Assembly: GCA_038749535.1 (NCBI GenBank)
Contig: JBCDHX010000004.1
Span: 17,603-81,602 of the forward strand
Direction of reading: 5' to 3'
Source: Bacteroidota bacterium
GTDB taxonomy: Bacteria > Bacteroidota > Bacteroidia > Chitinophagales > Saprospiraceae
DNA length: 64,000 nt
Shown: one piece after another, positions 1 to 64,000 of the stretch
How the letters are laid out: each line of letters begins with the position of its first letter
How positions within the stretch are numbered: the first letter of the stretch is position 1
The notes under the pieces: model-generated
Seen by the model: only the letters and a program-made list of their open reading frames with translations
The model's database searches: none
Told to the model about the DNA's origin: nothing
Position numbers and translations under genes: made by a program

Positions 1-1011
1 AGTGTCAACGGTCGCTTTCCCGGCATTGGCTAGCCGATTGTGAAGATGTTTATCTGTCAAAACCTGCTGCATTTGCTCACCGAGTTGCTTTATATTTCCG
101 CCTTCAAACAAGAACCCATTTTCATTGTGCTGAATCAAATCAGGATTGCCGGAGGCATTTGTCGCGATGACAAGAATCCCCATCGACATAGCTTCCAGTA
201 AAGACTGTGATAACCCCTCCATGCTAGACGCCAAAACTTTCACATCGAACAGCGGATAGTATTGCAAAGCTGCTTCGTTGTCGATGAGTCCGGTACAAAG
301 GACGCGATGAATTGTATTGGATAAATTGACCTCAACTTGCTCCTCTTCTACACCGACTAGAATGAGCGTACACGGAACAGTCACATATTCCAAAGCATCG
401 ACGATCTGCTGCTGCTCTTTGAATCGAGAAATACAACCGATGATTTTGTGATGGTCGGGAATTTGATGTTTTGCTCGAAGCAACGGAACGTTAGCAGCAT
501 CAATAACTTCCATCTTCTTAGCATCCAATCCATTGTGTATCACTTCAATATGCTGCTCTTTCAACCCCAAACCGACCAGACTATTTTTCACGCCACGGCT
601 GACCGCTACGATTCTGTCTGTCCCTTTATGGTAGATAAAATTTTGCAGAAAACCACCAACACTTGCCGGACGTTGCCGACGCGTATGTACAATCCTAAAG
701 TTACCGCCATATAGCCATTTGGAGAAAATAGGTAAGTAACGATCTATACTTGACTGCGCATTGACCAACTCGATATTGTACTTTCTGATAACATCTCGAT
801 GCTCTTTGATCGCTTCCAAACTATATTTTCCTTTCATCCGCATCGGTACGATCTGAATGCCCGAATTTGCTGCCAACAGCGCGATCCATCTTTCCGTTCG
901 GCAACCCAGAAAAACGTCATGACCTTTTTCTGCTAAGCCTTTGGCTAAGTAATAGATAGACTGTGTAGAGCCGGCTAGTCCGCCTTGGTAGGTTGTGATG
1001 AGTATGCGCAT
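1..1011 (-). CDS. Glycosyltransferase family 4 (GT-B, group 1); C-terminus lies beyond the window start
   Basis: Own minus-strand translation from the ATG near 1011 gives MRILITTYQGGLAGSTQSIYYLAKGLAEKGHDVFLG... A later segment, SSMEGLSQSLLEAMSMGILVIATNASGNPDLI, is the typical GT4 E-x7-E region. It is missing from the ORF track because the frame runs off the window edge. Confidence 0.8.
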   Translation of the reverse strand, partial: MRILITTYQGGLAGSTQSIYYLAKGLAEKGHDVFLGCRTERWIALLAANSGIQIVPMRMKGKYSLEAIKEHRDVIRKYNIELVNAQSSIDRYLPIFSKWLYGGNFRIVHTRRQRPASVGGFLQNFIYHKGTDRIVAVSRGVKNSLVGLGLKEQHIEVIHNGLDAKKMEVIDAANVPLLRAKHQIPDHHKIIGCISRFKEQQQIVDALEYVTVPCTLILVGVEEEQVEVNLSNTIHRVLCTGLIDNEAALQYYPLFDVKVLASSMEGLSQSLLEAMSMGILVIATNASGNPDLIQHNENGFLFEGGNIKQLGEQMQQVLTDKHLHNRLANAGKATVDT

Positions 1012-1122
1012 TTTTCTGGAGGTGGGAGGTGATGTATGAGGGGTGACAGAGGACTGCTACAATCTGCTCCAAAATTTCGTGTGTACTCCGATTTGAGAGC
1101 ACAGAACAAAAAAATTATTACT

Positions 1123-1827
1123 TTATTCTTCTAATAAAAGCTCTTTCACTTCATCATACATCAGATCGACCCAAAGGGCGTACTGTGCGCCGGAAGGATG
1201 CAGCCCGTCAGAAGCGACTAGAGCCGTGTCATCAAGTCCATTTCTGGAGATAGGCGTGATGTCAAAATAAGCGATGTTGTAAGCTGTCGTTATTCGTTTA
1301 TTGATAGCATTGAAATCATTTATCCCTTTTGTGATCGCGTCGGTATCGGCTTCTTCAGATTGTCCGTAAGAGGTGAAAGCATAGTCCGGAATGGAAACGA
1401 CGAAGACCTTCTTCGTTTCGCCCTGTGCAAAAACAATTGCGCGCTGCAGTAAGTCTTCAAACTCTTGCGCATAAACACTGGTGTCCCTTTCTCTGAATTG
1501 ATTGTTGACGCCAATCAGCAGAGACACCATATCATAGTCGCTGCTCGGTTTTTCTTGGTTGATGCCAGCATTGAGTTCGTCTGTAGTCCAGCCTGTGGTA
1601 GCGACGATTTTGTAGTCAACTATTATGCTATCTGCTTCAAAATCTGCTGAAAGTAAAGCCGGATAAGTACTGTCACGCGCTACGCTTTCGCCTATGGTGT
1701 AAGAGTCGCCGAGTGCGAGATAGGTGTAGGTCTTCTTAGGCTCATCGGTGGTTGATGGTTCTGTGTTTTCGTTTTGACAAGAAAAAAAAGAAAGTAGTAT
1801 TAGTAGTAGTGAAAGTATCCTAAACAT
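1123..1827 (-). CDS. SGNH/GDSL-family hydrolase, probable lipoprotein
   Basis: Signal peptide ending in SFFSC. GDSYTIGE (block I Ser) and DGLHPS (block V D-x-x-H) are present. Confidence 0.8.
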   Translation of the reverse strand: MFRILSLLLILLSFFSCQNENTEPSTTDEPKKTYTYLALGDSYTIGESVARDSTYPALLSADFEADSIIVDYKIVATTGWTTDELNAGINQEKPSSDYDMVSLLIGVNNQFRERDTSVYAQEFEDLLQRAIVFAQGETKKVFVVSIPDYAFTSYGQSEEADTDAITKGINDFNAINKRITTAYNIAYFDITPISRNGLDDTALVASDGLHPSGAQYALWVDLMYDEVKELLLEE

Positions 1828-1899
1828 GAAATGAATTTTGTAGAAGTGGAAAGTAGGTGATTGTGAGATCTGTCTATCTAAGGCTGAAACGACTACCTA

Positions 1900-3132
1900 C
1901 TATCGCAAAAACAAAAGTATCAAAAACAAAGCGACAGAGACCGAAAAACCGACCATAAATACATTGTAAGAGATGGTGAGGAAGTAGTATTTTTTGGACA
2001 ATACTTTCCCCAAAAAGTAAAGATCACGACTCATATTTCCGTAGAGAAGATCATCTTTTCGGAGGACTTCATCCATGGCAGCTTCGTACTGATCGAGGCT
2101 GAGGGTGACAAAATTGCCGAAGAAAGCAATGTTTTTCTTGACTTCCTCTAGAGAGGTTTGATCTTCGTTGAGGTTGGTGACTTTGGGTCGTGCAGAAAGG
2201 ACAGCAAAGATGAGCGACGCCAAAGCTGTAACCAAAAAGATGACACCGGGCATGAGGACTTCGGGCTGCGTCTCTGTGATATTGCGCCAGGTCAAAACGG
2301 TAATCAAGACCGAAATCAAGATCGAATTGACGCTAATCATGATATTCGCTTTGTTGTCAGCGATGGCGCTGAGGTTGATGTGATTGCGATAGTTGGTGCG
2401 GAAGAAAGTTTGTGCGCCGCGTGTGCTGTTTTCTAGCTCCAGTTGCTCGAAAGGTTCGTGGACTCGCGATAAGCTGATCGGCTCTATATTTTTATTGAGT
2501 CGATTTTTGAGTTTAGCGATATGCTGGGCGACGATTGGCGTGTAATGTACTTTGGCATGAGCAGTATAGAATTTGACTTTTAGGAGTCGTTCTAGCTCTA
2601 GTGTTTGCCACTCCGATTTACTATACATTTGCTCTTGCATCAACTCCAGTTCCAGCCGCTCCAAAGCCGACTGCTCACTATAATTTTCGCCATAGCGCAC
2701 CCAGTTTATGGCATCTAAAAGCAATGCATCTACGGGTGTTTGTACGCGATGGTGTTCGACGTTTCTAATGGTCTGATGGACGACTTCAGTATCAATATCC
2801 CGCTCACTGTCACTCCACTTTTGTAATAATTGCTGACTAAAACGCTCATCCCTTAATCGACGCATTGCCTGAGCGTAAGCCGCTAATTGAGCTGTTTTTT
2901 GCTGTACTAAATCAGCAGGAGCAAGTTGCTGAATTTCTTCAACGATACGATGCAATCGAGCATAACTATGATAAACCATACTTGGCAAATGATGGTCATT
3001 GAAAGCTTGTAAAACTTCTTGCTGAACAGAAGGTAGCAATGTAGGCATGGGTGAAATAGGTGATGTCATAGGAAAGTGTAAAAGGCTATTTACAGAAAGT
3101 ACGCGTATCGACAACAGAAAGTTGTACAGCAT
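1900..3132 (-). CDS. Membrane protein with C-terminal DUF5706 / Pycsar-effector-like TM domain and a degenerate HD-like N-terminal region
   Basis: SAIADNKANIMISVNSILISVLITVL is followed by two more TM helices (VIFLVTALASLIFAVLSARP and a C-terminal FMVGFSVSVALFLILLFL). The N-terminus has YHSYARLH but no HD doublet. The true start is probably the internal MTSPISP near 3069. The family assignment is from memory. Confidence 0.5.
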   Translation of the reverse strand: MLYNFLLSIRVLSVNSLLHFPMTSPISPMPTLLPSVQQEVLQAFNDHHLPSMVYHSYARLHRIVEEIQQLAPADLVQQKTAQLAAYAQAMRRLRDERFSQQLLQKWSDSERDIDTEVVHQTIRNVEHHRVQTPVDALLLDAINWVRYGENYSEQSALERLELELMQEQMYSKSEWQTLELERLLKVKFYTAHAKVHYTPIVAQHIAKLKNRLNKNIEPISLSRVHEPFEQLELENSTRGAQTFFRTNYRNHINLSAIADNKANIMISVNSILISVLITVLTWRNITETQPEVLMPGVIFLVTALASLIFAVLSARPKVTNLNEDQTSLEEVKKNIAFFGNFVTLSLDQYEAAMDEVLRKDDLLYGNMSRDLYFLGKVLSKKYYFLTISYNVFMVGFSVSVALFLILLFLR

Positions 3133-3134
3133 AT

Positions 3135-4292
3135 TTATTTACTTTCTGAAACGCCTTTATTGCTGATGGATTGGTCGAAACGAAGGGCTTTTCGCATTTT
3201 GGTATGAATGGCAGTATTGTCATAGATACCTGAAAATAGTTCAGCCTGTGGTCCAAATGCAAAGACCGGAATCATGGTGCTGGTATGATCGTTGGTGGTG
3301 AATTCTAGTTTTAGCTTTCGTTTTTTCGAGCCAGGATTGATCGCTAAGCCACCCGTTTCATGATCGGCAGTGACGATGACGAGTGTTTCTCCATCTTCGG
3401 TGGCCATAGCTAGCACCTCCCCTATTGCTTTATCAAAATCCAACATTTCAGCTACCAACAATTGACCTTCGTTCGCATGACCTGCCCAGTCGATCTGAGA
3501 ACCTTCTATCATCATAAAGAAGCCTTTTTCGCTATGTTTTTTCAGAAAATTGATGCCCATCTTGCTAGCATAAGGCAAATAAGAACGTCCTTGTATGACT
3601 GGTAGTGGGTCGCTATTGGCAGAAAAATAGATGAAATTTTGGTCTGATTTAGGTCGATAGCCAGTCAGTTCGCTATCTCTGAAACTCTTGACTGAATACC
3701 CTTTTTCTTGCAGCTCTTTGTACAGATTTCGCTCATCAAATTCTCTGTAGTCAAAATATCGCTGACCACCACCGACCAAAAAGTCAACCTCGACATCTAG
3801 AAAATCTGCCGCGATATTTTCAAAGAAAACGCGCATGGGTTCATGTGCGACGAAAGCAGCAGGCGTGGCATGTGTGATGGGAGAAGTGACGACCATACCA
3901 GTTGCCATTCCTTTGGCTTCTGCCTCTTCTAAAATGGTAAAACAGGGCATCGTATCCGTCCCCATACCTATGGCACCATTATAAGTCTTGATGCCACAAG
4001 CGAAAGCAGTTGCTCCGGCAGCTGAGTCTGTTTTGAGGTTATCCGCAGAATGAGATTTGTGAAAACCTATAACGGGAAATCGTTCCAGATTGAGCTTTTT
4101 CTTAGAAGAATAAATGGCGGCTGTAACTTGTGATAGCCCCATTCCGTCTCCTATCATAAGAACGATATTTTTGGGGTATTCCTTTTTACTTTTGGGTAAT
4201 GCGCCCATCTTGTCAGTAGCTTTTTTCGTCTCTCCGCATCCCAATAGCAATAAAATGATGAGTGCCTGACTACACCAGTTGAAAATGTCCAT
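3135..4292 (-). CDS. Alkaline phosphatase (PhoA family), lipoprotein
   Basis: MIGDGMGLSQVTAA and TDSAAGATAFACG (active-site Ser region) are present. A lipobox LLLLGCG follows the internal start MDIFNW, so the track ORF 3135..4319 was trimmed. Confidence 0.9.
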   Translation of the reverse strand: MDIFNWCSQALIILLLLGCGETKKATDKMGALPKSKKEYPKNIVLMIGDGMGLSQVTAAIYSSKKKLNLERFPVIGFHKSHSADNLKTDSAAGATAFACGIKTYNGAIGMGTDTMPCFTILEEAEAKGMATGMVVTSPITHATPAAFVAHEPMRVFFENIAADFLDVEVDFLVGGGQRYFDYREFDERNLYKELQEKGYSVKSFRDSELTGYRPKSDQNFIYFSANSDPLPVIQGRSYLPYASKMGINFLKKHSEKGFFMMIEGSQIDWAGHANEGQLLVAEMLDFDKAIGEVLAMATEDGETLVIVTADHETGGLAINPGSKKRKLKLEFTTNDHTSTMIPVFAFGPQAELFSGIYDNTAIHTKMRKALRFDQSISNKGVSESK

Positions 4293-4621
4293 TCTGCACA
4301 ATGTCACTTTAGACCACATAAATAAAGCTATATGAAAAAAGTGTAAAATAGGTGTTAATCAAAATATATACAAACAAAATTAAATTCTGTCAAAATTAAT
4401 TTAACGTCATTTTAATGAAATATTATTTTGCAAACATCTAACTTTGCGGCGAAATTAGTGTTTTGGTATAAGATGTAACAAGATGTCTAATTACCGCTAG
4501 CCGTATTCATCGAATTTTGCCCTACGTTCCTATAAATTTATTTTTTATTCGATTGAAATGCAGCTATTTAGAGATCAAACACATCCTTAGTCCAAACACA
4601 CATAAAATTAAGACCAAATTA

Positions 4622-5614
4622 ATGAAATCGATCACACTAATTATTTACAGTCTTCTGTTCATCAACCTATCTGCTTATGCTGTTCAGCCCGATCAGCAGA
4701 GCTTATTTGATGTATTTCAGGAGCAAGATTTACTGGAAGTCACCTTAAAAACAGATTTTGATCTTATCCTAGCTGATAAACGCAATGAAGAATATCAGCC
4801 TGCGACATTCATCTATCTCAATGCAGCAGATGAAGAAGTACTAGAAAACATCAAAATCAAACAACGTGGAAAGTACCGCAGACGCGTTTGTGATATGCCA
4901 CCTCTGAAATTGAATTTTGACAAAAGCGATCTAGCAGATAAAGGTCTTGCGAAATTTGACAAAATGAAGCTAGTGACTTACTGCATGGATTCTCCTAGCT
5001 CGAAAGAAGCTATCGTCAAAGAATACTTGGCATACCAGATGTACCAAGAACTGACGCCTTATAGCTATCGTACGCAGCTCGTCAAGATTACTTATATCGA
5101 TACGGACAATCCGCGTCGCAAGACTCGTCACTTTGGATTTTTGATTGAAAGCACTTCTGAATTAGAGGCACGCATCGACGCAGAAGAGGTAGAGGCATTC
5201 AACTTACAGGCTAATGAGTTCAATCTAAAGCAGGAAGCTTTAGTAGCTAATTTTCAATACATGATCGGTAATGCAGACTGGGACCGTGTCACCATGCGCA
5301 ACGTCAAAATACTGAAACCAACAAATGGTGGCAAACTACTTTTAGTCCCTTATGATTTTGATTTCAGCGGCATGGTAGACGCCAATTATGCAATACCGAA
5401 TACCACACTAGGCTTGGACTCAGTGCAGCAACGCGCTTATTTAGGGACTCGTCAGGATAAGAAAGCACTAATCGCCATTGAGAGCTATTTTGTGCGCAAA
5501 AGAGATCAACTATACGAAGTCATCGAAAACTGTCGCTACCTTAATCGCGTAGATCGACAAGAGGTGATTAATTATCTGGATACTTATTATGATGCTTCGA
5601 CAATTGCTCGATAA
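4622..5614 (+). CDS. Hypothetical secreted protein
   Basis: Long ORF. The start was moved to MKSITLIIYSLLFINLSAYA (signal peptide). I recognise no family. Confidence 0.6.
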   Translation: MKSITLIIYSLLFINLSAYAVQPDQQSLFDVFQEQDLLEVTLKTDFDLILADKRNEEYQPATFIYLNAADEEVLENIKIKQRGKYRRRVCDMPPLKLNFDKSDLADKGLAKFDKMKLVTYCMDSPSSKEAIVKEYLAYQMYQELTPYSYRTQLVKITYIDTDNPRRKTRHFGFLIESTSELEARIDAEEVEAFNLQANEFNLKQEALVANFQYMIGNADWDRVTMRNVKILKPTNGGKLLLVPYDFDFSGMVDANYAIPNTTLGLDSVQQRAYLGTRQDKKALIAIESYFVRKRDQLYEVIENCRYLNRVDRQEVINYLDTYYDASTIAR

Positions 5615-5648
5615 ACTGCTGTAAAAGTATTCGATTTATCAATACATG

Positions 5649-5693
5649 AAGGGTGAAAGTGACCAGTTGGTTGCTTTCACCCTTTTGCATTTT
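5649..5693 (+). terminator. Intrinsic terminator after the 4622..5614 gene
   Basis: An 11-bp stem AAGGGTGAAAG / CTTTCACCCTT is followed by TTGCATTTT. Confidence 0.6.
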
Positions 5694-5934
5694 GCCCAAA
5701 ACAAAGTATCTTGATGCAACTATTAAAACATTTTCATACAAACATAAGTACTTGGGTATGAATAAGCATCACTTTTGACTTAGCTGTTTTTTCGCTAATC
5801 AAGGCAAATTTTTCTCCCATAACCAGTTATGGGAAAATAAATTTAACGCGGAGTAGTGGAAAAAAAGCCTGTCAATGAAAGTGTCGACTATTTGGGCTCA
5901 CGTACTTAAATCCAACTTCATGCAAAACAACAAA

Positions 5935-7260
5935 ATGAAACGCCGCGATTTTGTCAAAAAATCATCCTTACTAGCAGGAGCGACCACCATCGTTCCTTCC
6001 ATGCTAGCTGCCAAAGCACATATCGACGGTGAAGATGCCATCAAAGTCGGACTCGTAGGCTGCGGCGGACGTGGCACAGGTGCTATCATGCAAGCCTTAC
6101 AATCCGGTCAAAATGTACAGCTAGTCGCCATGGCGGATGCTTTCAAAGATCGACTGGATAAGTGTTACAATCGCATCACCGATCCTGACTTCAAAGACTG
6201 GTCCTCTGGACAACCTGTCAACGTCCGCGATCGAGTGGTCGTGAGTCCTGAGCATCGCTTCGTAGGTTTTGAAGCTTACGAAAAAGTACTGCCGCTAGTC
6301 GATGTAGTCATTTTAGCAACTCCACCGGGTTTCCGTCCTATGCACTTCGATGCTGCCATCAAAGCAGGCAAGCACGTCTTCATGGAAAAACCACTGGCTG
6401 TAGATGCACCAGGCGTACAGCAGGTACTGGAGACGGCAAAACTCGCCAAAGAAAAGAAACTCAATGTCATCGTCGGGCTACAACGTCACTATCAAAAGAA
6501 ATATCAAGAGTGGGTCGATATGCTTCAAAATGGCGTCATTGGTGATATTACTTCTTCTCAGGTGTACTGGAACAGCGGCGGCGTCTGGGTGCGCCCACGC
6601 GAAGCCGGAATGACAGAAATGGAGTATCAAATGCGCAATTGGTACTACTTTAATTGGCTATGCGGCGATCATATCAATGAGCAGCACATCCATAATTTGG
6701 ATGTCGGCAATTGGGTCAAGCAGGCTTACCCAATCAAAGCGCAAGGTATGGGTGGACGTCTGGTCAGGACAGGAAAAGATCATGGCGAAATTTTCGATCA
6801 CCATTGTGTACAATATGAATATGCCGACGGTAGCACCATGTTTAGCCAATGTCGTCACATGCCCAACACAGATTTTAAAGTATCAGAAGCATTCAATGGT
6901 ACAAGCGGAAGCGCACCAGAGCCCGGCGTCATCAAAACCAAAACTGGTTATCGCCTCATGCGCTACAATGACAAAAAAGACCCCAATCCGTATCAAGTGG
7001 AGCACGATTTGCTCTTCAAAGCCATTGCCAAAGGCGACTACAAATATGCAGACGCTGAAAACGGAGCAAAAAGTACCATGACCGCGATCATAGGACGTAT
7101 GGCAACCTACTCCGGCAAAACGATCGAATGGGATGCTGCAATGAATTCTAAAATTAGTCTAGCACCTGCAAAGTACGACTTTGCAGCTACGCCACCTGTG
7201 CTACCGGATGCCAATGGATTTTATCCGATTGCTGTGCCGGGTGTGACGGAAGTTCTGTAG
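5935..7260 (+). CDS. Gfo/Idh/MocA-family NAD(P)-dependent oxidoreductase with a Tat signal
   Basis: MKRRDFVKKSSLLAGATT is a twin-arginine signal. VGLVGCGGRGTG is a Rossmann motif. The start was moved from 5875 to an internal Met. Confidence 0.8.
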   Translation: MKRRDFVKKSSLLAGATTIVPSMLAAKAHIDGEDAIKVGLVGCGGRGTGAIMQALQSGQNVQLVAMADAFKDRLDKCYNRITDPDFKDWSSGQPVNVRDRVVVSPEHRFVGFEAYEKVLPLVDVVILATPPGFRPMHFDAAIKAGKHVFMEKPLAVDAPGVQQVLETAKLAKEKKLNVIVGLQRHYQKKYQEWVDMLQNGVIGDITSSQVYWNSGGVWVRPREAGMTEMEYQMRNWYYFNWLCGDHINEQHIHNLDVGNWVKQAYPIKAQGMGGRLVRTGKDHGEIFDHHCVQYEYADGSTMFSQCRHMPNTDFKVSEAFNGTSGSAPEPGVIKTKTGYRLMRYNDKKDPNPYQVEHDLLFKAIAKGDYKYADAENGAKSTMTAIIGRMATYSGKTIEWDAAMNSKISLAPAKYDFAATPPVLPDANGFYPIAVPGVTEVL

Positions 7261-7532
7261 AATGAAAAATGACGAATGACGATTCTGTTCAGCGACAGAC
7301 TTCGCATTCGTCATCAACTAATTTTAGCTTTAAAGAATGATACGCTTTGCGAAGGGTGCGAGATAATATTTAAACTATGCAAGCTTTCGTAAAGCTTCAT
7401 TTCATTTAATTTGTGCAATCCATTATCTATATACCTTACTAGTCATAGCATTTCACTTCCTCCATTTCTTCTCTATATTTGCGCGACGATATGCTGACAG
7501 ATAGGATAGCGCATATCCGCAAATACAGATAA

Positions 7533-8510
7533 ATGCAAACATTACAAGACTACCAAAAGCGATATCTAGCTTATCAGGCATCCCATCCTTTTACACGCGA
7601 GCCAGTCGGGCTTTATCAACCCATCGACTACATCCTTAATTTGGGTGGCAAACGAATGCGACCTGTTGCCTTGTTGATGGCTTATGGACTATACCATGAT
7701 GAGATCGCGCCGGCACTTCCGGCAGCTTATGCCATTGAGATTTTCCACAATTTTACATTGGTACACGATGACATCATCGACCATGCGCCGCTGAGACGAA
7801 AGCAGCCGACCGTACATGAAAAATGGAATTTAAATACAGGTATTCTATCCGGTGATGTCATGCTCGTATATGCTTACGAGTATTTGGCACAACTCCCCCA
7901 GATAGAGCGCCTACCAAATATTTTGAGCACTTTCAATAAAGCAGCCATAGAAGTCTGTGAAGGTCAGCAGTACGATGTCAATTTCGAGACACAAAGCATC
8001 GTAGAGATCGATGAGTACTTACACATGATCGAATTGAAAACGTCAGTTTTGCTAGCAGCGGCAATGAAAATAGGTGCGCTGGTAGCAGAAGCAAGTCATG
8101 AAGATGCAGAACATTTGTATCAATTTGGTCGGAATATTGGTATCGCTTTTCAGCTACAAGACGACTACCTCGATACCTTCGGCGATCCTGATAAATTTGG
8201 GAAGAAAGTAGGTGGTGACATCGCTCAGAATAAGAAGACCTTCTTGATTTTGAAAGCTCTGGAAGTGGCAAGTACAACCATGCGAAATCGCCTACTGGAA
8301 CTGATGAATGACCAAACCAAAGTAGAAGAGGTTCGCATCGCAGCCATCACACAAACATTGCGCGAATTGAATATCGATCAACTCACAAAAGAAAAGAAAA
8401 ACGAATATCAACAGCGCGCTTTTGAGCATCTCAATGCTATCTCTGTCAGCGATGAACGAAAGCAAATCTTGCGTGATCTGGCGGATATGTTGCTGGATAG
8501 GGAAGTATAA
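7533..8510 (+). CDS. Polyprenyl diphosphate synthase (trans-isoprenyl diphosphate synthase family)
   Basis: First DDxxD motif in LVHDDIID; second in QLQDDYLD. Confidence 0.9.
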   Translation: MQTLQDYQKRYLAYQASHPFTREPVGLYQPIDYILNLGGKRMRPVALLMAYGLYHDEIAPALPAAYAIEIFHNFTLVHDDIIDHAPLRRKQPTVHEKWNLNTGILSGDVMLVYAYEYLAQLPQIERLPNILSTFNKAAIEVCEGQQYDVNFETQSIVEIDEYLHMIELKTSVLLAAAMKIGALVAEASHEDAEHLYQFGRNIGIAFQLQDDYLDTFGDPDKFGKKVGGDIAQNKKTFLILKALEVASTTMRNRLLELMNDQTKVEEVRIAAITQTLRELNIDQLTKEKKNEYQQRAFEHLNAISVSDERKQILRDLADMLLDREV

Positions 8511-8554
8511 GTCATGGTTCATATATCATGATTCATGAACTATAAAAAGTACAA

Positions 8555-9448
8555 ATGATTCACACACTCGACCTTCAATTTTTAGATAGCACCTCTACCA
8601 TCGCCGCTTTTTTAGTGGAGGCTGGAGACGAGTATATTCTGGTAGAAACCGGTCCACATTCGACTCTGCCACAGTTAAAAAAAGCAATGGTGCAATATGG
8701 TATTGAGCTGACCGACATTAAACACGTTTTTCTGACGCATATTCATTTCGATCATGCCGGAGCAGCTTGGGCGTTGGCGAAACATGGTGCGACTATTCAT
8801 GTGCATCCACAAGGCAAACGCCATCTGCAAGATCCGACGCGACTCTACGAATCAGCGAGACGCATCTATCAAGACAAGATGGAATACTTGTGGGGTAAGA
8901 TGGAAGGGATAGCGGAAGAGCAATTGCATATCTGCGCACATAAAGAAATCATCGAAGTTAATGGTTTGAAAATCAAAGCTTTACATACTCCCGGTCATGC
9001 GGTGCATCATATTGCTTGGCGTATCGGTGATGCGATAATGACGGGTGATGTGGCTGGTGTCAGGATCAAAGATGAGCTGGTCGTGCCGCCTTGTCCACCG
9101 CCGGATATTCATGTAGCAGATTGGCGGCGTTCTTTGGATATTTTGAGAGCGGAAAATGCTGATGTGTTTTATCTGACCCACTTTGGAAAGGTGGAAAGTA
9201 CGGTACAACATTTGGTTGATTTGGAGCGGCTACTATTAGATTGGGCAAATTGGATAAAGCCTCATGCCGAAGCTGATCGACCTGTGCAGGAAGTCATTCC
9301 TGAATTTACGGCTTATGTACAGGGACAGTTGAAAACAGCCGGAATCACAGATGCTGCCGATCTTGAAAGATACGAAAAAGCCAATCCTTCTTGGATGAGT
9401 GTTGCCGGACTGATGCGGTATTGGAAGAAGATCGGTTTGCAACAATAA
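8555..9448 (+). CDS. MBL-fold metallo-hydrolase
   Basis: THIHFDHAG is an HxHxDH metal-binding motif. Confidence 0.8.
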   Translation: MIHTLDLQFLDSTSTIAAFLVEAGDEYILVETGPHSTLPQLKKAMVQYGIELTDIKHVFLTHIHFDHAGAAWALAKHGATIHVHPQGKRHLQDPTRLYESARRIYQDKMEYLWGKMEGIAEEQLHICAHKEIIEVNGLKIKALHTPGHAVHHIAWRIGDAIMTGDVAGVRIKDELVVPPCPPPDIHVADWRRSLDILRAENADVFYLTHFGKVESTVQHLVDLERLLLDWANWIKPHAEADRPVQEVIPEFTAYVQGQLKTAGITDAADLERYEKANPSWMSVAGLMRYWKKIGLQQ

Positions 9449-9454
9449 AAGAAT

Positions 9455-10159
9455 ATGAAGCTCAATAAATACATTGCTCATGCTGGTGTTTGCTCTCGAC
9501 GTGATGCCGGAGAACTTGTCAAGAAAGGAAAAGTGACCGTCAATGGAGAAGTGAAACTAGAGCCTTGGTATGAAGTCAAAGAGACAGATCGAGTAGAATA
9601 TAACGAAAAAGTTGTCCGACTAGAAGAAAAGAAAATATATATCTTGCTCAATAAACCGAAAAATACCATCACCAGTCTTAAAGACGAACGCGGTCGAAAA
9701 ACAGTCTATGACATCGTCAAAAATCATGTGGAAGAACGCATCTATCCAGTCGGTCGATTAGATAGGCAGACGCTAGGATTACTGGTTTTGACGAATGATG
9801 GCGATCTAGCACAAAAGCTGGCTCATCCTTCTCACGAGATCCAAAAATACTACGAAGTCACATTAGATAAATCGGTCTCCAAAGCTCATTTGGAACAAAT
9901 CAAAGTAGGACTCCAACTAGAAGACGGACTCGCTCCTGTAGATGGCGCACATTACATCAAAAATGACCCTATGCAAGTCGGCATTAAAATTCATATCGGT
10001 AGAAATAGAATCGTGCGACGTATTTTTGAGCATCTAGGGTATAAAGTCAAACGACTCGACCGCACTCTTTATGCTGGACTGACCAAGAAGGATTTGCCGC
10101 GTGGTCATTTTCGGCATCTGACAAAGCAAGAGGTAATTATGCTGAAGCATTTTATTTGA
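9455..10159 (+). CDS. Pseudouridine synthase, RsuA/RluB family
   Basis: N-terminal S4 domain (LNKYIAHAGVCSRRDAGELVKKGKVTVNG) plus the catalytic GRLD motif. Confidence 0.85.
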   Translation: MKLNKYIAHAGVCSRRDAGELVKKGKVTVNGEVKLEPWYEVKETDRVEYNEKVVRLEEKKIYILLNKPKNTITSLKDERGRKTVYDIVKNHVEERIYPVGRLDRQTLGLLVLTNDGDLAQKLAHPSHEIQKYYEVTLDKSVSKAHLEQIKVGLQLEDGLAPVDGAHYIKNDPMQVGIKIHIGRNRIVRRIFEHLGYKVKRLDRTLYAGLTKKDLPRGHFRHLTKQEVIMLKHFI

Positions 10160-10267
10160 CCCAAGCCGATGGATAGATTTTTAATTTCTCTTTAACGAAT
10201 GATTTAAATCATTCGCTTTAGATGATATGTGCTTTTAATCAAATTCCGCTTTCTCGCCTCTCACGCA

Positions 10268-11332
10268 TCATAACTTTACCACTTCTCCCGTCCGATACGA
10301 CTCATCCGCTGCCAGTACGATCTTCAAGCTATTGATAGCATCATTCATATGATCGGTCAGATCAAGATCGTTTTGGATCGCATTCAATAAATATTCTTGT
10401 TCTAGCAGGCAAAGTGCATCATGATCTGGCTCGTCTTCAGCGGTGATGAAGTCATCTTTTTTGGTCAGTTTTCCACTTTCATCTATGTCGCTGTGGTGAA
10501 TTTGGAGCGTTCCCACCTTGCTATGTCCATCAATATCGTCCGACGCACCTTTATCTGACTCGACGATGGAGACTGCTCCTTTCGGTCCAATGACATCTTT
10601 GATAAAAAATGCCGTTTCACTCATCATCGGTCCCCAACCTGCTTCGTACCAGCCGACTGAACCATTCTCAAATTTGACTTGTAACTGCCCGTAGTTGTAC
10701 ATATCGGCAGCAATTTCATTCGTCAACTGTGCCCCGATAGCGTGTACGTGTACCGGACGCGATTGGGTCATCATACACATAATATCTACATAATGAACAC
10801 CGCAGTCAACGATGGGCGACATGGATTGCATCAAATTTTTATGCGTCATCCACTCTTTTCCGGAGCTTTGCTGATTGAGATTCATTCGCATCACTAAAGG
10901 TTTTCCTAATGATCGTGCCTTCTCTACGAACAGAGCCCAAGTCGGATGGACACGCAAGATATAGCCGATGACCAATTTCTTGTCTTTTTCTTGTGCCAAT
11001 TGAACGATCTCTTCTGCCTCTTCGACTGTCGTCGCCAATGGTTTTTCTAGAAACAAATGAGCATCATGTTCCAATGCTTTTTTCGCATACTCGGCATGGG
11101 TATCGGGATAGGTATTGATGGAAACGACATCCGGTTTCGTCTCTTTCAGTGCAGTTTCATAGTCGCCAAACATCGGTAAGCCACCCAGCTCATTGGACAG
11201 TCGCTCTCGACTTTCTAGGGATCGACTTACTAGCCCAACGATTTCAAATTCTTTCAATTGATGATAAGCTCTGGCATGAGAAGTGCCCATATTGCCGCAA
11301 CCGACGACTAGAACTTTGTATACTTTAGACAT
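10268..11332 (-). CDS. Gfo/Idh/MocA-family oxidoreductase
   Basis: VLVVGCGNMGTSHA is a Rossmann motif. The start was moved to MSKVYKV, which removes the overlap with pdxJ. Confidence 0.8.
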   Translation of the reverse strand: MSKVYKVLVVGCGNMGTSHARAYHQLKEFEIVGLVSRSLESRERLSNELGGLPMFGDYETALKETKPDVVSINTYPDTHAEYAKKALEHDAHLFLEKPLATTVEEAEEIVQLAQEKDKKLVIGYILRVHPTWALFVEKARSLGKPLVMRMNLNQQSSGKEWMTHKNLMQSMSPIVDCGVHYVDIMCMMTQSRPVHVHAIGAQLTNEIAADMYNYGQLQVKFENGSVGWYEAGWGPMMSETAFFIKDVIGPKGAVSIVESDKGASDDIDGHSKVGTLQIHHSDIDESGKLTKKDDFITAEDEPDHDALCLLEQEYLLNAIQNDLDLTDHMNDAINSLKIVLAADESYRTGEVVKL

Positions 11333-11349
11333 GGAATGACGAGTTTTGA

Positions 11350-12066
11350 TTATTTTTCTAAACAACGAAGATACAACTGAATCGTATTTTTCAGACCTAA
11401 GTAAATAGCATCTGTAATCAGCGCATGACCGATAGATACTTCATGTAGCGGCTGCACTTCTCGCGCATAAAATGCCAGATTATCCAAGTTCAAATCATGC
11501 CCGGCATTCACACCCAACCCAATATTATCAGCTAGTTTTGCACAGCTACGATGCGCTGCCACAGCAGATTCTCGATCAGCTTCATAAGCTTTGGCATAGT
11601 CTCCGGTATACAACTCGATCCGATCTGCTCCTACGGCTTTTGCTCCTTCCACCATTTTTTCTTCTGCATCCAAGAAAAGCGACACACGAATACCTTCTGC
11701 TTGCAACTGAGCAATGATATCTTTCAGAAAATCTGCTTGCGCATAGGTATTCCAACCGTGATCAGAAGTCAATTGATCGGGTGAGTCAGGTACTAAAGTG
11801 CACTGATGCGGACGATTCGCTAAGACTAGCTTCATAAAATCGGGCGACGGATAGCCCTCTATATTAAATTCGCTACGAACTTGTGCTTTTAATGGGGCAA
11901 CATCGCTGTATCGAATGTGTCGCTCATCCGGTCGTGGATGTACTGTAATCCCCTGTGCTCCAAAATCTTCACAGTCTTTAGCAACTTTCAACAAATCAGG
12001 AAAATTACTGCCGCGCGAGTTGCGTAGTAGAGCAACTTTATTGACGTTGACGCTGAGTCGAGTCAT
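11350..12066 (-). CDS. pdxJ: Pyridoxine 5'-phosphate synthase
   Basis: LSVNVNKVALLRNSRG at the N-terminus and a length of 238 aa are typical of PdxJ. Confidence 0.9.
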   Translation of the reverse strand: MTRLSVNVNKVALLRNSRGSNFPDLLKVAKDCEDFGAQGITVHPRPDERHIRYSDVAPLKAQVRSEFNIEGYPSPDFMKLVLANRPHQCTLVPDSPDQLTSDHGWNTYAQADFLKDIIAQLQAEGIRVSLFLDAEEKMVEGAKAVGADRIELYTGDYAKAYEADRESAVAAHRSCAKLADNIGLGVNAGHDLNLDNLAFYAREVQPLHEVSIGHALITDAIYLGLKNTIQLYLRCLEK

Positions 12067-12170
12067 GTATAACTTGGTTTAGTTGATTTGAAAGTACAAA
12101 AGTAAGGATTACGAGCATAGAACGCTTTTTTTCAAAAATGTATCTCAAAATTAATGCTATCTTGCTTGCT

Positions 12171-13493
12171 ATGAATACAACACAAACACCGCTCAATGAT
12201 AAGCGAATCATCCGCGCTTGGGCATTTTTTGATTGGGCGAATTCCTCTTACGCATTGACGATTGCGGTAGCGATTTTTCCGGCTTATTACGCGGCTGTGA
12301 CGCTCGATGAAGTAGCCGTTTTTAATCGCCCCATTTCCAATACAGCGCTGTATGCCTTCGCTATTTCGGCAGCTTATTTGGTGTTGGCATTGTTCTCACC
12401 TTTGCTTTCTGGCATCGCCGATTATAGCGGTCGCAAAATGTATTTCATGCGCTTTTTTACCTTTTTGGGTGGATTGTCTTGTATCGGATTGGCGTTTTTC
12501 AAAGGTATGGATGACACGCTTCCGGCGACGGCAGCTTTCAATGAGTGGCAGATCGCGATAGGTGTTGTCTTTTTTATGCTGGCGACCATGGGATTTGCAG
12601 GAAGCTTAGTGTTTTATAATGCCTATCTACCTCAAATCGCGACAGAAGATCAGTATGACAGAGTAAGTGCGAAAGGCTTTGCGTATGGCTATATCGGGAG
12701 TATTATTTTGTTACTTATCAATCTTGTAGTCATTATGAAACCGGATTGGTTTGGCATCGAAAATGAAAGTTGGGGACCTCGCATTTCTTTTGTAATGGTC
12801 GGACTTTGGTGGATGGGTTTTGCGTTTATTCCATTCCGACAATTGCCTAAAGATCAGCGCGTTAAAGTGGAAGATGGATTGATGAAAAAAGGCTGGCAAG
12901 AAATCAAAAAGGTATGGCAAGCAATTAAAATCGAGCAAAATATCAAGTCCTTTCTACTCGCCTTCTTCTGTTATAGTGCAGGCGTACAAACAGTGCTTTT
13001 CCTAGCGGCTACTTTCGCAGAAACAGAGTTGGCATTTGATACCACAGAACTGATACTAGTCGTCTTGATTCTACAAGTCGTAGCTATTGCCGGAGCACAT
13101 TTATTTGCTAGAGTGTCGCGCTTTCGCGGCAATATTTTTTCTTTGCTAATTATGTTGTTTATCTGGATTGCGATCTGTGTAGGCGCGTATTTTGTGACGG
13201 TGAGTTGGCAGTTTTATGCTATTGCGAGTGCTGTTGGCTTGGTGATGGGTGGTATTCAATCTTTGTCAAGAAGTACGTATTCTAAATTAATACCGGAGGA
13301 GACAGAAGACACGACTTCCTACTTTAGTTTTTACGACATTCTGGAAAAAATCGCAATTGTGTCCGGTACGTTTATTTTTGGCTTGACCGATCAGTTATTT
13401 GGAATGCGCAATAGCGTCTTGGCGTTGGCTATTTTCTTTATCGTGGGTCTGATTATTTTGAGGAAGGTGAAGGTGGAAGAGAGTGTGGCTTGA
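12171..13493 (+). CDS. MFS transporter (UMF1 / Atg22-like family)
   Basis: About 12 predicted TM helices. The N-terminal WAFFDWANSSY motif is present. The start was moved to MNTTQTP. Confidence 0.7.
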   Translation: MNTTQTPLNDKRIIRAWAFFDWANSSYALTIAVAIFPAYYAAVTLDEVAVFNRPISNTALYAFAISAAYLVLALFSPLLSGIADYSGRKMYFMRFFTFLGGLSCIGLAFFKGMDDTLPATAAFNEWQIAIGVVFFMLATMGFAGSLVFYNAYLPQIATEDQYDRVSAKGFAYGYIGSIILLLINLVVIMKPDWFGIENESWGPRISFVMVGLWWMGFAFIPFRQLPKDQRVKVEDGLMKKGWQEIKKVWQAIKIEQNIKSFLLAFFCYSAGVQTVLFLAATFAETELAFDTTELILVVLILQVVAIAGAHLFARVSRFRGNIFSLLIMLFIWIAICVGAYFVTVSWQFYAIASAVGLVMGGIQSLSRSTYSKLIPEETEDTTSYFSFYDILEKIAIVSGTFIFGLTDQLFGMRNSVLALAIFFIVGLIILRKVKVEESVA

Positions 13494-13497
13494 TTTT

Positions 13498-13557
13498 AAA
13501 ACACATAGGCACATAGAATACGCCACGACTATATCTTCCTATGTCCCTATGTGTTTT
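13498..13557. terminator. Bidirectional terminator between the convergent MFS and sucA genes
   Basis: A 12-bp perfect outer stem AAAACACATAGG / CCTATGTGTTTT plus a 6-bp inner stem. A/T runs lie on both sides. Confidence 0.65.
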
Positions 13558-13565
13558 CCAATTCT

Positions 13566-16331
13566 TTATACCCCCTCAAAAGCCGTCTCCACAATCGCCG
13601 TCTGCTGTTGCTCATGCAATGATTTATAACCCGTAGCAGGTGACGCACTCGCTTTGCGCGAAATCAGTTTGACCTCTTGCTTGCCATACCAATAAGTCAG
13701 CAAATGTCCCCATGCGCCCATATTCGCAGGCTCTTCTTGTACCCAATAGATTTCAGCTTCGCTGTACTTTTCAAAGATCGCAGTCAATTGATCTTCCGGT
13801 AGCGGATACAACTGCTCTAGGCGCACAATGGCAACATCTTTGCGTTTGTCTTCGCGCTGCTTCGCCAACAAATCATAGTAGACTTTGCCAGTACACAACA
13901 ATATACGTTTCACTTTTTTACGGCTACGCGTAGAAATGCTGCTATCGTCGATGACTTCTTGAAAGCGATTGCCAGTTGTAAAATCTTCAATATCCGAAAT
14001 TACCTCAGGATGACGCAACAATGATTTTGGCGACATCACCACCAATGGTTTGCGGAAAGGACGAGCTAGCTGGCGACGCATCAAATGGAAGAAATTGGCA
14101 GGTGTCGTGCAGTTGGCGACTGTCATATTGAACTCGGCACAAGATTGTAAGAAACGCTCTACGCGTGCGCTGGAGTGCTCTGGTCCTTGACCTTCGTAGC
14201 CATGTGGCAATAAAAGTACCAATCCGCTCATGCGCTGCCACTTACTTTCTGCTGCGCTAATGTATTGATCGACAATGGTTTGCGCGCCATTGTAGAAGTC
14301 GCCAAATTGTGCTTCCCAGATCACCAAAGTATCCGGCGTAGCCAAGGAATAACCATACTCAAAACCCATGACCGCAAACTCAGAGAGTAGGGAGTTATAA
14401 ATCATGTATTCGCCCTGCTCCTTTTCTATCGTATTGATGCGGTTGTATTCTCGGTCTGTTCCATTATCGAATAAGATGGCATGACGATGCGAAAACGTAC
14501 CCCGCTGTACATCTTGTCCACTCATCCGTACATTCTTGCCTTCCAGCAAAATGGAAGCATAAGCCGCCAGTTCTGCCATCGCCCAATCAAACTTGTCGTC
14601 TTTCAGCAACTTTTTTTTGCCTTTGATGAGTCGATTGATCTTTCCGATAGGATTCAAGTCATCGGGATACTCCATCAGATGATCGGCAATTTTCATCACT
14701 GTCTCTTTCGCAATACCAGTATCTGGGGACTCCAGAAAGTCTTGAGCAGTCGTTACTTTCTGCAGAGCGCGCCAGGCTTGCTCCGGCTCTTGATATTCGT
14801 AAGGCAGTGGCTTTTCTTTGACTTCATCTAGTCGCTCTTGTAGCTGCTGCCAAAATTCATCTTCCAGTCGCTCGGCTGTCTCCACATTTATATCATTACG
14901 ACGCAGCAAAATATTGCGATAGACTTCTCGCGGGTCTGGATGGCTTTTGATGATTTCATACATCTCTGGCTGCGTGAAACTCGGATCGTCGCCTTCGTTG
15001 TGACCGTGTTTGCGATAACACACCATATCTATGAAGACATCCGTATTGAATCGCTGTCTGTACGCCACTGCCAACTCAGACACAAAGACCACCGCTTCTG
15101 AATCGTCACCATTGACATGAAAGACCGGAGCTTGCACTACGCCTGCTACGCCTGTGCTGTAAGTCGAAGAACGCGCGTCCTCAAAATCCGTCGTAAATCC
15201 AATCTGGTTATTGATGACAAAATGAACCGTACCGCCAGTCGAGTAGCCGTCCAATTCACTCATCTGTGCCACTTCAAATACAACACCTTGACCTGCCACA
15301 GCCGCATCTCCATGTATCAAAATTGGCATGATGCGGTCGTACTCGCTATCATACAAAATATCTGCTTTAGCACGTGAAAAGCCTTCTACTATGGGATCTA
15401 CCGACTCTAGGTGAGACGGATTAGGCGCTAATTTTAAGTGTACTCTTTGACCGCCCAAAGTATCAACTTGCGAAGAATACCCCAAGTGGTATTTCACATC
15501 GCCATCACCATATTTGGAGTCAGGCACTGCAGTCCCTTCAAATTCTGTGAAGATGTGTTCATAAGTTTTGCCCATGATATTGGCGAGGACATTCAATCGC
15601 CCACGATGTGCCATCCCGATGATGAACTCTTCTACTTTCTGGGATGCACCTTCATTGATGATCGCATCCAGAGCAGCAATTGTCGATTCACCGCCTTCTA
15701 GTGAAAATCGCTTCTGTCCAATATATTTGGTGTGCAAGAATTTTTCGAAACCGACCGCCCCATTCAGTTTTTCCAGAATCCGTCGCTTCTTTTCAGCAGG
15801 CAGTCCATACGCATTGGTATCCAACTTTTCGACTCGCTCTCTCAGCCAACGCCGCTTTTCTCTATTCTGAATATGTTCAAACTCAAAACCGATATGACCA
15901 CAATAAATGTCGCGCAATCGCGCCACGATGTTTCGTAAAGTCGTCGTCTCCAAACCGATCTCTGTTCCGGCATAAAACTGCTTATCCAAGTCTGCTTCGC
16001 TCAGTCCAAAATCTTCAAGCTGTAACGTCGCTTTTCTATTTTTTCGATCACGGATGGGATTGGTAGTCGCTTCTAAATGTCCGCGATTTCGATAGCCTTT
16101 GATGAGTCCCAGCACCTTAATTTCCTGAGCGATACCTTCGGCAGGAGTTGAGGTAGCGACGGCACTTCCATTGGAGGAACTAGCGTGTCCATTTTGGTCG
16201 CTTGCGTAATCAAAGCCTTTGAAAAAATTATGCCAACCTTCTTCTACGCTACTCGGATTGTTGCTGTAACTTTGGTACAATTGGTCGATATAGGAAGGGT
16301 GAGCATTGGCGATAAATGAAAAATCTTGCAT
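13566..16331 (-). CDS. sucA: 2-oxoglutarate dehydrogenase E1 component
   Basis: About 920 aa. The N-terminus SFIANAHPSYIDQLYQSY and the GHNEGDDPSFTQP region are typical of SucA. The start was moved to MQDFSF. Confidence 0.95.
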   Translation of the reverse strand: MQDFSFIANAHPSYIDQLYQSYSNNPSSVEEGWHNFFKGFDYASDQNGHASSSNGSAVATSTPAEGIAQEIKVLGLIKGYRNRGHLEATTNPIRDRKNRKATLQLEDFGLSEADLDKQFYAGTEIGLETTTLRNIVARLRDIYCGHIGFEFEHIQNREKRRWLRERVEKLDTNAYGLPAEKKRRILEKLNGAVGFEKFLHTKYIGQKRFSLEGGESTIAALDAIINEGASQKVEEFIIGMAHRGRLNVLANIMGKTYEHIFTEFEGTAVPDSKYGDGDVKYHLGYSSQVDTLGGQRVHLKLAPNPSHLESVDPIVEGFSRAKADILYDSEYDRIMPILIHGDAAVAGQGVVFEVAQMSELDGYSTGGTVHFVINNQIGFTTDFEDARSSTYSTGVAGVVQAPVFHVNGDDSEAVVFVSELAVAYRQRFNTDVFIDMVCYRKHGHNEGDDPSFTQPEMYEIIKSHPDPREVYRNILLRRNDINVETAERLEDEFWQQLQERLDEVKEKPLPYEYQEPEQAWRALQKVTTAQDFLESPDTGIAKETVMKIADHLMEYPDDLNPIGKINRLIKGKKKLLKDDKFDWAMAELAAYASILLEGKNVRMSGQDVQRGTFSHRHAILFDNGTDREYNRINTIEKEQGEYMIYNSLLSEFAVMGFEYGYSLATPDTLVIWEAQFGDFYNGAQTIVDQYISAAESKWQRMSGLVLLLPHGYEGQGPEHSSARVERFLQSCAEFNMTVANCTTPANFFHLMRRQLARPFRKPLVVMSPKSLLRHPEVISDIEDFTTGNRFQEVIDDSSISTRSRKKVKRILLCTGKVYYDLLAKQREDKRKDVAIVRLEQLYPLPEDQLTAIFEKYSEAEIYWVQEEPANMGAWGHLLTYWYGKQEVKLISRKASASPATGYKSLHEQQQTAIVETAFEGV

Positions 16332-16684
16332 GTTTTGAGTCTGTATTATGGGTCGTAAAAATTTGAATGTCAAGTTTGAGTATAGACGAATAGCTCAACA
16401 TTCTTAGTCTACGCTCAATAATAAATTGCTATTCCTCGACGGTAACAATTTGTTTATTTCACATGGCTTTAGAATACTGAGCTATTCTATAATTTCTAAC
16501 AAATTTAAACGGTGAAGTTCGGAAAAAGATAATTTTTAGAAAGATTTTTTAGAATTGTGTCGAAGATCTGTTGTTAGCTTTATGGAAACATCATCTAATG
16601 AATAGATAATCAATAGCAGTCATTTATAGCTGCTTATGAGCGTTTGTCTATGTATGATTCTGAATGTGTAAAAAGACGAAGGAA

Positions 16685-17551
16685 ATGTTTGGCAGACAAC
16701 TATCAATATTACTCATCCTGTCAACACTACTGGCTAATGGTTGTGGAACAGGTTTATCAATACCTCAAGACATCAATGTCACAGGTAGCATATTTTATCC
16801 TGATGTCCTTTCTACTGAAGCATTTTCGGAAAATTCAATCAGTTTCACCAAGGATGAGCGTACAATATTCGTTTCTAGAACAACGGGTTGGCAATATCAA
16901 TCGGGTCATCTATCAAAGAAACAAAAAGGGGCTTTTGTTACTACTACACCTATTCAGCAGTTGGATTCTATTTACAACGGCGCAATCAGTCCATCAGGAA
17001 AGAAGATCATCTTCTGCTCCAAGAAAAATGAGCAAGAAGAGATATTTTTACTTTCAAAACGAAAAGGCAAATGGAATACAATGGAAAATATATCGACCAC
17101 CTCTGATATATATGGCGGATACTTTTACTGGTCAAATGAGGAAGAACTCTACTTCTACACGTCCGCAAGTAAGGGAGACATTGTCCGTGGCAAATTGAAT
17201 GGAAATCAACTGACCATAACAGACGAATTAGACAACTTGAATACACCTGATGGCACAGAATTCAGTCCATTCGTAGACAAGAAAAAACGCTATATCATCT
17301 TTACCAGATACTTGGAAGGCGATAGCGATCAACAAGGTTTTTTCATTAGTTTTAATCGCTCAACAAGCAGACAGCCGGATTGGTCTACTCCGAAGAAAGT
17401 AGCGTTCTTGCCTTATGGCTGGAATGCTTATGTCCTTGAGCAAGAAAGCTTATTGCTCTACTCCAATGGTGACGACATCATTAAGATTCCGCTGAAAAAA
17501 TTCAATCTTGAAATTGATAAAATAAGGAATGCTATGACTAACGATGAATAA
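16685..17551 (+). CDS. Lipoprotein with PD40 / TolB-like beta-propeller repeats
   Basis: Lipobox LLANGCG. PD40-like repeats ISPSGKKIIF and FSPFVDKKKRYIIF. Confidence 0.55.
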   Translation: MFGRQLSILLILSTLLANGCGTGLSIPQDINVTGSIFYPDVLSTEAFSENSISFTKDERTIFVSRTTGWQYQSGHLSKKQKGAFVTTTPIQQLDSIYNGAISPSGKKIIFCSKKNEQEEIFLLSKRKGKWNTMENISTTSDIYGGYFYWSNEEELYFYTSASKGDIVRGKLNGNQLTITDELDNLNTPDGTEFSPFVDKKKRYIIFTRYLEGDSDQQGFFISFNRSTSRQPDWSTPKKVAFLPYGWNAYVLEQESLLLYSNGDDIIKIPLKKFNLEIDKIRNAMTNDE

Positions 17552-17606
17552 TGAGAAACTATAGAAAATAGCAATGCTAAATATATACATAGATCAGAAT
17601 TAGCTC

Positions 17607-17795
17607 CTACCTTTCCACCGCCTTCAACATCCCTTTCAGCTCATTCAACTTCATCATACATTCTATTGGTGTTATGCTACCCGGTGTAGAAGTAGCTGGC
17701 AAGTGTCCAATGCTAATTGATTTGTTTTTAGCGAAAAAATTAGATGTAATCCCTTCAATCACCTGAATTTTCTCAAAATACTTAGTTTTAAGCAT
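17607..17795 (-). pseudogene. Displaced duplicate of the mutS 3' end (last ~22 codons) fused to unrelated sequence
   Basis: The C-terminus ITPIECMMKLNELKGMLKAVER matches the MutS C-terminus MTPIECMMKLNELKGMLEVVEG. The DNA core is identical over 48 bp. Confidence 0.8.
17625..17672. repeat. Direct repeat copy 1 (48 bp exact; partner at 19639..19686)
   Basis: CAACATCCCTTTCAGCTCATTCAACTTCATCATACATTCTATTGGTGT occurs identically at both positions. Weaker similarity extends about 20 bp further toward the stop codons. Confidence 0.9.
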
Positions 17796-17840
17796 ATATT
17801 TTTATAATATTGTGTGAGTTGACGTAAATACCCTCTGTAC

Positions 17841-19004
17841 ATGGATCAATTAAACAAAGCGAGAAAACTTATCAGTCAGAATAGCTTATTCGAGGCTATA
17901 CAGACACTTCGTAATCTTCCCATAAAAAGTAAGCTTAAAATTAGCTTAAATGTAGCTGAGAGTAGACTTAACGCTGTCAACGAAAAGATCCGTTTGGGAA
18001 CCCTATCCGATAGCGAAATCAACATTGAACTAAACAAAATTAGGCATAGCTTACTTGAAGTTTGCGAGCAATTTTCTCTAGATCAGGAGAGAAAAGAAGC
18101 CAATGGTAATCGTAAATTATACCTACTATTCGCGGGTTTAGCTGCTATTGTTTTGGTCAGCATTGTATCTTATAAGCTATTGTCTAAAGACTCTTCTAAA
18201 ATGATATGCCTAGACCATAAGATAGCAATTCTGGTGGCTGACTTTAAAAATAACGAAAATCCTGACTACACGGATGCTTTCGCTAACAGCTTGGTTACGA
18301 CCATGGATCAAGCTCTATTGGATTCACTTTATGATGTAAGACCCGTCGGAAAGCAGACACGAAAAATCAGATCTTACAACAACTCTATAAAGCTGAAGTA
18401 CTTTGATGCTTCTTGTGATACAAGTGGCTTATTCGTCAATGGCTTTCTGTCTAAAGAAGAGGAAGTATTTAATATGTATATCACGATAGCTAATTTGGAA
18501 GTAAAGATGCCAGAGTTTTCAGAACAAAAGGGCATTATTCTCGACAATCCAGAAGGCTTCGAATTTTCAATCAGTGAAGACGCTAAGTTTCTAGCCAATT
18601 TCATTGTAGCCATTATTATGAGCTATGAAGGACAAACATACGAGGCACTAAAAATATTTTTTGACCTGGAAAAGCAAAAAGGGGAGGAAGGTATTGAGGA
18701 TGATAACTTAAAAGCTGTGCTGTCACATTATAAAGGTAACTGCTATGCAGTAAGAGGAGATAGTAAAAGAGCGAAGGAAGAGTACGAGGTAGCTGAAGAA
18801 TACGGCAATTCTGAACTAAAAATATCCTCCAAAAAAAATAAAAATGCAGCTGAGAAGATTAACGCTGAAATGGAATCAGATCCTGAACTACGAAAGCAAC
18901 TTAATCAAAATCGCTACGAGCATTCTAATTTTGAAAAAGAACTTTTAAGAGTACTCAGAGGCGTAGAAAGAGAGATAAATAGAATTTTTAGGGGACTCCA
19001 ATAA
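17841..19004 (+). CDS. Single-pass membrane protein: N-terminal helical adaptor-like module, TM helix, IAVLPF-type domain, TPR-like C-terminus
   Basis: The N-terminus SRLNAVNEKIRLGTLSDSEINIELNKIRHSLLEV resembles the short helical modules found on conflict and signalling proteins (from memory). The TM helix is LYLLFAGLAAIVLVSIVSY. It is followed by KIAILVADFKNNENPDYTDAFANSLV. Confidence 0.45.
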   Translation: MDQLNKARKLISQNSLFEAIQTLRNLPIKSKLKISLNVAESRLNAVNEKIRLGTLSDSEINIELNKIRHSLLEVCEQFSLDQERKEANGNRKLYLLFAGLAAIVLVSIVSYKLLSKDSSKMICLDHKIAILVADFKNNENPDYTDAFANSLVTTMDQALLDSLYDVRPVGKQTRKIRSYNNSIKLKYFDASCDTSGLFVNGFLSKEEEVFNMYITIANLEVKMPEFSEQKGIILDNPEGFEFSISEDAKFLANFIVAIIMSYEGQTYEALKIFFDLEKQKGEEGIEDDNLKAVLSHYKGNCYAVRGDSKRAKEEYEVAEEYGNSELKISSKKNKNAAEKINAEMESDPELRKQLNQNRYEHSNFEKELLRVLRGVEREINRIFRGLQ

Positions 19005-19055
19005 CTAAAAACTTATATAAATACCATTTCAATAACACTAAAACATTTATTTCCA

Positions 19056-19556
19056 ATGAAAAACCTATTATTAACTCTAGGGCTCATTTTAACCTTTCTT
19101 ATAACAGCCAATGCACAAAGAAACTATGATACTGCCATTGGTGCTAGACTTGGGTATCCTATTTCTCTCTCACTGAAAAGATATATTTCAGATGCAGGCG
19201 CGATAGAAGCCAATTTGGGATTTAGAGGAAATGTCAGCTACAATTGGATTGTAGTAAGTGGTGCATATTTGCATCATAAATCCTTTAACATTGATGAGTT
19301 ACCTAGCCTCAATTGGTACTATGGAGGTGGTGCATCAGTCTATTTTTGGAGCTACGACACTGACTTTCTGAGAAGTCAATATGGCTCTACGACTATAGGT
19401 CTTCAAGGCTATTTAGGAGTCGAGTATACTTTTAGTGAGGCACCGATTAATATTACTTTAGATTGGGTTCCCACCATATTTGTAAATGGCTTTACCTCTG
19501 GTTTTGGAGGTAGATATGGGTCGCTAGGTATCCGGTATGTACTAGGCAGAAACTAA
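19056..19556 (+). CDS. Small outer-membrane beta-barrel protein
   Basis: Signal peptide ending in TANAQ. The sequence shows alternating aromatic/Gly-rich beta-strand patterns and is 166 aa long. Confidence 0.55.
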   Translation: MKNLLLTLGLILTFLITANAQRNYDTAIGARLGYPISLSLKRYISDAGAIEANLGFRGNVSYNWIVVSGAYLHHKSFNIDELPSLNWYYGGGASVYFWSYDTDFLRSQYGSTTIGLQGYLGVEYTFSEAPINITLDWVPTIFVNGFTSGFGGRYGSLGIRYVLGRN

Positions 19557-19620
19557 TTTAATTGAATAGAAAGCTGTCTTTCTTGAATAGCATTTTTACT
19601 GAAGAGAAAGACAGCCTCTT

Positions 19621-22269
19621 TCACCCTTCTACCACTTCCAACATCCCTTTCAGCTCATTCAACTTCATCATACATTCTATTGGTGTCATGGAGTTCAAGT
19701 TCAAATCTTCCAGCGCCTGTTTTAGCTGCTCCAAACGTGGATCGTTCTGCTCAAATATGCTCAATTGCATAGGTGCACTCAGATGCTGAGTGGCTACTTG
19801 TTTGGTCGGAATATCTGCCTCTCCGTTATTGATCGACTTTTGTTCCAGTTGCGTTAAAATATGTCCGGCACGCTCGACGATGCTGCGTGGCATTCCTGCC
19901 ATTTTCGCAACATGAATCCCGAAACTATGCTGACTGCCACCAGGCACGAGTTTGCGCAGGAAAATAATTTTCCGCTCGATTTCTTTAGTAGCAATATGGT
20001 AGTTTTTGATGCGTGGAAATTTATTGGCAAGTTCGTTCAGTTCGTGATAGTGAGTTGCGAAAAGCGTCTTCGCGCCGCTTTGATGATGCAAATATTCTGC
20101 AATCGACCAAGCAATAGAAATGCCATCATAGGTACTCGTCCCGCGCCCGATTTCGTCTAGTAAAATCAAACTACGATCTGAAATATTATTCATGATGCTC
20201 GCCGTCTCGTTCATTTCGACCATGAAAGTCGACTCGCCGGACGAAATATTATCAGAAGCACCTACACGCGTAAAGACTTTATCCACCCAACCCAATTTAG
20301 CACTTTCTGCCGGAACAAAACTCCCCATCTGCGCCATCAAACAAATCAGAGCTGTCTGCCGCAACAGTGCTGATTTTCCTGCCATATTCGGTCCAGTAAT
20401 CATCAAAATCTGTTGCTCTTCTCGGTCGAGATAGACATCATTTGGGACATAGGTTTCTCCGATAGGCATTTGCTGCTCGATGACCGGATGACGCCCGGCT
20501 TTGATGTCGATGACGTAGCTGTCGTTGAGTTCCGGTCGGCAGTAGCTGTAACGTTGAGCGACTTTGGCGAAAGAGAGTAAACAGTCCAATCGAGCGATCA
20601 AACTAGCATTGTGCTGAATCGGCTGAATGAACTCAGCAATGCTATTGATTAACTGCTCATACAATCGCGCTTCTAATGCCAATATCTTTTCTTCTGCTCC
20701 TAAAATCTTGCTTTCTAAGACTTTAAGTTCGTCGGTGATGTAGCGTTCAGAGCCGGTCAACGTTTGTTTGCGCACCCACTCAGGCGGCACCATGCCTTTA
20801 TTCTTGTATTTATTAGTGACTTCCAGATAATACCCAAAGACATTATTGAACCCAATTTTGAGATTGTCGATTCCGGTACGTTCGGCTTCGGTGTTTTGTA
20901 TTTCGATCAGCAGATTTTTGCTGTTGTTGACGATGCTGCGTAGTTCGTCTAACTCAGGGTTAATGCCATCTGCCATGACGCCGCCTTTGACGACATTGAC
21001 GGGCGGCTCTTCGACGACTTGTCGCTCTATTTGTTGACGTAAACTATCGCAGGCATGTAGACCATCGCCTATCTTTTGTAGATAAGCATTTTCACTATCC
21101 AAAAGCAACTGCTTGACAGGCTTTAATGCTTCCAATGCCCGACGAAGTTGAATGACTTCACGCGGATTGATCTTTCCCAATGGCACTTTAGAAATCAATC
21201 GCTCCAAATCACCCATCTGTCGGAAGTAGGTTTCCAACTCCTGCGCCAATTCTGCTTCCTTCAAAAAGTAATCCACAATGTCCAAACGACTTTCGACTTG
21301 CTGCACCGATTTAAGTGGCAAGACCGTCCATTTTTTGAGCAGTCGCGCGCCCATTGGCGACACCGTTTTATCTAGTACTTTCAGCAAAGGCACACCACCT
21401 TCATGTGGGCTATGTATCAGTTCTAAATTACGAATCGTAAATCTATCCAGCCACACGTAGCGATCGGGTTGTATGCGGCTAATGCTGGTGATGTGGCGAA
21501 GATTTTTGTTTTCAGTCGTCTCCAAATAGTGTAAAATCGCACCCGCAGCTATTTGCGCTAGTTGCAGATTTTCTACCCCAAATCCTTTCAGATTTTTGAC
21601 TTGAAAATGGCTAGTCAATTTCTCTAATCCATAGTCAAGCGAAAACACCCATTCATCCAATGGAAAGGTGTAAAATTTATCTCCAAATTGATCTTTAAAA
21701 CTATTATTTTGGTCTTTAGAGAAGATGATTTCGGAGGGTTGTAAACTTTGAAGTAGCTTGTCGATATAACCGCTATTCCCTTCGCTCACTAGAAACTCTC
21801 CGGTGGAGACATCAAGGAAAGCAATACCTAATTTCCCTTTCTTCCCGAAGCTGAGTGCTGCTAAATAATTGTTGCTTTTGTGGTCGAGTAATTGGTCATC
21901 GACAGCAATGCCGGGCGTGACGACTTCTGTGACACCTCGCTTGACGATTTTCTTTTCTTTGCTTGGTTTTTCAAGTTGCTCACATATAGCTACACGATAA
22001 CCTGCACGCACCAGTCGCGGCAAATATAAATTCATAGAATGATGCGGAAAACCTGCCAATTCGATCTTACTACCACCGTTATTCCGCGCCGTCAAAATGA
22101 TGCCTAATACTTGCGAAGCAGTGATCGCATCCTCCCCAAACGTCTCATAGAAGTCACCCACGCGGAAGAGCAAAATCGCACTTGGATACTTTGCTTTCAG
22201 CGCGAAATACTGCTTCATCAAGGGCGTGATTTTGCCCGGTTTTTTCGTCGTTTTTCTCGTCTTCGCCAA
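19621..22269 (-). CDS. mutS: DNA mismatch repair protein MutS
   Basis: TPLMKQYFALKAKYP, FRVGDFYETFGEDA and the Walker A motif ITGPNMAGKS are present. Length 882 aa. Confidence 0.97.
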   Translation of the reverse strand: MAKTRKTTKKPGKITPLMKQYFALKAKYPSAILLFRVGDFYETFGEDAITASQVLGIILTARNNGGSKIELAGFPHHSMNLYLPRLVRAGYRVAICEQLEKPSKEKKIVKRGVTEVVTPGIAVDDQLLDHKSNNYLAALSFGKKGKLGIAFLDVSTGEFLVSEGNSGYIDKLLQSLQPSEIIFSKDQNNSFKDQFGDKFYTFPLDEWVFSLDYGLEKLTSHFQVKNLKGFGVENLQLAQIAAGAILHYLETTENKNLRHITSISRIQPDRYVWLDRFTIRNLELIHSPHEGGVPLLKVLDKTVSPMGARLLKKWTVLPLKSVQQVESRLDIVDYFLKEAELAQELETYFRQMGDLERLISKVPLGKINPREVIQLRRALEALKPVKQLLLDSENAYLQKIGDGLHACDSLRQQIERQVVEEPPVNVVKGGVMADGINPELDELRSIVNNSKNLLIEIQNTEAERTGIDNLKIGFNNVFGYYLEVTNKYKNKGMVPPEWVRKQTLTGSERYITDELKVLESKILGAEEKILALEARLYEQLINSIAEFIQPIQHNASLIARLDCLLSFAKVAQRYSYCRPELNDSYVIDIKAGRHPVIEQQMPIGETYVPNDVYLDREEQQILMITGPNMAGKSALLRQTALICLMAQMGSFVPAESAKLGWVDKVFTRVGASDNISSGESTFMVEMNETASIMNNISDRSLILLDEIGRGTSTYDGISIAWSIAEYLHHQSGAKTLFATHYHELNELANKFPRIKNYHIATKEIERKIIFLRKLVPGGSQHSFGIHVAKMAGMPRSIVERAGHILTQLEQKSINNGEADIPTKQVATQHLSAPMQLSIFEQNDPRLEQLKQALEDLNLNSMTPIECMMKLNELKGMLEVVEG
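19639..19686. repeat. Direct repeat copy 2 (inside the functional mutS 3' end)
   Basis: Identical 48 bp to 17625..17672. Confidence 0.9.
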
Positions 22270-22467
22270 TTTAAAGTAGATTGTTTTGAACTCGTAAATA
22301 TAGGGCGACTTAGACGATTTAGAATCATTTTGAGTGACTCATTTTTCTACTTTTTGTATTGGAAAATGTCATTAAATACTGGATACGTTTTTACTATATT
22401 TACTGGAATAAAATAGAGACTCAACTTAATCATCAAAGTTATGGTTTATAATTTATAAAGCGAACAG

Positions 22468-23121
22468 ATGACAAAGCAACTATCCTTTTCTAATATTCGA
22501 TTCAAAGACTTAAAAGCGATTGCTCCTATTGAGCAGTCAGCGAATGAAGTTGTATTTGAGGATTGGTTTAATTATCCCTATGAATTTAATGAAGAAGAGA
22601 TTGCTTTTTTGACTGATTTGATTGTTAGAAATCGCTTGAAAATCAATGCTTATACTGAAGAAGAATTGAAAGCCAAATTTTTGATTCCACTACTCAATAA
22701 AGTAGACTTTGTGAAAGGTGAAGTGAGTGATTGGTACGAACGAAATATCCGAGGAAAAATCAATGGTGTGGAGATAGGAGGTGTCACTGACTTTATGGTA
22801 GCAAAAGGTGTGAAAGAACCGGAGACGCCTTATTTTTATATCCAAGAATTTAAGCCTTCTAAGCCGAGCGTATTTCCCGAAGATCAACTGCTAGCGGAGC
22901 TGATGGTATCAGTTGAGCTGGAAGGTAAACAGTCTATGAAAGGTGCCTATATAGTCGGTCAGTTTTGGACATTTGTTATTCTAGAAAAACAACCAAATGG
23001 CAGCTTTATTCTGTATCTAGCTCCTAGCTTAGATGCCTTAAAACTGGAAGATTTACAGGAAATCTATAAGCATCTAAAAGCGGTGAAGGCGGAAATTTTG
23101 GAGAAGGTAAGTCAACAATAA
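22468..23121 (+). CDS. PD-(D/E)xK nuclease-fold protein (HSDR_N-like)
   Basis: GGVTDFMVAKG ... PYFYIQEFKPSK fits the D...E-x-K signature of restriction-endonuclease-like folds. Confidence 0.5.
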   Translation: MTKQLSFSNIRFKDLKAIAPIEQSANEVVFEDWFNYPYEFNEEEIAFLTDLIVRNRLKINAYTEEELKAKFLIPLLNKVDFVKGEVSDWYERNIRGKINGVEIGGVTDFMVAKGVKEPETPYFYIQEFKPSKPSVFPEDQLLAELMVSVELEGKQSMKGAYIVGQFWTFVILEKQPNGSFILYLAPSLDALKLEDLQEIYKHLKAVKAEILEKVSQQ

Positions 23122-23128
23122 TATATTC

Positions 23129-23298
23129 CTCAGTAGTCAGTCATATTAGTAATGTCGAATAGATTGCGTGTATCTTTTTGTTAATTGAGGCGCGAAAGTT
23201 GGAACATAACTGGTTATGAAGCCTACTTTCGCAACGCTGAGTAACGGAAAAAGACACATCAATATTATCCGACAGGATTAGCGTGACAGACTACTCAG
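23129..23298. repeat. Long imperfect palindrome (~170 nt extended hairpin)
   Basis: Outer arms 23129-23143 and 23284-23298 pair at 13/15 positions. Arms 23154-23179 and 23248-23273 give 17 Watson-Crick plus 2 G-T pairs out of 26. The inner stem is GCGAAAGT / ACTTTCGC, and the apex is CATAA-ctgg-TTATG. Confidence 0.6.
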
Positions 23299-23373
23299 TT
23301 GGATTTTATCACAAAACCATGTTCTAAATGTAGTTGATTGATATTATGTTTGTGCTAACAATCAATCAGTTTC

Positions 23374-24567
23374 ATGTCCACTCTTCAACAAGTCATACAA
23401 GAAAAAGCCACCACCTATCTATCAGAGACCATCCACTTCCGCCGTCACCTCCACCAGCATCCTGAACTCTCCTTCGAGGAAGTCAAAACCGGACAATTCA
23501 TCGCTCAACAACTCGCCAATTGGGGCATCACTCATGAGCATGGCTGGGCGGAAAATGGCGTGGTCGCCCTCATCAAAGGTAGAAACGCTAAAAAGAAAAC
23601 CATCGCACTACGGGGAGATATAGACGCGCTCCCCATCTTAGAAGCCAACAAAGTCAGCTATCGCTCTCAAAATCAAGGTGTGATGCACGCTTGTGGTCAT
23701 GATGTGCATACGGCATCGCTACTAAGTGTTGCGCGTATCTTGCATGAGCTACGCGATCAATTTGATGGTCAGGTAAAGCTTATTTTCCAGCCGGCAGAAG
23801 AAAAAGCACCCGGTGGCGCGAATGTTTTGATACAAGAAGGCGTGCTCAAAAATCCTGCACCTGAGCATATTTTGGGGCAGCATGTTCATCCACCATTGGA
23901 AGTTGGGAAAGTGGGTTTTCGAGGCGGAAAATATATGGCATCTACGGACGAGTTGACTTTGACGATCCGAGGAAAAGGCGGTCATGGCGCACTGCCACAT
24001 CGCTGCAATGATACGATATTGATTACGGCTCAGATTTTGATGGCATTGCAGCAGCTAGTGAGTCGAGAAGCTGATCCTACTTTCCCGACGGTGCTCTCAT
24101 TCGGAAAGATCAATTCTAAAGGAGGTGCACATAACGTCATACCGGAAGAGGTCGTCGTTTTGGGGACGCTGCGAACAATGGACGAAGCCTGGCGAACGCA
24201 AGCAAAGAAGCGACTACAAGAAATGGCATCCGGCATCGCCGCTAGTATGGGTGCGATCTGTGATGTGCATATTTTGGATGGCTATCCATATTTAGTAAAT
24301 GATGAAGCATTGACGGCAAAAGCCACGCAGGATGCCATTGAGTATTTAGGATCAGAAAATGTTGTCGATCTACCTATTCGGATGACAGGTGAAGATTTTG
24401 CTTACTACTCTCACGAGATTCCAGCTTGCTTTTATCGTTTGGGCATCAAGCCAACGGATGGACGCACTTTTGGGTCACTGCATACGCCTACTTTTGATGT
24501 CGATGAGCAATGTTTGTTGACGAGCACGGGTTTGATGAGTTGGTTGGCAATTAAAGGATTAGCCTAG
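23374..24567 (+). CDS. M20D-family amidohydrolase (N-acyl-amino acid amidohydrolase-like)
   Basis: FRRHLHQHPELSFEE and HACGHDVH are typical of the M20D family. Confidence 0.85.
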   Translation: MSTLQQVIQEKATTYLSETIHFRRHLHQHPELSFEEVKTGQFIAQQLANWGITHEHGWAENGVVALIKGRNAKKKTIALRGDIDALPILEANKVSYRSQNQGVMHACGHDVHTASLLSVARILHELRDQFDGQVKLIFQPAEEKAPGGANVLIQEGVLKNPAPEHILGQHVHPPLEVGKVGFRGGKYMASTDELTLTIRGKGGHGALPHRCNDTILITAQILMALQQLVSREADPTFPTVLSFGKINSKGGAHNVIPEEVVVLGTLRTMDEAWRTQAKKRLQEMASGIAASMGAICDVHILDGYPYLVNDEALTAKATQDAIEYLGSENVVDLPIRMTGEDFAYYSHEIPACFYRLGIKPTDGRTFGSLHTPTFDVDEQCLLTSTGLMSWLAIKGLA

Positions 24568-24571
24568 AATT

Positions 24572-25189
24572 ATGAATCATATATTTCTTATTCTTTTTAG
24601 CTTGATAGGTCTGTCAGCGACTTGTGCTCAGTCTGATTTAAAGGTCATCAAAGCACGACTAACAACTAGCTATTCAGAGCTACAGGTGGACGGCGAATTA
24701 CATGGTTGCTGTCAATATTTTCCTGCTGACAATTTGCGGGCTTCATCTAGCTTAAAAACACAAAGTAAGAACACCTATGATGTAACTAATCTAGGTGACA
24801 ATGGATACGAATCTGCTTGGATTGAAGGTATATCAGGAGACGGTATTGGCGAGTATATCGAATTCGAGTATAGCTATGACATCAAGTACAAAGGTGCTGC
24901 GGATGGTGGCGATTTGTATGAGGACGAATGGAACTTCCTAAATGGCTACCAGAAGAATTTGACAACTTGGCGAAACAATGGACGTATTCATACAATGAAA
25001 ATGTACATCAATGGTCTGGCGTATTGTATGATTGAACTATTGGACAGACCGGGCGTGCAAGCTGTTGACCTAGGATTCATGGAATACTTGGAACAGCAAA
25101 AAGGAACCATACACATCAAATTGGTGATTGAATCTGTCTATCAAGGTGAAAAGTTTTCGGATACAGCACTATCCGAAATTGTCTGGTAG
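24572..25189 (+). CDS. Secreted protein with a discoidin / NADase-type glycan-binding-like domain
   Basis: Signal peptide present. ASSSLK...YDVTNLGDNGYESAWIEGISGDGIGEYIEFEY matches the pattern of that domain (from memory). Confidence 0.5.
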   Translation: MNHIFLILFSLIGLSATCAQSDLKVIKARLTTSYSELQVDGELHGCCQYFPADNLRASSSLKTQSKNTYDVTNLGDNGYESAWIEGISGDGIGEYIEFEYSYDIKYKGAADGGDLYEDEWNFLNGYQKNLTTWRNNGRIHTMKMYINGLAYCMIELLDRPGVQAVDLGFMEYLEQQKGTIHIKLVIESVYQGEKFSDTALSEIVW

Positions 25190-25190
25190 T

Positions 25191-25508
25191 TTACTTAACA
25201 ATATCACTCACCCAATCCAAATACGGCTGATGTCCCCAAACCACCTCAGTCGCCACCATTTCCGGTACATCATAGCCATGATTTTCACTTACAAACGCTT
25301 CTATATCGGTTAGCTTGGATGAAAGCGTTTTGGCTTGAAGCATGACCTCATTTTCCTGCTGCACTGCTCCTTCCCAACGATAGATGGACTGAATCGGTAG
25401 CAATTGTGCGCAAGCAACCAAACGACGCTCCACCAACTGCTGCGCCATAGTTTTGGCTGCCGCTTCATTGGGAAAAGTGATGGTCAAAAGAACGAGTTTA
25501 TTACTCAT
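25191..25508 (-). CDS. cutA: Divalent-cation tolerance protein CutA
   Basis: 105 aa. AKTMAQQLVERRLVACAQLLPIQSIYRWEG is typical of CutA. Confidence 0.85.
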   Translation of the reverse strand: MSNKLVLLTITFPNEAAAKTMAQQLVERRLVACAQLLPIQSIYRWEGAVQQENEVMLQAKTLSSKLTDIEAFVSENHGYDVPEMVATEVVWGHQPYLDWVSDIVK

Positions 25509-25562
25509 GAGATACTTCGGATTTCGGATTGTTCATTGTTAACTGCACCCTGTTCATTGAAA

Positions 25563-27488
25563 TCAACCAAGTATAACGGTATTCAATTCCGTCGCCAGTT
25601 CATTGCGCATTGCCATCAATTTTTGCTGCACTTGTAAGAGCTGACGGATGTTGTTGCCGTCCTTTTCGGTTTTGATCTTGTCCATGTTAGAAGCGCACAT
25701 TTCGATGAGCTTTTGCAATTTAAATCGCTGTAAAGACTGTACACTATCACGTGTGAAGTTTTGCTCTGGCATTTTTTGAGTACGCAAGAAGATTTCGCGA
25801 GCTTCCCAGCCGGGGCTATATTCATGTGGCGAACTGAGTAAGTCAAGTGACAATTGCCGGACATCCTCTTCGGTATGATTGATGAAAAAATCGGTATTGA
25901 CAACTTCTTCAGCTACCAAACGATCAAATGCAATATTCACCACTTTTTTATACATCGCATTGCTGAAATCGGATAGCACTTCCTCCAAATTACCCAACAC
26001 AAACTCCGCTACACTGATATTTTCTTCCTCATCAAATACCTTATCGCCTAGCGTCACGATGATACGGACGATGTCTTTTTCTTGAAAGGCATCCTTAGAT
26101 TTGGCAGGCGCAGGAGGCTGAGCAGTATCCCTGACTGGCTGCATGGGTGCATCAATACTGCGCTGCGGTCGTTCGCGTTTGAGTTTATCACGCTTGACTT
26201 GTCCACCTACCACACGGTTGACTTCGGCCACCAGAATACTTTCCTCAATCTCCATCAATTGACTGCACTCTTTGATGTAAAGTGCTTTTTTGATCGGATC
26301 GGGAATTTTGGCAATCGAACTCACAATGTCCTTGACCAACTGTGTTTTTTTGATCGGGTCGTTGGCAGCATCTGCAAGAAGTAGTGTTGTTTTGAAAAGA
26401 ATAAAATCTTGTGCCTTTTCATCGATAAATTCTTGAAAAGCGGTCGAACCAAGTTGCTGCACAAAGGAGTCAGGATCTTCTCCTTCCGGCAGTAAAACCA
26501 CTTTGACATTCATGTCCTGCTGCAACACTAAATCCAGTCCACGCAATGCTGCTTTAATACCCGCCGGATCACCATCATAGAGAATTTTGATGTTGGGCGA
26601 GTAGCGTTTGATGAGGTTAATCTGCCCGACGGTGAGGGACGTTCCTGAAGAGGCGACCACATTTTCGATGCCAGCTTGATGTAGCGAAATGACATCTGTA
26701 TAGCCTTCTACCAATATGCATTCATCTCGTTTTCGGATAGCTTGTTTGGCAAAATAGGCACCGTAGAGGACTTTGTTTTTGACATAGATTTCGGTTTCGG
26801 GAGAGTTGATGTATTTGGGGATTTTCTTTTCTTTCTTAAGTGTCCGCCCGGCGAAGGCTATAGGCTTGCCCGATAGGTTATGAATGGTAAACATGACACG
26901 CTCCCGAAAGAAGTCATTGTCATATTTGGTGGTCAGTCCCAATTGTCGTAACAGGTCGATATTATAGCCTTGCTGAGTAGCAGTACTTGTGAGTGCATCT
27001 CGCTGCGCAGTCGCAAAACCCAATCCAAACTTTTCAATCGTTGCCTCACGGAATCCACGTTCTTTGAAGTAAGTCGCGCCTACTGCTTTTCCATCTCCGA
27101 TTTTGAGCTGTTTCTGATAAAATTCTTTGGCAAATTGATTGACAATGTAGAGACTATCTTGCTGCATGAGCAACTGCCGCTCTTCATTCGTCAATACTTT
27201 CTCCTCTATTTTGATGCCATATTTATTGGCGAGATAGCGCAAGGCTTCTGGATAGCTAAACTGCTCATGATCCATTAAAAACTGTACGGGCGAACCACCT
27301 TTACCGCATCCAAAACACTTACAGATATTTTTGCTGGGCGAGACCGTAAATGAGGGGGTTTTCTCATTGTGGAAAGGGCATAGTCCGATCAGGTTGACGC
27401 CGCGCCGTTTCAGATTGACGAACTCACCCACGACATCCTCAATCTTAGCGGTTTCTAATATTTCGTAGACTGTCTTCTGTGGAATCAA
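25563..27488 (-). CDS. dnaG: DNA primase
   Basis: The zinc ribbon CPFHNEKTPSFTVSPSKNICKCFGCGKGG and the TOPRIM motif LVEGYTDV are present. The start codon appears to be TTG. Confidence 0.95.
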   Translation of the reverse strand: MIPQKTVYEILETAKIEDVVGEFVNLKRRGVNLIGLCPFHNEKTPSFTVSPSKNICKCFGCGKGGSPVQFLMDHEQFSYPEALRYLANKYGIKIEEKVLTNEERQLLMQQDSLYIVNQFAKEFYQKQLKIGDGKAVGATYFKERGFREATIEKFGLGFATAQRDALTSTATQQGYNIDLLRQLGLTTKYDNDFFRERVMFTIHNLSGKPIAFAGRTLKKEKKIPKYINSPETEIYVKNKVLYGAYFAKQAIRKRDECILVEGYTDVISLHQAGIENVVASSGTSLTVGQINLIKRYSPNIKILYDGDPAGIKAALRGLDLVLQQDMNVKVVLLPEGEDPDSFVQQLGSTAFQEFIDEKAQDFILFKTTLLLADAANDPIKKTQLVKDIVSSIAKIPDPIKKALYIKECSQLMEIEESILVAEVNRVVGGQVKRDKLKRERPQRSIDAPMQPVRDTAQPPAPAKSKDAFQEKDIVRIIVTLGDKVFDEEENISVAEFVLGNLEEVLSDFSNAMYKKVVNIAFDRLVAEEVVNTDFFINHTEEDVRQLSLDLLSSPHEYSPGWEAREIFLRTQKMPEQNFTRDSVQSLQRFKLQKLIEMCASNMDKIKTEKDGNNIRQLLQVQQKLMAMRNELATELNTVILG

Positions 27489-27872
27489 TTTCTGATTATT
27501 TTTGATGTATAGACACCTAAGTAGTATTTATTACTACCTTTGAGCATCAAAATAAAACTATAAATTCAAATTTTGTTACTGGTAAAATTACGTTTTAGTG
27601 TTTCAATAAATTAAAAAAAATCGCTTTATTTGTGTTTAAGAATTCCTTAACTATAAGTTTAAGTAATTGATTTTTAGTTAGTTATAATTCATACTCGATT
27701 AATTAATCGCAAAAAGTAAAAAAGCATCAATTTCTTGTGTGACTCTTACTTCTGAAGCCGTCATAAGGGTGTAACAAACAAAGACAAGATAGCTTAAAAA
27801 GTTAAGCTTGAAACCAAAAAAACTCAGCCTAATACAAATAAACACGAGCTACTCCGAACGATCAAAAAATTT

Positions 27873-27932
27873 AATGGGTGTTCTCATAGTGTGTGGACTG
27901 CCCCGCGCTTCCGAGCGTGGGGTAGCTTTTTC
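27873..27932 (+). ncRNA. sRNA-like unit 1 (conserved box plus terminator)
   Basis: The box AATGGGTGTTCTCATAGTGTGTG is followed by the hairpin CCCCGCGCT-TCCG-AGCGTGGGG and then TTTTT. Confidence 0.4.
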
Positions 27933-27961
27933 TTCACCGACAGAACACAACAAAAAGAAAT

Positions 27962-28017
27962 AATGGGTGTTCTCATAGTGTGTGTATAAAAAGCCTGTCT
28001 TCGGATGGGCTTCTTTT
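27962..28017 (+). ncRNA. sRNA-like unit 2
   Basis: An identical 23-nt box is followed by the hairpin AGCCTGTC-TTCG-GATGGGCT and then TCTTTT. Confidence 0.4.
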
Positions 28018-28045
28018 CACACGACAACACCTTAATAGGTAATAT

Positions 28046-28105
28046 TTTGGGTGTTTTTATAGTGTGTGTAGATGCTTCAGGAGCTTTTCCTGGAGCATTT
28101 TTTTG
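28046..28105 (+). ncRNA. sRNA-like unit 3
   Basis: The box variant TTTGGGTGTTTTTATAGTGTGTG (19/23 identical) is followed by an 11-bp hairpin ATGCTTCAGGA-GCTTT-TCCTGGAGCAT and then TTTTTTT. Confidence 0.4.
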
Positions 28106-28125
28106 TCAACACACTTCCATATTCC

Positions 28126-28815
28126 TTATTCTTCCCCCTCTACCTTCAAGATAAATCCAACCTTAAATACATTTTCGATTTTGATGCGTCCGTCTTGACT
28201 CAACAATTTACGCAAGCGTGAGATGAAAACATCAAAACTTCTTCCCAAAAAATAGTCCCACTTCCCATAGATCTGCTCTACCGCATCTTCTCTTCTCAGT
28301 ATTTGATTTTTATGTAAGCAAAGTAGTCGCAAAATGTCACTTTCCTTCTCTGTCAGTCGATGAGCGGTATCTTTATAGGTCAATTCCTGTAGTGCGTAAT
28401 CAAAAAAGTAATCCCCAATCTCAAATTTAGACTCCGTCGATACTTCTTTTTCTCCTCTTCTGAGTATCACTTTGATTTTCCAGAGCAATTCGTCTTCATC
28501 GAACGGCTTGGTGATGTAGTCCTCTGCGCCTATTTCGTAACCTTTCATTTTGTCTGCCTTCATAGAGCGAGCCGTCAGAAAAATGAATGGTAGCTCTGCA
28601 TTATGTTGCCGAATGCGTTTGGCGAGCTGTAATCCATCCATTTTTGGCATCATAATATCTAATATACACACATCGAAATTTTCTTCTAGGATAGTTTGCC
28701 ACGCGTCAGCTCCATTAATCTTCAGTTTGACATTATAGTTTTCTTCTTCTAATAGTTGGGTCAATAGAAATCCTAAACTTTGATCGTCCTCTACGACGAG
28801 TATAGATGCTGGCAT
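28126..28815 (-). CDS. OmpR/PhoB-family response regulator with no adjacent kinase
   Basis: Receiver domain (ILVVEDD, LDIMMPKMDG) plus a winged-helix C-terminus. Confidence 0.9.
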   Translation of the reverse strand: MPASILVVEDDQSLGFLLTQLLEEENYNVKLKINGADAWQTILEENFDVCILDIMMPKMDGLQLAKRIRQHNAELPFIFLTARSMKADKMKGYEIGAEDYITKPFDEDELLWKIKVILRRGEKEVSTESKFEIGDYFFDYALQELTYKDTAHRLTEKESDILRLLCLHKNQILRREDAVEQIYGKWDYFLGRSFDVFISRLRKLLSQDGRIKIENVFKVGFILKVEGEE

Positions 28816-28838
28816 GATATATTTATTTTATGCTTGTG

Positions 28839-30023
28839 CTAAGTTTGGTCGAGTGCTTCTAGTATGATCTGACACGCCCACTCGATTTCTTGCTCTTTGA
28901 TCGTCAGTGGCGGTGCGATTCGGATGCTGCGTTCATTGAACAAAAACCAGTCAGTAATCAACCCTTTTGATAAACAGTAGTGAATGATGCGCCGAATCTC
29001 CTCAAACTCCCCGATTTCTACTGCCATAATGAGTCCGGCAGAGCGAATATCTTGGATGCGCGGATGTTTCAGCAATTTGTGAAATAAAGATTCCTTTCGC
29101 TTGACTGTCCCTATCCAATCCTCTTCCAGCAAAGTTTTCAGCGTTGCATATCCTGCCGCACAGCAAACCGGATGCCCACCAAAGGTAGTAATATGCCCCA
29201 AAACTGGTCGCTCAGAAAGCGTCTTCATGTGTGTCTGACTAGAGATGAATGCCCCCATCGGCATACCGCCGCCCATGGCTTTGGCGATCAGTAAAATATC
29301 GGGTATCACATCATGCTGCTCGAATGCCCAAAGCGATCCAGTCCTACCATAACCCACCTGAATTTCATCTAAAATCAGTAACGCACCCACTTCCTCGCAT
29401 CTTGCTTTTAGTTTTTTCAAAAAATCAGGTGTGGGTGGACGGACACCCCATTCTGCTTGTACTGTTTCTACTATAACGGCGGCTGTTTGAGTGGTAATAT
29501 CCATCAGGCACATCTCGCAATTAAAGTCGATATGACGAATACCCGGCAAGAGCGGATAAAAAGCTTGAGTGAAAGTCGTAGGCGACATTAAACTAGCTGC
29601 CCCTTGAGTACTACCGTGATAGGCTCTCTGTGCAGCGATGATCTCGGTGCGCCCGGTCACTCTTTTTGCCAGCTTCATCGCGCCTTCGGTAGCTTCACTT
29701 CCTGAGTTGACAAAATAAATACTGTCCAGTGAATCAGGTAAATGGCTACTGAGTAGTTCCGCCAATTGTACTTGAGGTGTCAATACATATTCGCCGTAAA
29801 CCATAGTGTGCAGATAAGCATCCAGTTGGTTTCTGATCGCTGTGACCACTTTATGATGTCGATGTCCTAAGCTACTGACGCCTATACCCGATATGAGATC
29901 CAGATAAGATTTTCCGGTCTCATCGTACAGATAGACACCTTCCGCCCGATCAATTTCAATACCCAAAGGCGCATCGCTCGTCGGTGCTACATGTTGTAAA
30001 AATAATTGACGTTTAGATGGCAT
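28839..30023 (-). CDS. Class III pyridoxal-phosphate-dependent aminotransferase
   Basis: GVSSLGHRH, SGSEATEGAMKLA, LILDEIQVGYGRTG and IAKAMGGG (PLP Lys) are present. Confidence 0.85.
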   Translation of the reverse strand: MPSKRQLFLQHVAPTSDAPLGIEIDRAEGVYLYDETGKSYLDLISGIGVSSLGHRHHKVVTAIRNQLDAYLHTMVYGEYVLTPQVQLAELLSSHLPDSLDSIYFVNSGSEATEGAMKLAKRVTGRTEIIAAQRAYHGSTQGAASLMSPTTFTQAFYPLLPGIRHIDFNCEMCLMDITTQTAAVIVETVQAEWGVRPPTPDFLKKLKARCEEVGALLILDEIQVGYGRTGSLWAFEQHDVIPDILLIAKAMGGGMPMGAFISSQTHMKTLSERPVLGHITTFGGHPVCCAAGYATLKTLLEEDWIGTVKRKESLFHKLLKHPRIQDIRSAGLIMAVEIGEFEEIRRIIHYCLSKGLITDWFLFNERSIRIAPPLTIKEQEIEWACQIILEALDQT

Positions 30024-30156
30024 GTTTTAGTTTTCAATGTGCAATTAACAATGAATAATTAGCAGCAAACGACGAGTAATTAGTAGTTCGATAATCAGCG
30101 GCTTGATTTAGGTGTTTTGCTCTCTTCTCAAAACTCTCCTTGCTCTCTCAACTCTC

Positions 30157-30843
30157 CTAAATATACAACTCCTCTTCCCCAAAAATTCGACCATTGTTAC
30201 ACCTTAATATACGGGAAGGAAAATTTTGTAAGATGCGATAGTCATGCGTAGCAAAAAGTACGGCTGTACGACGTCGAGCAGATAATTCTTTCAACAGCAT
30301 CAGGATGTCATCAGAAGTTTCAGGATCGAGGTTGCCAGTAGGTTCATCTGCAATGATCAAAACGGGTTCGTTGAGAATCGCCCTAGCAATGACCACTCGC
30401 TGCTGCTCACCTCCCGAAAGCTGATGCGGCATTTTCTGCGCTTTATTCTCCAATCCGACTTCGGCGAGGACTTCTTGACAGCGGCGGTCGATCTTCTTGT
30501 TGTCTTTCCAGCCAGTTGCTTTCAGCACAAACTTCAGATTGTCCGATACAGAGCGATCTGATAGCAGATTGAAATCCTGAAAGACAATCCCCAACTTTCG
30601 TCGCAGCGCTGGAATGGTTTTGCGATTGAGTTGTTGTAAATCAAATCCAGCGACGAAACCTGTTCCTTTTTGGAGCGGCAGCGCACCATATAGTGTTTTG
30701 AGTAAACTAGACTTGCCACTTCCGGTCTTCCCGATCAGATAAACGAATGCTCCAGCGGTCAGCTCCAAAGAGACGTCTTTAAGGACGAGTTGATCGACTT
30801 GAGCGATACTAGCTTGTTGTAGATTGACGATTACGGATTGCAT
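30157..30843 (-). CDS. ftsE: Cell-division ABC transporter ATP-binding protein FtsE-like
   Basis: Walker [10 protein letters not shown], signature LSGGEQQR and Walker B LIIADEPT. Length 228 aa. Confidence 0.75.
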
Positions 30844-31021
30844 TTAGCAAAATTAGCAAAGGATTCAATGGAATGAGCAAAATCAGGAAGCAGTTTGCTC
30901 AAAAAAGCGATTAAGGATTTTTCAGTAAAGTAATTATTGAGCGACATAAAATTTAAATTTCGTCAAAAAAATAAATTAATAAGTATCAAATATTTAAATT
31001 TTATAGCAAATCGTTAAAATA

Positions 31022-31054
31022 TTTGCAGCATATAGGTCTTTTACTTTACATTTG
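31022..31054 (+). promoter_or_regulatory. Bacteroidota-type promoter (TTTG-N21-TACATTTG) upstream of the tRNA-like genes
   Basis: TACATTTG fits the TAnnTTTG -7 consensus. A TTTG lies about 21 nt upstream. Confidence 0.4.
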
Positions 31055-31099
31055 TCCTATCGAAAGAAACACAGAAGCGTGTTGTATTTTTTGATAACA

Positions 31100-31246
31100 C
31101 TGTAAGGTGACGAAATTGGCAGCCGTGCCCTCCCGTCTCGAGGGTGAGGAATAATAGGATAAACGCAGCATAGTGGGTTGACCACCAATATTTATATTGT
31201 GTTGTGGCTAACTACCTCTTGAAGGTTCGACTCCTTCCCTTACAGC
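31100..31246 (+). ncRNA. tRNA-like RNA, copy 1 (~146 nt, ~75-nt insertion at the variable region)
   Basis: Acceptor stem CTGTAAGG / CCTTACAG. D arm ACG-AAATTGGCAGC-CGT. A stem-loop CCCTC-CCGTCTC-GAGGG takes the anticodon-arm position. The T arm is GAAGG-TTCGACT-CCTTC. Confidence 0.5.
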
Positions 31247-31305
31247 GATTAGAATAGTGAATAACGAAATCTCTAAGATTGATATTCGATATTCTCATAT
31301 TTACA

Positions 31306-31425
31306 CTGTAAGGTGACGAAATTGGCAGCCGTGCCCTCCTGTCTCGGGGGTGAGGAAATTGGGATAAACACTAACCCTGTTAGCAGCTAACCACCTCTTG
31401 AAGGTTCGACTCCTTCCCTTACAGC
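31306..31425 (+). ncRNA. tRNA-like RNA, copy 2 (~119 nt, ~49-nt insertion)
   Basis: Same arms as copy 1, with two substitutions in each of the 5' and 3' conserved blocks. The anticodon-like arm is CCCTC-CTGTCTC-GGGGG. Confidence 0.5.
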
Positions 31426-31447
31426 TTTTAAATTTACATAGCTTTTG

Positions 31448-31490
31448 AGGGCTAAAGAAAACAGATTTCTTTAGCCCTTTTTTTATTTTT
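31448..31490 (+). terminator. Strong intrinsic terminator after the tRNA-like pair
   Basis: A 13-bp stem AGGGCTAAAGAAA / TTTCTTTAGCCCT is followed by TTTTTTTATTTTT. Confidence 0.8.
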
Positions 31491-31522
31491 GCCGCCTTCC
31501 TAAACTTTCACAATTATTACAC

Positions 31523-32563
31523 ATGGAACACCGACCACTCGGACAGACTGACCTTAAAGTGAGCAAAATATGCTTAGGCACGATGACTTTTGGCGAACAA
31601 AACTCAGAAGCTGAAGCGCATGAGCAACTCGATTATGCCCTAGATCAAGGTATCAACTTCATAGATACAGCGGAATTGTACGCCGTCCCTAGCACTAAGA
31701 AAAACAATGGATTGACTGAAGAATACATCGGTACTTGGCTGAAAGATAGAACAGACAGAGATCAGATCATCTTAGCCACCAAAGTTACAGGACCAAGTGC
31801 CAATTTTACGTATATCCGTCCCACGCTCGACTATTCAAAAGACAGTATTCAGGCAGCTATAGAAGGTAGTTTGAGAAGATTGCAGACCGATTATGTGGAT
31901 TTGTATCAACTACATTGGCCGGAAAGAAGCACCAACTACTTTGGTCAGTTAGGCTATCAGTATAGTGAATCAGATTCTTGGTCAGATAATTTTGGAGGAG
32001 TACTAGAAACTTTAAACGGATTAATAACATCAGGTAAGATTCGGCACTATGGCATCTCTAATGAGACGCCGTGGGGCACGATGCATGTGATTCACTTAGC
32101 GGAGAAAATGGGATTGCCACGCCCTGTGAGCATTCAGAATCCATATAGTTTACTGAATAGAACTTTTGAAGTTGGTTTGGCAGAAGTAGCCATTCGAGAG
32201 CAGTGTGGTTTGCTGGCGTACTCGCCGATGGCATTTGGCTTATTGAGTGGCAAATACCACAAAAAGGAAGATAAAGCTGGCGACCGCATCAATAAGTACA
32301 AACGGCTTTCGCGCTACAACAACGATCGCGCCTATGATGCGACTACTAAGTATTTGGAGATCGCAGAAGCACACGATATGAGTCTGGCGCAGATGTCACT
32401 TGCTTTTGTCAATGATCGTCCATTTATGACTAGCAACATTATCGGTGCGACGAGTATGGAGCAACTGAAAGAGAATATTGAAAGTGCAGAAATCACGCTT
32501 TCGGAAGAGGTTTTGAAAGCCATAGAAGAAGTGCACACCACTCAGCCGAATCCTGCGCCTTAG
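31523..32563 (+). CDS. Aldo/keto reductase (Tas-like NADP-dependent oxidoreductase)
   Basis: LGTMTFGEQ, INFIDTAELY and DLYQLHWP are present. Confidence 0.9.
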   Translation: MEHRPLGQTDLKVSKICLGTMTFGEQNSEAEAHEQLDYALDQGINFIDTAELYAVPSTKKNNGLTEEYIGTWLKDRTDRDQIILATKVTGPSANFTYIRPTLDYSKDSIQAAIEGSLRRLQTDYVDLYQLHWPERSTNYFGQLGYQYSESDSWSDNFGGVLETLNGLITSGKIRHYGISNETPWGTMHVIHLAEKMGLPRPVSIQNPYSLLNRTFEVGLAEVAIREQCGLLAYSPMAFGLLSGKYHKKEDKAGDRINKYKRLSRYNNDRAYDATTKYLEIAEAHDMSLAQMSLAFVNDRPFMTSNIIGATSMEQLKENIESAEITLSEEVLKAIEEVHTTQPNPAP

Positions 32564-32687
32564 TGATGATTGGAACGCAGTTTAAACGCTCACCTGACCA
32601 CAATATATTTGTGACTTCGAGACAAGCTGCGTTCCAATACTTCAACTCCACATTCCTTCGACTTGACTTTCGATAGTATCAAAACCA

Positions 32688-33091
32688 TCAAACCGCCAAA
32701 TCATCCTCCGGCATCCTTTCATTTAGCTTTTGCTTTCTAACTAGTAGCGCAAAACCAAAAGTCAGCACGCCTACACGTCCCACATACATCAATACGATAA
32801 TCAAGCATTTGCCGACAGCAGATAGGTCGCTTGACCGACGATATTATAGGAATCGAAGACACTAATGGTGACCAGACCAGTTGTAGATATAGCAGAAGTA
32901 GAAATGAATAAGTTATCCAAAACTGCTATATCCGTCTTGTGCAACAATGGAATGGAAAGCAACAGAAAACCCGTAATGGTATACAAGAAAAAACCCCAAA
33001 CGAGATTCATTTGAGGGGATTTGCTCACTTGAAATTTATTGTAACGAGCCCAACAGAAGGTAAGAAACTTACCCAAGAAAGTGTGCTTCAT
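32688..33091 (-). pseudogene. KtrB/TrkH-family potassium transporter remnant with an internal deletion
   Basis: The 96-aa ORF encodes only the N-terminal membrane segment (LFISTSAISTTGLVT). Right after its stop, a second frame reads LIIVLMYVGRVGVLTFGFALLVRKQKLNERMPEDDLAV*, which looks like the family C-terminus. Confidence 0.6.
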
Positions 33092-33250
33092 AAGCCCAAA
33101 AGGTTTTAGTCAGGAAAAGCTAATCTTGTTATTATCAACTGCTCATCAATTGATTGAAAAGAATCAGCTACTCAGCTTTGTTCAGTGACATATGTTCACT
33201 GTTAAGTGACAGAAACAACCTTTTGTTCGATTTTTTGTGCGCTCACCTAC

Positions 33251-34030
33251 TTAAGAAACAGAAGGATACAAAATCCAGTCCTCCAGCATATAGTTGGTGC
33301 TAAATTCGCGCCAGCTGTACTCTTCTAGCTGCAGTCGATCAGCGATGATGCGCAGCACGGATGGATTGTGCGCCATCCCAAAGTGACTACTACGCACCTC
33401 TATGTTTTGATGGATGCGTGTCTCTTTTTCTTCCATACACAACTGCCACGGGACGATGCCATCCTGCTTGGTATAGATAGCTGTGGTCGGCACAGGCGCA
33501 GGTTTGGGTAGATCATCTAGTAGCTCTTGACTAGCCGGAGCGACTCGTCTTGTACCTTTCAGAAAATTATATAGCCAAGCGACATTATTTGCTTTGCCGA
33601 CACCACGAAAAGGCGCGCCCAGAGTGATGACCTGTCGTACTTTATCGGGATGCGCTTTGGCGAGCTGACGCGCAAATATACCTCCTAGACTCCAACCGAT
33701 GATGCTCACCTTGCAACCATGTAACTGATACAATTGATCTACATACTCACCCAATTGCTCGATGTAATGAGTGTGACCATAATTGCGCCCCATTTTCCAA
33801 GGCAAAGCAGTGTACCCAAGCTTGTTGATGTAGTCGCGCAACTGTATAGTAGAAGCGTCTGTCGCCATGAAACCTGGCAACACGATCACAGGATGACCGT
33901 CGCCACTATTTTTCTCTGCAAAAAGATAACGATAAGGATACGATATACCAATCTCCGCAGTCGCTCGTCCTGCTTCTGTCAGTAACCAGAACAGCGATGG
34001 TCGTTTGATTCTGTTCGATCTCCTAAACAT
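33251..34030 (-). CDS. Alpha/beta-fold hydrolase (lipase/esterase-like)
   Basis: Nucleophile elbow GWSLGG. The start is uncertain; internal Met codons lie at 34030 or 34117 within track ORF 33251..34159. Confidence 0.7.
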   Translation of the reverse strand: MFRRSNRIKRPSLFWLLTEAGRATAEIGISYPYRYLFAEKNSGDGHPVIVLPGFMATDASTIQLRDYINKLGYTALPWKMGRNYGHTHYIEQLGEYVDQLYQLHGCKVSIIGWSLGGIFARQLAKAHPDKVRQVITLGAPFRGVGKANNVAWLYNFLKGTRRVAPASQELLDDLPKPAPVPTTAIYTKQDGIVPWQLCMEEKETRIHQNIEVRSSHFGMAHNPSVLRIIADRLQLEEYSWREFSTNYMLEDWILYPSVS

Positions 34031-34289
34031 ATTCGGTGTAGTTTTCTCTTGAGACCAACTTAGTAAAGACGCTTTACTGAGTTGATTTCTGTTGCTCACT
34101 AATGTCTTTAGCCTCATTTCATTACTGCTCTCACAGTCATTGTATCTCAAACAACACAAAATAAATTTGTGTTTGAAATAAAATATTAAAATTTATGAGG
34201 GCGCAAGATAGCATTTTTGAATAAAAATTCTAATCTAGTTTGATAAGTAGACGTATAGCTATCTGCTGTACACTGACGTCTTCTTCAGA

Positions 34290-36323
34290 TTAGTGTAGCT
34301 GAAACTTGATACCACCATAGATGTTTAGTCCGGCAGCAGGTTCGTAGTAGCGATTCCCGAATGCATTAATTCGGACATTATCAAAGTAGCGCACATCGAA
34401 CAAATTATTGATGCCGATAAACGGCTGTAAGCGTAAGGCGGGAAGCGAAAATGGATAAGCCAAACTCAGATCAGCGATCCAGGTGTCGTCGATTTGTACT
34501 TGATTGGCATCTTCTGCAAAAAAATCGCCTAAGTAGCGCAGTTGTGTCCGCAGTAGCAAGCCGTCCTTTGCCTGATGCGTCAGTAGAAAAGAAGCCAAGT
34601 GTTTCGGGATACCAGGCAGTTCTCGACCAGAAAAGTCAGCATTGGGGAGATTATAAGCAACATACCTGAAGTCAGAAAGGGTGTAGGATAGACTAGCTTG
34701 CCATTTTGGAGAAAAGATATAACTCATATTTGCCTCTACCCCATTTCTTACCGTCTCACCAGCATTTCTGAAAAAAGTACGATCAGGAAAATCTGCCAAC
34801 TCAAAAGGTACTAAATCATTGGTCGTCAATACGCGAAAAGCGGTCAATTCAAATCCCAGCCCGGCTCTGCCTTGATATTTCACTCCCAACTCAAAGTTAT
34901 CAGCTTCTTGGGCATCTAGATTTTCATTGAAGCCGCCTTCATTGGTCGGATTGGCGGACAACTCGCTCAATGTGGGCGTCTCAAAACTAGAACGATAGCT
35001 TCCAAAGACCGACCAATTGTTGAACCAATAGTAATTGATGCCGATGCTTGGATTGAAAGCAGTCAAGTTGATATTTTCGTCTCGATCACCGATATTTTCA
35101 TCTACACCTATCCAGTTCCAGTCGTAGCGCAAGCCCAGATTAATGTGCCAATTGTTCCATTCCCAATCCCCCAACGCATACAATCCCAGATTACTAAATT
35201 GCTCCAACTGATCGAGCGTCACTTCACCGCGTGTGCCTTCCAGATTTCGGAATCGCTGTCGGTCGTCGCGCTGCACTGCCCAGTCATACCCCAAATGAAT
35301 GTAATATTCTGCACCACGGAAAAGTCCAAAACGCTCTACATTTAACCCTTGCCCAAAGTAATTGCGATTTAAGTCAATCCAGCCACCATTTTCAAAAGGT
35401 AGTCGTCCTTCAAAATTTCGCTGTGCAAAGAAACCGTAGGATTTGATGGCATATTTTCTCAAAATGGTCTGATAAGTCGCTCCAGTCTTCCAGTGCTGAA
35501 TCGCTTCTCCAGTCTGAAATAGCACATTTCGATCTCGTGCCTGCCGGCGATCTGTCTCGACTGCTTCCAGATTCAAGCTACCAGGATCGTCTGCTATGGG
35601 GCTATCGACGAAGTTGAATTGTAGCCGAAGATTGGCGTTTTTATTGAGTTGCTGCCGAAATCGCAAGTTCAGATTGGTCGATTGGAGACCGCTTTGGACT
35701 CGATAGCCATCAGTTCGAGTATGTGCTATGTGCCCGATGAGTTGTTGCTTCTCATTGGCGAGTCCACCTTTGAGTTGATATTGTTGCAACCCGAATGCGC
35801 CAATGGTCGGTCGAAAAGATAGAAAGTTACTATCAATCAAACTTATTGTTTGGATGTTGATGACGCCCCCCGAAGCATTACCATAAAGAGCTGATGCTGA
35901 GCCTTTTAGCACTTCTACTCGCTCGATGATCCCTAAATTTAGATTATCGACTTGTCCTTGTCCGTCAGGTGTGGTTTCTGGAATCCCATCTACGATCAAT
36001 TTGATCCCTCGAATCCCAAATGCCGAGCGCGCGCCAAATCCGCGCATCGAAATCCGCAAGTCCTGCGCATAGTTATTGGCATTCAGACTGAACAGACCTG
36101 GAATGTGACTGACATATTCTTGCAGCGACAACTGCTGTCGCGTTTCTTGCAGTTCTGTCGCTTTATAAGTAGAAACGGCATAGGGCTGTCGCAGTGAACT
36201 AGGCTGAATCCGATCAGCTTGTATGGTGAAAGTAACTAAGTCACCTTCTAGAAGTGTGGTATCTTTTTGAGCGGTGGAAAAAATTGGAATAGAAAACAAA
36301 AACAAGAGTAAAAATGGCTTCAT
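34290..36323 (-). CDS. TonB-dependent outer-membrane receptor
   Basis: Signal peptide, a plug region (RVEVLKGSASALYG) and a C-terminal beta-barrel ending in an aromatic-rich strand. Confidence 0.9.
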   Translation of the reverse strand: MKPFLLLFLFSIPIFSTAQKDTTLLEGDLVTFTIQADRIQPSSLRQPYAVSTYKATELQETRQQLSLQEYVSHIPGLFSLNANNYAQDLRISMRGFGARSAFGIRGIKLIVDGIPETTPDGQGQVDNLNLGIIERVEVLKGSASALYGNASGGVINIQTISLIDSNFLSFRPTIGAFGLQQYQLKGGLANEKQQLIGHIAHTRTDGYRVQSGLQSTNLNLRFRQQLNKNANLRLQFNFVDSPIADDPGSLNLEAVETDRRQARDRNVLFQTGEAIQHWKTGATYQTILRKYAIKSYGFFAQRNFEGRLPFENGGWIDLNRNYFGQGLNVERFGLFRGAEYYIHLGYDWAVQRDDRQRFRNLEGTRGEVTLDQLEQFSNLGLYALGDWEWNNWHINLGLRYDWNWIGVDENIGDRDENINLTAFNPSIGINYYWFNNWSVFGSYRSSFETPTLSELSANPTNEGGFNENLDAQEADNFELGVKYQGRAGLGFELTAFRVLTTNDLVPFELADFPDRTFFRNAGETVRNGVEANMSYIFSPKWQASLSYTLSDFRYVAYNLPNADFSGRELPGIPKHLASFLLTHQAKDGLLLRTQLRYLGDFFAEDANQVQIDDTWIADLSLAYPFSLPALRLQPFIGINNLFDVRYFDNVRINAFGNRYYEPAAGLNIYGGIKFQLH

Positions 36324-36429
36324 AAAATAAGTCGTCCTGTAGAGTGATTTTAATGTGCTAATTTAGCATTCTTCGCTAAAGAAGTCAGAACATCACAATA
36401 TAGTGTTAGTTGTATCTTACACTCGCAAT

Positions 36430-37647
36430 ATGCATAAGTTAGCTCTTTGGTGCTGTTTACTTTTTACGCTGACTGCTTGCCATGTCGGACGCACTGTTGT
36501 TTGGAACTTCGGCAACTATGATGACTACAAAAAGTTTGAGTCTGTCAAAATAGAACATCCTCTAGCTGATTCCATTTTTGCCTTCCCCCGCCAAATCCGT
36601 CCTGATTTATTTCATGAAAAAAATATAAGTGAAGACTACCTTATCGCAGGCAACTTTGAAGCCTTCTTAAAAGATAGCAAAACAACTTCTTTCATCGTAC
36701 TAAGGCATGATACCGTCATATACGAACAATATTTAAATGGCTATCAACCGTCAGATTTACATTGTGTCAATTCTGTTTCCAAATCGTTTTTATCGCTCTT
36801 AGTAGGCATCGCTCTCGAAGATGGAAAAATCAATTCGCTGCAAGACACTGTAGCAATGTATATTTCTGAATTTCAAGATAGTGATTTGGGCACCATCACA
36901 ATAGAGGAGTTATTAGATATGAAGTCGGGTATTCACTTTTCAGAAGCCTACTATAATCCATTCGGCAACTTAGCCAAGTTCTACTATGGCATCAATTTGA
37001 GAAAATACATCCGTCAAATGGAAATCTCAAAACAATCGAAAGACTTTGATTATATCTCAGTCAACACAGATATACTAGGCTGGGTATTGGAAAATGCTAT
37101 TGGGAAGACTGTGCCCGATTATTTGGAGGAAAAAGTTTGGCAACCACTACAAATGAGCTACGATGCAACATGGAGCATAGATAGCAAAAAGCACAACGTA
37201 CCTAAATTTTCTTATGGATTGAATGTCAGGACATCCGACTTATTAAAATTGGGTCATCTGTATGTGGAGCGTGGCACATTCAATGGGAAAAAACTTATCA
37301 GTCCAGAGTGGATTGACTTAGTTTTACAGACAGATACAACTCAAATCGACGCTCCCAACTACAAAAATCATTGGTGGCGGGAAGTGATATATACTACTGA
37401 TAGCAGCCTAGTCGAGAGCGGTTATCTTTTGGCAACTTATCATGATAAAAATACCCAAAATCACAGCCCAACCACCTACAAAATTGGGACTGATAACTAT
37501 TATGCGGCAGGCTTTTTAGGACAATTTGTATACGTTTCTCCCAAAACCAAGACAGTGATTGTCAGAACAGGTAAAAAACAAGGCAAAACAGACTGGATTC
37601 ATTTGTTTCGGACTGTTAATTCTGTTGTCAATGAATCAAAACAATAG
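36430..37647 (+). CDS. Serine hydrolase (beta-lactamase / transpeptidase-like family), lipoprotein
   Basis: SVSKSF is an SxxK motif. Lipobox LTAC. The start was moved to MHKLALW. Confidence 0.75.
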   Translation: MHKLALWCCLLFTLTACHVGRTVVWNFGNYDDYKKFESVKIEHPLADSIFAFPRQIRPDLFHEKNISEDYLIAGNFEAFLKDSKTTSFIVLRHDTVIYEQYLNGYQPSDLHCVNSVSKSFLSLLVGIALEDGKINSLQDTVAMYISEFQDSDLGTITIEELLDMKSGIHFSEAYYNPFGNLAKFYYGINLRKYIRQMEISKQSKDFDYISVNTDILGWVLENAIGKTVPDYLEEKVWQPLQMSYDATWSIDSKKHNVPKFSYGLNVRTSDLLKLGHLYVERGTFNGKKLISPEWIDLVLQTDTTQIDAPNYKNHWWREVIYTTDSSLVESGYLLATYHDKNTQNHSPTTYKIGTDNYYAAGFLGQFVYVSPKTKTVIVRTGKKQGKTDWIHLFRTVNSVVNESKQ

Positions 37648-37660
37648 CGTTTTTGCATAC

Positions 37661-38686
37661 TCATAGTGAACTCAAAAATGCCATCGTATCTACACCATCT
37701 GCATAGTCATCTAGTTTCGGCTGCTGCGCTTCTCCGAATCGGAAATTGGGCACTTGCAAGTCTTTCAAAGCCGACTTAGAAACTACTAGCTGAATCTCTA
37801 TCGCGCGTTCGTTAAGCAAACTGACCAGTTCTTGTTCATTGTCATAGAAAGAGTAATACAAATTGGCGATGGGTGATACAATAGCGTCATCTTCTCGCAT
37901 CAAAATACAGCCATTGGCGAGGTATTTTGCTCGATTGATGATGAAAAGCGCGTAGTGATAGTCAAAATTATTTTTGTATTTGGAGTGAAGGACGATCTCC
38001 CGGTATTCGTGTAAAGCTTCTAACAGCAAATCGAAGTTGTAGCCTTTTGGGACATATAGTTTAGAGACATTTCGACAACCCAAACCAAAATACTGAAAGA
38101 CATCTTTGCCTAAATCAATCAACTCTGCTCGGCTTTCTGTGCCATTGAGTACGGCGACCCCGTTGCGATTGCGGCGGATGATATTTGGATACTTCCCGAA
38201 GTAAGCATCGAAGTAGCGCGCTGAGTTGTTGCTGCCCGTGGCGATGACCGCATCGAATCCTTTAAGATGCTCCACGATCTGAAAGTAGCTTTCCGTCACC
38301 GGATGGATTTCTTTGAGCAACTTAAATAGATAAGGCAACAAGAATCGATCTTTTTCGGAGAATTTGACCATCGCACGATGTCCAGAAATGAAAACGCAAA
38401 GCACATCATGAAAACCGACAAGTGGAATATTGCCTGCCAAGATCAGTCCGACTGTTTGTTGCTTGCCGTCTTCCCGAATCGCGTACCGATTCGCCCATGC
38501 CTCCAAGGCTTCTTTTGTCAAAAAATGAGTCGCAATGGCTTGTATTGCTTGTTTTTGATTCGCCTTAGTGAGCCATCCGTTGTTAAATTCAGTACGTGCG
38601 ATTATGGCATCTAAATACTCGTCTTTTGCTGTTCGTAGATGATTGCCGAGTTGCGCCATCGCATCAATCCGCTCTGTCAAGGTCAT
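37661..38686 (-). CDS. LuxC-like acyl-CoA reductase family protein
   Basis: LILAGNIPLVGFHDVLCVFISGH and the overall pattern resemble Bacteroidota LuxC-family proteins (from memory). The start was moved to MTLTERID because the first 75 codons of the track ORF overlap the upstream gene. Confidence 0.6.
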   Translation of the reverse strand: MTLTERIDAMAQLGNHLRTAKDEYLDAIIARTEFNNGWLTKANQKQAIQAIATHFLTKEALEAWANRYAIREDGKQQTVGLILAGNIPLVGFHDVLCVFISGHRAMVKFSEKDRFLLPYLFKLLKEIHPVTESYFQIVEHLKGFDAVIATGSNNSARYFDAYFGKYPNIIRRNRNGVAVLNGTESRAELIDLGKDVFQYFGLGCRNVSKLYVPKGYNFDLLLEALHEYREIVLHSKYKNNFDYHYALFIINRAKYLANGCILMREDDAIVSPIANLYYSFYDNEQELVSLLNERAIEIQLVVSKSALKDLQVPNFRFGEAQQPKLDDYADGVDTMAFLSSL

Positions 38687-39203
38687 GCAGTCGTTGTTTA
38701 GTTTTCTCCATTCCCAACGCCTCAAGCCGCGCAATGTTTTGGTCGGGTATCGCTTCTGTATCAGGATGAGAGGCGACCGCCCATTGTACACTTTTTTCAC
38801 GCAGAAAATGGAACATCGGATAAGGAGAACGATTAGTGTAATTGCTGACATCATCCATTTGAGTGCCGGCAAACTGATAGTCAGGATGAAAGCTAGCGAT
38901 TTGAAAAACACCTTCCAGTTGCGCTACTTGCAACGCCTCTTCCAAAATAGCTAAAGCGTCCAGATACGCTTCAAAATCTTTGAGTCCGTGTGTGACAATA
39001 AGAAGTGTCGTTTCCACCTCAGGATGTGACATCAAGTAATTCCACTCCCGAATACTGCTCGCCACCATGTCTTCTAGGAAGTCGCTCTGCTCGGGCACAT
39101 ATCGAATCTTTTGTTGTTCAAAAGGTAGTTTGGCGAAAGGACATAGCGACAACCCAATCACAAAGTTACTGAGCCATCGCTGAGTGTGTTCGATAGCTGT
39201 CAT
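38664..39203 (-). CDS. DUF1415-family protein
   Basis: The N-terminus WLSNFVIGLSLCPFA is as I recall for DUF1415. Confidence 0.55.
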   Translation of the reverse strand: MTAIEHTQRWLSNFVIGLSLCPFAKLPFEQQKIRYVPEQSDFLEDMVASSIREWNYLMSHPEVETTLLIVTHGLKDFEAYLDALAILEEALQVAQLEGVFQIASFHPDYQFAGTQMDDVSNYTNRSPYPMFHFLREKSVQWAVASHPDTEAIPDQNIARLEALGMEKTKQRLHDLDRAD

Positions 39204-39465
39204 AGTACGCTGATTTTGAGTAGTTTAATACAGTTATACATATTTGATAAATTCATATATTTTTATTATATTTGTGACATTAGAATTGTTTTTAATATCT
39301 ACTTCCCTGATAGTAAGTCAATGACGTGAATCAGTAGATTGCCTTCCAAACACAAACACAATTCAGCATTCTTTTCCTTCATCTCGTAGAATGCTCAAGC
39401 TAGTTTGAAATCACTTTATGAATAGTGCTTCCCTGAAAGCAGGGGAGCAATAGTATTATATTTCT

Positions 39466-40644
39466 ATGAGAAAATTAACAAGTTATCCTCTCTTGTGCTA
39501 CCTTTTTTTGTGTAGTACAATCGCGCCCTCGTGCGCTCAAATCATTTACCCAGGACCGGGACTGACTGTACCGCCCTCTGCAACCAACAACGGAGATGTC
39601 GTACCCAATTTTTTCTGCGACGATAATGTAGGCAATTGCTTTGATGTCGATCTCCCACGTATGCCTGATGACAACAACGTCAACAATGGCATCATCGGTC
39701 CTTTTGCGGCATCCGAATGTACGACATTGGAAGCTACTTTTGTCTTCTCTTCCAGCGGCAATCTAGACAACGGCGACGATGTTTTCCTTTGTTACAGACT
39801 CAACAACTCTACGGCTTACTTTCTAGCAGACAACAACAACGCGATCAACAACAGCGATGCCGATACCGACTGCGGCGCACTTGCTGATAACAATGATCTC
39901 GATGCCACGAACTACAATGAAAATGCAACCATCGGAGGTGTAGACAATTGTGATGACGACTGGGAGAACGTGGCTGTAGATGTCCTCATTTATGGCGGAC
40001 CGATCACTTTGACGCCCAATACTTCCTTTCAGTTTCGAGCGTGTACGGACTTTGATGATCCCAATGAGGAAGTGACCTTGGATTATTTTATCATTTTTGG
40101 GGACAATTGCGCTTTTGATATTGTGCTGCCTGTAGAGTTAGTAGACATACAAGCTCGACCTAAAGCCGACCATATCCAACTGAGCTGGACGACGGCGACA
40201 GAGATCGACTTTAGCCATTATGAAATAGAGCATTCTACGAACGGCAAACAATTTGCATTACTACACAAAACCAAAACTCAAGAGGAAAATGGTAGCCTCA
40301 GCGCGTTGTTTTATGCTTGGATGCACCACCATCCAGCAAAAGGCAGTAATTACTATCGGCTGAAAATGGTGGATTTAGATGGTACTTTTGAGTATTCTCC
40401 GATAGTACACTCGACTTGGCATGAAAAGGACGATCTACAAGTCTTCCCCAATCCGGTCACGTCTACTTTTCGAGTGAAAGGTGGCGTTCAAGACTTGCAG
40501 TTGCTGAACATCAATGGGCAAGTGGTGAAAAACTGGCAGCGAGCCGTGTCAGGCATCGACTATGACATACAAAATTTACCAAGCGGCATTTATCAGTTGG
40601 TCAATACAGAAAATAGACAATCGGTGAGAGTAGTGAAGCAATAA
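39466..40644 (+). CDS. Secreted Asn/Asp-rich protein with a T9SS C-terminal sorting domain
   Basis: Signal peptide present. The C-terminus reads LQVFPNPVTSTFRV...LLNINGQVV...LPSGIYQLV...VRVVKQ. Confidence 0.75.
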   Translation: MRKLTSYPLLCYLFLCSTIAPSCAQIIYPGPGLTVPPSATNNGDVVPNFFCDDNVGNCFDVDLPRMPDDNNVNNGIIGPFAASECTTLEATFVFSSSGNLDNGDDVFLCYRLNNSTAYFLADNNNAINNSDADTDCGALADNNDLDATNYNENATIGGVDNCDDDWENVAVDVLIYGGPITLTPNTSFQFRACTDFDDPNEEVTLDYFIIFGDNCAFDIVLPVELVDIQARPKADHIQLSWTTATEIDFSHYEIEHSTNGKQFALLHKTKTQEENGSLSALFYAWMHHHPAKGSNYYRLKMVDLDGTFEYSPIVHSTWHEKDDLQVFPNPVTSTFRVKGGVQDLQLLNINGQVVKNWQRAVSGIDYDIQNLPSGIYQLVNTENRQSVRVVKQ

Positions 40645-40649
40645 ATACG

Positions 40650-40685
40650 AAAAGGGCATCAATGAATCTCACTGATGCCCTTTTA
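40650..40685. terminator. Bidirectional terminator between convergent genes
   Basis: The stem AAAAGGGCATCA / TGATGCCCTTTT has A and T tracts on either side. Confidence 0.75.
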
Positions 40686-40704
40686 ATCGCCATTCTACTC
40701 CAAT

Positions 40705-41043
40705 TTAGCCGCGCGGCTTCTTGTCTTTGTAGCGGTAGAACAGCTCATCATTCAACAGTTCTGTCGTCGCGATGATAGTTGGGCTGGGTAGACGCTCATA
40801 GAACTTTGAGATTTCGATCTGCTCTTTGTTCTCTGTCACCTCTTCGATGGTATCCGTAGATACAGCAAAGTCCTCTAGTTTTTGGTGTAGCTCATGCTTC
40901 AAGTCAACAGAAAGCTGTTTGGCACGCTTAGAAACTACATTGAGGGTTTCGTAGATATTGGCGGTCTTTGACGCTAAATCCTGCACATCACGAGCAGAAA
41001 CATTCGCATCAATAGACTGTACTCTTGATTTTATATCTGTCAT
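40705..41043 (-). CDS. rpoZ: DNA-directed RNA polymerase subunit omega (Bacteroidota type)
   Basis: NIYETLNVVSKRAKQL is present, and the gene sits directly downstream of bamD. Confidence 0.7.
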   Translation of the reverse strand: MTDIKSRVQSIDANVSARDVQDLASKTANIYETLNVVSKRAKQLSVDLKHELHQKLEDFAVSTDTIEEVTENKEQIEISKFYERLPSPTIIATTELLNDELFYRYKDKKPRG

Positions 41044-41848
41044 CTTTCTCTATTGTTTTTAATTTAAGTTCGGCTTTTTTCAAGATGGTTTTTACTTCAT
41101 TGACATACTCAGTTCTGCCGTGCTTGCGTACGAATTGTTTTGCATAGTCGATCACCAATGAATATCGCTCGATCTGACGCTCTACAATACTGTTTTCAGC
41201 ATATTCAAATTCAGACTTGACAATATAATAACGGACTTCCGCTACTCGGCTTGTCTCTGGAAAATCTTTTAACAAATTTTCCAAGGCTTGAATAGCAGAA
41301 GCGTACTGGCGAATGTCGTAGTATAGAATACCCGAATCGAACGCTTTTTGTTCTAATTTTTTACGCAGTTCATCAATTAAAGCGTTGGCATCGCTCAAAC
41401 GTTCGCTATTGGGATAAGTATTGATGAAATTTTGTAGTTGGTTGATTGCTTGATTGGTATATTGCTGATCGAGGCGGAAGCTAGGCGATAGCTGATAATT
41501 GGAATAAGCCGCCATGAAGTCTATTTCTTCCTTGCGGGGACTGTTTCCAAATGTGTTGCTAAAATTATCGAAATAGTAAGACGCCAATATGTAACTGCCC
41601 AAATTATAATAAGTATAGGCGTAATTGTAATAAATGTCTTCCAACTCCCGCTTTCCTCTGTAAACGGGCAAAATTAGTTCGTACAACGTCTGTGCTTTCT
41701 GATACTCCCCTTCTTCAAAATAAGCATTCGCGGTGTCTAACAATAGCTTTGGGTCACCACTCGTCCGAATCTTCTCAAACTCTGTCTTGCAAGCACCAAG
41801 TACCAACAATCCGACCATCAAGCACAAAAAATACAACTTTTTTCTCAT
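41009..41848 (-). CDS. bamD: Outer-membrane protein assembly factor BamD (TPR lipoprotein)
   Basis: Lipobox LGAC. TPR-like repeats such as ANAYFEEGEYQKAQTLYE are present. Confidence 0.8.
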   Translation of the reverse strand: MRKKLYFLCLMVGLLVLGACKTEFEKIRTSGDPKLLLDTANAYFEEGEYQKAQTLYELILPVYRGKRELEDIYYNYAYTYYNLGSYILASYYFDNFSNTFGNSPRKEEIDFMAAYSNYQLSPSFRLDQQYTNQAINQLQNFINTYPNSERLSDANALIDELRKKLEQKAFDSGILYYDIRQYASAIQALENLLKDFPETSRVAEVRYYIVKSEFEYAENSIVERQIERYSLVIDYAKQFVRKHGRTEYVNEVKTILKKAELKLKTIEKDDRYKIKSTVY

Positions 41849-42133
41849 AAGGGCGCAAAATTACGTTTTTTGTTTCAATAATTCAATAGTAACAGAGTAT
41901 CTACAGAATGGCAAAGGTTGTGCGAGAATAGAAAATACAAGAATTTGTGTTTTGACGTTACGAGCATCCCTTCCTAAAGTCAATTATCATCTTGTTTTCC
42001 ATTCAACTAACTTTGAGTACACAAATAATTAACTTCCCATCACTGACTTTTTTATTTAATTTGCGACGGCTAAGCCGCCCCTAATGTTAAACACCTGATT
42101 TCACTTCTATTTTTTAGTCAAATTAGTTTCATC

Positions 42134-42814
42134 GTGAGCAACCAAAAGATTTTAATCGTCGACGACGAGCCGGACATTCTTGAAATTCTCAAGTTTAACC
42201 TAGACAAAGAAGGCTATACGACCTTCATCGCAGCGAACGGAGAGGAAGGCATCAAAGTAGCCGAGGAAGAAAACCCCGATCTAGTCGTCTTGGATATTAT
42301 GATGCCAAGGATGGATGGTGTGGAAGTTTGTCGATATTTGCGGCAGAAAGAAAAATTCAATCATACGCTGATTGCTTTTTTGACGGCACGAGATGAAGAC
42401 TATTCGCAGATCGCGGCACTGGAAGTCGGCGGTGATGACTACATCACCAAACCTATCCGCCCTAGGGTGTTGATCAGCCGCATCAAAGCATTACTTAGGC
42501 GTGCTCGAACAGCGGAAGCAGAAGAGCTAGCGACAGTGACTTTAGGAAATTTGACGGTCAATAAAGAACGTATTTCAGTCACCAAAGACGGGCAAGAAAT
42601 AGAATTGGCAAAAAAAGAATTTGAGCTGCTCAGCTTATTGATTTCTAAACCAGGTAAAGTATTTTCGCGCGACGAAATTTTCAACAAAGTCTGGGGCACG
42701 GATGTCATCGTCGGTAATCGGACAATAGATGTTCATATTCGGAAACTGAGAGAAAAAATAGGGGATGAGTACATCAAAACCATTAAAGGTATCGGGTATA
42801 AATTTGAGTTTTAA
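42134..42814 (+). CDS. OmpR/PhoB-family response regulator
   Basis: ILIVDDEPDI, LDIMMPRMDG and a winged-helix C-terminus. GTG start. Confidence 0.9.
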   Translation: MSNQKILIVDDEPDILEILKFNLDKEGYTTFIAANGEEGIKVAEEENPDLVVLDIMMPRMDGVEVCRYLRQKEKFNHTLIAFLTARDEDYSQIAALEVGGDDYITKPIRPRVLISRIKALLRRARTAEAEELATVTLGNLTVNKERISVTKDGQEIELAKKEFELLSLLISKPGKVFSRDEIFNKVWGTDVIVGNRTIDVHIRKLREKIGDEYIKTIKGIGYKFEF

Positions 42815-43889
42815 TCCACTTCAAATTCAAAAGAACTATAGTCCACGACAGCTTTCCCTCTTCGCTGCCTTTTGGATCACGATCGTCGCTGTAGTCGTCT
42901 TCTTGCCTCATCTGTTATTGGAAAGTAGTTTTCTGAACTACCGGTTTCTGATTTACTTTATCTCTGCGATTTCGTTCTTTATCGCGACTTATCTAGTCTT
43001 TCTATTTGCCATCAAAAAGTATGTCTATAGACGTATCAAGCTGATTTACAAGACGATACATCAAAGTAAATTATCTGCCCAAGAGAAAAAAGATACCGTT
43101 AGCTCTGATGCTAGCATATTCGAAGAAGTAGAAAAAGACGTAGAAAAATGGGCTGCCAATCAGCAAATCGAATTGGAGAAGTACAAAGAATGGGCAGAGT
43201 ATCGCCGCCGTTTTGTAGGTGATATTTCACACGAACTCAAAACACCGATCTTCGTTATTCAAGGCTATCTGGACACCTTGCTGGATGGTGCTTGGGAAGA
43301 TAAAGAAAGACTCGTTTATTATTTACGAAAAGCAGTCAAAAGTACGGAGCGACTGACCACCATTGTACAGGATCTGGAAGCAATCGCTAAACTAGAATCA
43401 GGTGACCTGATGCTAGACATCCGCAATGTCAATATCAAAAAGATAACTGAAGAAGTCTTCGAGGAATTGGAAATGAAAGCGCAGCAGCATAATATTGAAT
43501 TGATTTTCAAGAATGATGCAGACACTGCCTATACGGTACATGCTGATGAAGGTTTGATTCGACAAGTATTGACCAATTTAATTAGCAACTCCATCAAGTA
43601 CGGCAAGGAAGATGGACATACCAAAGTCAGCTTTTATGACATGGACAAACACATCCTGATCGAAGTGGCAGACAACGGCATCGGTATTCCTTCTGAGCAT
43701 TTGGCACACGTCTTTGACCGCTTTTATCGCGTCGACAAAAGTCGCTCTAGGCAGCGTGGTGGCTCAGGTCTGGGGCTTTCCATTGTCAAACACATCATCG
43801 AAGCACACGAGCAAACCATCAATGTACGCAGCGCACGGCAAATGGGTTCTACTTTTGGGTTTACGCTGGAGAAGGTGGCGAGGGAGTAA
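42765..43889 (+). CDS. Sensor histidine kinase (PhoR-like)
   Basis: Two TM helices, the H-box FVGDISHELKTP and the ATPase motifs DNGIGIP and GGSGLGLSIV. The annotated ATG overlaps the regulator by 50 nt; a TTG near 42804 is an alternative start. Confidence 0.85.
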   Translation: MSTSKPLKVSGINLSFNPLQIQKNYSPRQLSLFAAFWITIVAVVVFLPHLLLESSFLNYRFLIYFISAISFFIATYLVFLFAIKKYVYRRIKLIYKTIHQSKLSAQEKKDTVSSDASIFEEVEKDVEKWAANQQIELEKYKEWAEYRRRFVGDISHELKTPIFVIQGYLDTLLDGAWEDKERLVYYLRKAVKSTERLTTIVQDLEAIAKLESGDLMLDIRNVNIKKITEEVFEELEMKAQQHNIELIFKNDADTAYTVHADEGLIRQVLTNLISNSIKYGKEDGHTKVSFYDMDKHILIEVADNGIGIPSEHLAHVFDRFYRVDKSRSRQRGGSGLGLSIVKHIIEAHEQTINVRSARQMGSTFGFTLEKVARE

Positions 43890-44045
43890 TTTTTTTTAGG
43901 GCTGAGAGGTAATGTGTGATACGCGAGAGAGGACAAGAAATCCAGACAGTTTTAAAGTCAAAATCAGTAATCGTACCTAAATATCTGAATACTGATTTCC
44001 GCTAATTGGCTAACTGCTAATGACTAATAGCTCAAAGCTAAACAA

Positions 44046-45980
44046 ATGATTACAGCAAGCAATATATACATACAATACGGTGATCGCATCTTATTAGATC
44101 GCGTCAATACTGTCATTCAAGAAGGAGAAAAGATAGGGCTAGTAGGTCGCAATGGTGCCGGTAAATCTACGTTGATGAAGATCATCGCCGAAGAGATTTC
44201 TCCGCAAGAGGGCAACATCGCACGTCCGGGCAGTAGCACACTTGGATTTCTACATCAAGAAATGGATATTCCGAAAGGAAAGACGGTCATGGAAGAGTCG
44301 CTCACAGCATTCGAGAGTCTTCGGGAGCTAGAGGCGAGAATGGAGCAAATGAACCACGATATTGCTACGCGCACCGACTATGAAAGCGATGGTTATATGC
44401 AATTGTTAACTGAATTTGCAGAAGCCAATGAGCGTTTTCAGTTACTCGGCGGAGAATCAATGCAGGCGGATACGGAGCGGGTGCTGAAAGGATTGGGGTT
44501 TAAACAAACGGACTTTGATCGACTGACGGATGAGTTTAGTGGCGGCTGGCAGATGCGGATCGAACTCGCCAAAATGCTACTCCAACGACCGGACTATCTG
44601 CTACTCGATGAGCCGACCAATCACCTAGACATCGAGTCTATTATTTGGCTGGAACAGTTCTTGAAAACTTATTCTGGTGCGGTCATTATTATCTCTCACG
44701 ACAAACAGTTTTTGGACAATACGACTAAAAGAACGCTAGAAGTCGAACTCGGAAAGCTATACGACTACAAAGCTGCTTACAGCAAATATATGGAGCTTAA
44801 AGCCGAGCGCATGGAAAAAATGCAATCGACTTACAGCAACCAACAAAAAGTCATCGCGCAGCGCGAGCGCACCATCAATCGCTTTATGGCGAAAGCTACC
44901 AAAACCAAAATGGCACAATCCATGCAAAAGCAATTGAATAGAATGGAGCGTGTCGAGCTAGTAGAGACCGATGTGGCGAGTATGAATTTACGCTTTCCTG
45001 ATCCGCCACGTTCCGGTCAGATTGTCGTAGAAGGTAAAGACTTGACCAAAAACTATGGTGATCTAAAAGTGCTGACGGATGTGGACTTCAAAGTGGAGCG
45101 TGGTGAGCGTATAGCATTTGTGGGGCAAAACGGGCAAGGTAAATCAACGCTCGCCAAAATCATCGTCCAAAATATCCCAGCGAGCGATGGTGAAGTCGAT
45201 TTAGGTCATAATGTACAGATTGGCTATTACGCTCAGAATCAATCGGATACACTAGACGCTAAGCTGACGCTGCTCGAAACGATGGAATATTATTCACCTC
45301 CAGAGTTGCGGACGCGTTTGCGCAATATTTTGGGCGCATTCATGTTTACTGGCGAAGATGTAGATAAGAAAGTATCGGTGCTATCAGGTGGAGAAAGAGC
45401 GCGTCTAGCACTAGCTTGTCTCCTCCTCAATCCTTTCAATTTGCTGGTGCTCGATGAGCCGACCAACCATTTGGATATGATCTCCAAAGATGTCCTCAAA
45501 CAAGCATTGATGGATTATAAAGGGACGATGATTGTCGTTTCTCATGATCGCGATTTCTTAGCAGAATTGACAGATACGACGCTGGAATTTAGAGATCGAA
45601 AACTCCATCGCTACCTCGGCGATGTCAACTATTTTTTGGGGAAACGAGCATTGGATAATATGCGCGATGTCGAGCTACAAGACTCCAAAAACAGCAAAGC
45701 AGCAGCATCCACTCCTACTGCATCAGCCTCTGTGAGCAGACCCGAAATCAGTCATGAAGAACGCAAGAATCTGATGCGCGCGGTCAGCCAAGCAGAGAAG
45801 AAAATAGAGCGCATCGAAGTAAAGATGGAAAAGCTAGAAACTGCTATGGCACAGCCCGAGTTTTATAATCAAGCGGATGCGAATGATGTCATGCAGGAAC
45901 ACGGTCAGTTGAAAAAAGACCTAGAAACAGCGATGGAAGATTGGGAAGTGGCGCAGGAGGCTTGGGAGCCTTATGCGTAA
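44046..45980 (+). CDS. ABC-F family ATPase (Uup-like, with C-terminal coiled coil)
   Basis: Two ABC cassettes (GRNGAGKST and GQNGQGKST) and no TM domain. Length 644 aa. Confidence 0.85.
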   Translation: MITASNIYIQYGDRILLDRVNTVIQEGEKIGLVGRNGAGKSTLMKIIAEEISPQEGNIARPGSSTLGFLHQEMDIPKGKTVMEESLTAFESLRELEARMEQMNHDIATRTDYESDGYMQLLTEFAEANERFQLLGGESMQADTERVLKGLGFKQTDFDRLTDEFSGGWQMRIELAKMLLQRPDYLLLDEPTNHLDIESIIWLEQFLKTYSGAVIIISHDKQFLDNTTKRTLEVELGKLYDYKAAYSKYMELKAERMEKMQSTYSNQQKVIAQRERTINRFMAKATKTKMAQSMQKQLNRMERVELVETDVASMNLRFPDPPRSGQIVVEGKDLTKNYGDLKVLTDVDFKVERGERIAFVGQNGQGKSTLAKIIVQNIPASDGEVDLGHNVQIGYYAQNQSDTLDAKLTLLETMEYYSPPELRTRLRNILGAFMFTGEDVDKKVSVLSGGERARLALACLLLNPFNLLVLDEPTNHLDMISKDVLKQALMDYKGTMIVVSHDRDFLAELTDTTLEFRDRKLHRYLGDVNYFLGKRALDNMRDVELQDSKNSKAAASTPTASASVSRPEISHEERKNLMRAVSQAEKKIERIEVKMEKLETAMAQPEFYNQADANDVMQEHGQLKKDLETAMEDWEVAQEAWEPYA

Positions 45981-46034
45981 GTACAGTATTCTCGCTTATG
46001 CATTCCACAACAAGATTTTCCCTAATTTTGCCCC

Positions 46035-47843
46035 ATGAAATCCATCCTCCGATATTTATCACCCTATCGCGGACTGATCGCCGGACACGTCATCAGCAAC
46101 ATACTGACAGTCATCTTTTCTATCGTGAGTGTCCCTGCGCTTATTCCTTTTCTGAATGTATTGTTTGGCGAAGTAGAGGCGGTGACGGCGCGACCGGAAT
46201 GGGCATGGAATGCAGAAGCGCTGGAAGGGACAGCCAACTATTATTTCGGGCAATTTATTAATGAATATGGAGCGGAGCGTACGATGATTTATGCCTGTGC
46301 GTTCATCATCGTCGTCTTCTTTTTCAAAAATTTATTTCGCTATTTGGCATTGGTATTTATGACGCCTGTTCGATCTGGTATTGTTCGAGATGTGCGGGCT
46401 TCCTTGTTCGATAAAGCAATGTTTTTGCCGCTATCTTACTTTTCGGAGGCAAGAAAAGGAGATATTATGTCGCGCATCACCGCTGATGTTCAGGAGATCG
46501 AGTGGAGTGTTTTGGGTATGCTGGAGACGGCGGTACGTGAACCTTTGATGGTCATCGGGGCAATGGGCGCGATGCTGGTGTTAAGTCCAAAACTGACGGG
46601 GATTGTTTTTGTGCTGATTCTGTTTACGGCATTGGTGATTGGTGGCTTGGGGAAGATATTGAAGAAACAGTCTCGCGAAGCGCAACAGACGCTGGGATTG
46701 CTGGTCTCAAGAATGGAAGAAGCGTTGTCAGGATTACGGATTGTCAAGGCATTTGGCGCGGAAGGTTATCAGAACGATCATTTTGGAGACGCTAATAATC
46801 GCTACCGTTTTTGGGTCAATCGGCTGCTTTGGCGTACCGATTTGTCTTCGCCCTTATCGGAATTTTTGGGTGTTATGACTTTTGCATTTTTGATCTGGTA
46901 TGGGTTTAAAGAAATCAATAGCAGCGGTCTACTCATCTCTACTTTTTTCTCTTTTCTCTATGCTTTTTTCTTGATTTTAGAACCTTCCAAAAAACTCTCC
47001 AAATCGCTCTACCGCATCCAAAAAGGACTAGCTGCCATAGACCGCGTCGAAGAAATCTTACAAACACCCAATCCTATTTCAGACCCTAAACAACCAATAC
47101 AACTCACTGATTTTCAGCATACTATTCGCTACAACAACCTCACATTCGCCTATGCCAATCAAGAACAAGCTGCCCTTCAAAACATCAATTTGTCCATCCC
47201 CAAAGGGCAAAGTATCGCACTCGTGGGCGGCTCAGGAGCAGGCAAATCAACTTTTGTAGACTTACTACCTAGATTTTACGATCCACAACAAGGCAGCATC
47301 ACAATAGACGGTATTGACATACGTGAAGTCAGTCTGAAAAACCTACGCGATCTAATGAGTGTTGTTTCTCAAGAAGCCATTCTCTTCAATGATACCATCT
47401 ATAACAATATCGTTTTTGGACTAAAAAATATAACAGAATCGGAAGTCATCGCCGCCGCCAAAGTTGCCAATGCGCACGAGTTCATTTTGGCAACTGAAAA
47501 TGGCTATCAGACCAACATAGGCGATCGCGGCAACAAACTAAGCGGCGGACAACGGCAGCGACTGACTATCGCACGAGCTATTCTTCGCAATCCACCGATC
47601 TTGATTCTGGACGAAGCGACTTCTGCACTAGACTCTGAATCAGAAAAGCTCGTACAAGATGCACTCGTCAAAGTGATGCAGAACCGCACCACTTTCATCG
47701 TCGCACATCGTTTGTCTACTGTACAGCACGCAGATGTCATTATCGTCCTGAAAGATGGACAAATTGTGGAACAAGGTACACATCTGGAGCTACTAGAGTA
47801 CGATGAAGAATATGGGAAATTGGTGGCATTGCAGGCAGTGTAG
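46035..47843 (+). CDS. ABC exporter, fused permease/ATPase (MsbA-like)
   Basis: Six TM helices, then GGSGAGKST, LSGGQRQR and ILILDEATSALD. Confidence 0.85.
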   Translation: MKSILRYLSPYRGLIAGHVISNILTVIFSIVSVPALIPFLNVLFGEVEAVTARPEWAWNAEALEGTANYYFGQFINEYGAERTMIYACAFIIVVFFFKNLFRYLALVFMTPVRSGIVRDVRASLFDKAMFLPLSYFSEARKGDIMSRITADVQEIEWSVLGMLETAVREPLMVIGAMGAMLVLSPKLTGIVFVLILFTALVIGGLGKILKKQSREAQQTLGLLVSRMEEALSGLRIVKAFGAEGYQNDHFGDANNRYRFWVNRLLWRTDLSSPLSEFLGVMTFAFLIWYGFKEINSSGLLISTFFSFLYAFFLILEPSKKLSKSLYRIQKGLAAIDRVEEILQTPNPISDPKQPIQLTDFQHTIRYNNLTFAYANQEQAALQNINLSIPKGQSIALVGGSGAGKSTFVDLLPRFYDPQQGSITIDGIDIREVSLKNLRDLMSVVSQEAILFNDTIYNNIVFGLKNITESEVIAAAKVANAHEFILATENGYQTNIGDRGNKLSGGQRQRLTIARAILRNPPILILDEATSALDSESEKLVQDALVKVMQNRTTFIVAHRLSTVQHADVIIVLKDGQIVEQGTHLELLEYDEEYGKLVALQAV

Positions 47844-48134
47844 CTAACACTTTTCTGCTTAGACTTCAAAAATCTTAGCCGCTAGTCTTATAGTGTGACT
47901 TTTGTCCTACTCGGCGGGCTGCCGTTTGTATACGCGGAGCGATTTATACAAACTAGACTTTTTTGGTTACTTTTTCTGGCAATGAAAAAAAGTAACTGCC
48001 TAGCCGGCAGGAGGCGGACTCAAGCTGTATATAGGATGACAAATATGCTTTACACAAGTCAAAAGCATATTGTCAGTGAGTTAAGAAGAAATAAAGCTTT
48101 ATTTGAATTATCAGTACACTCTTTCTACAGTATA

Positions 48135-48632
48135 CTACTCTTCCTCCTTCACCGCCGCATACATCATCTGCGCATCTTCCAAAGCGAATGTACCGATCAA
48201 GCCAGACTGAAAAAGATACTGAATGTCACCTTGTAGACGGATGTATCGAAATCCGTAGAAGCTTTGGGTGCTGTCGATAGCCGTTTCGTAAATAAATCCG
48301 GCTTCTTCTTCCTCTACAATACGCTCAAAATTGGAAATGCTCTTTACGTAGCCCAGTTGTTCCGCTTTAAGTTGTGCCATATCAGAAGTGCTCGCCGGAG
48401 CATAGGTCAGCAAAACGTCAAAACCCTCTCCAGCCTTGATGCTGACTTCTTTGTCGCCTAGAAATCCTTCCGACATTTTGACCTGTGGCGAATCGACCGG
48501 AACTCGAATAGACATAGGCACGCCGTATTCTAATAAATCGAAAGACTGCATGGTAGAAGCATCGCTTTCGCATTGCCAAAACAGAAGAGTGGACAGTGAA
48601 AACAAAAGTGCGAAAAAGCTAAATCGTTGCAT
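48135..48632 (-). CDS. Hypothetical lipoprotein
   Basis: The start was moved to MQRFSFFALLFSLSTLLFWQC (lipobox-like). I recognise no family. Confidence 0.5.
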   Translation of the reverse strand: MQRFSFFALLFSLSTLLFWQCESDASTMQSFDLLEYGVPMSIRVPVDSPQVKMSEGFLGDKEVSIKAGEGFDVLLTYAPASTSDMAQLKAEQLGYVKSISNFERIVEEEEAGFIYETAIDSTQSFYGFRYIRLQGDIQYLFQSGLIGTFALEDAQMMYAAVKEEE

Positions 48633-48822
48633 ATTGAAATAAAATTGTGGAGCGCAAATTAGGGAATTTGTAATAAATAAGGTGTCCAATTTTTTGAGAA
48701 TTATCACAAGCGAGTGCGAGGCGCGAAGAGGGAGCATAGCCTGAGCTACACGACCGATGAGCAACGACACAATCGCCCTGTGAGAAAATCAAAAACGGGT
48801 AGATTATATTTTACAACTTCCC

Positions 48823-49833
48823 TTACGCATTCTTATGATACTCCTGCAACAAATTATCCACTTCCGCCGGGACGACGCCGACTTGTTCGCAGACTTGTCC
48901 TCCGGCGATGTTTGCTAGCGTAGCAATCTGATCGAGCGGCACATCATTGGCAATACCAATGGCAACTGTGCTGATGACTGCATCTCCTGCACCACAGACA
49001 TCGTTGATGGGTCGTGGTCTGGTCGGCAAAATTTTATGCGTCGGGTGATCGGCAAAAATGCCTTTTTCAGATAGCGTGATTAGTGTATGCTCCTGCCCTA
49101 TTTGCTGACGAATATAATCAGTCGTCTTTGATAGACTGGCGATATTGGGTTCTACTGAGAAAGGCACTTGAGCAGCAATTTCTCGCAGGTTGGGCTTAAA
49201 TAAAGTGACTCTTTTATACTCCCAAAAGTTCTCTGCTTTGGGATCGACAACAGTTGGAATATCTCTTTTGATGGCTTCTAGAATGACTTCTCGGATGATC
49301 GGGATGTCCAAGACTCCTTTGTTATAGTCTTGAAATAGAATAACATCAATCTCCTTCGCGTCCAGCAATTCTTTGATGTTGTTCATGAAATCTTGCTGCT
49401 CCTCGCTACTGAGTGGGTAGGTATCTTCTTCGTCCAGTCGCAAGATATGTTGATGACTTGCCATCACCCGTGTTTTGACTGTCGTTCTGCGCCTAGAAGA
49501 CGTATAGATACATTTTGAGGAAATATGATGGTCTTGTAGTAAGGTGATTAGTTCTTCACCATAATAATCTTCGCCCACCACGCCACACAAATAAGGTGTC
49601 GAGCCTAATGACTTGATGTTGAGCGCGACATTGGCGGCACCACCGAGTCTGTTTTCTACGGATTGTTGATTGACGATAGGGACAGGTGCTTCTGGCGAAA
49701 TTCGATCAATCGAGCCTTTTATGTACCGATCAATCATCACATCGCCTACAATAAGAACGTTGGTAGCACTAAACACCTGAGAAAGATCGCTTTTGGTGGG
49801 CACGACAGGGAAAGTATGAAGTGTGGCACTCAT
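48823..49833 (-). CDS. PfkB-family sugar kinase (RfaE domain I-like heptose-7-phosphate kinase)
   Basis: VLIVGDVMIDRY...RISPEAPVPIV and the C-terminal DVCGAGDA motif are present. The start was moved to MSATLHT. Confidence 0.75.
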   Translation of the reverse strand: MSATLHTFPVVPTKSDLSQVFSATNVLIVGDVMIDRYIKGSIDRISPEAPVPIVNQQSVENRLGGAANVALNIKSLGSTPYLCGVVGEDYYGEELITLLQDHHISSKCIYTSSRRRTTVKTRVMASHQHILRLDEEDTYPLSSEEQQDFMNNIKELLDAKEIDVILFQDYNKGVLDIPIIREVILEAIKRDIPTVVDPKAENFWEYKRVTLFKPNLREIAAQVPFSVEPNIASLSKTTDYIRQQIGQEHTLITLSEKGIFADHPTHKILPTRPRPINDVCGAGDAVISTVAIGIANDVPLDQIATLANIAGGQVCEQVGVVPAEVDNLLQEYHKNA

Positions 49834-50133
49834 TGAATAAAAGGGTTTGCCGATTCTTGAATTTGTAACATGTAAATAGTTGCACGTAATGGCTAAAACA
49901 CTATTGTTAACCAACGAGCTAGGCAAAAATATTAATTCAAATGAGGAGGAGTGCAGCGAAAAAGTATGAAATCAGGAAAGTGGAAGTTAGATAGCGCTAT
50001 TTATCCACTTGTTTTATGAATAAACGAGAACGAAACCACCTGACGACCTATTAACACAAACAGCTAACAATCAGCTAATTACCTAATCATAGACAAATGT
50101 AGTCCACTTTTAGAATCAACCTCAACTCGCCCC

Positions 50134-51648
50134 TTACGATACCGTCCAAGAACTACCTTCCTTGCCGTCTTTGACTTGAATACCGAGTGCTTGTAACTGA
50201 TCGCGGATGACATCGGAGGTCGCCCAATCTTTGTTGACGCGTGCTTCACTACGCAGTTGTAGTACTAGCTCCATCACACCGTCCAATGCAGTACTATTGC
50301 CATTTCCTGCGGCTTCTCCTTCTTCTTTCAATCCTAGTACATCAAAGAGGAAGTCTTGAAAAGTCTGCTGCAATTGCTCGAAAGTAGCGATAGAAACTTG
50401 TGATAAAGAAAGCTGCTGATTGTGAAATTTATGGATGAAACTGCTTAGCCCCATCAGACGCGCGATAGCTTTGGCAGTATTAAAGTCATCGTTCATGCCG
50501 GCATGGACTTTCTCGATTAGCCCTAAAATCGGTCGCTCTACGGCTTGGTTGACTTGCTCTTCGCCAGGATGTGTGAGTTGCTGCAAGGTTTTGTAGGCTT
50601 CCATGAGTTTTTGATAGCCCTTTTCGGCGGCTTGTAGTCCAGTATCGGTGATGTCCAATGTACTTCTGTAATGCGACTGTAACATGAAAAACCGCACCAC
50701 CATTGGGCTGTAGCCTTTGCTGATGTGCTCGCTCTCGCCGCTAAATAGTTCTGGTGGCATGATGCTATTACCATCGCTTTTCGACATTTTTTTGCCGTTC
50801 ATCAGCAGCATATTGGTGTGCATCCAATACTGAGCTCCTTCACAGTTGCAAGCCGCTTTGTTTTGTGCCATCTCGTTTTCGTGATGCGGAAATTTGAGAT
50901 CATTTCCGCCTCCATGGATGTCAAATCGCTTACCCAAATATTTGACACTCATCGCCGAACACTCCAGATGCCAGCCCGGAAAACCTTGCGACCAAGGAGA
51001 CTTCCAATGCATCAAATGATTGTCGGCTGCTTTCATCCAAATCGCAAAGTCCGAAGGATGTCGCTTTTCACTTTGATTCTTTAGATCATTGCGCGTTTCG
51101 GTCATCAAATCCTCGACGATACGACCGGAGACTTTGCCATAGTCATGTCCGGCTTCTATGTATTTTATGGTATCAAAATAAACCGATCCATTGCTTTCGT
51201 AAGCAAAACCTTGATCCAAAATATCTTGTACCATCTGTATTTGCTCAGGAATGTGTCCTGTCGCACGAGGTTCTATGCTAGGCGGCAAATTATTCAAGAT
51301 ACGCATCATATCGTGAAAGCCATTGGCATACTTCTGCGCCACTTCCATCGGCTCTAGTTGCTCCAGACGCGCTTGCTTCGCCAACTTATCATCTGCACCA
51401 GAGTCATCCGTATCGCCTACCAAGTGCCCTACATCCGTGATGTTGCGCACATAGCGAACTTTATACCCCAAATACTTCAAGTAGCGATAGATCACATCAA
51501 AGCGCGTGAACGTCAGACAGTTGCCCAAGTGCACATCGCTGTAAACCGTAGGTCCACAGACATACAGCCCAACTCGACCTTCGACCAAAGGCTTGAATAC
51601 TTCTTTTTGCTTAGTAGTGGTATTGTATAGATATAATTCGCTACTCAT
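50134..51648 (-). CDS. cysS: Cysteine--tRNA ligase
   Basis: The HIGH-type motif (VHLGN), KMSKS and WHLECS are present. Confidence 0.95.
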
Positions 51649-51836
51649 TTTTTCGGTTTTGCGGAATGATGTAACGATGAGATATTGAATTTGGACACAG
51701 CTAGTTTGTTATTAGGCGAGGCAAAAAACGCAGTCCTAGCAGAGCTAAGGCGTCCCGATAGCTATCGGGATTTAACGAAGCATAATGACAAAATAGCAAG
51801 TCGAAAACATTAGATTCTCGTTTCACCATCCCTCGG

Positions 51837-51844
51837 CAAATGTA
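51837..51844 (-). promoter_or_regulatory. Candidate -7 box TACATTTG for cysS
   Basis: An exact TAnnTTTG match on the minus strand, about 190 nt upstream of the cysS ATG. Confidence 0.35.
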
Positions 51845-51988
51845 GGGAGAAAATTGGGAGTGAGGAAACTACTTGTCGGGTAGTTAACAAATCTGCATAG
51901 AATATGCTCATCACTTTTCATTCGGGGCACGATTCTCTCAGAAAAGAACCAAAAAGTGTCATTTCCACTATTTATTATGTTTCAAATT

Positions 51989-52023
51989 TACCGTTCAGAA
52001 CAAAAATCCTACCATTCAGAACA
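51989..52023 (+). promoter_or_regulatory. Direct repeat pair TACC(G/A)TTCAGAACA spaced 21 bp
   Basis: 13/14 identical copies at 51989 and 52010. Confidence 0.5.
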
Positions 52024-52086
52024 TTTACATCTGAAAATTTCATATTCAAGTTAGTTCTCATCTATTTTTGGAATATTGGATACCTT

Positions 52087-52122
52087 TTGAAAGAAACGGC
52101 ATCACAATTGAAAGAAATGGCA
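52087..52122 (+). promoter_or_regulatory. Direct repeat pair TTGAAAGAAA(C/T)GGCA spaced 21 bp
   Basis: 14/15 identical copies at 52087 and 52108. Confidence 0.5.
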
Positions 52123-52260
52123 CATCCAAAATGGTCAACTTTGTCATAGCAATCAACACATAGGTATTATTAGTCATAATTACTAGCGTAGATCGCTTAG
52201 GGAGGATGCCGAAAATCCTAGAAAAGAGTAGGTATTTTAATCACACAATACTACGTTAAT

Positions 52261-55200
52261 ATGAGAACTCAGTATTTACTACATCAAAAACTGACTCCCA
52301 TTATCCTTTTGATATGCTTGTTTTTAGGCGTATCGAGTCAGGCACAAGATTTGATTTTGAATACGCAGCAAGAACGAACAGTTTTTGTAGCCGATAATGA
52401 ATCTATCGCCCAACCTTTTCAGTTCTTGCGAAAGTCAGCAGAAGATGACCGAGTACTTTCTTTGTTAGTAGATCGCACAGTACATAGAGCACTTTATAAT
52501 GAACGTGCAGATGATCTGGAACTCGCCATTCCAGTGGATGCGACACATCGTATCGTTCTGGATCTGGAAAAGAAAGATATTTTGACTCCTGACTTTCAGC
52601 TTGTGACAAGTTCAGGAGAAGCCATTCCGTTCAATAGCATATTTTATCATGGCAAGATAAAAGGTAAGGAAAACACCACTGTTGCAGTCAGCATACATAA
52701 AGAAGAAATAACTATCTTCATCAATGATGAAGACGGTATTTATACTTTGGGTAAAAGAAAGGACAATCAAGATTACGTCTTTTACAATGAAAGCGATGTC
52801 CTTCCTACACAAGACATAAGTGACTTTGTCGCTAGAGACAATGGTGCGAGCAAAGCTTCATTACTTCCATCTTCCCCTTTCAGTAAAAATGGCTCTAGTA
52901 CGGCTATCCGATTTTATCTAGAAATAGACCATGAAGCATATCAATACTTCGGCAGAAGTGCTCAACGAGCCGGAAATTACACTGTAAGCTTGTTCAACCA
53001 AGTGGCAGCTATTTATGGGAGCTACGGTATCCCCTTGGCTGTTACTAGAATTCTCGCATGGACTGCCGACGATCCTTATGGACCAAGTACAGGTGATAAT
53101 GTGAGTAGTGGTCAACTAATAGACACCTTCGGAGAGCGGATGAAAGATAATTTTGAGGGGGATTTAGCGCATTTGATTACAGTAGCTGACGAGCGTATCA
53201 GGAGTACAGCAAATGGAAACGCTCTTTGTAAATCGTATGAAGTTAAGGTCGATGAATGCGATGGTGAAGAGTTCAGATATGTTACAGGTCCTTATGCATG
53301 GATAAGAGTAGAAAACACTTTTGAAAATTATCCTACTTTCTCTCCTTCAGTCAGAACTGTCGCTCGTAATATCGGTATTAATTTAGGGTCGCCCGTAACA
53401 AATACCTGTGTTTGGGGACCCAATGGCAATCAACCAATTGATGTTTGTCAGCCCGCACAACAAAGATTAGGTGCCTGTTTCTCACCTATCGGCGATGAAT
53501 GTAACGAAACCCCTTTGAACGGTGGAAGCAGCTCTGGAACAATCATGAGTTTTTGTACAGGAAATAATAATACACTTACATTTCATCCTGGACCTGCACA
53601 GGTCATTCGGGCAAACTACGCAAAATTTGTAAATGACTGTACGGATAACGATAGTGGCGATAATCAAGATGCCTGTTTTCGTATCCGACCTAGACAATCG
53701 TATACCACTCAAACACTATCTAGCGTCAACATTAATGGAGGAGGTGTAGGCATCGTACCTGCTTCCAATCTTTCTACTCAATACTGGAAAGCAGATGAAA
53801 TAGATGCTGATGCAGGTAGATATAGCTTTCGATCTGTAGACGGTGATATGGATCAGTGCTTGGAGAGTAATTTACCGACTGGAAGTTTTCTGGATGGCGC
53901 ATCACACCTAGCGGACTGTGCAAACGTATCCGGACAGATATGGACACTCGAATACATTGGCACTACCAATAGTGTTGATTTTTTCACCTTCAAGTCAGAT
54001 TTTGGCGGAGAGGATAGATGTTTGACGCTCTCCGGTGATGGAAAAGTCTGGATGACGGGTTGCCGTTCGTCCAATACAGCACAACATTGGGCGGTAGAAC
54101 GAATCGCCGACTGTACACCTGATACAGGCTGTACCGATACAGACGGCGACGGCATCTGTAATGCAGATGATAATTGCCCGACAACCGCTAATCCGAATCA
54201 AGCAGATAGCGATGGAGATGGAATAGGAGATGCTTGCGAACGCAGTGATCCTAAACTAGGTACTTGTGGCAATCCAATTGCACTGACTTGTGGTAGTAGA
54301 GTGAGCGGCAACACCGCAGATGGCGAAAACAATTTTGGTTCTGCAACTTCTCCAACAGGTACAGGTCCTGAGTTAATATACCAACTCACTATCCGACAGA
54401 AAACGAACATCTCCATTCAGTTATCAAATTTGCAAGCAGATCTAGATTTATTCTTAGGTACAAACTGTGAAGCAGGCAACTTACAGACGTTAGGTGATGG
54501 TATTAGTTCTAGTGCGGGAAATATAAACGAAAATATCAGTTTAGAAATCGAGGCAGGTACTTATTATTTAGCTGTAGATGGCTATGATGGTGCTCAGTCC
54601 TCTTTCAACTTATCTGTGACTTGTACAGGATCCTGCTCTGATACAGATGGCGATGGCATTTGTAATGCGGATGATAACTGTCCAACAACGGCTAATCCTG
54701 ATCAAGCAGACAGCGATGGTGATGGTGTAGGTGATGCTTGTGACCAAGCAGCTTCGAATGAATATAAGCTCAATCTAACTGCGGATAGTCCCGGTGGTGA
54801 TGCAATTTGGCAATATGGATATGGAGAAGCACCGACGCAATTTACACCCTTCAATACATATTTTCCTTTTGATCCTTTTGCAGGAGCAGAAGATGAGAGC
54901 TTTGTCAATGCGTATTCTCAATCCGTCTTTGACCGAGATCAAGATTTTCATGGTGTATATTTATATACCGGTAGCAATAGTTATCCGCTTAATGATTTAT
55001 TCTCACTCAACAAAGGAACTTATGTCGTCTGGCCAGGTGAAGTCGTCAGCACCAAAGTTCAATTCACTGCACCGATAGATGGTCTTTATGAAATAAACTC
55101 CAACTTTTTTGGACTATTGGAAAATGCCAATACAATTGGTTATGCGGTCTATTCTAATGCAGTTGGCGCAGTAGGTGCAACAGTAGATGGAGCAGCAGGA

Positions 55201-55668
55201 TTTAAGCAGTTGATGGAAGCACAATCCTATGGTTTTGCCAATGGCTCAGGCTATCTGGGATTTTTGCCACTACGACAGGGTGAGAAAGTAATTATTGAAA
55301 TAGATAATGGCGGTGATGGTAGTTTCACAGATGCAGCCGGACTGACACTTAAAGTGACTTATAGAAGACCGCTCAATGGCAATGCAGTAGTAGAGCAGCG
55401 TCATGAACAGTTTTCGATTACTAAAAATGAGTTGCACGTATTCCCGAATCCTAGTAGCGATCAGGTGAATATCATGATGAATAGTCCTGTAGATAGAGCG
55501 GAGATAAAAATAGTAGATCAGCTAGGCAGAGTGGTTTGGAGCGGACAGCAAAATTACATTCAGGAACAGATCACAGTTGATGTCAACCATTTACCGAATG
55601 GTGTCTACTTCGTTACTGCACAATCAGGTGGTCAAGTAACGACAAAACGCTTAGTCGTATCGAAATAG
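52261..55668 (+). CDS. Large T9SS-secreted multidomain protein: reprolysin-like (apparently inactive) domain, ricin-B lectin, 2x thrombospondin type-3 repeats, PPC-like domain, T9SS C-terminal domain
   Basis: Signal peptide present. DLAHLITV...VARNIGINLGSPVTNTCVWG lies where AHExGHNxGSxHT is expected. QxW triplets QYW/QIW/QHW mark the lectin. DTDGDGICNADDNCPTTANP(N/D)QADSDGDG occurs twice. The C-terminus reads LHVFPNPSSDQVNI...LPNGVYFV...KRLVVSK. Confidence 0.8.
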   Translation: MRTQYLLHQKLTPIILLICLFLGVSSQAQDLILNTQQERTVFVADNESIAQPFQFLRKSAEDDRVLSLLVDRTVHRALYNERADDLELAIPVDATHRIVLDLEKKDILTPDFQLVTSSGEAIPFNSIFYHGKIKGKENTTVAVSIHKEEITIFINDEDGIYTLGKRKDNQDYVFYNESDVLPTQDISDFVARDNGASKASLLPSSPFSKNGSSTAIRFYLEIDHEAYQYFGRSAQRAGNYTVSLFNQVAAIYGSYGIPLAVTRILAWTADDPYGPSTGDNVSSGQLIDTFGERMKDNFEGDLAHLITVADERIRSTANGNALCKSYEVKVDECDGEEFRYVTGPYAWIRVENTFENYPTFSPSVRTVARNIGINLGSPVTNTCVWGPNGNQPIDVCQPAQQRLGACFSPIGDECNETPLNGGSSSGTIMSFCTGNNNTLTFHPGPAQVIRANYAKFVNDCTDNDSGDNQDACFRIRPRQSYTTQTLSSVNINGGGVGIVPASNLSTQYWKADEIDADAGRYSFRSVDGDMDQCLESNLPTGSFLDGASHLADCANVSGQIWTLEYIGTTNSVDFFTFKSDFGGEDRCLTLSGDGKVWMTGCRSSNTAQHWAVERIADCTPDTGCTDTDGDGICNADDNCPTTANPNQADSDGDGIGDACERSDPKLGTCGNPIALTCGSRVSGNTADGENNFGSATSPTGTGPELIYQLTIRQKTNISIQLSNLQADLDLFLGTNCEAGNLQTLGDGISSSAGNINENISLEIEAGTYYLAVDGYDGAQSSFNLSVTCTGSCSDTDGDGICNADDNCPTTANPDQADSDGDGVGDACDQAASNEYKLNLTADSPGGDAIWQYGYGEAPTQFTPFNTYFPFDPFAGAEDESFVNAYSQSVFDRDQDFHGVYLYTGSNSYPLNDLFSLNKGTYVVWPGEVVSTKVQFTAPIDGLYEINSNFFGLLENANTIGYAVYSNAVGAVGATVDGAAGFKQLMEAQSYGFANGSGYLGFLPLRQGEKVIIEIDNGGDGSFTDAAGLTLKVTYRRPLNGNAVVEQRHEQFSITKNELHVFPNPSSDQVNIMMNSPVDRAEIKIVDQLGRVVWSGQQNYIQEQITVDVNHLPNGVYFVTAQSGGQVTTKRLVVSK
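54130..54240 (+). repeat. Thrombospondin type-3 repeat module, copy 1 (intragenic)
   Basis: Encodes CTDTDGDGICNADDNCPTTANPNQADSDGDGIGDACE. Confidence 0.85.
54634..54744 (+). repeat. Thrombospondin type-3 repeat module, copy 2 (intragenic)
   Basis: Encodes CSDTDGDGICNADDNCPTTANPDQADSDGDGVGDACD. Confidence 0.85.
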
Positions 55669-55732
55669 ACGAAAAAATGAGCAAAGTAAGGAAGTCTTGT
55701 AACTATCAAAACTTATTAGTGTACTGAATCGG

Positions 55733-55768
55733 CACGTCTTCGGAGCAATCTGAAGACGTGTTTTTTTT
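55733..55768 (+). terminator. Intrinsic terminator after the 1135-aa gene
   Basis: The stem CACGTCTTC / GAAGACGTG is followed by TTTTTTTT. Confidence 0.8.
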
Positions 55769-58211
55769 ATGACTCAAATCCCTGCGCCACCTTCCAGCTC
55801 GTCAGCGCCAAGCGTAACGCATCATAGCTATATCGCTCTTCAAAGTGCTGATACGCCTGTGTCAGATTGCCGCTTTCATGGGACTCAAAGTAGTCCTCCA
55901 TATCACGTACCATACTTTTGTCCAAAATATCATGCGCGCTTAGTTCGCCGCTTTTTACAAAATGAGAGAGATGCTTATAGATTGTCGCTGCGGTCAGGCT
56001 GCGTTCTAGCGTAATTTGATCGATGCTTTTTCCACTCTTGAACAGATCGTAAGTGATTTGTTTGGTATCTGCTTTGGTGAGTTTTCCAGCACGATTCGAC
56101 TCTAAGTTGTGCTTGGTGCAATAGTCGTCTATGATTTCGATGATTTCTGTTCCAAATTGCTCCAATTTGACTGGACCGATACCTTTCACTTTTTTCAAGT
56201 TCTTTTTATCCGTCGGCAGTCGTTTCACCAGCTCTACTAGCGATCTGCTCGGCAAGATGTCATAAGTGCGTACATCTCTATCTTTGGCTTGTACGTGTCG
56301 CCAGTAAGTCAATTGTTTGTACAACTCAGGATGCTCAACCCCGGCAGGTATTTTGTAGACTTTTTGTGGGGCTTCATCTTCATTCTTTTTGGTAGCAAAG
56401 TCGAGCGCAGCATCAGTTTTGGCAGTCAGGTAGTTTTGGGCATCAAAGTCAGGCTTGAGTGTTTTTAGCGTAGCCATTTTGATGAATAACTGTAATTCCA
56501 ATCGCTCCATCACACCCTCTATTCGCTGCTTAACTGCTTGATTATCAGTCAGTACATTAATTTCCTTGATTTGTGGCTGTACGGTATTTTCGATTTGCTC
56601 TAGAAAATAAGTGCTGCCCTTTTTCAAGCGCTCTTGTAGCAATTCATTTTCCTCTGGCAGCCAGTTTTGAGTGCAATAAAACTTGATTTGATTTTCAAAT
56701 TTTTGAGCAACGTTTCCTAGTTTTTGTTTGATACTTTGGTGAGCTGTCTTGACTTGTTCCAGTGCGGCGGTCGTCAAAATGCGCTCGTGTTCCATGTAGA
56801 TGCGCAGCAGATCGTCTGTGGCAAAACTGATGAGTTGGAAATTGAATAACTCTAAAATTAACTTTTGCTGATATTCCTTTCTAGCAGCGATCAGATGCTC
56901 TTCATTGGGCGCATTTTTGTCAGCTTGTGTTGAATATTTTCGGACTTCTGCATCTGTTTTGACACTCGAATAATCAATTTTGGTACGCAAGACAATGCCT
57001 TCAAAACTCTTGCAACGACTCAAAGCGACATAGACTTGTCCATGTGCAAAAGCAGCATTTGCATCTATGATCGCACGCTCAAATGTCAGTCCTTGACTCT
57101 TATGAATTGTGATCGCCCACGCCAATTTTAGCGGAAACTGCCGAAAGCTACCGACCACTCCCTCTTCTACCTCTTTGGTCTTTTCGTTGAGCTTGTATTT
57201 GACGTTGAGCCACTCTTCGATGTTGACGCTGATTTCTAGTTCATCATCAGGGCATTTTACGTAAATATTATCGCGATCTAGGCTTGTAATACGCCCAATT
57301 TTGCCATTGTAATATCGCTTTTCAAAGGACAAATCGTTCTTGATGAACATGACTTGTGACCCTTTTTTGAGTGCTAGTTTTTCTTTAGTCGGAAAGTTAT
57401 TTTCAGAAAAATTACCTTCGACTTCTGCTTTGTACGCATAGGTTTTGGTATCCAACTCTTCCAACTTTTCGTCATTGATTTTCTGTGCCGTTTTGTTGTG
57501 AGAAGTCAAGATGATATACGACTCTTCTTCGGGTGCGACGAAGTTAGGAATATAGCGGCTATTGAGCTGATCGAGGACTTGTTTGTCGAGTTGATTGTTA
57601 CGCACTTTATTCAACAAATCGATGAAAACAGAGTCAGATTGCCGGTAAATATGTGTCAGTTGAATCGTAACAGGCGCAGTCCGTTGTAATGCCAAACTAC
57701 CAAAGAAATAAGGCGTTTTGTAATATTCTCGGAGTGTGTACCACTCTTCTTGCTTGACGACAGGCGGTAATTGATGCAGATCACCGATCATCAATAACTG
57801 TACGCCGCCAAAGGGAGCTTTTGATCTTCTGACTCGTCTCAATACATCATCCACAGCATCCAGTAGATCTGCTCTCACCATACTGATCTCGTCGATAATG
57901 AGCAAATCTAAACTTCGGATAAGCGAAATCTTTTTGCGCGAAAATTTGCGTTGTTCTTTGCTCGGCTGACCATTGGGTACAAACATCCCAAACGGCAACT
58001 GAAACAAAGAATGAATAGTCATACCACCAGCATTGATCGCTGCTATTCCGGTAGGGGCGACGACTGCTGTCCGCTTGATGGTTTCTTGTCGGACACGACG
58101 GAGGAAAGTCGTTTTCCCGGTTCCTGCTTTTCCGGTAAGAAAGATATTTTGATTGGTCGATTGAACATACTGATAAGCCAATTCAATCTGTTTGTTTTTT
58201 ACTTCTGCCAT
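55767..58211 (-). CDS. PIF1/RecD-like superfamily 1 helicase with C-terminal HRDC and HTH domains
   Basis: Walker A GKAGTGKTT, IDEISMV and GDLHQLPPV are present. An HRDC-like segment (LPSRSLVELVKRLP...VKGIGPVKLEQFG) and a terminal HTH follow. Confidence 0.8.
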   Translation of the reverse strand: MAEVKNKQIELAYQYVQSTNQNIFLTGKAGTGKTTFLRRVRQETIKRTAVVAPTGIAAINAGGMTIHSLFQLPFGMFVPNGQPSKEQRKFSRKKISLIRSLDLLIIDEISMVRADLLDAVDDVLRRVRRSKAPFGGVQLLMIGDLHQLPPVVKQEEWYTLREYYKTPYFFGSLALQRTAPVTIQLTHIYRQSDSVFIDLLNKVRNNQLDKQVLDQLNSRYIPNFVAPEEESYIILTSHNKTAQKINDEKLEELDTKTYAYKAEVEGNFSENNFPTKEKLALKKGSQVMFIKNDLSFEKRYYNGKIGRITSLDRDNIYVKCPDDELEISVNIEEWLNVKYKLNEKTKEVEEGVVGSFRQFPLKLAWAITIHKSQGLTFERAIIDANAAFAHGQVYVALSRCKSFEGIVLRTKIDYSSVKTDAEVRKYSTQADKNAPNEEHLIAARKEYQQKLILELFNFQLISFATDDLLRIYMEHERILTTAALEQVKTAHQSIKQKLGNVAQKFENQIKFYCTQNWLPEENELLQERLKKGSTYFLEQIENTVQPQIKEINVLTDNQAVKQRIEGVMERLELQLFIKMATLKTLKPDFDAQNYLTAKTDAALDFATKKNEDEAPQKVYKIPAGVEHPELYKQLTYWRHVQAKDRDVRTYDILPSRSLVELVKRLPTDKKNLKKVKGIGPVKLEQFGTEIIEIIDDYCTKHNLESNRAGKLTKADTKQITYDLFKSGKSIDQITLERSLTAATIYKHLSHFVKSGELSAHDILDKSMVRDMEDYFESHESGNLTQAYQHFEERYSYDALRLALTSWKVAQGFES

Positions 58212-58300
58212 TGCCGCTTCACTTTGTTAGAGCTGACAAAAATAGAAAAGTAATCAGTAGAAATTGGTGAGAATTTCAATAAAATAAATCGCTTCCTCTC

Positions 58301-59548
58301 CTACTCCACCATCACTGCAATTCGGTGACAAGCATTGTTGAGATAGCCTTTTGGATTCCAGCCCGGTAGCACCATTGGTTGAGATTTTCCGGTCGCATCT
58401 GTTGCTCTTGCCCATGTTTCGTAATAGCCTTTTTTCGGAAATCGAATACTCGCCTCAAAATGTTGCCAAGCATAGCGATTCGCAGCAGATTTTAGTAAAC
58501 ATTGCTGCCAAGACGCTCCAAAATCAATTGAATAATCGACTTGCGTCACTTCTGCATGACCCGACCAAGCGTGTCCTCTAATCGGGAGTCGCTGCGTCAG
58601 TTTCATCTTTGCTCCAGTTTTGGGAAAGGTTAGCAATGATTTGACTGGCATCTTTTCGATGATGCACATATCCTCATCTGCTACTTTTGCGCCTGGCGCG
58701 ACCGTTTCGCAAGGCACTCTGTAAGATTGACCGCCCATTTTTGCACCATCATGGACTTGATTTCGGATGCTGATGCGGTTGAGCCATTTGCCGGAACAAG
58801 ATGCCGGATACCCACCAAATACCAGTCGCAATGGATACCCATTCAGCCACGGAATATCTTCTCCATTCATCGCCCAAGCGATCAAACTTTCTTCTTCCAT
58901 CGCTTTGTTGATAGGCACACCACGCGAGATAGGTTCTTTATTTGGGTCACCACTTAGATGATTGTCTGCTCCATGATAAGCCACATAAACAGCATCATTT
59001 TTCACGCCTACTGCTTGTAATACATCTTTCAGACGCACGCCTGTCCAAGCCGCACAGCCCACTGCACCTACACTCCACTGATTGCCTTTGGCAGGCGGAT
59101 TGAATTCTTTCCGTCCATTGCCACCACATTCTAGCGTCAAGTTGTAGGTATAGTTTTTAAAATTTTTCTTGAGTTCGGGTAGTGAAATGCTACGTGGTCG
59201 TAGGGCGGATTCTCCGTCTATTTGTAGTATCCATGTATCTGGGTTGATTTGATTTTGAGCCGGTGGCAAGCCGTTGTTGCGGACGAAAAAGAGATCGTTT
59301 GGTGTCAGCTTATGATCTAGAAAATGAGGCGGCGTTTCTGCATTGATAGGTCGGTCGTTGAGAACGATTAAGTTATCGTTTTTACCTGGCAGATTTATGC
59401 CTTGCTCACCCTCTAGCAGCACAATCGGAATCATATCATTAGGCAGCTGACTGGCAAAAACGATGTCTGCACCTATGGCTAGACTCATTGCGGCTAAGGT
59501 ACTTTTGCGTAAAAAAGCTCTTCGGTTTGTCTTATTTCTTTGTAGCAT
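58301..59548 (-). CDS. Molybdopterin-dependent oxidoreductase (sulfite oxidase-like), Tat-exported
   Basis: NRRAFLRKSTLAAMSLA is a Tat signal. LECGGNGR and the overall layout resemble the sulfite oxidase (SO) family. The start was moved to MLQRNKT. Confidence 0.75.
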   Translation of the reverse strand: MLQRNKTNRRAFLRKSTLAAMSLAIGADIVFASQLPNDMIPIVLLEGEQGINLPGKNDNLIVLNDRPINAETPPHFLDHKLTPNDLFFVRNNGLPPAQNQINPDTWILQIDGESALRPRSISLPELKKNFKNYTYNLTLECGGNGRKEFNPPAKGNQWSVGAVGCAAWTGVRLKDVLQAVGVKNDAVYVAYHGADNHLSGDPNKEPISRGVPINKAMEEESLIAWAMNGEDIPWLNGYPLRLVFGGYPASCSGKWLNRISIRNQVHDGAKMGGQSYRVPCETVAPGAKVADEDMCIIEKMPVKSLLTFPKTGAKMKLTQRLPIRGHAWSGHAEVTQVDYSIDFGASWQQCLLKSAANRYAWQHFEASIRFPKKGYYETWARATDATGKSQPMVLPGWNPKGYLNNACHRIAVMVE

Positions 59549-59682
59549 TTCGTTCTGTCTATTGATGGAAACAAAAATACGCATTTGCTTGCCTCAATAT
59601 TCAATCATTTTGGACTAAAACTTGTATTGTTTTTCAATAAATACCGTCCTTTGGTGTTCAAATTATAGACAGACCTGTTCAT

Positions 59683-60465
59683 TTGAATACAAAAACTGAC
59701 ATACTCGTCTCTTTAGTCATCCCTTGCTACAACGAAAGCAATCGCCTACATATATTGAAACAGGGCATTGAAGAATTTTGGGCGCAATGGTCAGCCACTG
59801 CTGAGATCATAGTCGTAGACGATGGCAGTAAGGATGATACAAGTGTCCAAATTCAGCAGCAACTTTCAAATGTTCATTTTATCCAACTACCTGAAAATCA
59901 AGGGAAAGGAGGTGCATTGCGTGCTGGTGTATTGGTGGCAAAAGGAAAATATATTTTGACCGTGGATGCTGATATGGCGACACATCCACTAGAGCTCAAA
60001 CGATGGCTTCAGCAATTCCCCAGTCAGCAATTCCCTAACGAAATTTTAATCGGTTCGCGCAAACATCCCAAGTCAGAGATTGACGTCAAGCAACACAGAA
60101 AATGGGCAGGACAGCTCTTCAATTTGTGGGTAAAGATATTGACACCGATTCGTTTTTCGGATACGCAATGTGGCTTTAAATTATATCCGGCGGCTATCGC
60201 CAAATTGCTTTTTCAGGATTTACAAATCAGAGGTTGGGCGCACGATATTGAGCTATTATATAAAGCCGCTTACTTAAAAATTCCGGTCAGAGCGATGCCG
60301 ATTCGCTGGCAACACGTAGATGATGAAAAAATAGATGTGCTCTCAGATGGCATCAAAATGGCAAAGGAAATCACGCTGATGTCTTATCGTTATCATTTGC
60401 AACCTCAAGGTAAACGTCACTTAAAACTATTGCAGCAGGAATTTGTAGAAAGAAGCAAGGTGTAA
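59683..60465 (+). CDS. Glycosyltransferase family 2
   Basis: VSLVIPCYNE, VVDDGSKD and DADM are present. Confidence 0.85.
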   Translation: MNTKTDILVSLVIPCYNESNRLHILKQGIEEFWAQWSATAEIIVVDDGSKDDTSVQIQQQLSNVHFIQLPENQGKGGALRAGVLVAKGKYILTVDADMATHPLELKRWLQQFPSQQFPNEILIGSRKHPKSEIDVKQHRKWAGQLFNLWVKILTPIRFSDTQCGFKLYPAAIAKLLFQDLQIRGWAHDIELLYKAAYLKIPVRAMPIRWQHVDDEKIDVLSDGIKMAKEITLMSYRYHLQPQGKRHLKLLQQEFVERSKV

Positions 60466-60510
60466 GGTACTTGCATCAATTTCTCATTGACCATATAAAG
60501 TCCGAACAAT

Positions 60511-60909
60511 ATGCCACTCCTCAATAAAGGTTCTAAACTCTACAGTTCATGCTATTTGAAGTGCCCAAAATGTCACGAAGGCAACCTCTTTCCGACGGGC
60601 AGCTTTAGTTTTCAGCGTCCTTTTGATATGTACGACCGTTGTCCAAATTGCAATTTCAATTATTGGCCGGAGCCTGGATACTACTACGGCGCGATGTTTA
60701 TTTCCTATATCATTTCCGGCTGGTTTTGTATTGGATTCGCGCTCTTATTTCATTGGGTGTTTGACTGGAGTTTGACAGCTACTTTTGGGCTGCTGATCGG
60801 ATTTTTGGCGGTAATTTTTGTGTGGTTTTTCCGATTTTCCAGAGCTATTTGGTTGAATATCAACTATAAGTATGATCCTGAGAGGAAAGAGGTGATGCGT
60901 GAGAAGTGA
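60511..60909 (+). CDS. DUF983-family membrane protein
   Basis: CPKCHEGNLF...CPNCNFNY is followed by two TM helices. Confidence 0.65.
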   Translation: MPLLNKGSKLYSSCYLKCPKCHEGNLFPTGSFSFQRPFDMYDRCPNCNFNYWPEPGYYYGAMFISYIISGWFCIGFALLFHWVFDWSLTATFGLLIGFLAVIFVWFFRFSRAIWLNINYKYDPERKEVMREK

Positions 60910-61008
60910 GAAAATGATACGTGACAACTATTACGCGAAAAGTGATATGTGAGAGGGCACAACTATCTTGGCATCCAAAGGGACAACTGCATTAATGAGA
61001 AACATCTC

Positions 61009-61308
61009 CTAAAGCACAGAACTACCAAAGAAAATAATCCACGCCACCACATATACAAAAGTCGCAATGACAATGCCGCGCATGGTCTGTGTCGCTCGTT
61101 GATTGTAAAAACGATTCAACGCAATCGCGTTCAGGGCAATGGCAATAATCCCTGTCGTCCGAATCCGAAAATCTTCTCCCAGTCCAACGTTACTGACCGC
61201 TCCTGCTCTATCTAAATATTGGAAAATAAAATAAAGAAGTGTGAAGCCAACTAAAGGCAGAATGACGCCAACAACTAAGCCGTACCAAAGGGTGTTTTTG
61301 TATTGCAT
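61009..61308 (-). CDS. Small hypothetical membrane protein (3 TM helices)
   Basis: Hydrophobic 99-aa ORF. I recognise no family. Confidence 0.45.
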   Translation of the reverse strand: MQYKNTLWYGLVVGVILPLVGFTLLYFIFQYLDRAGAVSNVGLGEDFRIRTTGIIAIALNAIALNRFYNQRATQTMRGIVIATFVYVVAWIIFFGSSVL

Positions 61309-61337
61309 GAGTAATAAGTCTAGGTGTTTAGAAAACT

Positions 61338-61370
61338 AAAAGGGGACACCTCATAGAAGCATCCCCTTTT
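61338..61370. terminator. Hairpin terminator downstream of pnp
   Basis: The stem AAAAGGGGA / TCCCCTTTT has T-rich flanks on both strands. Confidence 0.65.
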
Positions 61371-61400
61371 CATTTTTGTTCAAATCTGACGATCAGTCCA

Positions 61401-63575
61401 CTAATCACGATCTCTACGATTGCGACGATCATCGCTACCGTTTCCTCTATCTGGACGTGGCATCAATGCCTTTCTAGACAAACGCAATTTGCCAGTCTTT
61501 TTGTCGACACCGATGATTTTGACTTTTACTTCATCGCCTTCGCTGAATACATCTTCTACTCGCTCAATGCGGGAGTGAGAGATTTCAGAAACATGCAATA
61601 GTCCACCGCCACCATCAAAGTCTACGAATACACCATAAGGCTTCACACTCGCAACCACCGCCTCAAACTCATCACCTACCTCTGGTCGGAAAGCGATCTT
61701 TTTGATACGTGCTTTGGCTGCATCAATAGCTGCTTTGTTGTTCGCTGCGATGCTAACCACGCCTTTATCATCGACTTCCTCGATATTTATGACCGTTTCT
61801 GTCTCTGCTTGAATTTCTTGAATCACTTTACCACCAGGTCCGATCACCGCACCGATGAAGCTCTTATCTATCGTCATTTCTACGATACGTGGCGCATGCG
61901 ATTTGTAGTCATCGCGTGGCTCGGCGATCGTTTGAGACATCTCATTCAAGATGTGTAGGCGACCGTCTTTGGCTTGCATCAATGCTTCTTCCAACACTTC
62001 ATAAGGTAGCCCTTCCAACTTAATGTCCATCTGACAAGCTGTGATCCCTGCTGTCGTTCCGGTCACTTTAAAGTCCATGTCTCCCAATGCATCTTCGTCC
62101 CCTAGGATATCGGAAAGTACAACATGACGCTCGCCATCAGAGATGAGTCCCATCGCAATACCAGAAACTGGCGCTTTAATCTGCACGCCTGCGTCCATCA
62201 ATGCTAGCGTTCCGGCGCAAACTGTTGCCATGGAAGACGACCCATTTGACTCCAAAATATCAGAAACGATACGCACCGTGTACGGCAGTTCTTCGGGCAT
62301 GACTTGCTTCAAGGAACGTCCTGCTAGATTGGCGTGACCCACTTCGCGACGACCCGGTCCACGCATTGGACGTGCTTCTCCTACTGAATATGGTGGGAAG
62401 TTGTAATGCAAGATGAAGCTTTCGTAGTAGCTACCCAGTGCATTATCGACCATCATTTTATCGGTCTTCGTTCCTAGCGTCAACGACGTCAATGACTGTG
62501 TTTCTCCTCTTGTGAAGACTGCCGAACCGTGAGCTGTGGGCAGATAGTTGACTTCTGACCAGATGTGGCGAATATCAGCAGACTGCCGACCATCCAAGCG
62601 TACTTTTTCAGCCATGACCATCTCGCGGATCGTCGCTTTCTTCAATTTTTCGAAGTAGTGACGCACGAAGTGACCGTTCTCTTCCATATACTCTTCGCCT
62701 TTGGCTTCGAGTAAGTCTTCTTTCAATTTTTCTTTGACTGCTTTGAAGCCGTCTTTACGTGCATGCTTATCTAAAGCTCCTTTGGCTACTTCGTAGATGC
62801 CATCTTTAGCGTGCTGCTCGACCAGTGTTTTGACTTCCTCATTCTCTTCTGCTGCTGCTACCTCACGTCGTGTCAATGCTTTGCCGCCGACTGCTTTTGC
62901 TAGATCGTGCTGCAGCTGGCATTGTTTTTTAATGACTTCGTGCGCGGCTTTGATCGCTTCTACTAGGTCTTTTTCTTGGCATTCTTTGGCTTCGCCTTCC
63001 ACCATCATCACGTTCTCCTCTGTGGCTGCTACGATGAAATCCATATCCACATCTTCCATCTGAGATTTCAATGGATTGATGATGTACTCACCATTCATAC
63101 GGACGACGCGTACTTCTGAGATAGGACCTGCGAAAGGCACATCAGAAACCGTCAGTGCTGCCGAAGCGGCTAGTGCTGCATAAGCATCCGGCTGGATATC
63201 CGGATCAGCAGAAATCAGGTTGATGATGATTTGAGTTTCGTTCAAGTAACCATCCGGGAATAGTGGACGGATCGCACGATCCACCAATCGAGAAATCAAG
63301 ATCTCATTCTCTGATAGTCGTGCTTCTCGGCGGAAAAAGTTGCCTGGAATACGTCCGACAGAGGCGAACTTTTCTTGATAATCGACAGATAGTGGAAAGA
63401 AAGATTGTCCTTCGCGTGCTTCTGTTGCCGAAACGGCACTCGCAAAAATCATGGTGTCCCCGATGCGTATCACGACAGATCCGTCTGCTTGAGTCGCTAG
63501 TTTTCCGGTTTCGATGATGACCTCTTGCCCATTTGGCAATTGCATGGAGGCCGTAGTAGGAATTTGTTTTCCCAT
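61401..63575 (-). CDS. pnp: Polyribonucleotide nucleotidyltransferase (PNPase)
   Basis: Two RNase PH domains, then KH and S1 domains (GDEFEAVVASVKPYGVFVDF). Length 724 aa. Confidence 0.97.
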   Translation of the reverse strand: MGKQIPTTASMQLPNGQEVIIETGKLATQADGSVVIRIGDTMIFASAVSATEAREGQSFFPLSVDYQEKFASVGRIPGNFFRREARLSENEILISRLVDRAIRPLFPDGYLNETQIIINLISADPDIQPDAYAALAASAALTVSDVPFAGPISEVRVVRMNGEYIINPLKSQMEDVDMDFIVAATEENVMMVEGEAKECQEKDLVEAIKAAHEVIKKQCQLQHDLAKAVGGKALTRREVAAAEENEEVKTLVEQHAKDGIYEVAKGALDKHARKDGFKAVKEKLKEDLLEAKGEEYMEENGHFVRHYFEKLKKATIREMVMAEKVRLDGRQSADIRHIWSEVNYLPTAHGSAVFTRGETQSLTSLTLGTKTDKMMVDNALGSYYESFILHYNFPPYSVGEARPMRGPGRREVGHANLAGRSLKQVMPEELPYTVRIVSDILESNGSSSMATVCAGTLALMDAGVQIKAPVSGIAMGLISDGERHVVLSDILGDEDALGDMDFKVTGTTAGITACQMDIKLEGLPYEVLEEALMQAKDGRLHILNEMSQTIAEPRDDYKSHAPRIVEMTIDKSFIGAVIGPGGKVIQEIQAETETVINIEEVDDKGVVSIAANNKAAIDAAKARIKKIAFRPEVGDEFEAVVASVKPYGVFVDFDGGGGLLHVSEISHSRIERVEDVFSEGDEVKVKIIGVDKKTGKLRLSRKALMPRPDRGNGSDDRRNRRDRD

Positions 63576-63804
63576 GTTAATTTATCTATTCTATTGTTAT
63601 TGTATTCTTCTATATGCGTTCAATAAAAAATTGATATTTTCAGCACTACCAATTTATTTATTTCACACTATTTAATGGTGTCCTCATTGGATAGCATACC
63701 AACTTGTCTTTGCAAATTCCTTGTATGAAGGTAACCCAAGAGAGGATATGTGTAAAAGGTAAGAGGATGATGCTTTTCTTTATTATCCAATTGGATGAAG
63801 CACC

Positions 63805-63844
63805 TAAAAAATTTGCTCTCAGACAGCATATCTGAGAGCAAATT
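63805..63844 (-). terminator. rpsO terminator / pnp leader hairpin
   Basis: A 14-bp stem AATTTGCTCTCAGA / TCTGAGAGCAAATT is followed by a T run on the minus strand, directly after the rpsO stop. Confidence 0.75.
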
Positions 63845-63857
63845 GGAAGAAATCGGA

Positions 63858-64000
63858 TTATTTACGAATACCCAATTTCTCGATGAGGCTACGATATTTT
63901 GAAATATCTTTCTTAGCCAAATATTTTAGCAAACGTCTTCTTTTACCTACCAAACGGAGTAGAGAGCGACGGCAAGAGTGATCTTTACGATTTTTCTTGA
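63858..64000 (-). CDS. rpsO: 30S ribosomal protein S15, 5' end beyond the window
   Basis: Own translation gives ...[42 protein letters not shown]. Confidence 0.9.

Follow-up and report, generated by a model that had tools for sequence, protein, structure and literature searches.

The 3' end of the DNA-repair gene mutS in this Saprospiraceae genome carries the footprint of an insertion, a conclusion supported by our analysis of a 64,000-nt stretch of contig JBCDHX010000004.1 (the window): the gene was kept complete and its old tail was displaced or duplicated. We regard the cassette behind mutS as one instance of a general, target-unspecific process and do not attribute it to an integrase that acts on a fixed att site; homology-dependent insertion-duplication is the favoured mechanism, and to this reading as a whole we assign a probability of roughly 0.55. 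An insertion process is supported by the uniqueness of the repeat, the low GC content of the insert, the sister scars in the same genome, the empty site at one of them (C2), an independent case in another genome (G357), the mosaic structure of the tail copies and published precedent. The features of the locus, in window positions, are the following:

17607..17676, minus strand: displaced or duplicated copy of the mutS tail (ITPIECMMKLNELKGMLKAVER*), 62/70 nt identity to 19621-19690
17607..17795, minus strand: 62-aa chimeric ORF, 39 codons from the cassette joined to the mutS-tail copy (ORF list)
17677..19620, no strand: inserted segment, 1,944 nt, 36.2% GC, without recombinase or RNA family (GC profile, ORFs, RNA and motif scans)
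17841..19004, plus strand: cargo gene 1, 387 aa, N-terminal EAD11, one predicted TM helix, extracytoplasmic domain (Pfam, AF2)
19056..19556, plus strand: cargo gene 2, 166 aa, signal peptide and 8-stranded OmpA/OprF-N-like outer-membrane barrel (AF2, Foldseek)
19573..19615, no strand: 11-bp perfect inverted repeat (GCTGTCTTTCT / AGAAAGACAGC) with a 21-nt loop (read from sequence)
19621..19690, minus strand: resident repeat copy, the actual mutS 3' end (MTPIECMMKLNELKGMLEVVEG*) (sequence, ORFs, repeat alignment)
19621..22269, minus strand: mutS, intact, 882 aa, 94% aa identity to its nearest relative (G006)

The last 22 codons of mutS and its stop (19621-19690) have a second copy at 17607-17676. 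As a direct repeat (17609-17676 and 19623-19690) the copies span 68 nt at 91% identity with a spacing of 2014; aligned from their stop codons (TAG and TGA), which share the same register, they are identical at 62 of 70 nt, the eight mismatches falling at positions 4, 53, 55, 57, 61, 65, 69 and 70 in gene direction. The exact core measures 48 nt (17625-17672 = 19639-19686), far beyond chance, and has only two copies across the 5.9-Mb genome; the repeats that flank the insert, longer than 30 bp like those of the published class discussed below, are found nowhere else in it. Similarity stops sharply at 17677/19691, with no weaker extension beyond. A sequence-only reading of the window had reported the doubled mutS end with its 48-bp identical core, and both copies, the only two in the genome, lie where it placed them; the displaced copy, which it ran from 17607 to 17680, is real and reaches the stops, but homology ends at 17677. 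Seven of the eight mismatches crowd into the last 18 nt (P about 0.007), a stretch that is nonetheless homologous, with 11 of 18 positions identical (P about 0.003 for identity alone) and the stops in register. The copies agree at every core position (48/48), whereas 5 of these positions are different in the nearest relative. The mismatches are of G/A, A/G, T/C and other kinds; since they are not adenine-specific and no reverse transcriptase appears among the ORFs or Pfam hits, a diversity-generating retroelement (TR/VR) was rejected as their source.

The segment between the repeats (36.2% GC) is among the 0.7% of 2-kb windows with the lowest GC in the genome, whose overall GC is 43.1%. It is indeed AT-rich, as had been judged by eye against its flanks, but the low-GC block begins at about 16400 and also covers a PD40-repeat gene left of the left repeat, so that composition boundary and left repeat do not coincide. 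The gene family itself accounts for part of the low GC, because EAD11-family genes in other genomes are also AT-rich relative to their flanks. Neither an integrase nor a transposase nor any other mobility gene was found among the ORFs and Pfam hits in or beside the insert, in agreement with the sequence-only reading, and no RNA family was found within it. The 62-aa ORF, which fuses the tail copy to unrelated sequence as already described, has no Pfam hit and is matched in relatives only over its 20 mutS-derived residues; it is probably not a gene.

Relatives of the same genus have mutS DNA that is 73-83% identical to that of the window. Comparison with related strains had been proposed as a check, and in the five of these relatives that have at least 1.9 kb downstream of mutS there is a single tail and no cassette gene nearby; the DNA downstream of mutS in these five is, however, unrelated to the left flank of the window, and synteny is not conserved. 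With no closer strain and no conserved downstream synteny, insertion at mutS is inferred by analogy and composition. Relatives within the genus carry homologues of all three low-GC genes elsewhere in their genomes, and gene order in the family is heavily shuffled. Across about 494 mutS loci (401 family genomes, 68 other Bacteroidota loci and 25 metagenome loci), a second mutS tail occurs in only two, in this genome (G000) and in G357, in a survey that would miss duplicates of less than about 25 codons or 14 nt. G357, from another Saprospiraceae genus, is an independent case with a 141-nt tail copy, in which an insert of 34% GC sits within DNA of about 59% GC, 25 points below its flanks, and the change in composition falls exactly on the repeats. 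The two mutS cassettes have no cargo in common.

The same layout of repeat, cassette and repeat is found at at least four other genes of this genome, with PIN toxin-antitoxin pairs as the predominant cargo:

C77, serine hydrolase tail: 53 nt duplicated, 98% identity; cargo PIN and antitoxin
C2, endonuclease tail: about 46 nt duplicated, 91%; cargo HTH and a 164-aa ORF
C24, TauD tail: 104 nt duplicated, 91%; three genes as cargo
C53, TolC-like gene: 115 nt duplicated, 92%; cargo PIN pair
C206, 5' end of a gene: 338 nt duplicated; cargo PIN pair

A further locus, C136, looks similar and would be the sixth of this type. The sister duplications thus range from 46 to 338 nt, and the inserts are all 34-40% GC and 0.7-3 kb in size. 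An empty site is available for C2: in the nearest relative, G006, the endonuclease stop is followed by a 218-nt spacer and an ACAD gene, with no cassette, and the spacer that follows the remnant in our genome aligns to the G006 spacer.

The favoured mechanism, homology-dependent insertion-duplication with a slightly diverged allele, is preferred because of the crowding of mismatches in the final 18 nt. Incoming DNA, circularised or anchored at one end, would carry the cassette next to a copy of the mutS tail from such an allele, and recombination inside the 48-nt identical stretch would insert it; the gene-proximal copy would thereby receive the incoming last six codons, and the distal copy would retain the original ones. 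The classical counterpart is Campbell-type insertion-duplication, in which a circular molecule bearing part of the target enters by a single crossover and leaves target copy, insert and target copy in a row, the copies becoming hybrids of resident and incoming allele on either side of the crossover, as exploited in insertion-duplication mutagenesis. Hybrid copies of this kind fit the mutS mosaic, whereas the scheme needs natural circles with a target fragment, of which none has been observed, and a circle could have a target copy only if some previous event had produced that copy. C53 also speaks against the simple single-crossover topology, which does not predict its pattern: the native, conserved end is on the gene-proximal copy, and the last 15 nt are missing from the distal one. 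The mosaic of the mutS copies could also stem from later gene conversion.

A rival to this mechanism is pure target duplication by two-ended illegitimate joining, in the manner of Nobusato and Kobayashi. Here the ends of the cassette would be ligated to staggered breaks, or to two sister chromosomes, at sites separated by 70 nt, so that both tail copies go back to one resident sequence and diverged later, with neither homologous recombination nor a foreign allele. We consider this possible, though rather unlikely. It frees the incoming DNA from any pre-existing homology, and it fits duplications that vary from case to case, arbitrary targets and the 5'-end case; the C2 and C24 remnants show changes of the decay type, including a nonsense codon, and the remnant in G357 has two frameshifts and a synonymous excess that is not significant (P 0.09 against an expectation of 50% synonymous). 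Drift acting uniformly on both copies fails, however, to produce 48 identical nt beside 18 nt that differ at 39% of positions, and this model leaves unexplained why the outer repeat boundary coincides with the stop codon to within 1 nt for 5 of the 6 cases at 3' ends, which selection for an intact gene accounts for in part. The published class is itself defined in these terms. 'Insertion with long target duplication' is known from restriction-modification systems and from mcrA, chiefly in proteobacteria with natural competence (Nobusato, Uchiyama, Ohashi, Kobayashi 2000, Gene 259:99; Furuta, Abe, Kobayashi 2010, NAR, PMC2853133): inserts of less than 20 kb without integrase or transposase and often of lower GC than the genome, between flanking repeats of more than 30 bp and up to about 420 bp that are 90-100% identical, single-copy in the empty-site genome and often overlap gene ends (PMC2853133). 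The mutS cassette matches this description in its small size (1,944 nt, well under the published limit), its lack of a mobility gene, its long flanking repeats at a gene end and its low GC; scars of this type are already known from restriction-modification genes. It differs in its cargo, an EAD11 protein and an outer-membrane barrel where the published screen asks for restriction-modification genes (with toxin-antitoxin pairs at the sister loci), in its host, a member of the Saprospiraceae with at least four sister loci in one genome, in tail copies that are mosaic and not uniformly similar, and in that the empty site is known for a sister locus only.

An identical core that adjoins a diverged replacement end, together with a displaced pseudo-end, is also precisely the attL/attR architecture of elements that integrate at protein genes. 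The sequence-only reading took the locus as an attL/attR-like footprint, possibly of a decayed islet. Spelled out, the cassette would be a decayed site-specific integrative element or a CIME-like remnant without integrase, which entered by way of an attP identical to the 48-nt core at the end of mutS and brought a replacement end with it. Prophage e14 and phage 21 integrate in this way at the 3' end of icd. ICESt1/3 and CIMEs do so at that of fda (CIMEs: PMC5704250), and CIMEs without integrase, flanked by att sites, are documented (PMC5704250, PMC6323972). The likeness extends to the intact gene and to the position of the displaced pseudo-3'-end at the far border, and the mutS tail has been struck in two genera. 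These elements, however, carry a dedicated integrase or rely on one, and their att core is always the same, whereas the type seen here lacks an integrase and combines many unrelated targets, one of them a 5' end (C206), with repeats of variable length and inserts of merely 0.7-3 kb. No integrase was found in or near the seven cassettes examined and no tyrosine or serine recombinase among the ORFs and Pfam hits of the mutS cassette; contig C4, which carries it, has no PF00589 hit, and the nine tyrosine-recombinase hits of the genome are all on contigs without a cassette. The five targets in the genome (six counting C136) are all different, and the cassettes compared have no target sequence or end motif in common. 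Nor is mutS an att hotspot, since two tail duplicates in about 494 loci is about the chance expectation at a minimum of four scars per genome; reuse of the core by related elements in other genomes was not found among these loci, and, as noted, the two mutS cassettes are unrelated in cargo. A site-specific origin is therefore improbable. What stands of the earlier interpretation is the gene-end footprint, the atypical cargo and the lack of an integrase, while its site-specific component is not supported, given at least four unrelated targets; its own alternative, a cassette acquired by another route, is the one we prefer and fits insertion with long target duplication (PMC2853133).

That the two genes are native and the repeat is the relic of an old segmental duplication or rearrangement, with no acquisition at all, is very unlikely. 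Members of the barrel family occur widely (in 78 of 121 Saprospiraceae genomes), with a single copy here, and both the homologues elsewhere in same-genus relatives and the shuffled gene order would suit such a history; but no other part of mutS or its flanks is duplicated, the perfect core against five differences in the nearest relative implies that the event was recent or the copies homogenised, the C2 site is cleanly empty in G006, and the G357 insert is 25 GC points lower than its flanks. An assembly artefact, in which one contig was threaded from a mutS site without cassette and from a distinct 2-kb circle or strain variant that has the 48-nt core in common with it, is scarcely credible: the genome is a MAG of 260 contigs and an independent Logan contig (run SRR22824304), which matches 17643-19668 at 100% identity, breaks inside the repeat, but a k=31 assembly must break there, that contig contains both inner junctions, standard final k-mers (55 or more) are longer than the core, the 92%-identical repeats of 115-338 nt could not be collapsed in this way, the unrelated G357 assembly has an equivalent structure, and the scenario would itself still need a circle carrying the mutS tail.

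Displaced gene ends are also familiar from the rhs and cdiA loci, where a new 3' end with its cargo is inserted and the old end is pushed downstream into 'orphan' arrays. The displaced end and the short stretch of common sequence are alike; there, however, the swapped ends encode different toxins and diversify the gene, whereas the peptides encoded by the two mutS ends are almost identical and the cargo has no relation to mutS. In enteric bacteria the polymorphic mutS-rpoS region likewise places variable foreign DNA directly 3' of mutS, although to our knowledge no tail duplication has been found there. No mutS-specific explanation is needed, because mutS is only one of several target genes in our genome.

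A more speculative and rather unlikely possibility is that small selfish cassettes in Saprospiraceae, and perhaps in many bacteria, are mobile independently of recombinases or through an unknown enzyme. If so, PIN pairs, EAD11 genes and small outer-membrane proteins would move as circles or fragments that carry a copy of a host gene end, homing into gene ends without damage to the gene and leaving behind long target duplications, which would in turn permit excision and re-insertion. A genome with at least five scars (six counting C136) would then offer a natural setting for study of the 'virus-like life cycle', which Kobayashi's group put forward for restriction-modification genes but never demonstrated.

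The cargo itself corresponds to what had been predicted from the letters, a 387-aa single-pass membrane protein and a 166-aa beta-barrel protein. Cargo gene 1 appears to encode a membrane protein of EAD11-TM-sensor-like type: its EAD11 domain (Pfam PF19964, E 1.5e-13, 51 bits against a cut-off of 26) is followed by one long predicted TM helix and a conserved extracytoplasmic alpha/beta and TPR-like domain of about 260 aa with two invariant Cys, which has no Pfam family. Among its 18 homologues, which elsewhere are solo genes, TIR_2 replaces EAD11 in two, and the best PDB hit of its model (AF2 pLDDT 84), a weak one, is the periplasmic domain of CadC. In EAD-coupled NTPase conflict systems one EAD is borne by the core NTPase and further copies by dispersed effectors (Kaur, Burroughs, Iyer, Aravind 2020, PMC7159879), and this genome holds 16-17 EAD11 ORFs, including a 1361-aa 2xEAD11-KAP NTPase with the same EAD as the cargo protein. 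Cargo gene 1 nevertheless adjoins no core component, its neighbours being the barrel gene and the mutS tail, has no operonic link to a core system, and joins its EAD to an uncharacterised extracytoplasmic domain and not to a recognised enzyme effector. The cargo is probably one spoke of the EAD11 network of the genome, without a role in insertion, and its product would be a sensor- or effector-like protein of the envelope that homotypic EAD11 contacts recruit. For cargo gene 2, the AF2 model (pLDDT 86, pTM 0.78) predicts a signal peptide-bearing, 8-stranded antiparallel barrel of OmpA-like type, with OprF-N (4rlc, E 3.7e-5) and OmpA (1qjp) among its Foldseek hits (TM 0.62-0.75). The inverted repeat at 19573..19615, not called by a consensus terminator scan, lies between the convergent stop codons of the barrel gene and mutS and is possibly a bidirectional terminator.

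The 3' end of mutS is present twice in the genome of origin (a 5.9-Mb MAG in 260 contigs, hereafter G000), as a reading of the sequence alone had proposed, and a search of the whole genome for further copies returned only the known two. They form a direct repeat at 17609-17676 and 19623-19690 (68 nt, 91% identity, spacing 2014 nt) that encloses two genes convergent with mutS:

17607-17676: distal copy of the mutS tail
17841-19004, plus strand: gene for a 387-aa membrane protein with an EAD11 domain
19056-19556, plus strand: gene for a 166-aa barrel protein
19621-19690, minus strand: resident, gene-proximal copy, the end of mutS

We consider this arrangement most likely to be a scar of insertion with long target duplication, with a cargo other than restriction-modification genes and with a mosaic repeat. 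The proposal that something had been inserted into the 3' end of mutS and had left the gene preserved is supported. Aligned from both stop codons the copies span 70 nt with 8 mismatches, and the exact core of 48 nt (17625-17672 and 19639-19686) is as it had been read by eye. The two stop codons, TAG and TGA, are in the same register, and local alignment found no more homology past 17677/19691. Of the eight mismatches, seven lie within the final 18 nt, beyond the 48-nt identical run (P ~0.007); with 11 of these 18 positions identical and the stops in register, the terminal segments are homologous despite the cluster of mismatches.

For the mutS locus we favour, with a probability of roughly 0.55, homology-dependent insertion-duplication with a diverged allele, because a crossover with a diverged tail yields a mosaic that uniform decay after plain duplication does not. 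An incoming, slightly diverged mutS tail, attached to the cassette, would have met the resident tail, and a crossover between the two inside the 48-nt identical stretch would have resulted in a Campbell-type insertion-duplication or its one-end-anchored equivalent. This route does not explain how a cassette came to be linked to a gene-tail copy in the first place. The main rival, a plain two-ended illegitimate insertion, is less likely, since plain duplication followed by uniform decay would not have crowded the mismatches into one end of the repeat; later gene conversion could, however, mimic the mosaic. An assembly artefact is unlikely, as the final assembler k-mers exceeded 48, the repeats at the sister loci are non-identical and the same structure is found in another assembly. 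A contig assembled independently by Logan from run SRR22824304 matches 17643-19668 exactly, with both of its ends inside the repeat, as a k of 31 would lead one to expect. By exact-protein look-up, both cargo proteins were found only in this run, and mutS and the PD40 protein encoded beside the cassette in no other sample; an exact search of the JGI metagenomes with a 41-mer of the core gave no match.

The cassette between the copies (1,944 nt) has 36.2% GC, compared with 43.1% for the genome (SD 2.3, 2-kb windows), and only 0.7% of the 2-kb windows of G000 lie below it. The impression that this DNA is A/T-rich was thus correct for the cassette, but not for the flank on its left: the low-GC block starts near 16400 and takes in a PD40-repeat gene, so the composition boundary does not lie at the left repeat and the AT-rich block exceeds the cassette that the repeats bound. 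This PD40 gene (WD40-like beta-propeller repeat, lipoprotein-like; 16664-17551) has 38% GC, and its homologue in another genome, G010, is 63% identical and lies in a different context. In other genomes, too, genes of the EAD11 family are richer in AT than their surroundings, which makes low GC alone weak evidence of recent import. Scans of the cassette region for ORFs, Pfam domains, RNAs and terminators found neither a recombinase nor an RNA family nor a consensus terminator, in agreement with the earlier statement that it contains no integrase or transposase. An 11-bp inverted repeat lies between the convergent stops of the barrel gene and mutS.

Comparison of the region downstream of mutS in relatives, suggested in the sequence-only reading as a check, found the cassette genes missing, in genomes too distant and with synteny broken. 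Same-genus mutS genes are 73-83% identical to that of G000 at the nucleotide level, with similarity ending at the mutS stop codon, and in none of five same-genus genomes, with at least 1.9 kb of downstream sequence, are sucA, PD40, EAD11 or barrel genes found downstream of mutS. In G006, the nearest relative, iscA and a cysteine desulfurase gene come after mutS; in G000 both lie on contig C116 beside other genes. Gene order is heavily shuffled within this family, hence the lack of a clean empty site at the mutS locus. Another indel relative to G006, at 22322-23347 (37% GC), consists of an ORF for a 217-aa PD-(D/E)xK-like protein (22468-23121) and the palindromic spacer behind it; in G006, about 250 nt without this ORF separate mutS from the M20 peptidase gene, and no flanking direct repeat was found at the indel.

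A conserved two-gene cassette was considered and rejected: at 12 family loci the barrel homologues never adjoin mutS or an EAD11 gene, and the EAD11 homologues are solo genes in varied contexts without flanking repeats. The exception is a contig from an unrelated metagenome (ENA ERZ25072999, ctg287230; 7438-9700), in which the EAD11 homologue P0007 is immediately preceded by a barrel homologue (58% identity), the order opposite to that of the window; the reversed order is a weak hint at a circular intermediate. On that contig, a 37-nt palindromic hairpin stands on either side of the EAD11 gene and a small ORF (7953 and 9648), its two copies differing by compensatory changes.

A 50-aa mutS tail was searched against 401 family genomes, seven of which gave two matches. 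Apart from G000, the one true parallel is G357, of another genus, in which a second copy of the last 141 nt of mutS lies 929 nt downstream, in register with the first. The copies frame a single gene, whose 216-aa product is secreted, OMP-like and not related to the barrel of G000, and GC content drops from roughly 59% to 34% and recovers, with breaks exactly at the repeats. An excess of synonymous differences between these copies was discarded as a sign of allelic origin (P 0.09 under a 50% null), since about 50% synonymous is expected when the resident copy gathers synonymous changes only. The remaining second tails were a 119-nt contig overlap (G384), contigs with Nextera adapters at their ends (G399), two complete mutS genes (G230) and chance matches (G023 and G169). 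Neither 68 other Bacteroidota mutS loci nor 25 metagenome loci with the TPIECMMKLNELK motif showed a duplicate tail. With the other two-match genomes reduced to artefacts, paralogues or chance and none in further loci, the mutS tail is rejected as an att hotspot; two cases in about 494 mutS loci examined need no mutS-specific targeting, given at least four scars among some 5,000 G000 genes. On a separate matter, contigs C120 and C505 of the public MAG G399 end in the Nextera adapter CTGTCTCTTATACACATCT inside mutS, so that adapter contamination splits the gene. In G357, a sequence of about 35 nt at the beginning of the gene for the M20 peptidase (6100-6135 of the locus on contig C242) recurs on at least ten other contigs at 85-94% identity and is thus a short dispersed repeat.

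For each long ORF in G000, the terminal 120-150 nt were compared with the 15 kb downstream, followed by inspection, and the scars recorded elsewhere in this genome are listed here.

Sister scars in G000 (contig:positions; target; repeat; cargo, as assigned by Pfam)
C77:9513-11612; beta-lactamase-family hydrolase; 53 nt, 98%; PIN_3 toxin and 80-aa partner
C2:85364-87661; NucA-type endonuclease; ~46 nt, 91%; Xre-HTH protein and 164-aa ORF
C24:41373-45228; TauD dioxygenase; 104 nt, 91%, nonsense codon in the remnant; LytTR membrane protein, OMP-like protein and serine hydrolase
C53, ~1800-4012, plus strand; TolC-like gene; 115 nt, 92%; PIN pair
C206:5570-7190; 5' end of a 723-aa gene, including the start codon; 338 nt, 93%; PIN pair
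Side observation, C136:11190-13510; part of an XisH/XisI-like pair duplicated

All scar inserts in G000 have 34-40% GC. No cassette-end motifs, attC-like or IR, are shared among them, and the nine tyrosine-recombinase matches of the genome all lie on contigs without cassettes. For the C2 scar, G006 provides an empty site, in which the endonuclease stop is followed by a 218-nt spacer and an acyl-CoA dehydrogenase gene, with no cassette. The G000 spacer past the remnant aligns with this spacer; the new tail and the cassette are therefore the derived insertion, and the remnant and what lies downstream are ancestral. At C53, comparison with orthologues places the native end in the gene-proximal copy, and the final 15 nt are missing from the distal one; these copy ends are predicted by no simple model, and no empty site was found in G005.

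Site-specific integration that supplies a replacement gene end is classically known from e14 and phage 21 at icd and from ICESt/CIME at fda. The present loci have their anatomy in common with these elements, but lack the defining integrase and the reuse of one att core, and the attL/attR-like footprint that had been suggested for mutS is for these reasons most likely not what is seen. Insertion with long target duplication was reportedly described by Nobusato and colleagues in 2000. As treated by Furuta et al. (2010), restriction-modification genes lie between direct repeats of variable length, from >30 bp to ~420 bp, which match a single-copy target in the empty-site genome, without participation of another mobile element and by an unknown mechanism (PMC2853133). 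In the life cycle that those authors propose, insertion is followed by amplification and release, with experimental support for the amplification step only (PMC2853133). The present loci agree with this description except in their cargo. DGR and shufflon readings fail, as there is no RT or invertase, respectively, and the copies are in direct orientation and nearly identical in coding.

How small accessory modules without a mobility gene enter chromosomes is poorly understood, and insertion with long target duplication has since 2000 been without a mechanism and associated almost only with restriction-modification genes. Our results add that such scars also frame toxin-antitoxin pairs and an EAD11 conflict-system gene, that at least five occur in one Saprospiraceae genome, at both 3' and 5' gene ends, and that the mosaic mutS pair speaks for homologous exchange involving a diverged allele. 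The mosaic and the recurrent scars offer a concrete, testable handle through circle junctions, empty sites and recA dependence. Annotators who meet short pseudo-ends of housekeeping genes beside AT-rich islets should take them for insertion scars, and not for evidence of integrases or gene decay.

Both cargo proteins are of the kinds first read from the sequence. Their function says nothing about how the cassette was inserted. The 387-aa protein has an N-terminal EAD11 domain (PF19964, E 1.5e-13), one long TM helix and a conserved extracytoplasmic part of about 260 aa with two invariant cysteines, which is predicted to fold into an alpha/beta subdomain and TPR-like helices and whose model shows a single, weak PDB resemblance, to the CadC periplasmic sensor domain. 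Its family has 18 members among 5.8 billion proteins, 16 with EAD11 and 2 with TIR_2 instead, and its topology is receptor-like: a cytoplasmic EAD11 or TIR_2, one TM helix and an extracytoplasmic domain. All of its genes stand alone and are richer in AT than the flanking DNA. That TIR takes the place of EAD11 in two homologues fits a role in signalling or as an effector on the cytoplasmic side. EADs, small adaptor domains that are not enzymes, use homotypic contacts to tie dispersed effectors to a core NTPase, and a genome typically has several copies (PMC7159879). G000 has 16-17 EAD11 ORFs, among them one for a 1361-aa protein (C80:19546-23646, minus strand) that combines a KAP-family P-loop NTPase with two EAD11 domains and is a candidate for the core of an EAD11 conflict network; the cassette protein, with its cytoplasmic EAD11, TM helix and CadC-like outer domain, is therefore probably an envelope-spanning member of it. 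The 166-aa protein is confidently modelled as an 8-stranded OmpA/OprF-like barrel, of a family found in 78 of 121 Saprospiraceae genomes.

Other repeats were noted in G000. Two contigs of about 12-13.5 kb, C167 (12 and 11960) and C156 (1 and 13498), have identical ends of 65-98 nt that have a sequence in common, in opposite orientation, and could represent circular elements or IS ends. C23 carries an exact 85-nt repeat pair 7.25 kb apart (44544 and 51794), to which a 42-nt pair on C2 (32155 and 49662) is related.

Follow-up and report, generated by a model that had tools for sequence, protein, structure and literature searches.

Three tandem repeats at positions 27873–28105 of the window, the 64,000-nucleotide stretch of a Bacteroidota genome considered here, are almost certainly genes for short regulatory RNAs that would form an undescribed family of the Saprospiraceae, as judged from comparison across genomes. 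The comparisons support treating them as tandem members of a dnaG-linked family of which some phages also have copies, and each unit is probably a short non-coding RNA gene, or a module of an array, whose conserved box would be a seed for pairing with translation start regions. A first-pass annotation had proposed plus-strand paralogous small RNAs with a conserved box and varying terminator hairpins, a proposal that the comparative evidence supports. This would give the poorly studied Saprospiraceae, which are abundant in activated sludge and on marine particles, a clearly defined and widely conserved small-RNA family together with a sister family. To our knowledge, post-transcriptional control in Bacteroidota beyond the gut Bacteroides is almost unexplored, and a literature search on small RNAs in Saprospiraceae found no paper.

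The units begin at 27873, 27962 and 28046, with periods of 89 and 84 nt as originally read, and all three lie on the plus strand. Unit 1 (27873–27931) consists of a lead-in AAT, the box at 27876–27895, a hairpin at 27898–27925 that reads CTGCCCCGCGCT TCCG AGCGTGGGGTAG, and the T run CTTTTTCTT. It scores 62.9 bits (E 2e-17) under the covariance model described below, and other genomes of the genus likewise have a hairpin of its type (GACTGCCCYG...GGGGTAGC) behind their first unit. Unit 2 (27962–28017) has its box at 27965–27984, a linker TATAAAA, hairpin arms at 27992–27999 and 28004–28011 around a TTCG loop, and an interrupted T run, TCTTTTC; it scores 33.0 bits (E 8e-8) and its hairpin is seen in the fold. 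Unit 3 (28046–28104) carries a variant box, GGGTGTTTTTATAGTGTGTG, at 28049–28068, followed by hairpin arms at 28072–28082 and 28088–28098 and about seven T, and scores 31.5 bits. All three hairpins and T runs are as first described, from the sequence, a terminator scan and folds, and the arrangement of a GC-rich stem-loop and a T run is that of an intrinsic (Rho-independent) terminator, with units 1 and 3 passing the scan.

The exact 20-nt box GGGTGTTCTCATAGTGTGTG starts at 27876 and 27965 on the plus strand, and the copy at 28049 differs from it by two C-to-T changes (19/23 identity over the 23-nt box as first delimited, a count that was correct). These three matches in the window compare with 0.01 expected from shuffles. 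The TTTTTAT variant box of unit 3 is found again in arrays of two genomes of the genus (L013 and L014), and both of its changes, being C-to-U in an RNA, would preserve pairing with G as G-U wobble. Two further features of the initial description fared less well. The C/A-rich trailer behind each unit can pair with GUGUG in folds of the window units but is not conserved in other genomes, and the decayed fourth unit suspected at 27763–27812 is not supported, having only GGGTGT in common with the others, no T run, and no hit from the covariance model.

The array occupies an intergenic spacer (27489–28125) that runs from the start of dnaG to the stop of a response regulator gene, both flanking genes being on the minus strand. 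The DNA primase gene dnaG (25563–27488, minus strand; Pfam Zn_ribbon_DnaG, DNAG_N, Toprim and DnaB_bind) is transcribed away from the array and is a conserved neighbour of the family. The A/T-rich segment from its start codon to unit 1 (27489–27872) must hold the minus-strand dnaG promoter and possibly holds an array promoter as well; no plus-strand TAnnTTTG was present in the approximately 120 nt inspected upstream of unit 1. On the other side, the OmpR-type response regulator (28126–28815, minus strand; Pfam Response_reg and Trans_reg_C) is convergent with the array, and the window contains no same-strand gene downstream of the units, in keeping with the earlier statement that they are not leaders of a downstream gene. 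A tblastn search with the response regulator gave no homologue in roughly 150 other loci, so this neighbour is not conserved, and the gene on the far side of the array varies between loci.

There is good comparative reason to regard the hairpin as a selected RNA structure on the unit strand. When sequences were folded one by one, a hairpin (median −21.6 kcal/mol) ended no more than 3 nt from a T run in 177 of 194 units, compared with 30 when the opposite strand was folded and 24 for shuffled sequences. A register test anchored only globally, by a fixed offset after the box and by the first T run, found 73–84% of positions paired in register versus 36–50% out of register. The covariance model was built on seven units whose stem has 8 bp and recovers 182 units from 97 sources, all of the one architecture; each unit has the same strand and place as one recovered by box pattern or is aligned within such an array. 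The stem covaries strongly: the alignment to this model has 97.6% of stem cells paired (30–55% when the partner is slid by 1–3 columns as a control), compensatory changes occur at all 8 pairs, and 166 cells are changed on both sides versus 33 in shuffles, none of 500 of which reach 166, although these figures are somewhat inflated because the alignment is fitted to the model; the register test and the per-sequence folds are independent of it. About 80 stem cells are G-U pairs that would be A-C mismatches on the opposite strand, which fixes the strand of the units, and in the window itself the wobble positions of the stems are G-T on the plus strand, as had been noted. An alignment of 38 diverse units with MAFFT and RNAalifold did not recover the hairpins, because stem lengths differ.

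The box is conserved in related genomes, being present in 17 of 41 relatives. A sample of 120 genera from the same GTDB family has it in 49, and a reversed control pattern gave 0 matches there. In a collection of species-representative genomes more than 120 contigs contain it, nearly all labelled as Saprospiraceae, Lewinellaceae or unresolved Bacteroidota, Chitinophagales or Saprospirales bins, with Neolewinella, Lewinella, Phaeodactylibacter and Candidatus Opimibacter among the named genera. Cultured strains that have the box include Neolewinella litorea HSMS-39, N. aurantiaca SSH13 and Lewinella sp. JB7. None of 16 genomes from other families of the order contains it, apart from two matches with 2 mismatches (L022 and L023), the latter of which has no hairpin or T run behind it. 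The 195 distinct units share one anatomy: an A/T-rich lead-in, the invariant box, a hairpin 1–3 nt downstream and a T run. All 20 nucleotides of the box are invariant across genera and the palindromes behind it differ, and the lead-in, with the consensus AAAGAWTAAT, is the sole conserved segment upstream of the box. In addition, a small covarying hairpin lies just 5' of the lead-in in 24–28% of units, versus 3–7% of shuffles. Genomes hold from one to six tandem units, and within arrays the T run of some internal units is weak; such arrays may be transcribed through instead of consisting of separate genes. A longer subclass of approximately 125 nt combines the box, a hairpin, a conserved stretch TTTAAAAYTCCA and a composite terminator, and is found in other genomic contexts. 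Coding of a small peptide was rejected, since no more than about 44% of units have an ATG at the box edge and reading frames differ immediately beyond the box.

The linkage to dnaG is real. Loci were gathered by the box alone and dnaG was then sought by tblastn with the DnaG of the window, which matches 99 box loci; it is present in 75 of the 96 distinct loci having at least 1500 nt of upstream sequence. Of 169 units in other genomes, 168 are located upstream of dnaG with their orientation away from the gene, and 82–3399 nt separate the dnaG start from the nearest unit. About a fifth of loci do not adjoin dnaG, and most of these exceptions belong to the longer subclass. A shared, compact, back-to-back promoter region is a possible cause of the linkage.

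This orientation bears on the suggestion that the box is a generic intergenic repeat, REP- or MITE-like and functionless, to which we give almost no credence. A short repeated intergenic sequence beside palindromes is indeed what such an element looks like, but a dispersed repeat is contradicted by copy number and distribution: a search of the genome for the box found it not scattered in both orientations but in only four copies, the three units and one inside a CRISPR spacer, and across genomes it keeps a single orientation relative to dnaG and is identical in 49 genera while the palindromes diverge.

The fixed position beside dnaG could also be accounted for if the family were a dedicated regulator of dnaG, the box pairing with the zinc-finger codons for CPFH-N-EKTPSF and phage copies shutting down the host primase, a proposal that we consider improbable. 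Within −60 to +300 of dnaG the best duplex falls on the HNEKTP codons (CAYAAUGAGAARACNCC) in 50 of 87 loci, with a mean energy at that site of −14.9 versus −11.2 ± 1.9 kcal/mol for shuffled boxes, and a phage that bears the unit has its own primase-helicase. However, the site was chosen post hoc and is matched by 15 of 300 shuffles, and over the whole −60 to +300 region 66 of 150 shuffles equal the real box. Synonymous positions vary freely (GAA 48 and GAG 39; AAT 35 and AAC 18; all four Thr and Pro codons), which does not suggest selection for pairing, and about a fifth of the loci, the longer subclass included, are away from dnaG. The dnaG mRNA was accordingly rejected as an unsupported target, the complementarity to the zinc-finger codons being marginal and the synonymous sites unconstrained. 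Very doubtful, too, is the scenario in which the RNAs control primase, phages with their own primase-helicase use them to silence host priming, and the host directs CRISPR against that phage gene.

Transcription of the units is predicted from sequence features, and promoter boxes were sought for the window family and for a sister family. No TAnnTTTG, the standard Bacteroidota promoter, was found at a fixed distance upstream of window-family units, and it occurs within 200 nt of only 30 of 118 first units. In other clades a subset of first units has a plus-strand TAnnTTTG 40–80 nt upstream, and the dnaG promoter box lies 6–16 nt before its start codon. Near-matches such as TATAATTG or TATATTGG extend over the first G of the box; were one of them the promoter, transcription would begin within the box, and given that no promoter stands at a fixed distance, the first box bases could be promoter and not RNA. 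The sister family consists of a box, AGTTTTCTCATAGTATGTT, and a terminator, with three copies in this genome (C41:32767, C143:7285 and C173:10618). It is found in 18 of 41 relatives; every one of the 11 genomes of the genus has it, and it spans 8 genera, with 1–4 copies per genome that are sometimes tandem. In most copies a box matching or near TAnnTTTG ends approximately 6–8 nt before the family box, a position that would place the core at the 5' end of the RNA; a seed at the 5' end would hold, through this predicted promoter box, for the sister family only. The two families have in common only the core TTCTCATAGT.TGT, the complement of which, ACUAUGAGAA, is a start codon with its flanks.

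In this genus, then, the RNA would be approximately 50–70 nt long, with the invariant box GGGUGUUCUCAUAGUGUGUG single-stranded and followed by a lineage-specific terminator hairpin and a U tail, and the units would be separate genes or modules of a partly co-transcribed array. The box would be the working part, most likely by seed pairing with other RNAs, and its complement, CACACACU-AUG-AGAACACCC, resembles a start codon within the sequence context favoured by this genome. The RNAs would most likely act by blocking translation initiation regions, a mode suited to Bacteroidota, in which Shine-Dalgarno sites and Hfq are lacking, and start regions of this kind are often those of genes for secreted or surface proteins beginning with Met-Arg. 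Tandem copies might serve dosage, and differing seeds, as in unit 3, may broaden the target range.

Pairing with start regions is suggested by analogy and by weak statistics. Of 3827 crudely defined start regions, 36 contain a perfect complement of at least 9 nt, compared with 10.2 ± 8.1 for shuffled boxes, 3 of 200 of which reach 36; when the shuffles keep the anti-start CAT fixed the expectation rises to 17.9 ± 11 and 16 of 200 reach 36, so that the enrichment is weak. The preferred start context of the genome is AYACU-AUG (ACT abuts ATG in 192 cases versus about 80 at other offsets, and CAYACT in 11 versus 2.5), and owing to this preference the box complement resembles an idealised start region plus an Arg codon. 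Signal peptides typically begin in this way. In a rough tally ACT-ATG-AGAA occurs in 4–5 cases versus about 3 expected, which is near expectation, and ACACTATGAGAAD has approximately 69 matches in 121 genomes versus 31 for a reversed control. The genome contains no perfect trans target of the box, and 30 loci sampled from the 121-genome matches included one orthologous pair and no recurrent orthologous target.

T9SS cargo genes had been put forward as targets, and they are weak candidates. Two ORFs of 392 and 1135 aa with signal-peptide-like N-termini do have their ATGs within 9-nt matches, CTATGAGAA (39464) and TATGAGAAC (52260) respectively, and T9SS cargo proteins account for 3 of the 9 top candidates examined (contigs C83, C141 and C36), in agreement with the earlier suggestion. 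The best single candidate, at −26.9 kcal/mol, is the T9SS cargo gene on C83, which was rejected as a conserved target since it is kept in only 4 genomes of the genus.

It might instead be supposed that the RNAs are real but that the box is a protein-binding site, the units titrating an RNA-binding protein, for example of the RRM type, in the manner of decoys or sponges. The failure of the searches to find a conserved target would be expected in that case, and a box of 20 invariant nucleotides across genera exceeds most seeds in length; arrays of one to six copies, some with leaky terminators, would multiply binding sites, and the genome encodes an RRM-type (RRM_1) RNA-binding protein at C1:49985–50194. 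The protein RbpB of Bacteroides, moreover, binds the 5' part of FopS RNAs (PMC11697453). We nevertheless judge this unlikely. The box has no internal repetition, whereas most known protein-titrating RNAs are internally repetitive; two families with different flanks have only the anti-start core in common; and the C-to-U variants retain their pairing potential. Base pairing and protein binding are in any case not mutually exclusive.

The closest known analogue of the proposed seed RNAs is FopS/GibS of Bacteroides, in design and not in sequence. It comprises 14 paralogues of approximately 65–70 nt with a conserved 21-nt 5' seed, and FopS pairs beside the start codon of mRNAs for outer-membrane proteins (susC), which blocks their translation (PMC11697453). 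Both systems consist of multicopy short RNAs with a conserved stretch, a variable part and a terminator, and both belong to the same phylum and to genomes with an RRM-type RNA-binding protein and without Hfq, none having been found in this genome, as in Bacteroides. The FopS 5' consensus, GTATTAGATTTAAGGTTAACAAA, as inferred from a published Northern probe, is however dissimilar by eye to GGGTGTTCTCATAGTGTGTG, and FopS genes are dispersed and have standard promoters, whereas the window family is tandem beside dnaG without a promoter at a fixed distance. Since the sequences are unrelated, the units would constitute a new family of known design rather than members of FopS. From this parallel it can be argued that masking of start codons by multicopy seed RNAs may be a common strategy in a phylum whose initiation does not rely on Shine-Dalgarno sites, and the invariant 20-nt box offers a ready probe (CACACACTATGAGAACACCC) for Northern blots, target capture and reporters.

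Other tandem sibling RNAs are more distant comparisons. OmrA/OmrB, PrrF1/PrrF2, LhrC1–5 and Qrr1–5 are likewise adjacent paralogues with their own terminators, an identical seed and a divergent remainder, and these siblings serve dosage and partial specialisation. They differ in belonging to other phyla, in depending on Hfq and in having unrelated sequences, and we know of no OmrA/B, PrrF, LhrC or Qrr RNA that is tied to dnaG or similarly carried by phages. In OmrA/B the identical seed region is at the 5' end (PMC13473878). A permissive Rfam scan of 27000–29000 gave nothing above chance, and a scan of 7 representative loci at gathering thresholds gave no match. The best Bacteroidota match in the permissive scan was BTnc201 (RF04177), which resembles the units in a G/U-rich single-stranded GUGUUUGUUUUGUUUGUGUGUG and a terminator hairpin, but at 19.7 bits versus a gathering score of 105 (E = 2.2) this is a chance-level match.

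The family extends to phages. The box is present in three IMG/VR contigs (L035, L036 and L037), of which L035 and L037 represent one myovirus lineage with tail sheath, tape measure, baseplate, tail fibre, helicase and primase genes. Its unit is complete, with the upstream hairpin, lead-in, box and terminator, and directly follows a tail-fibre assembly gene. The second viral source of the unit, L036, encodes a methyltransferase, a nucleotide kinase and a phage-family protein of unknown function.

Phage carriage raises the question of whether the box acts as DNA, as an attachment site for integration or a protein site of the dnaG region, the hairpins being ordinary terminators. Phage and host are identical over only about 25 nt (the box plus ATAAT), which is attachment-site-like, genes for small RNAs and tRNAs are common integration sites, and a protein site in the dnaG region would fit the linkage. 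Such a role nonetheless seems quite improbable. No integrase was found among ten large ORFs scanned in 13 kb of phage DNA, those flanking the unit included, and the tandem arrays have no mobile-element genes beside them in the window. The distance to dnaG spans 82 to 3399 nt, every copy is tied to a one-strand covarying hairpin with G-U pairs, and the sister family has its own promoter directed at the core. A GC-skew switch is also absent at the locus, and a replication origin was rejected on the same observation.

The CRISPR copy of the box gives a probable second link between the RNA family and mobile DNA. It lies in spacer 14 (CTACCACACACTATGAGAACACCCCATAGCGCGTG) of an array on contig C38 that has a 37-nt repeat in 16 copies and runs off the contig end. 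The units are not themselves a CRISPR array or mini-array, as the box matches a spacer and not a repeat on C38, and the C38 repeats are absent from the window's contig. Spacer 14 matches unit 1 over 21 of its 35 nt (E = 3e-5) and unit 2 over 20 nt (1e-4), and its flanks do not match the units, which indicates capture from another copy of the family, likely one in a phage or other mobile element. An exact protospacer was not found in IMG/VR or metagenome contigs, and no other spacer of the genome's three arrays matches the unit-bearing viral contigs. Against the chromosomal copy, positions 1–3 and the last 11 positions of the spacer are unpaired, and from the seed requirements general to type I CRISPR systems this partial self-match would be expected to do no harm. 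A type I-B cas operon is the only one present in the genome and is accompanied by an array, the third array lies on contig C201, and no type III RAMP protein was found, so spacer 14 is unlikely to act on the RNAs themselves. One FopS copy resides in a phage that CRISPR spacers link to its host, and FopS is bound by the RRM protein RbpB (PMC11697453); a phage-borne copy and a CRISPR link are thus features of both systems. The match between spacer 14 and the box indicates that foreign DNA with this RNA gene has met this lineage.

The three plus-strand small-RNA-like units of the window, which start at 27873, 27962 and 28046 upstream of dnaG, belong to a family that also includes a longer subclass of about 125 nt, collected at ten loci (L055, L074, L096, L101, L114, L124, L126, L127, L137 and L146). 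Units of this subclass do not adjoin dnaG, and in most of the 10 loci a 164-aa ORF lies convergent with the unit. They are ordered as the box, a first hairpin, a conserved TTTAAAAYTCCA, a composite terminator (GGGTTTGYYG...GGCAAACCC) and a T run. At L096 and L114 short tandem repeats, GGTTTATT and GGGATATT, are found in 6–8 copies directly 3' of the terminator of the long RNA.

A second family of conserved small-RNA-like genes has a different box, AGTTTTCTCATAGTATGTT, followed by a variable terminator. Its units are present in the genome under study (C41:32767–32785, plus strand; C143:7285–7303, minus strand; C173:10618–10636, plus strand) and in relatives (loci L167–L196); the family is found in all genomes of the genus and in eight genera. 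Most copies carry a promoter box at or near TAnnTTTG ∼6–8 nt before AGTTTTCTCATAGTATGTT, and a conserved motif, TACCGTTTCCTAA or CTACCTAAAGT, is located ∼50 nt upstream of the box.

Among the dnaG upstream regions of L070, L076, L080, L081, L086, L089 and other loci, one clade conserves the entire spacer of 148 nt that separates dnaG from the first unit. The dnaG promoter box (TAGTTTTG/A) is positioned only 6–16 nt upstream of the start codon, a spacing which suggests that the dnaG leader is very short or absent. TTG appears to be the start codon of many dnaG genes in the family. Across all predicted starts of the genome, a crude set of 3827, the upstream context is A-rich at −14 to −10 and depleted of G, and ACT abuts ATG 192 times vs ∼80 at other offsets; this looks like a Kozak-like preference.

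The box of the window's units is also matched over 21 nt by spacer 14 of a CRISPR array elsewhere in the genome (C38:1–1173, locus L005; 16 copies of the 37-nt repeat CTTCAAAAGCCACTTCCGATACTACTTGGATTGAAAC). The array is incomplete, being cut by the contig end; its last repeat is degenerate and adjoins a photolyase gene, and no cas genes lie beside it on the photolyase side. Spacer 16 has a 19-nt match to C155:1398–1416, within a coding region. A complete type I-B cas operon (cas6, cas8b, cas7, cas5, cas3, cas4, cas1 and cas2) is located at C19:1–11000 (locus L007), with an inserted ORF related to REP-associated tyrosine transposases in the cas3/cas4 interval. Two arrays of the 29-nt repeat CTTTGAATTGCACCGAAAGGAATTGAAAC are found, in C19:1–11000 and at C201:125–740, and this repeat has its 3' end in common with the 37-nt repeat of C38.

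Follow-up and report, generated by a model that had tools for sequence, protein, structure and literature searches.

Widespread tRNA-shaped RNAs with a giant variable-arm domain and aspartate-type nucleotides in Bacteroidota and their phages

Few tRNA-like RNAs have taken on non-decoding jobs; tmRNA and the Y RNAs are examples, and each of them started a field of its own. In tmRNA, a tRNA-like acceptor and T module is joined with a large extra domain, and the molecule can be charged and is encoded by some phages; it lacks an anticodon arm and contains a tag reading frame and pseudoknots. In tRNAs, the variable region measures 4–5 nt in class I and roughly 13–25 nt in class II. Class II tRNAs (tRNA-Leu, tRNA-Ser and tRNA-Tyr), tRNA-Sec and allo-tRNAs (PMC5389517) have a D stem of 3 bp and, between the anticodon arm and the T arm, an additional arm, and the RNAs described here share both features. 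YrlA is a non-coding RNA with tRNA-like D, T and acceptor-like arms, some representatives of which are cleaved by RNase P and given CCA; its 5′ and 3′ ends form the Rsr-binding stem, its acceptor-like stem is a closed hairpin, and it carries a GNCGAAN0-1G motif and adjoins rsr (PMC4201824). The family described below differs from YrlA in that its ends form the acceptor stem and the YrlA hallmarks are absent, rsr/TROVE genes not recurring beside it at 126 cellular and 50 viral loci, and from tmRNA in that its cloverleaf is complete with an anticodon arm and the insert lies at the variable-arm position. The Rfam tmRNA model, whose gathering score is 47, reached 7.3 bits and aligned with nothing beyond the 17-nt T arm.

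The window, a 64,000-nt stretch of a Saprospiraceae contig (JBCDHX010000004.1), contains two co-oriented tRNA-shaped genes at 31100–31246 and 31306–31425 on the plus strand, with a promoter on one side and a terminator on the other. A sequence-only reading had proposed two tandem tRNA-like genes that carry a large insert at the variable-arm position and are not ordinary tRNAs, and the sequence, pairwise alignment and covariance model agree with this description. A covariance model built on 70 homologues matched only these two places in the window, and the block motifs were likewise restricted to the two copies, with two matches in 0 of 100 shuffles. No open reading frame of at least 60 amino acids overlaps 30844–31522. 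The dedicated transcription unit also proposed earlier is supported by a predicted promoter read directly from the sequence (31022–31054) and by an intrinsic terminator found by terminator scan (31447–31489; 14-bp stem and 5-nt loop at 31447–31479, followed by a T run). The promoter comprises TTTG (31022–31025), a 21-nt spacer and TACATTTG (31047–31054); we take TTTG-N21-TACATTTG to be of the Bacteroidetes type, and it was called by eye, the promoter scan having no model for this type. At other loci, TAnnTTTG motifs lie mostly 20–60 nt 5′ of the first copy. Given the promoter position and the conserved cloverleaf start at U1 (31101), 31055–31100 would be a 5′ leader with a small hairpin (AACAC...GTGTT) that RNase P removes. 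The 59-nt spacer between the copies (31247–31305) contains no terminator by the same scan, and the copies are probably co-transcribed.

Copy 1, of a 'long' type, extends 146 nt from U1 to C74 (31101–31246; 145.9 bits) and has its acceptor stem at 31101–31107/31238–31244, D arm at 31110–31126, anticodon-like arm at 31128–31144 with the loop CCGUCUC at 31133–31139, T arm at 31221–31237, and G73 and C74 at 31245 and 31246; its minimum free energy fold is the same cloverleaf as that of the covariance model. Copy 2, of a 'short' type, extends 119 nt from U1 to C74 (31307–31425; 122.7 bits), with the acceptor stem at 31307–31313/31417–31423, anticodon-like arm at 31334–31350 with the loop CUGUCUC at 31339–31345, T arm at 31400–31416, and G73 and C74 at 31424 and 31425. 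The copies share a near-identical 5′ block (31100–31161 versus 31306–31367, two substitutions) and, by pairwise alignment, a 3′ block spanning GCTAAC to CAGC. The first description holds for the stems of the cloverleaf, for the loop C(C/U)GUCUC, for the T arm (GAAGG-TTCGACT-CCTTC) and for the A-to-G stem change that turns U-A into U-G with pairing retained. The acceptor stem had been read as 8 bp and is in fact 7 bp plus G73: the preceding nucleotide varies as A, C or U across the family (C in 73 copies, U in 50, A in 47 and G in 4), so the eighth pair (−1:73) is not conserved.

The alignment of 70 homologues showed that each copy is a full cloverleaf on a class II, tRNA-Leu-like core. Its frame consists of a 7-bp acceptor stem, a 5-bp anticodon stem with a 7-nt loop, a 5-bp T stem with a GTTCRANYC loop, and a D loop with GG. 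Pairing held in 99.0% of cells and compensatory changes occurred in 18 of 27 pairs, values reached by 0 of 500 shuffles, and slid controls were 51–60% paired. All cloverleaf helices are backed by covariation; within the acceptor, pairs 3–7 covary and U1-A72 and G2-C71 are fixed in 70 of 70 sequences. The long-type alignment had compensatory changes at 24 of its 36 pairs. The homologues thus display compensatory change where a relic would have been expected to decay at random. The D arm (UGAUGAAAUUGGCAGACAUG) is close to that of tRNA-Leu genes in the phage arrays that also carry family members, and genuine tRNA-Leu genes score 49–55 bits with the family covariance model.

The structured domain that replaces the variable arm is 45–150 nt long in the family and includes a bulge and an internal loop, in some members also a junction, compared with the roughly 13–25 nt of class II tRNAs. 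In copy 1, by the 70-homologue and long-type alignments, it occupies 73 nt (31146–31218): a closing stem GAGG/CCTC (31146–31149/31215–31218) next to the bulge AATAA, TAG/CTA (31155–31157/31212–31214), GATAAAC (31158–31164) facing GCTAA (31207–31211), and beyond these an inner stem, the conserved loop GGGTTGACCAC (31175–31185) and the palindrome AATATT (31187–31192). In copy 2 it occupies 46 nt (31352–31397), with GAGG/CCTC, TGG/CCA, GATAAAC (31363–31369), a hairpin and GCTAA (31386–31390). The inserts had been called largely different, whereas both carry a core of 4 bp, a 4–5-nt bulge, 3 bp and GAUAAAC...GCUAA, the last forming a conserved A-rich internal loop. The alternative hairpins formerly seen in each insert (GTGG/CCAC/GTGG and CTAAC/GTTAG/CTAAC) are not conserved among homologues. 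Because structure is conserved within the insert as well, making it a domain of its own, the suggestion that a tRNA scaffold carries some unrelated small RNA finds no support. A core of AUAAAC, hairpin and GCUAA superficially resembles the fluoride (crcB) riboswitch, which gave no Rfam match here.

Long copies add a self-complementary hexamer and a GGGUUGACCAC loop. Of 131 unique copies, 79 contain the GGGTTGACCAC motif, and five of six pairs of the arm's inner stem show compensatory changes in the long-type alignment. Nine different self-complementary hexamers occupy a single position in 35 of 40 long-type sequences (shuffles: mean 11.4, maximum 20), a palindrome pattern that suggests dimerization. 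Like the HIV-1 dimerization initiation site and the GOLLD and ROOL RNAs, the family exposes 6-nt palindromes, including GCGCGC and GUGCAC, flanked by A; it has neither sequence nor structural homology to these systems, and it is the palindromes that point to its dimerization. Two other contacts of the arm were considered and rejected. A pseudoknot between the UCUC of the loop and GGGAUA of the arm was contradicted by the variants GGAAUAAAC and GGAACAAAC, which are not compensated. Pairing of the GAC of the GGGUUGACCAC loop with the GUC anticodon, as a codon mimic, found no support and was dropped, because the sole seemingly compensatory case (L044, AUC with GAU) is the stem of a UCUGA-UCA-UCAGA hairpin.

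Neither a normal tRNA call nor a described family was found for these genes. ARAGORN reported no tRNA or tmRNA in the window; Rfam 15 gave no match at the gathering threshold and, at E ≤ 10, only chance or T-arm matches; and the Rfam tRNA model RF00005 had no window match at E ≤ 10 and none to the family RNA at six further loci, where it matched 24 real tRNAs as a positive control. ARAGORN called 0 of 155 native copies; once the arm was deleted or shortened in silico, it called 120 of the 155 as tRNA, 116 of them as tRNA-Asp(gtc). A full-text literature search returned no description of a tRNA-Asp-like giant-arm RNA family. The family is absent from Rfam 15 and from the literature searched, and its genes are currently unannotated intergenic sequence, an annotation gap that standard tRNA finders and Rfam leave in place.

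The window genes are paralogues from a family of tRNA-shaped RNAs that is widespread among Bacteroidota and their phages. Sequence-pattern scans together with the covariance model yielded at least about 200 copies; as the genome scans were pattern-based, copy counts are lower bounds. Named carriers include Lewinella, Saprospiraceae and Flammeovirgaceae genomes, the cultured Lewinella sp. W8 among them, and further copies occur in soil, water and marine metagenomes. A metagenome scan whose pattern covered no more than the 3′ 40 nt yielded at least about 116 unique members of full length, and their 5′ half is nevertheless strongly conserved. The metagenome and viral patterns imposed CAGC, the T loop and GCUAA, so the invariance of these features leans on smaller independent sets; CAGC is terminal in 16 of 16 copies found independently of the 3′ pattern. 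The matches of the first genome scan were mostly real tRNAs lying 3′ of a chance TTGGCAGCCG and were discarded as false positives. Tandem copies 22–141 nt apart recur at other loci, with long and short copies paired at L153, L154, L189, L211 and L240 as in the window. Elsewhere in the family, whole RNAs are up to 230 nt long. The window's neighbours, an ftsE-like ABC ATPase and an aldo/keto reductase, recur at no other family locus.

The family is abundant, spans several Bacteroidota classes and has been captured repeatedly by phages: at least 44 IMG/VR contigs carry it, as does one uncultured 636-kb phage, the only match among cultured or deposited phages. A plasmid collection gave no family match. 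Phage members often lie within tRNA arrays, as at L241, L250, L251, L256, L279 and L283, and both they and the neighbouring tRNAs end at N73-C74, with an A-rich trailer behind it. In many phages, the family member is the only tRNA-like gene nearby. The neighbours at 50 phage loci were ordinary phage genes with no recurrent partner.

The family couples a precise aspartate identity signature to this large, evolvable RNA domain. Across 131 unique copies, the anticodon loop reads Y-U-G-U-C-N-C, with G34 in 96% and U35, C36 and C38 in 100% each. U1-A72, G2-C71, G73, C74 and the tRNA-Leu-like D arm are fixed or nearly fixed, and no copy lacks G73, which also holds for the 16 that the 3′ pattern played no part in finding. 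The bacterial aspartate identity set comprises G73, G10, G34, U35, C36 and C38, with G2-C71 conserved, and its strong determinants for aspartyl-tRNA synthetase (AspRS) are G73, G34, U35, C36 and C38 (PMC9976931). Sequence comparison thus showed that the family's fixed nucleotides coincide with this set at G73, G34, U35, C36, C38 and G2-C71, all five strong determinants being present. Like bacterial tRNA-Asp, the family has the anticodon stem-loop C31-[Y U G U C N C]-G39; by contrast with class II tRNAs, it has G73 rather than A73, an aspartate-type anticodon and a pyrimidine at position 37, and it escapes ARAGORN and the Rfam tRNA model. It departs from bacterial tRNA-Asp in its class II core and giant arm, in U37 rather than A37, in A10 being commoner than G10 (in the 70-homologue alignment, 55 sequences have A-U at pair 10-25 and 9 have G-C), and in a 1-72 pair that is U-A in 70 of 70 sequences, whereas G1-C72 is strictly conserved in bacterial tRNA-Asp. 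Both the roughly 79% of A10 in place of G10 and U1-A72 in place of G1-C72 would speak against the aspartate reading. In addition, AspRS approaches its tRNA from the variable-region side, and the giant arm might therefore hinder the enzyme.

An RNA of the tRNA-mimic or non-ribosomal aminoacyl-carrier class, as the sequence-only reading had suggested, is still the best kind of explanation and can now be narrowed to aspartate identity. We consider it somewhat probable that the RNA is a processed, AspRS-charged, non-standard tRNA-like molecule that serves not as an ordinary elongator tRNA but as a carrier, sensor or decoy. The copy pair would be transcribed as a single precursor from its own promoter, trimmed in tRNA fashion by RNase P and a 3′ nuclease, and supplied with CCA. 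The RNA would adopt an L shape through the usual contacts between the D-loop GG and the T loop, and its conserved nucleotides predict aspartylation by AspRS. At position 37, 92% of the 131 unique copies have a pyrimidine (U 83%, C 9%) and the others G (7%) or A (1%), and U33 is present in 89%; to our knowledge, U33 and a purine at position 37 are near-universal among elongator tRNAs. Pyrimidine 37, imperfect U33 and the bulky arm would make the RNA a poor or deliberately excluded decoder, and it is for this reason that a role as an aspartate-charged carrier, sensor or decoy is proposed. What the RNA specifically does might depend on the arm, which could offer a surface for binding a partner or, in long copies, mediate homodimerization via the self-complementary loop.

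The same identity nucleotides, the tRNA-Asp calls made by ARAGORN after arm trimming, the location in phage tRNA arrays with tRNA-type gene ends, and the many phages in which the family member stands as the sole tRNA-like gene nearby would also suit a genuine decoding tRNA-Asp isoacceptor that reads GAY codons and whose enlarged arm adds regulation or a dedicated-factor partner. Carriage by phages is equally compatible with an ordinary role in translation and with a special one. We nevertheless regard decoding as unlikely, given the pyrimidine at position 37, the replacement of U33 in 11% of copies, the canonical tRNA-Asp(GTC) genes present in the same phage arrays as family members, and five copies in which position 34 has become A or U with no other change.

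In Chitinophagaceae-type loci, the RNA is linked to a divergent gene for an AsnC-like protein, located 133–284 nt upstream in 59 loci and found in 49 of 76 loci with enough flank; one major lineage thereby ties the family to an amino-acid-responsive regulator, which probably controls its expression there. The best PDB match of this protein is E. coli AsnC (2CG4, E = 3.9e-33), its best NCBIfam match is AsnC, and identity among its orthologues goes down to 38%. All three loci retrieved through the protein carry the RNA. It is the only strongly recurrent protein neighbour in cellular loci, with TrmB found in 13. The link is missing from the window, from Saprospiraceae loci and from phage loci, and may therefore be lineage-specific synteny.

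E. coli AsnC controls the divergent asnA gene, and the resemblance of the neighbouring divergent regulator to AsnC would fit a tRNA-dependent asparagine device, in which AspRS charges the RNA, GatCAB amidates Asp to Asn, the arm and U37 bar the ribosome, and AsnC sets expression by asparagine supply. Amidation enters this scheme because the RNA carries U1-A72, which is invariant alongside the aspartate anticodon determinants. In bacteria, U1-A72 promotes GatCAB amidation, G1-C72 prevents it, and a supernumerary nucleotide in the D loop (U20A) acts as an antideterminant (PMC1635274). The family has the promoting pair in 70 of 70 sequences, but its D loop is class II-like, large (at least 11 nt) and length-variable, a property that may count against amidation, with numbering to position 20A ambiguous. 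Genes for gatCAB, asnA or hydrolases were not recurrent near the cellular and viral loci surveyed, neither the window nor several lineages have the AsnC link, and the release or use of Asn is left unexplained; we judge the device improbable. A broader proposal, likewise improbable, is that a non-decoding carrier charged by AspRS and converted by GatCAB to its Asn form would, under AsnC-type asparagine-responsive control, provide Bacteroidota with an RNA route or sensor for asparagine supply that phages have copied, with long copies forming kissing-loop homodimers matched to the dimeric synthetase.

More doubtful still is an uncharged structural mimic that would divert or soak up, as decoy or sponge, a protein that binds tRNA-Asp (AspRS, Tgt, an anticodon nuclease or a defence effector), or would build a dimeric or multimeric RNA assembly. 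Phages would use such an RNA to manipulate or protect the host tRNA pool, in keeping with its carriage by IMG/VR contigs and the 636-kb phage, and the nine hexamers at one position would suit an assembly; one member also lies 3.2 kb from a GOLLD RNA in the same phage tRNA array. Yet the invariant G73, C74 and first two acceptor pairs point to acceptor-end recognition, for which a pure anticodon decoy has no need, and the position of chromosomal copies beside an amino-acid regulator hints at a role in housekeeping or metabolism. Decaying tRNA pseudogenes, tRNA-derived repeats or an integration-site remnant without a function of its own might account for the tandem duplication and for a few shortened or degenerate phage copies (L261, at 72.7 bits, and L286), but this origin is almost certainly wrong, being already contradicted by the number of copies over distant lineages, their near-complete pairing with abundant compensatory changes, the conserved loops, the predicted promoter and terminator, and full-length copies inside phage genomes.

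A catalogue entry, DNAVirus_1850, lists 27 IMG/VR instances, one of which overlaps an ARAGORN tRNA-Asp call (PMC10690425); the entry might represent phage members of the family.

The sequence-only reading had proposed two tandem tRNA-like RNA genes with an oversized insertion, and this overall reading proved essentially right. Sequence reading and pairwise alignment confirm two copies on the + strand, copy 1 at 31100–31246 and copy 2 at 31306–31425. Common to them are the described 5′ block, which differs at two positions, and a 3′ block that spans GCTAAC to CAGC. The same coordinates were returned exactly by R1, a covariance model of the family built from 70 representatives (145.9 bits for copy 1 and 122.7 bits for copy 2). 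The characteristic 17–19-nt motifs of both copies were confined to these two sites in the 64-kb window, and two motif matches were reached in 0 of 100 shuffles. No ORF of at least 60 aa overlapping 30844–31522 was found; the pair is flanked upstream by a divergent ABC-type ATPase gene (30157–30843, − strand) and downstream by an aldo/keto reductase gene (31523–32563, + strand). The promoter noted earlier ahead of copy 1 is present as a candidate on direct reading (TTTG at 31022–31025, 21 nt, then TACATTTG at 31047–31054), in a layout that we take to be the Bacteroidetes promoter consensus. A terminator scan likewise found the intrinsic terminator expected 3′ of copy 2, at 31447–31479 plus a T run, and none in the interval between the copies. 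Two sigma-70-like hexamer pairs inside or just past copy 1 (31227–31255 and 31279–31307, + strand; 9 of 12 matches, consensus only) are probably irrelevant where the host uses TTTG/TAnnTTTG promoters.

Neither an ordinary tRNA call nor a described family, either of which would have counted against the earlier reading, fell on the pair. ARAGORN reported no tRNA or tmRNA in the whole window, and Rfam 15 placed no family on the RNA-pair region at the gathering threshold; at E ≤ 10, this region gave chance-level matches plus a tmRNA match to the 17-nt T arm (7.3 bits). An Rfam search of six further loci matched no family member, while 24 tRNAs and one GOLLD RNA in the same search scored normally. 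The family is absent from Rfam 15, and no description of it was found in the literature searched; DNAVirus_1850, an entry in a phage RNA catalogue (PMC10690425), may overlap its phage members. The sole above-threshold Rfam family in the window was the DUF805b RNA motif (RF02914) at 52199–52234 (+ strand; 47.4 bits, gathering cut-off 35.6; E = 2.3e-10).

Homologues were collected by pattern scans, so that the taxonomic range is a lower bound among the matches listed. A genome scan for the D loop and T loop, in which real tRNAs made up most matches, yielded at least seven true homologues in named Bacteroidota, among them two Lewinella, two Saprospiraceae/Bacteroidia metagenome-assembled genomes (MAGs), one Flammeovirgaceae MAG and one Bacteroidota MAG. 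A metagenome pattern limited to the last 40 nt (GCTAA-N8-TG-N2-GGTTCGA-N-TCC-N8-CAGC) matched at least 120 contigs, and the matches listed held at least about 116 unique full-length sequences of 110–230 nt, whose 5′ halves were strongly conserved though outside the search pattern. R1, whose 70 input sequences share at most 90% pairwise identity, found at least 157 copies in at least 126 cellular or metagenomic loci among the matches listed. Because GCUAA, the T loop and CAGC are fixed by the metagenome and viral patterns, their conservation is judged from the genome-scan set and from matches found by the model only. The family occurs in Bacteroidota and their phages.

In tRNA numbering, the RNA comprises a 7-bp acceptor stem, U8 and G9, a 3-bp D stem with the loop AAA(U)nUUGGCAG, G26, an anticodon-like arm (5-bp stem, 7-nt loop), U44, the extra arm, two nucleotides, a T arm (5-bp stem, GGUUCGAnUCC loop) and, at the 3′ end, G73 and C74. 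We tested the pairing of the cloverleaf and two extra-arm helices on a MAFFT alignment fitted to no structure: 99.0% of cells were paired, and 18 of 27 pairs (256 cells) carried compensatory changes, the covariation for which the earlier reading had called. The observed values were matched by 0 of 500 shuffles, and control partners shifted by 1–3 columns paired in only 51–60% of cells. This covariation rules out decaying pseudogenes or repeats. The 8-bp acceptor stem proposed for the pair is not a family feature, as the nucleotide ahead of U1 is A, C or U across the family. The D arm closely resembles that of tRNA-Leu genes in the phage arrays that also hold family members, and genuine tRNA-Leu genes reach about 50 bits with R1.

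The extra arm has a core common to all members, consisting of a 4-bp closing helix, a 4–5-nt bulge confined to the 5′ strand, a 3-bp helix with compensatory changes in all three pairs, and an A-rich internal loop (GAUAAAC opposite GCUAA(C)), followed by a variable distal part. 'Short' members (110–125 nt; for example, copy 2) finish with a small hairpin, for which GAAA, GCAA or GUAA is a frequent cap. 'Long' members (142–230 nt; for example, copy 1) have an extra 6-bp helix, compensatory in five of six pairs, and beyond it a conserved GGGUUGACCAC element found in 79 of 131 unique copies. Of 40 sequences of the compact long type, 35 contain a perfect palindrome (at least 6 nt) in the 22 nt that follow GACCAC (500 trials with shuffled segments: mean 11.4, maximum 20). 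Nine self-complementary hexamer cores occur (AUUAAU, GUGCAC, GCAUGC, GCGCGC, UUGCAA, CCGCGG, AAUAUU, GCUAGC and GCCGGC); that of copy 1 is AAUAUU at 31187–31192. Because a 6-nt palindrome is unable to form a hairpin and self-complementarity is selected while the sequence changes, the pattern points to intermolecular pairing, in which long copies would form a kissing-loop homodimer, in parallel with the HIV-1 dimerization site. The alternative-hairpin repeats (X–X′–X) previously noted in both inserts showed no conservation across homologues.

The family combines a class-II core with aspartate-type identity nucleotides. U1–A72 and G2–C71 are invariant in the 70 sequences, and base pairs 3–7 covary freely. 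Among 131 unique copies, the loop carries Y32, U33 (89%), G34 (96%), U35 (100%), C36 (100%) and C38 (100%), with U (83%), C (9%), G (7%) or A (1%) at position 37. Bacterial aspartate identity comprises G73, G10, G34, U35, C36 and C38, all but G10 being strong determinants, and bacterial tRNA-Asp conserves G1–C72 and G2–C71 (compilation of Giegé and Eriani, PMC9976931). The family has all five strong determinants and G2–C71; unlike bacterial tRNA-Asp, it has U–A at 1–72 and mostly A at position 10. The identity set suggests that the RNA is aspartylated by AspRS. Position 34 varies in rare members that retain U35, C36 and C38: UUC, in loops CUUUCCC and CUUUCUC, in L212 (569–689 and 820–931), and AUC, in loop CUAUCUC, in L044 (1–108 and 139–286) and L148 (2509–2659). 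CAGC is terminal in all copies, including 16 found by the model outside the search pattern, and CCA is encoded in just 26 of 174 copies; real tRNA genes of phage arrays have the same 3′ end, N73–C74 and then an A-rich trailer. These common ends, together with the 7-bp acceptor stem and the location within tRNA arrays, suggest that the RNA is processed like a tRNA and receives CCA.

An ordinary tRNA-Asp that decodes, and whose arm is merely oversized, would have the same identity nucleotides. ARAGORN called none of 155 native copies; with the arm deleted in silico or exchanged for a 4-bp stem and tetraloop, it called 120 of 155, of which 116 were tRNA-Asp(gtc). We nevertheless consider decoding unlikely: the pyrimidine at position 37, a U33 that is not fully conserved and the presence of a tRNA-Asp alongside argue for a role outside standard decoding. 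The pair belongs to a large family with an aspartate identity signature that appears to be new among tRNA-like RNAs, and the hypotheses on it are clear and testable.

Tandem copies spaced by 22–141 nt occur in at least 28 loci. Often a short paralogue is paired with a long one, as in the window (L153, L154, L189, L211 and L240), and in Lewinella sp. W8 five copies alternate. TAnnTTTG motifs are frequent 20–60 nt upstream of members. The same two small genes flank both Lewinella arrays (L045, 4227–4808, −, and 6316–6693, +; L038, 5787–6278, +, and 5300–5680, −), by eye an asparaginase-domain-like protein of about 160–190 aa with the motif VTGGTFDKEY and a 125-aa protein immediately upstream.

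Among the cellular and metagenomic loci listed, a single neighbour recurs strongly, a divergently oriented regulator of the Lrp/AsnC family. It lies 133–284 nt from the first RNA in at least 59 loci and is present in 49 of the 76 whose upstream flank is 700 nt or longer. Its orthologues show identity down to 38%. The protein is nearest to AsnC proper: among solved structures, E. coli AsnC (2CG4) ranks first (E = 3.9e-33, 118 bits; runner-up, 76 bits), and the top NCBIfam model is 'transcriptional regulator AsnC' (160.6 bits, under the equivalog cut-off of 227; next family, 64 bits). Source annotations read Chitinophagaceae AsnC or 'regulator for asnA, asnC and gidA'. Conversely, when loci were retrieved through the regulator protein, all three carried the RNA on the other strand, about 140 nt upstream. 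Combined with U1–A72, the pair that lets GatCAB amidate Asp-tRNA where G1–C72 blocks amidation (PMC1635274), this neighbour suggests a link to asparagine. Such a link is a long shot, however, given the large D loop, the lack of recurrent gatCAB or asn genes nearby and the restriction of the regulator to one lineage; neither the window nor the Saprospiraceae and phage loci have it as a neighbour. For the non-decoding RNA that we favour, AsnC-like regulators probably control the genes in one large lineage.

Members lie within phage-type tRNA arrays of 18 (L250) and 24 (L241) tRNAs, both with a canonical tRNA-Asp(GTC), and in a third case, L131; the 636-kb uncultured phage LR756504.1 has one member (131 bits) amid nine tRNA genes. 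The 3′ pattern matched at least 46 IMG/VR contigs, and 44 of the 46 listed hold a member, nearly all of the long type (130–147 bits). About half adjoin tRNA genes, the others having no further tRNA in the stretch examined; no recurrent protein partner was found beside phage members, their neighbours being ordinary phage genes. All inspected tRNA genes of the L241 and L250 arrays end in N73–C and an A-rich trailer with CCA not encoded, only C74 being templated, and family members share this C74-only ending. The L241 array also holds a GOLLD RNA (RF02032, 304.8 bits; 9344–9761, −) besides its member at 6032–6177. Two phage copies, L261 3805–3923 (72.7 bits) and L286 2907–3048 (101.8 bits), are visibly truncated and appear to be decaying or rearranged. 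They retain an intact extra arm, T arm and acceptor 3′ strand, but the acceptor 5′ strand, the D arm and the 5′ half of the anticodon arm are replaced or scrambled.

Other unusual tRNA-like genes were also noted. In phage tRNA arrays, ARAGORN reported 'tRNA-???' genes whose anticodons span 2 nt (tt) or 4 nt (attg) (L250 5122–5196, L251 3255–3330 and L261 6234–6325), otherwise normal-looking tRNAs with unusual anticodon loops. IMG/VR phage contigs hold tRNA-Leu-like elements that ARAGORN did not call (L005 6803–6900, L007 2519–2614 and 2703–2798, L010 5112–5209, L011 3612–3708, and near 124–220 in L001, L006 and L009), with a GCAAGG../..CCTTGC acceptor, a Leu-type D arm, a normal T arm and about 48 bits with R1. 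Each is preceded by a conserved block ending in GAATTGGCAGCCTGG, and that of L005 has, by eye, an 8-nt anticodon-like loop, CUAUC-GUUAUAAA-GGUAG. Finally, a 125-nt tRNA-like element on a 132-kb IMG/VR contig (L008 932–1056, −; 48.6 bits with R1) combines the family D arm (GGCGAAAATTGGCAGCCGCG) and T arm with a different middle part, without the GUCUC loop and GCUAA, and may be a distant relative of the family or another oversized phage tRNA-like RNA.
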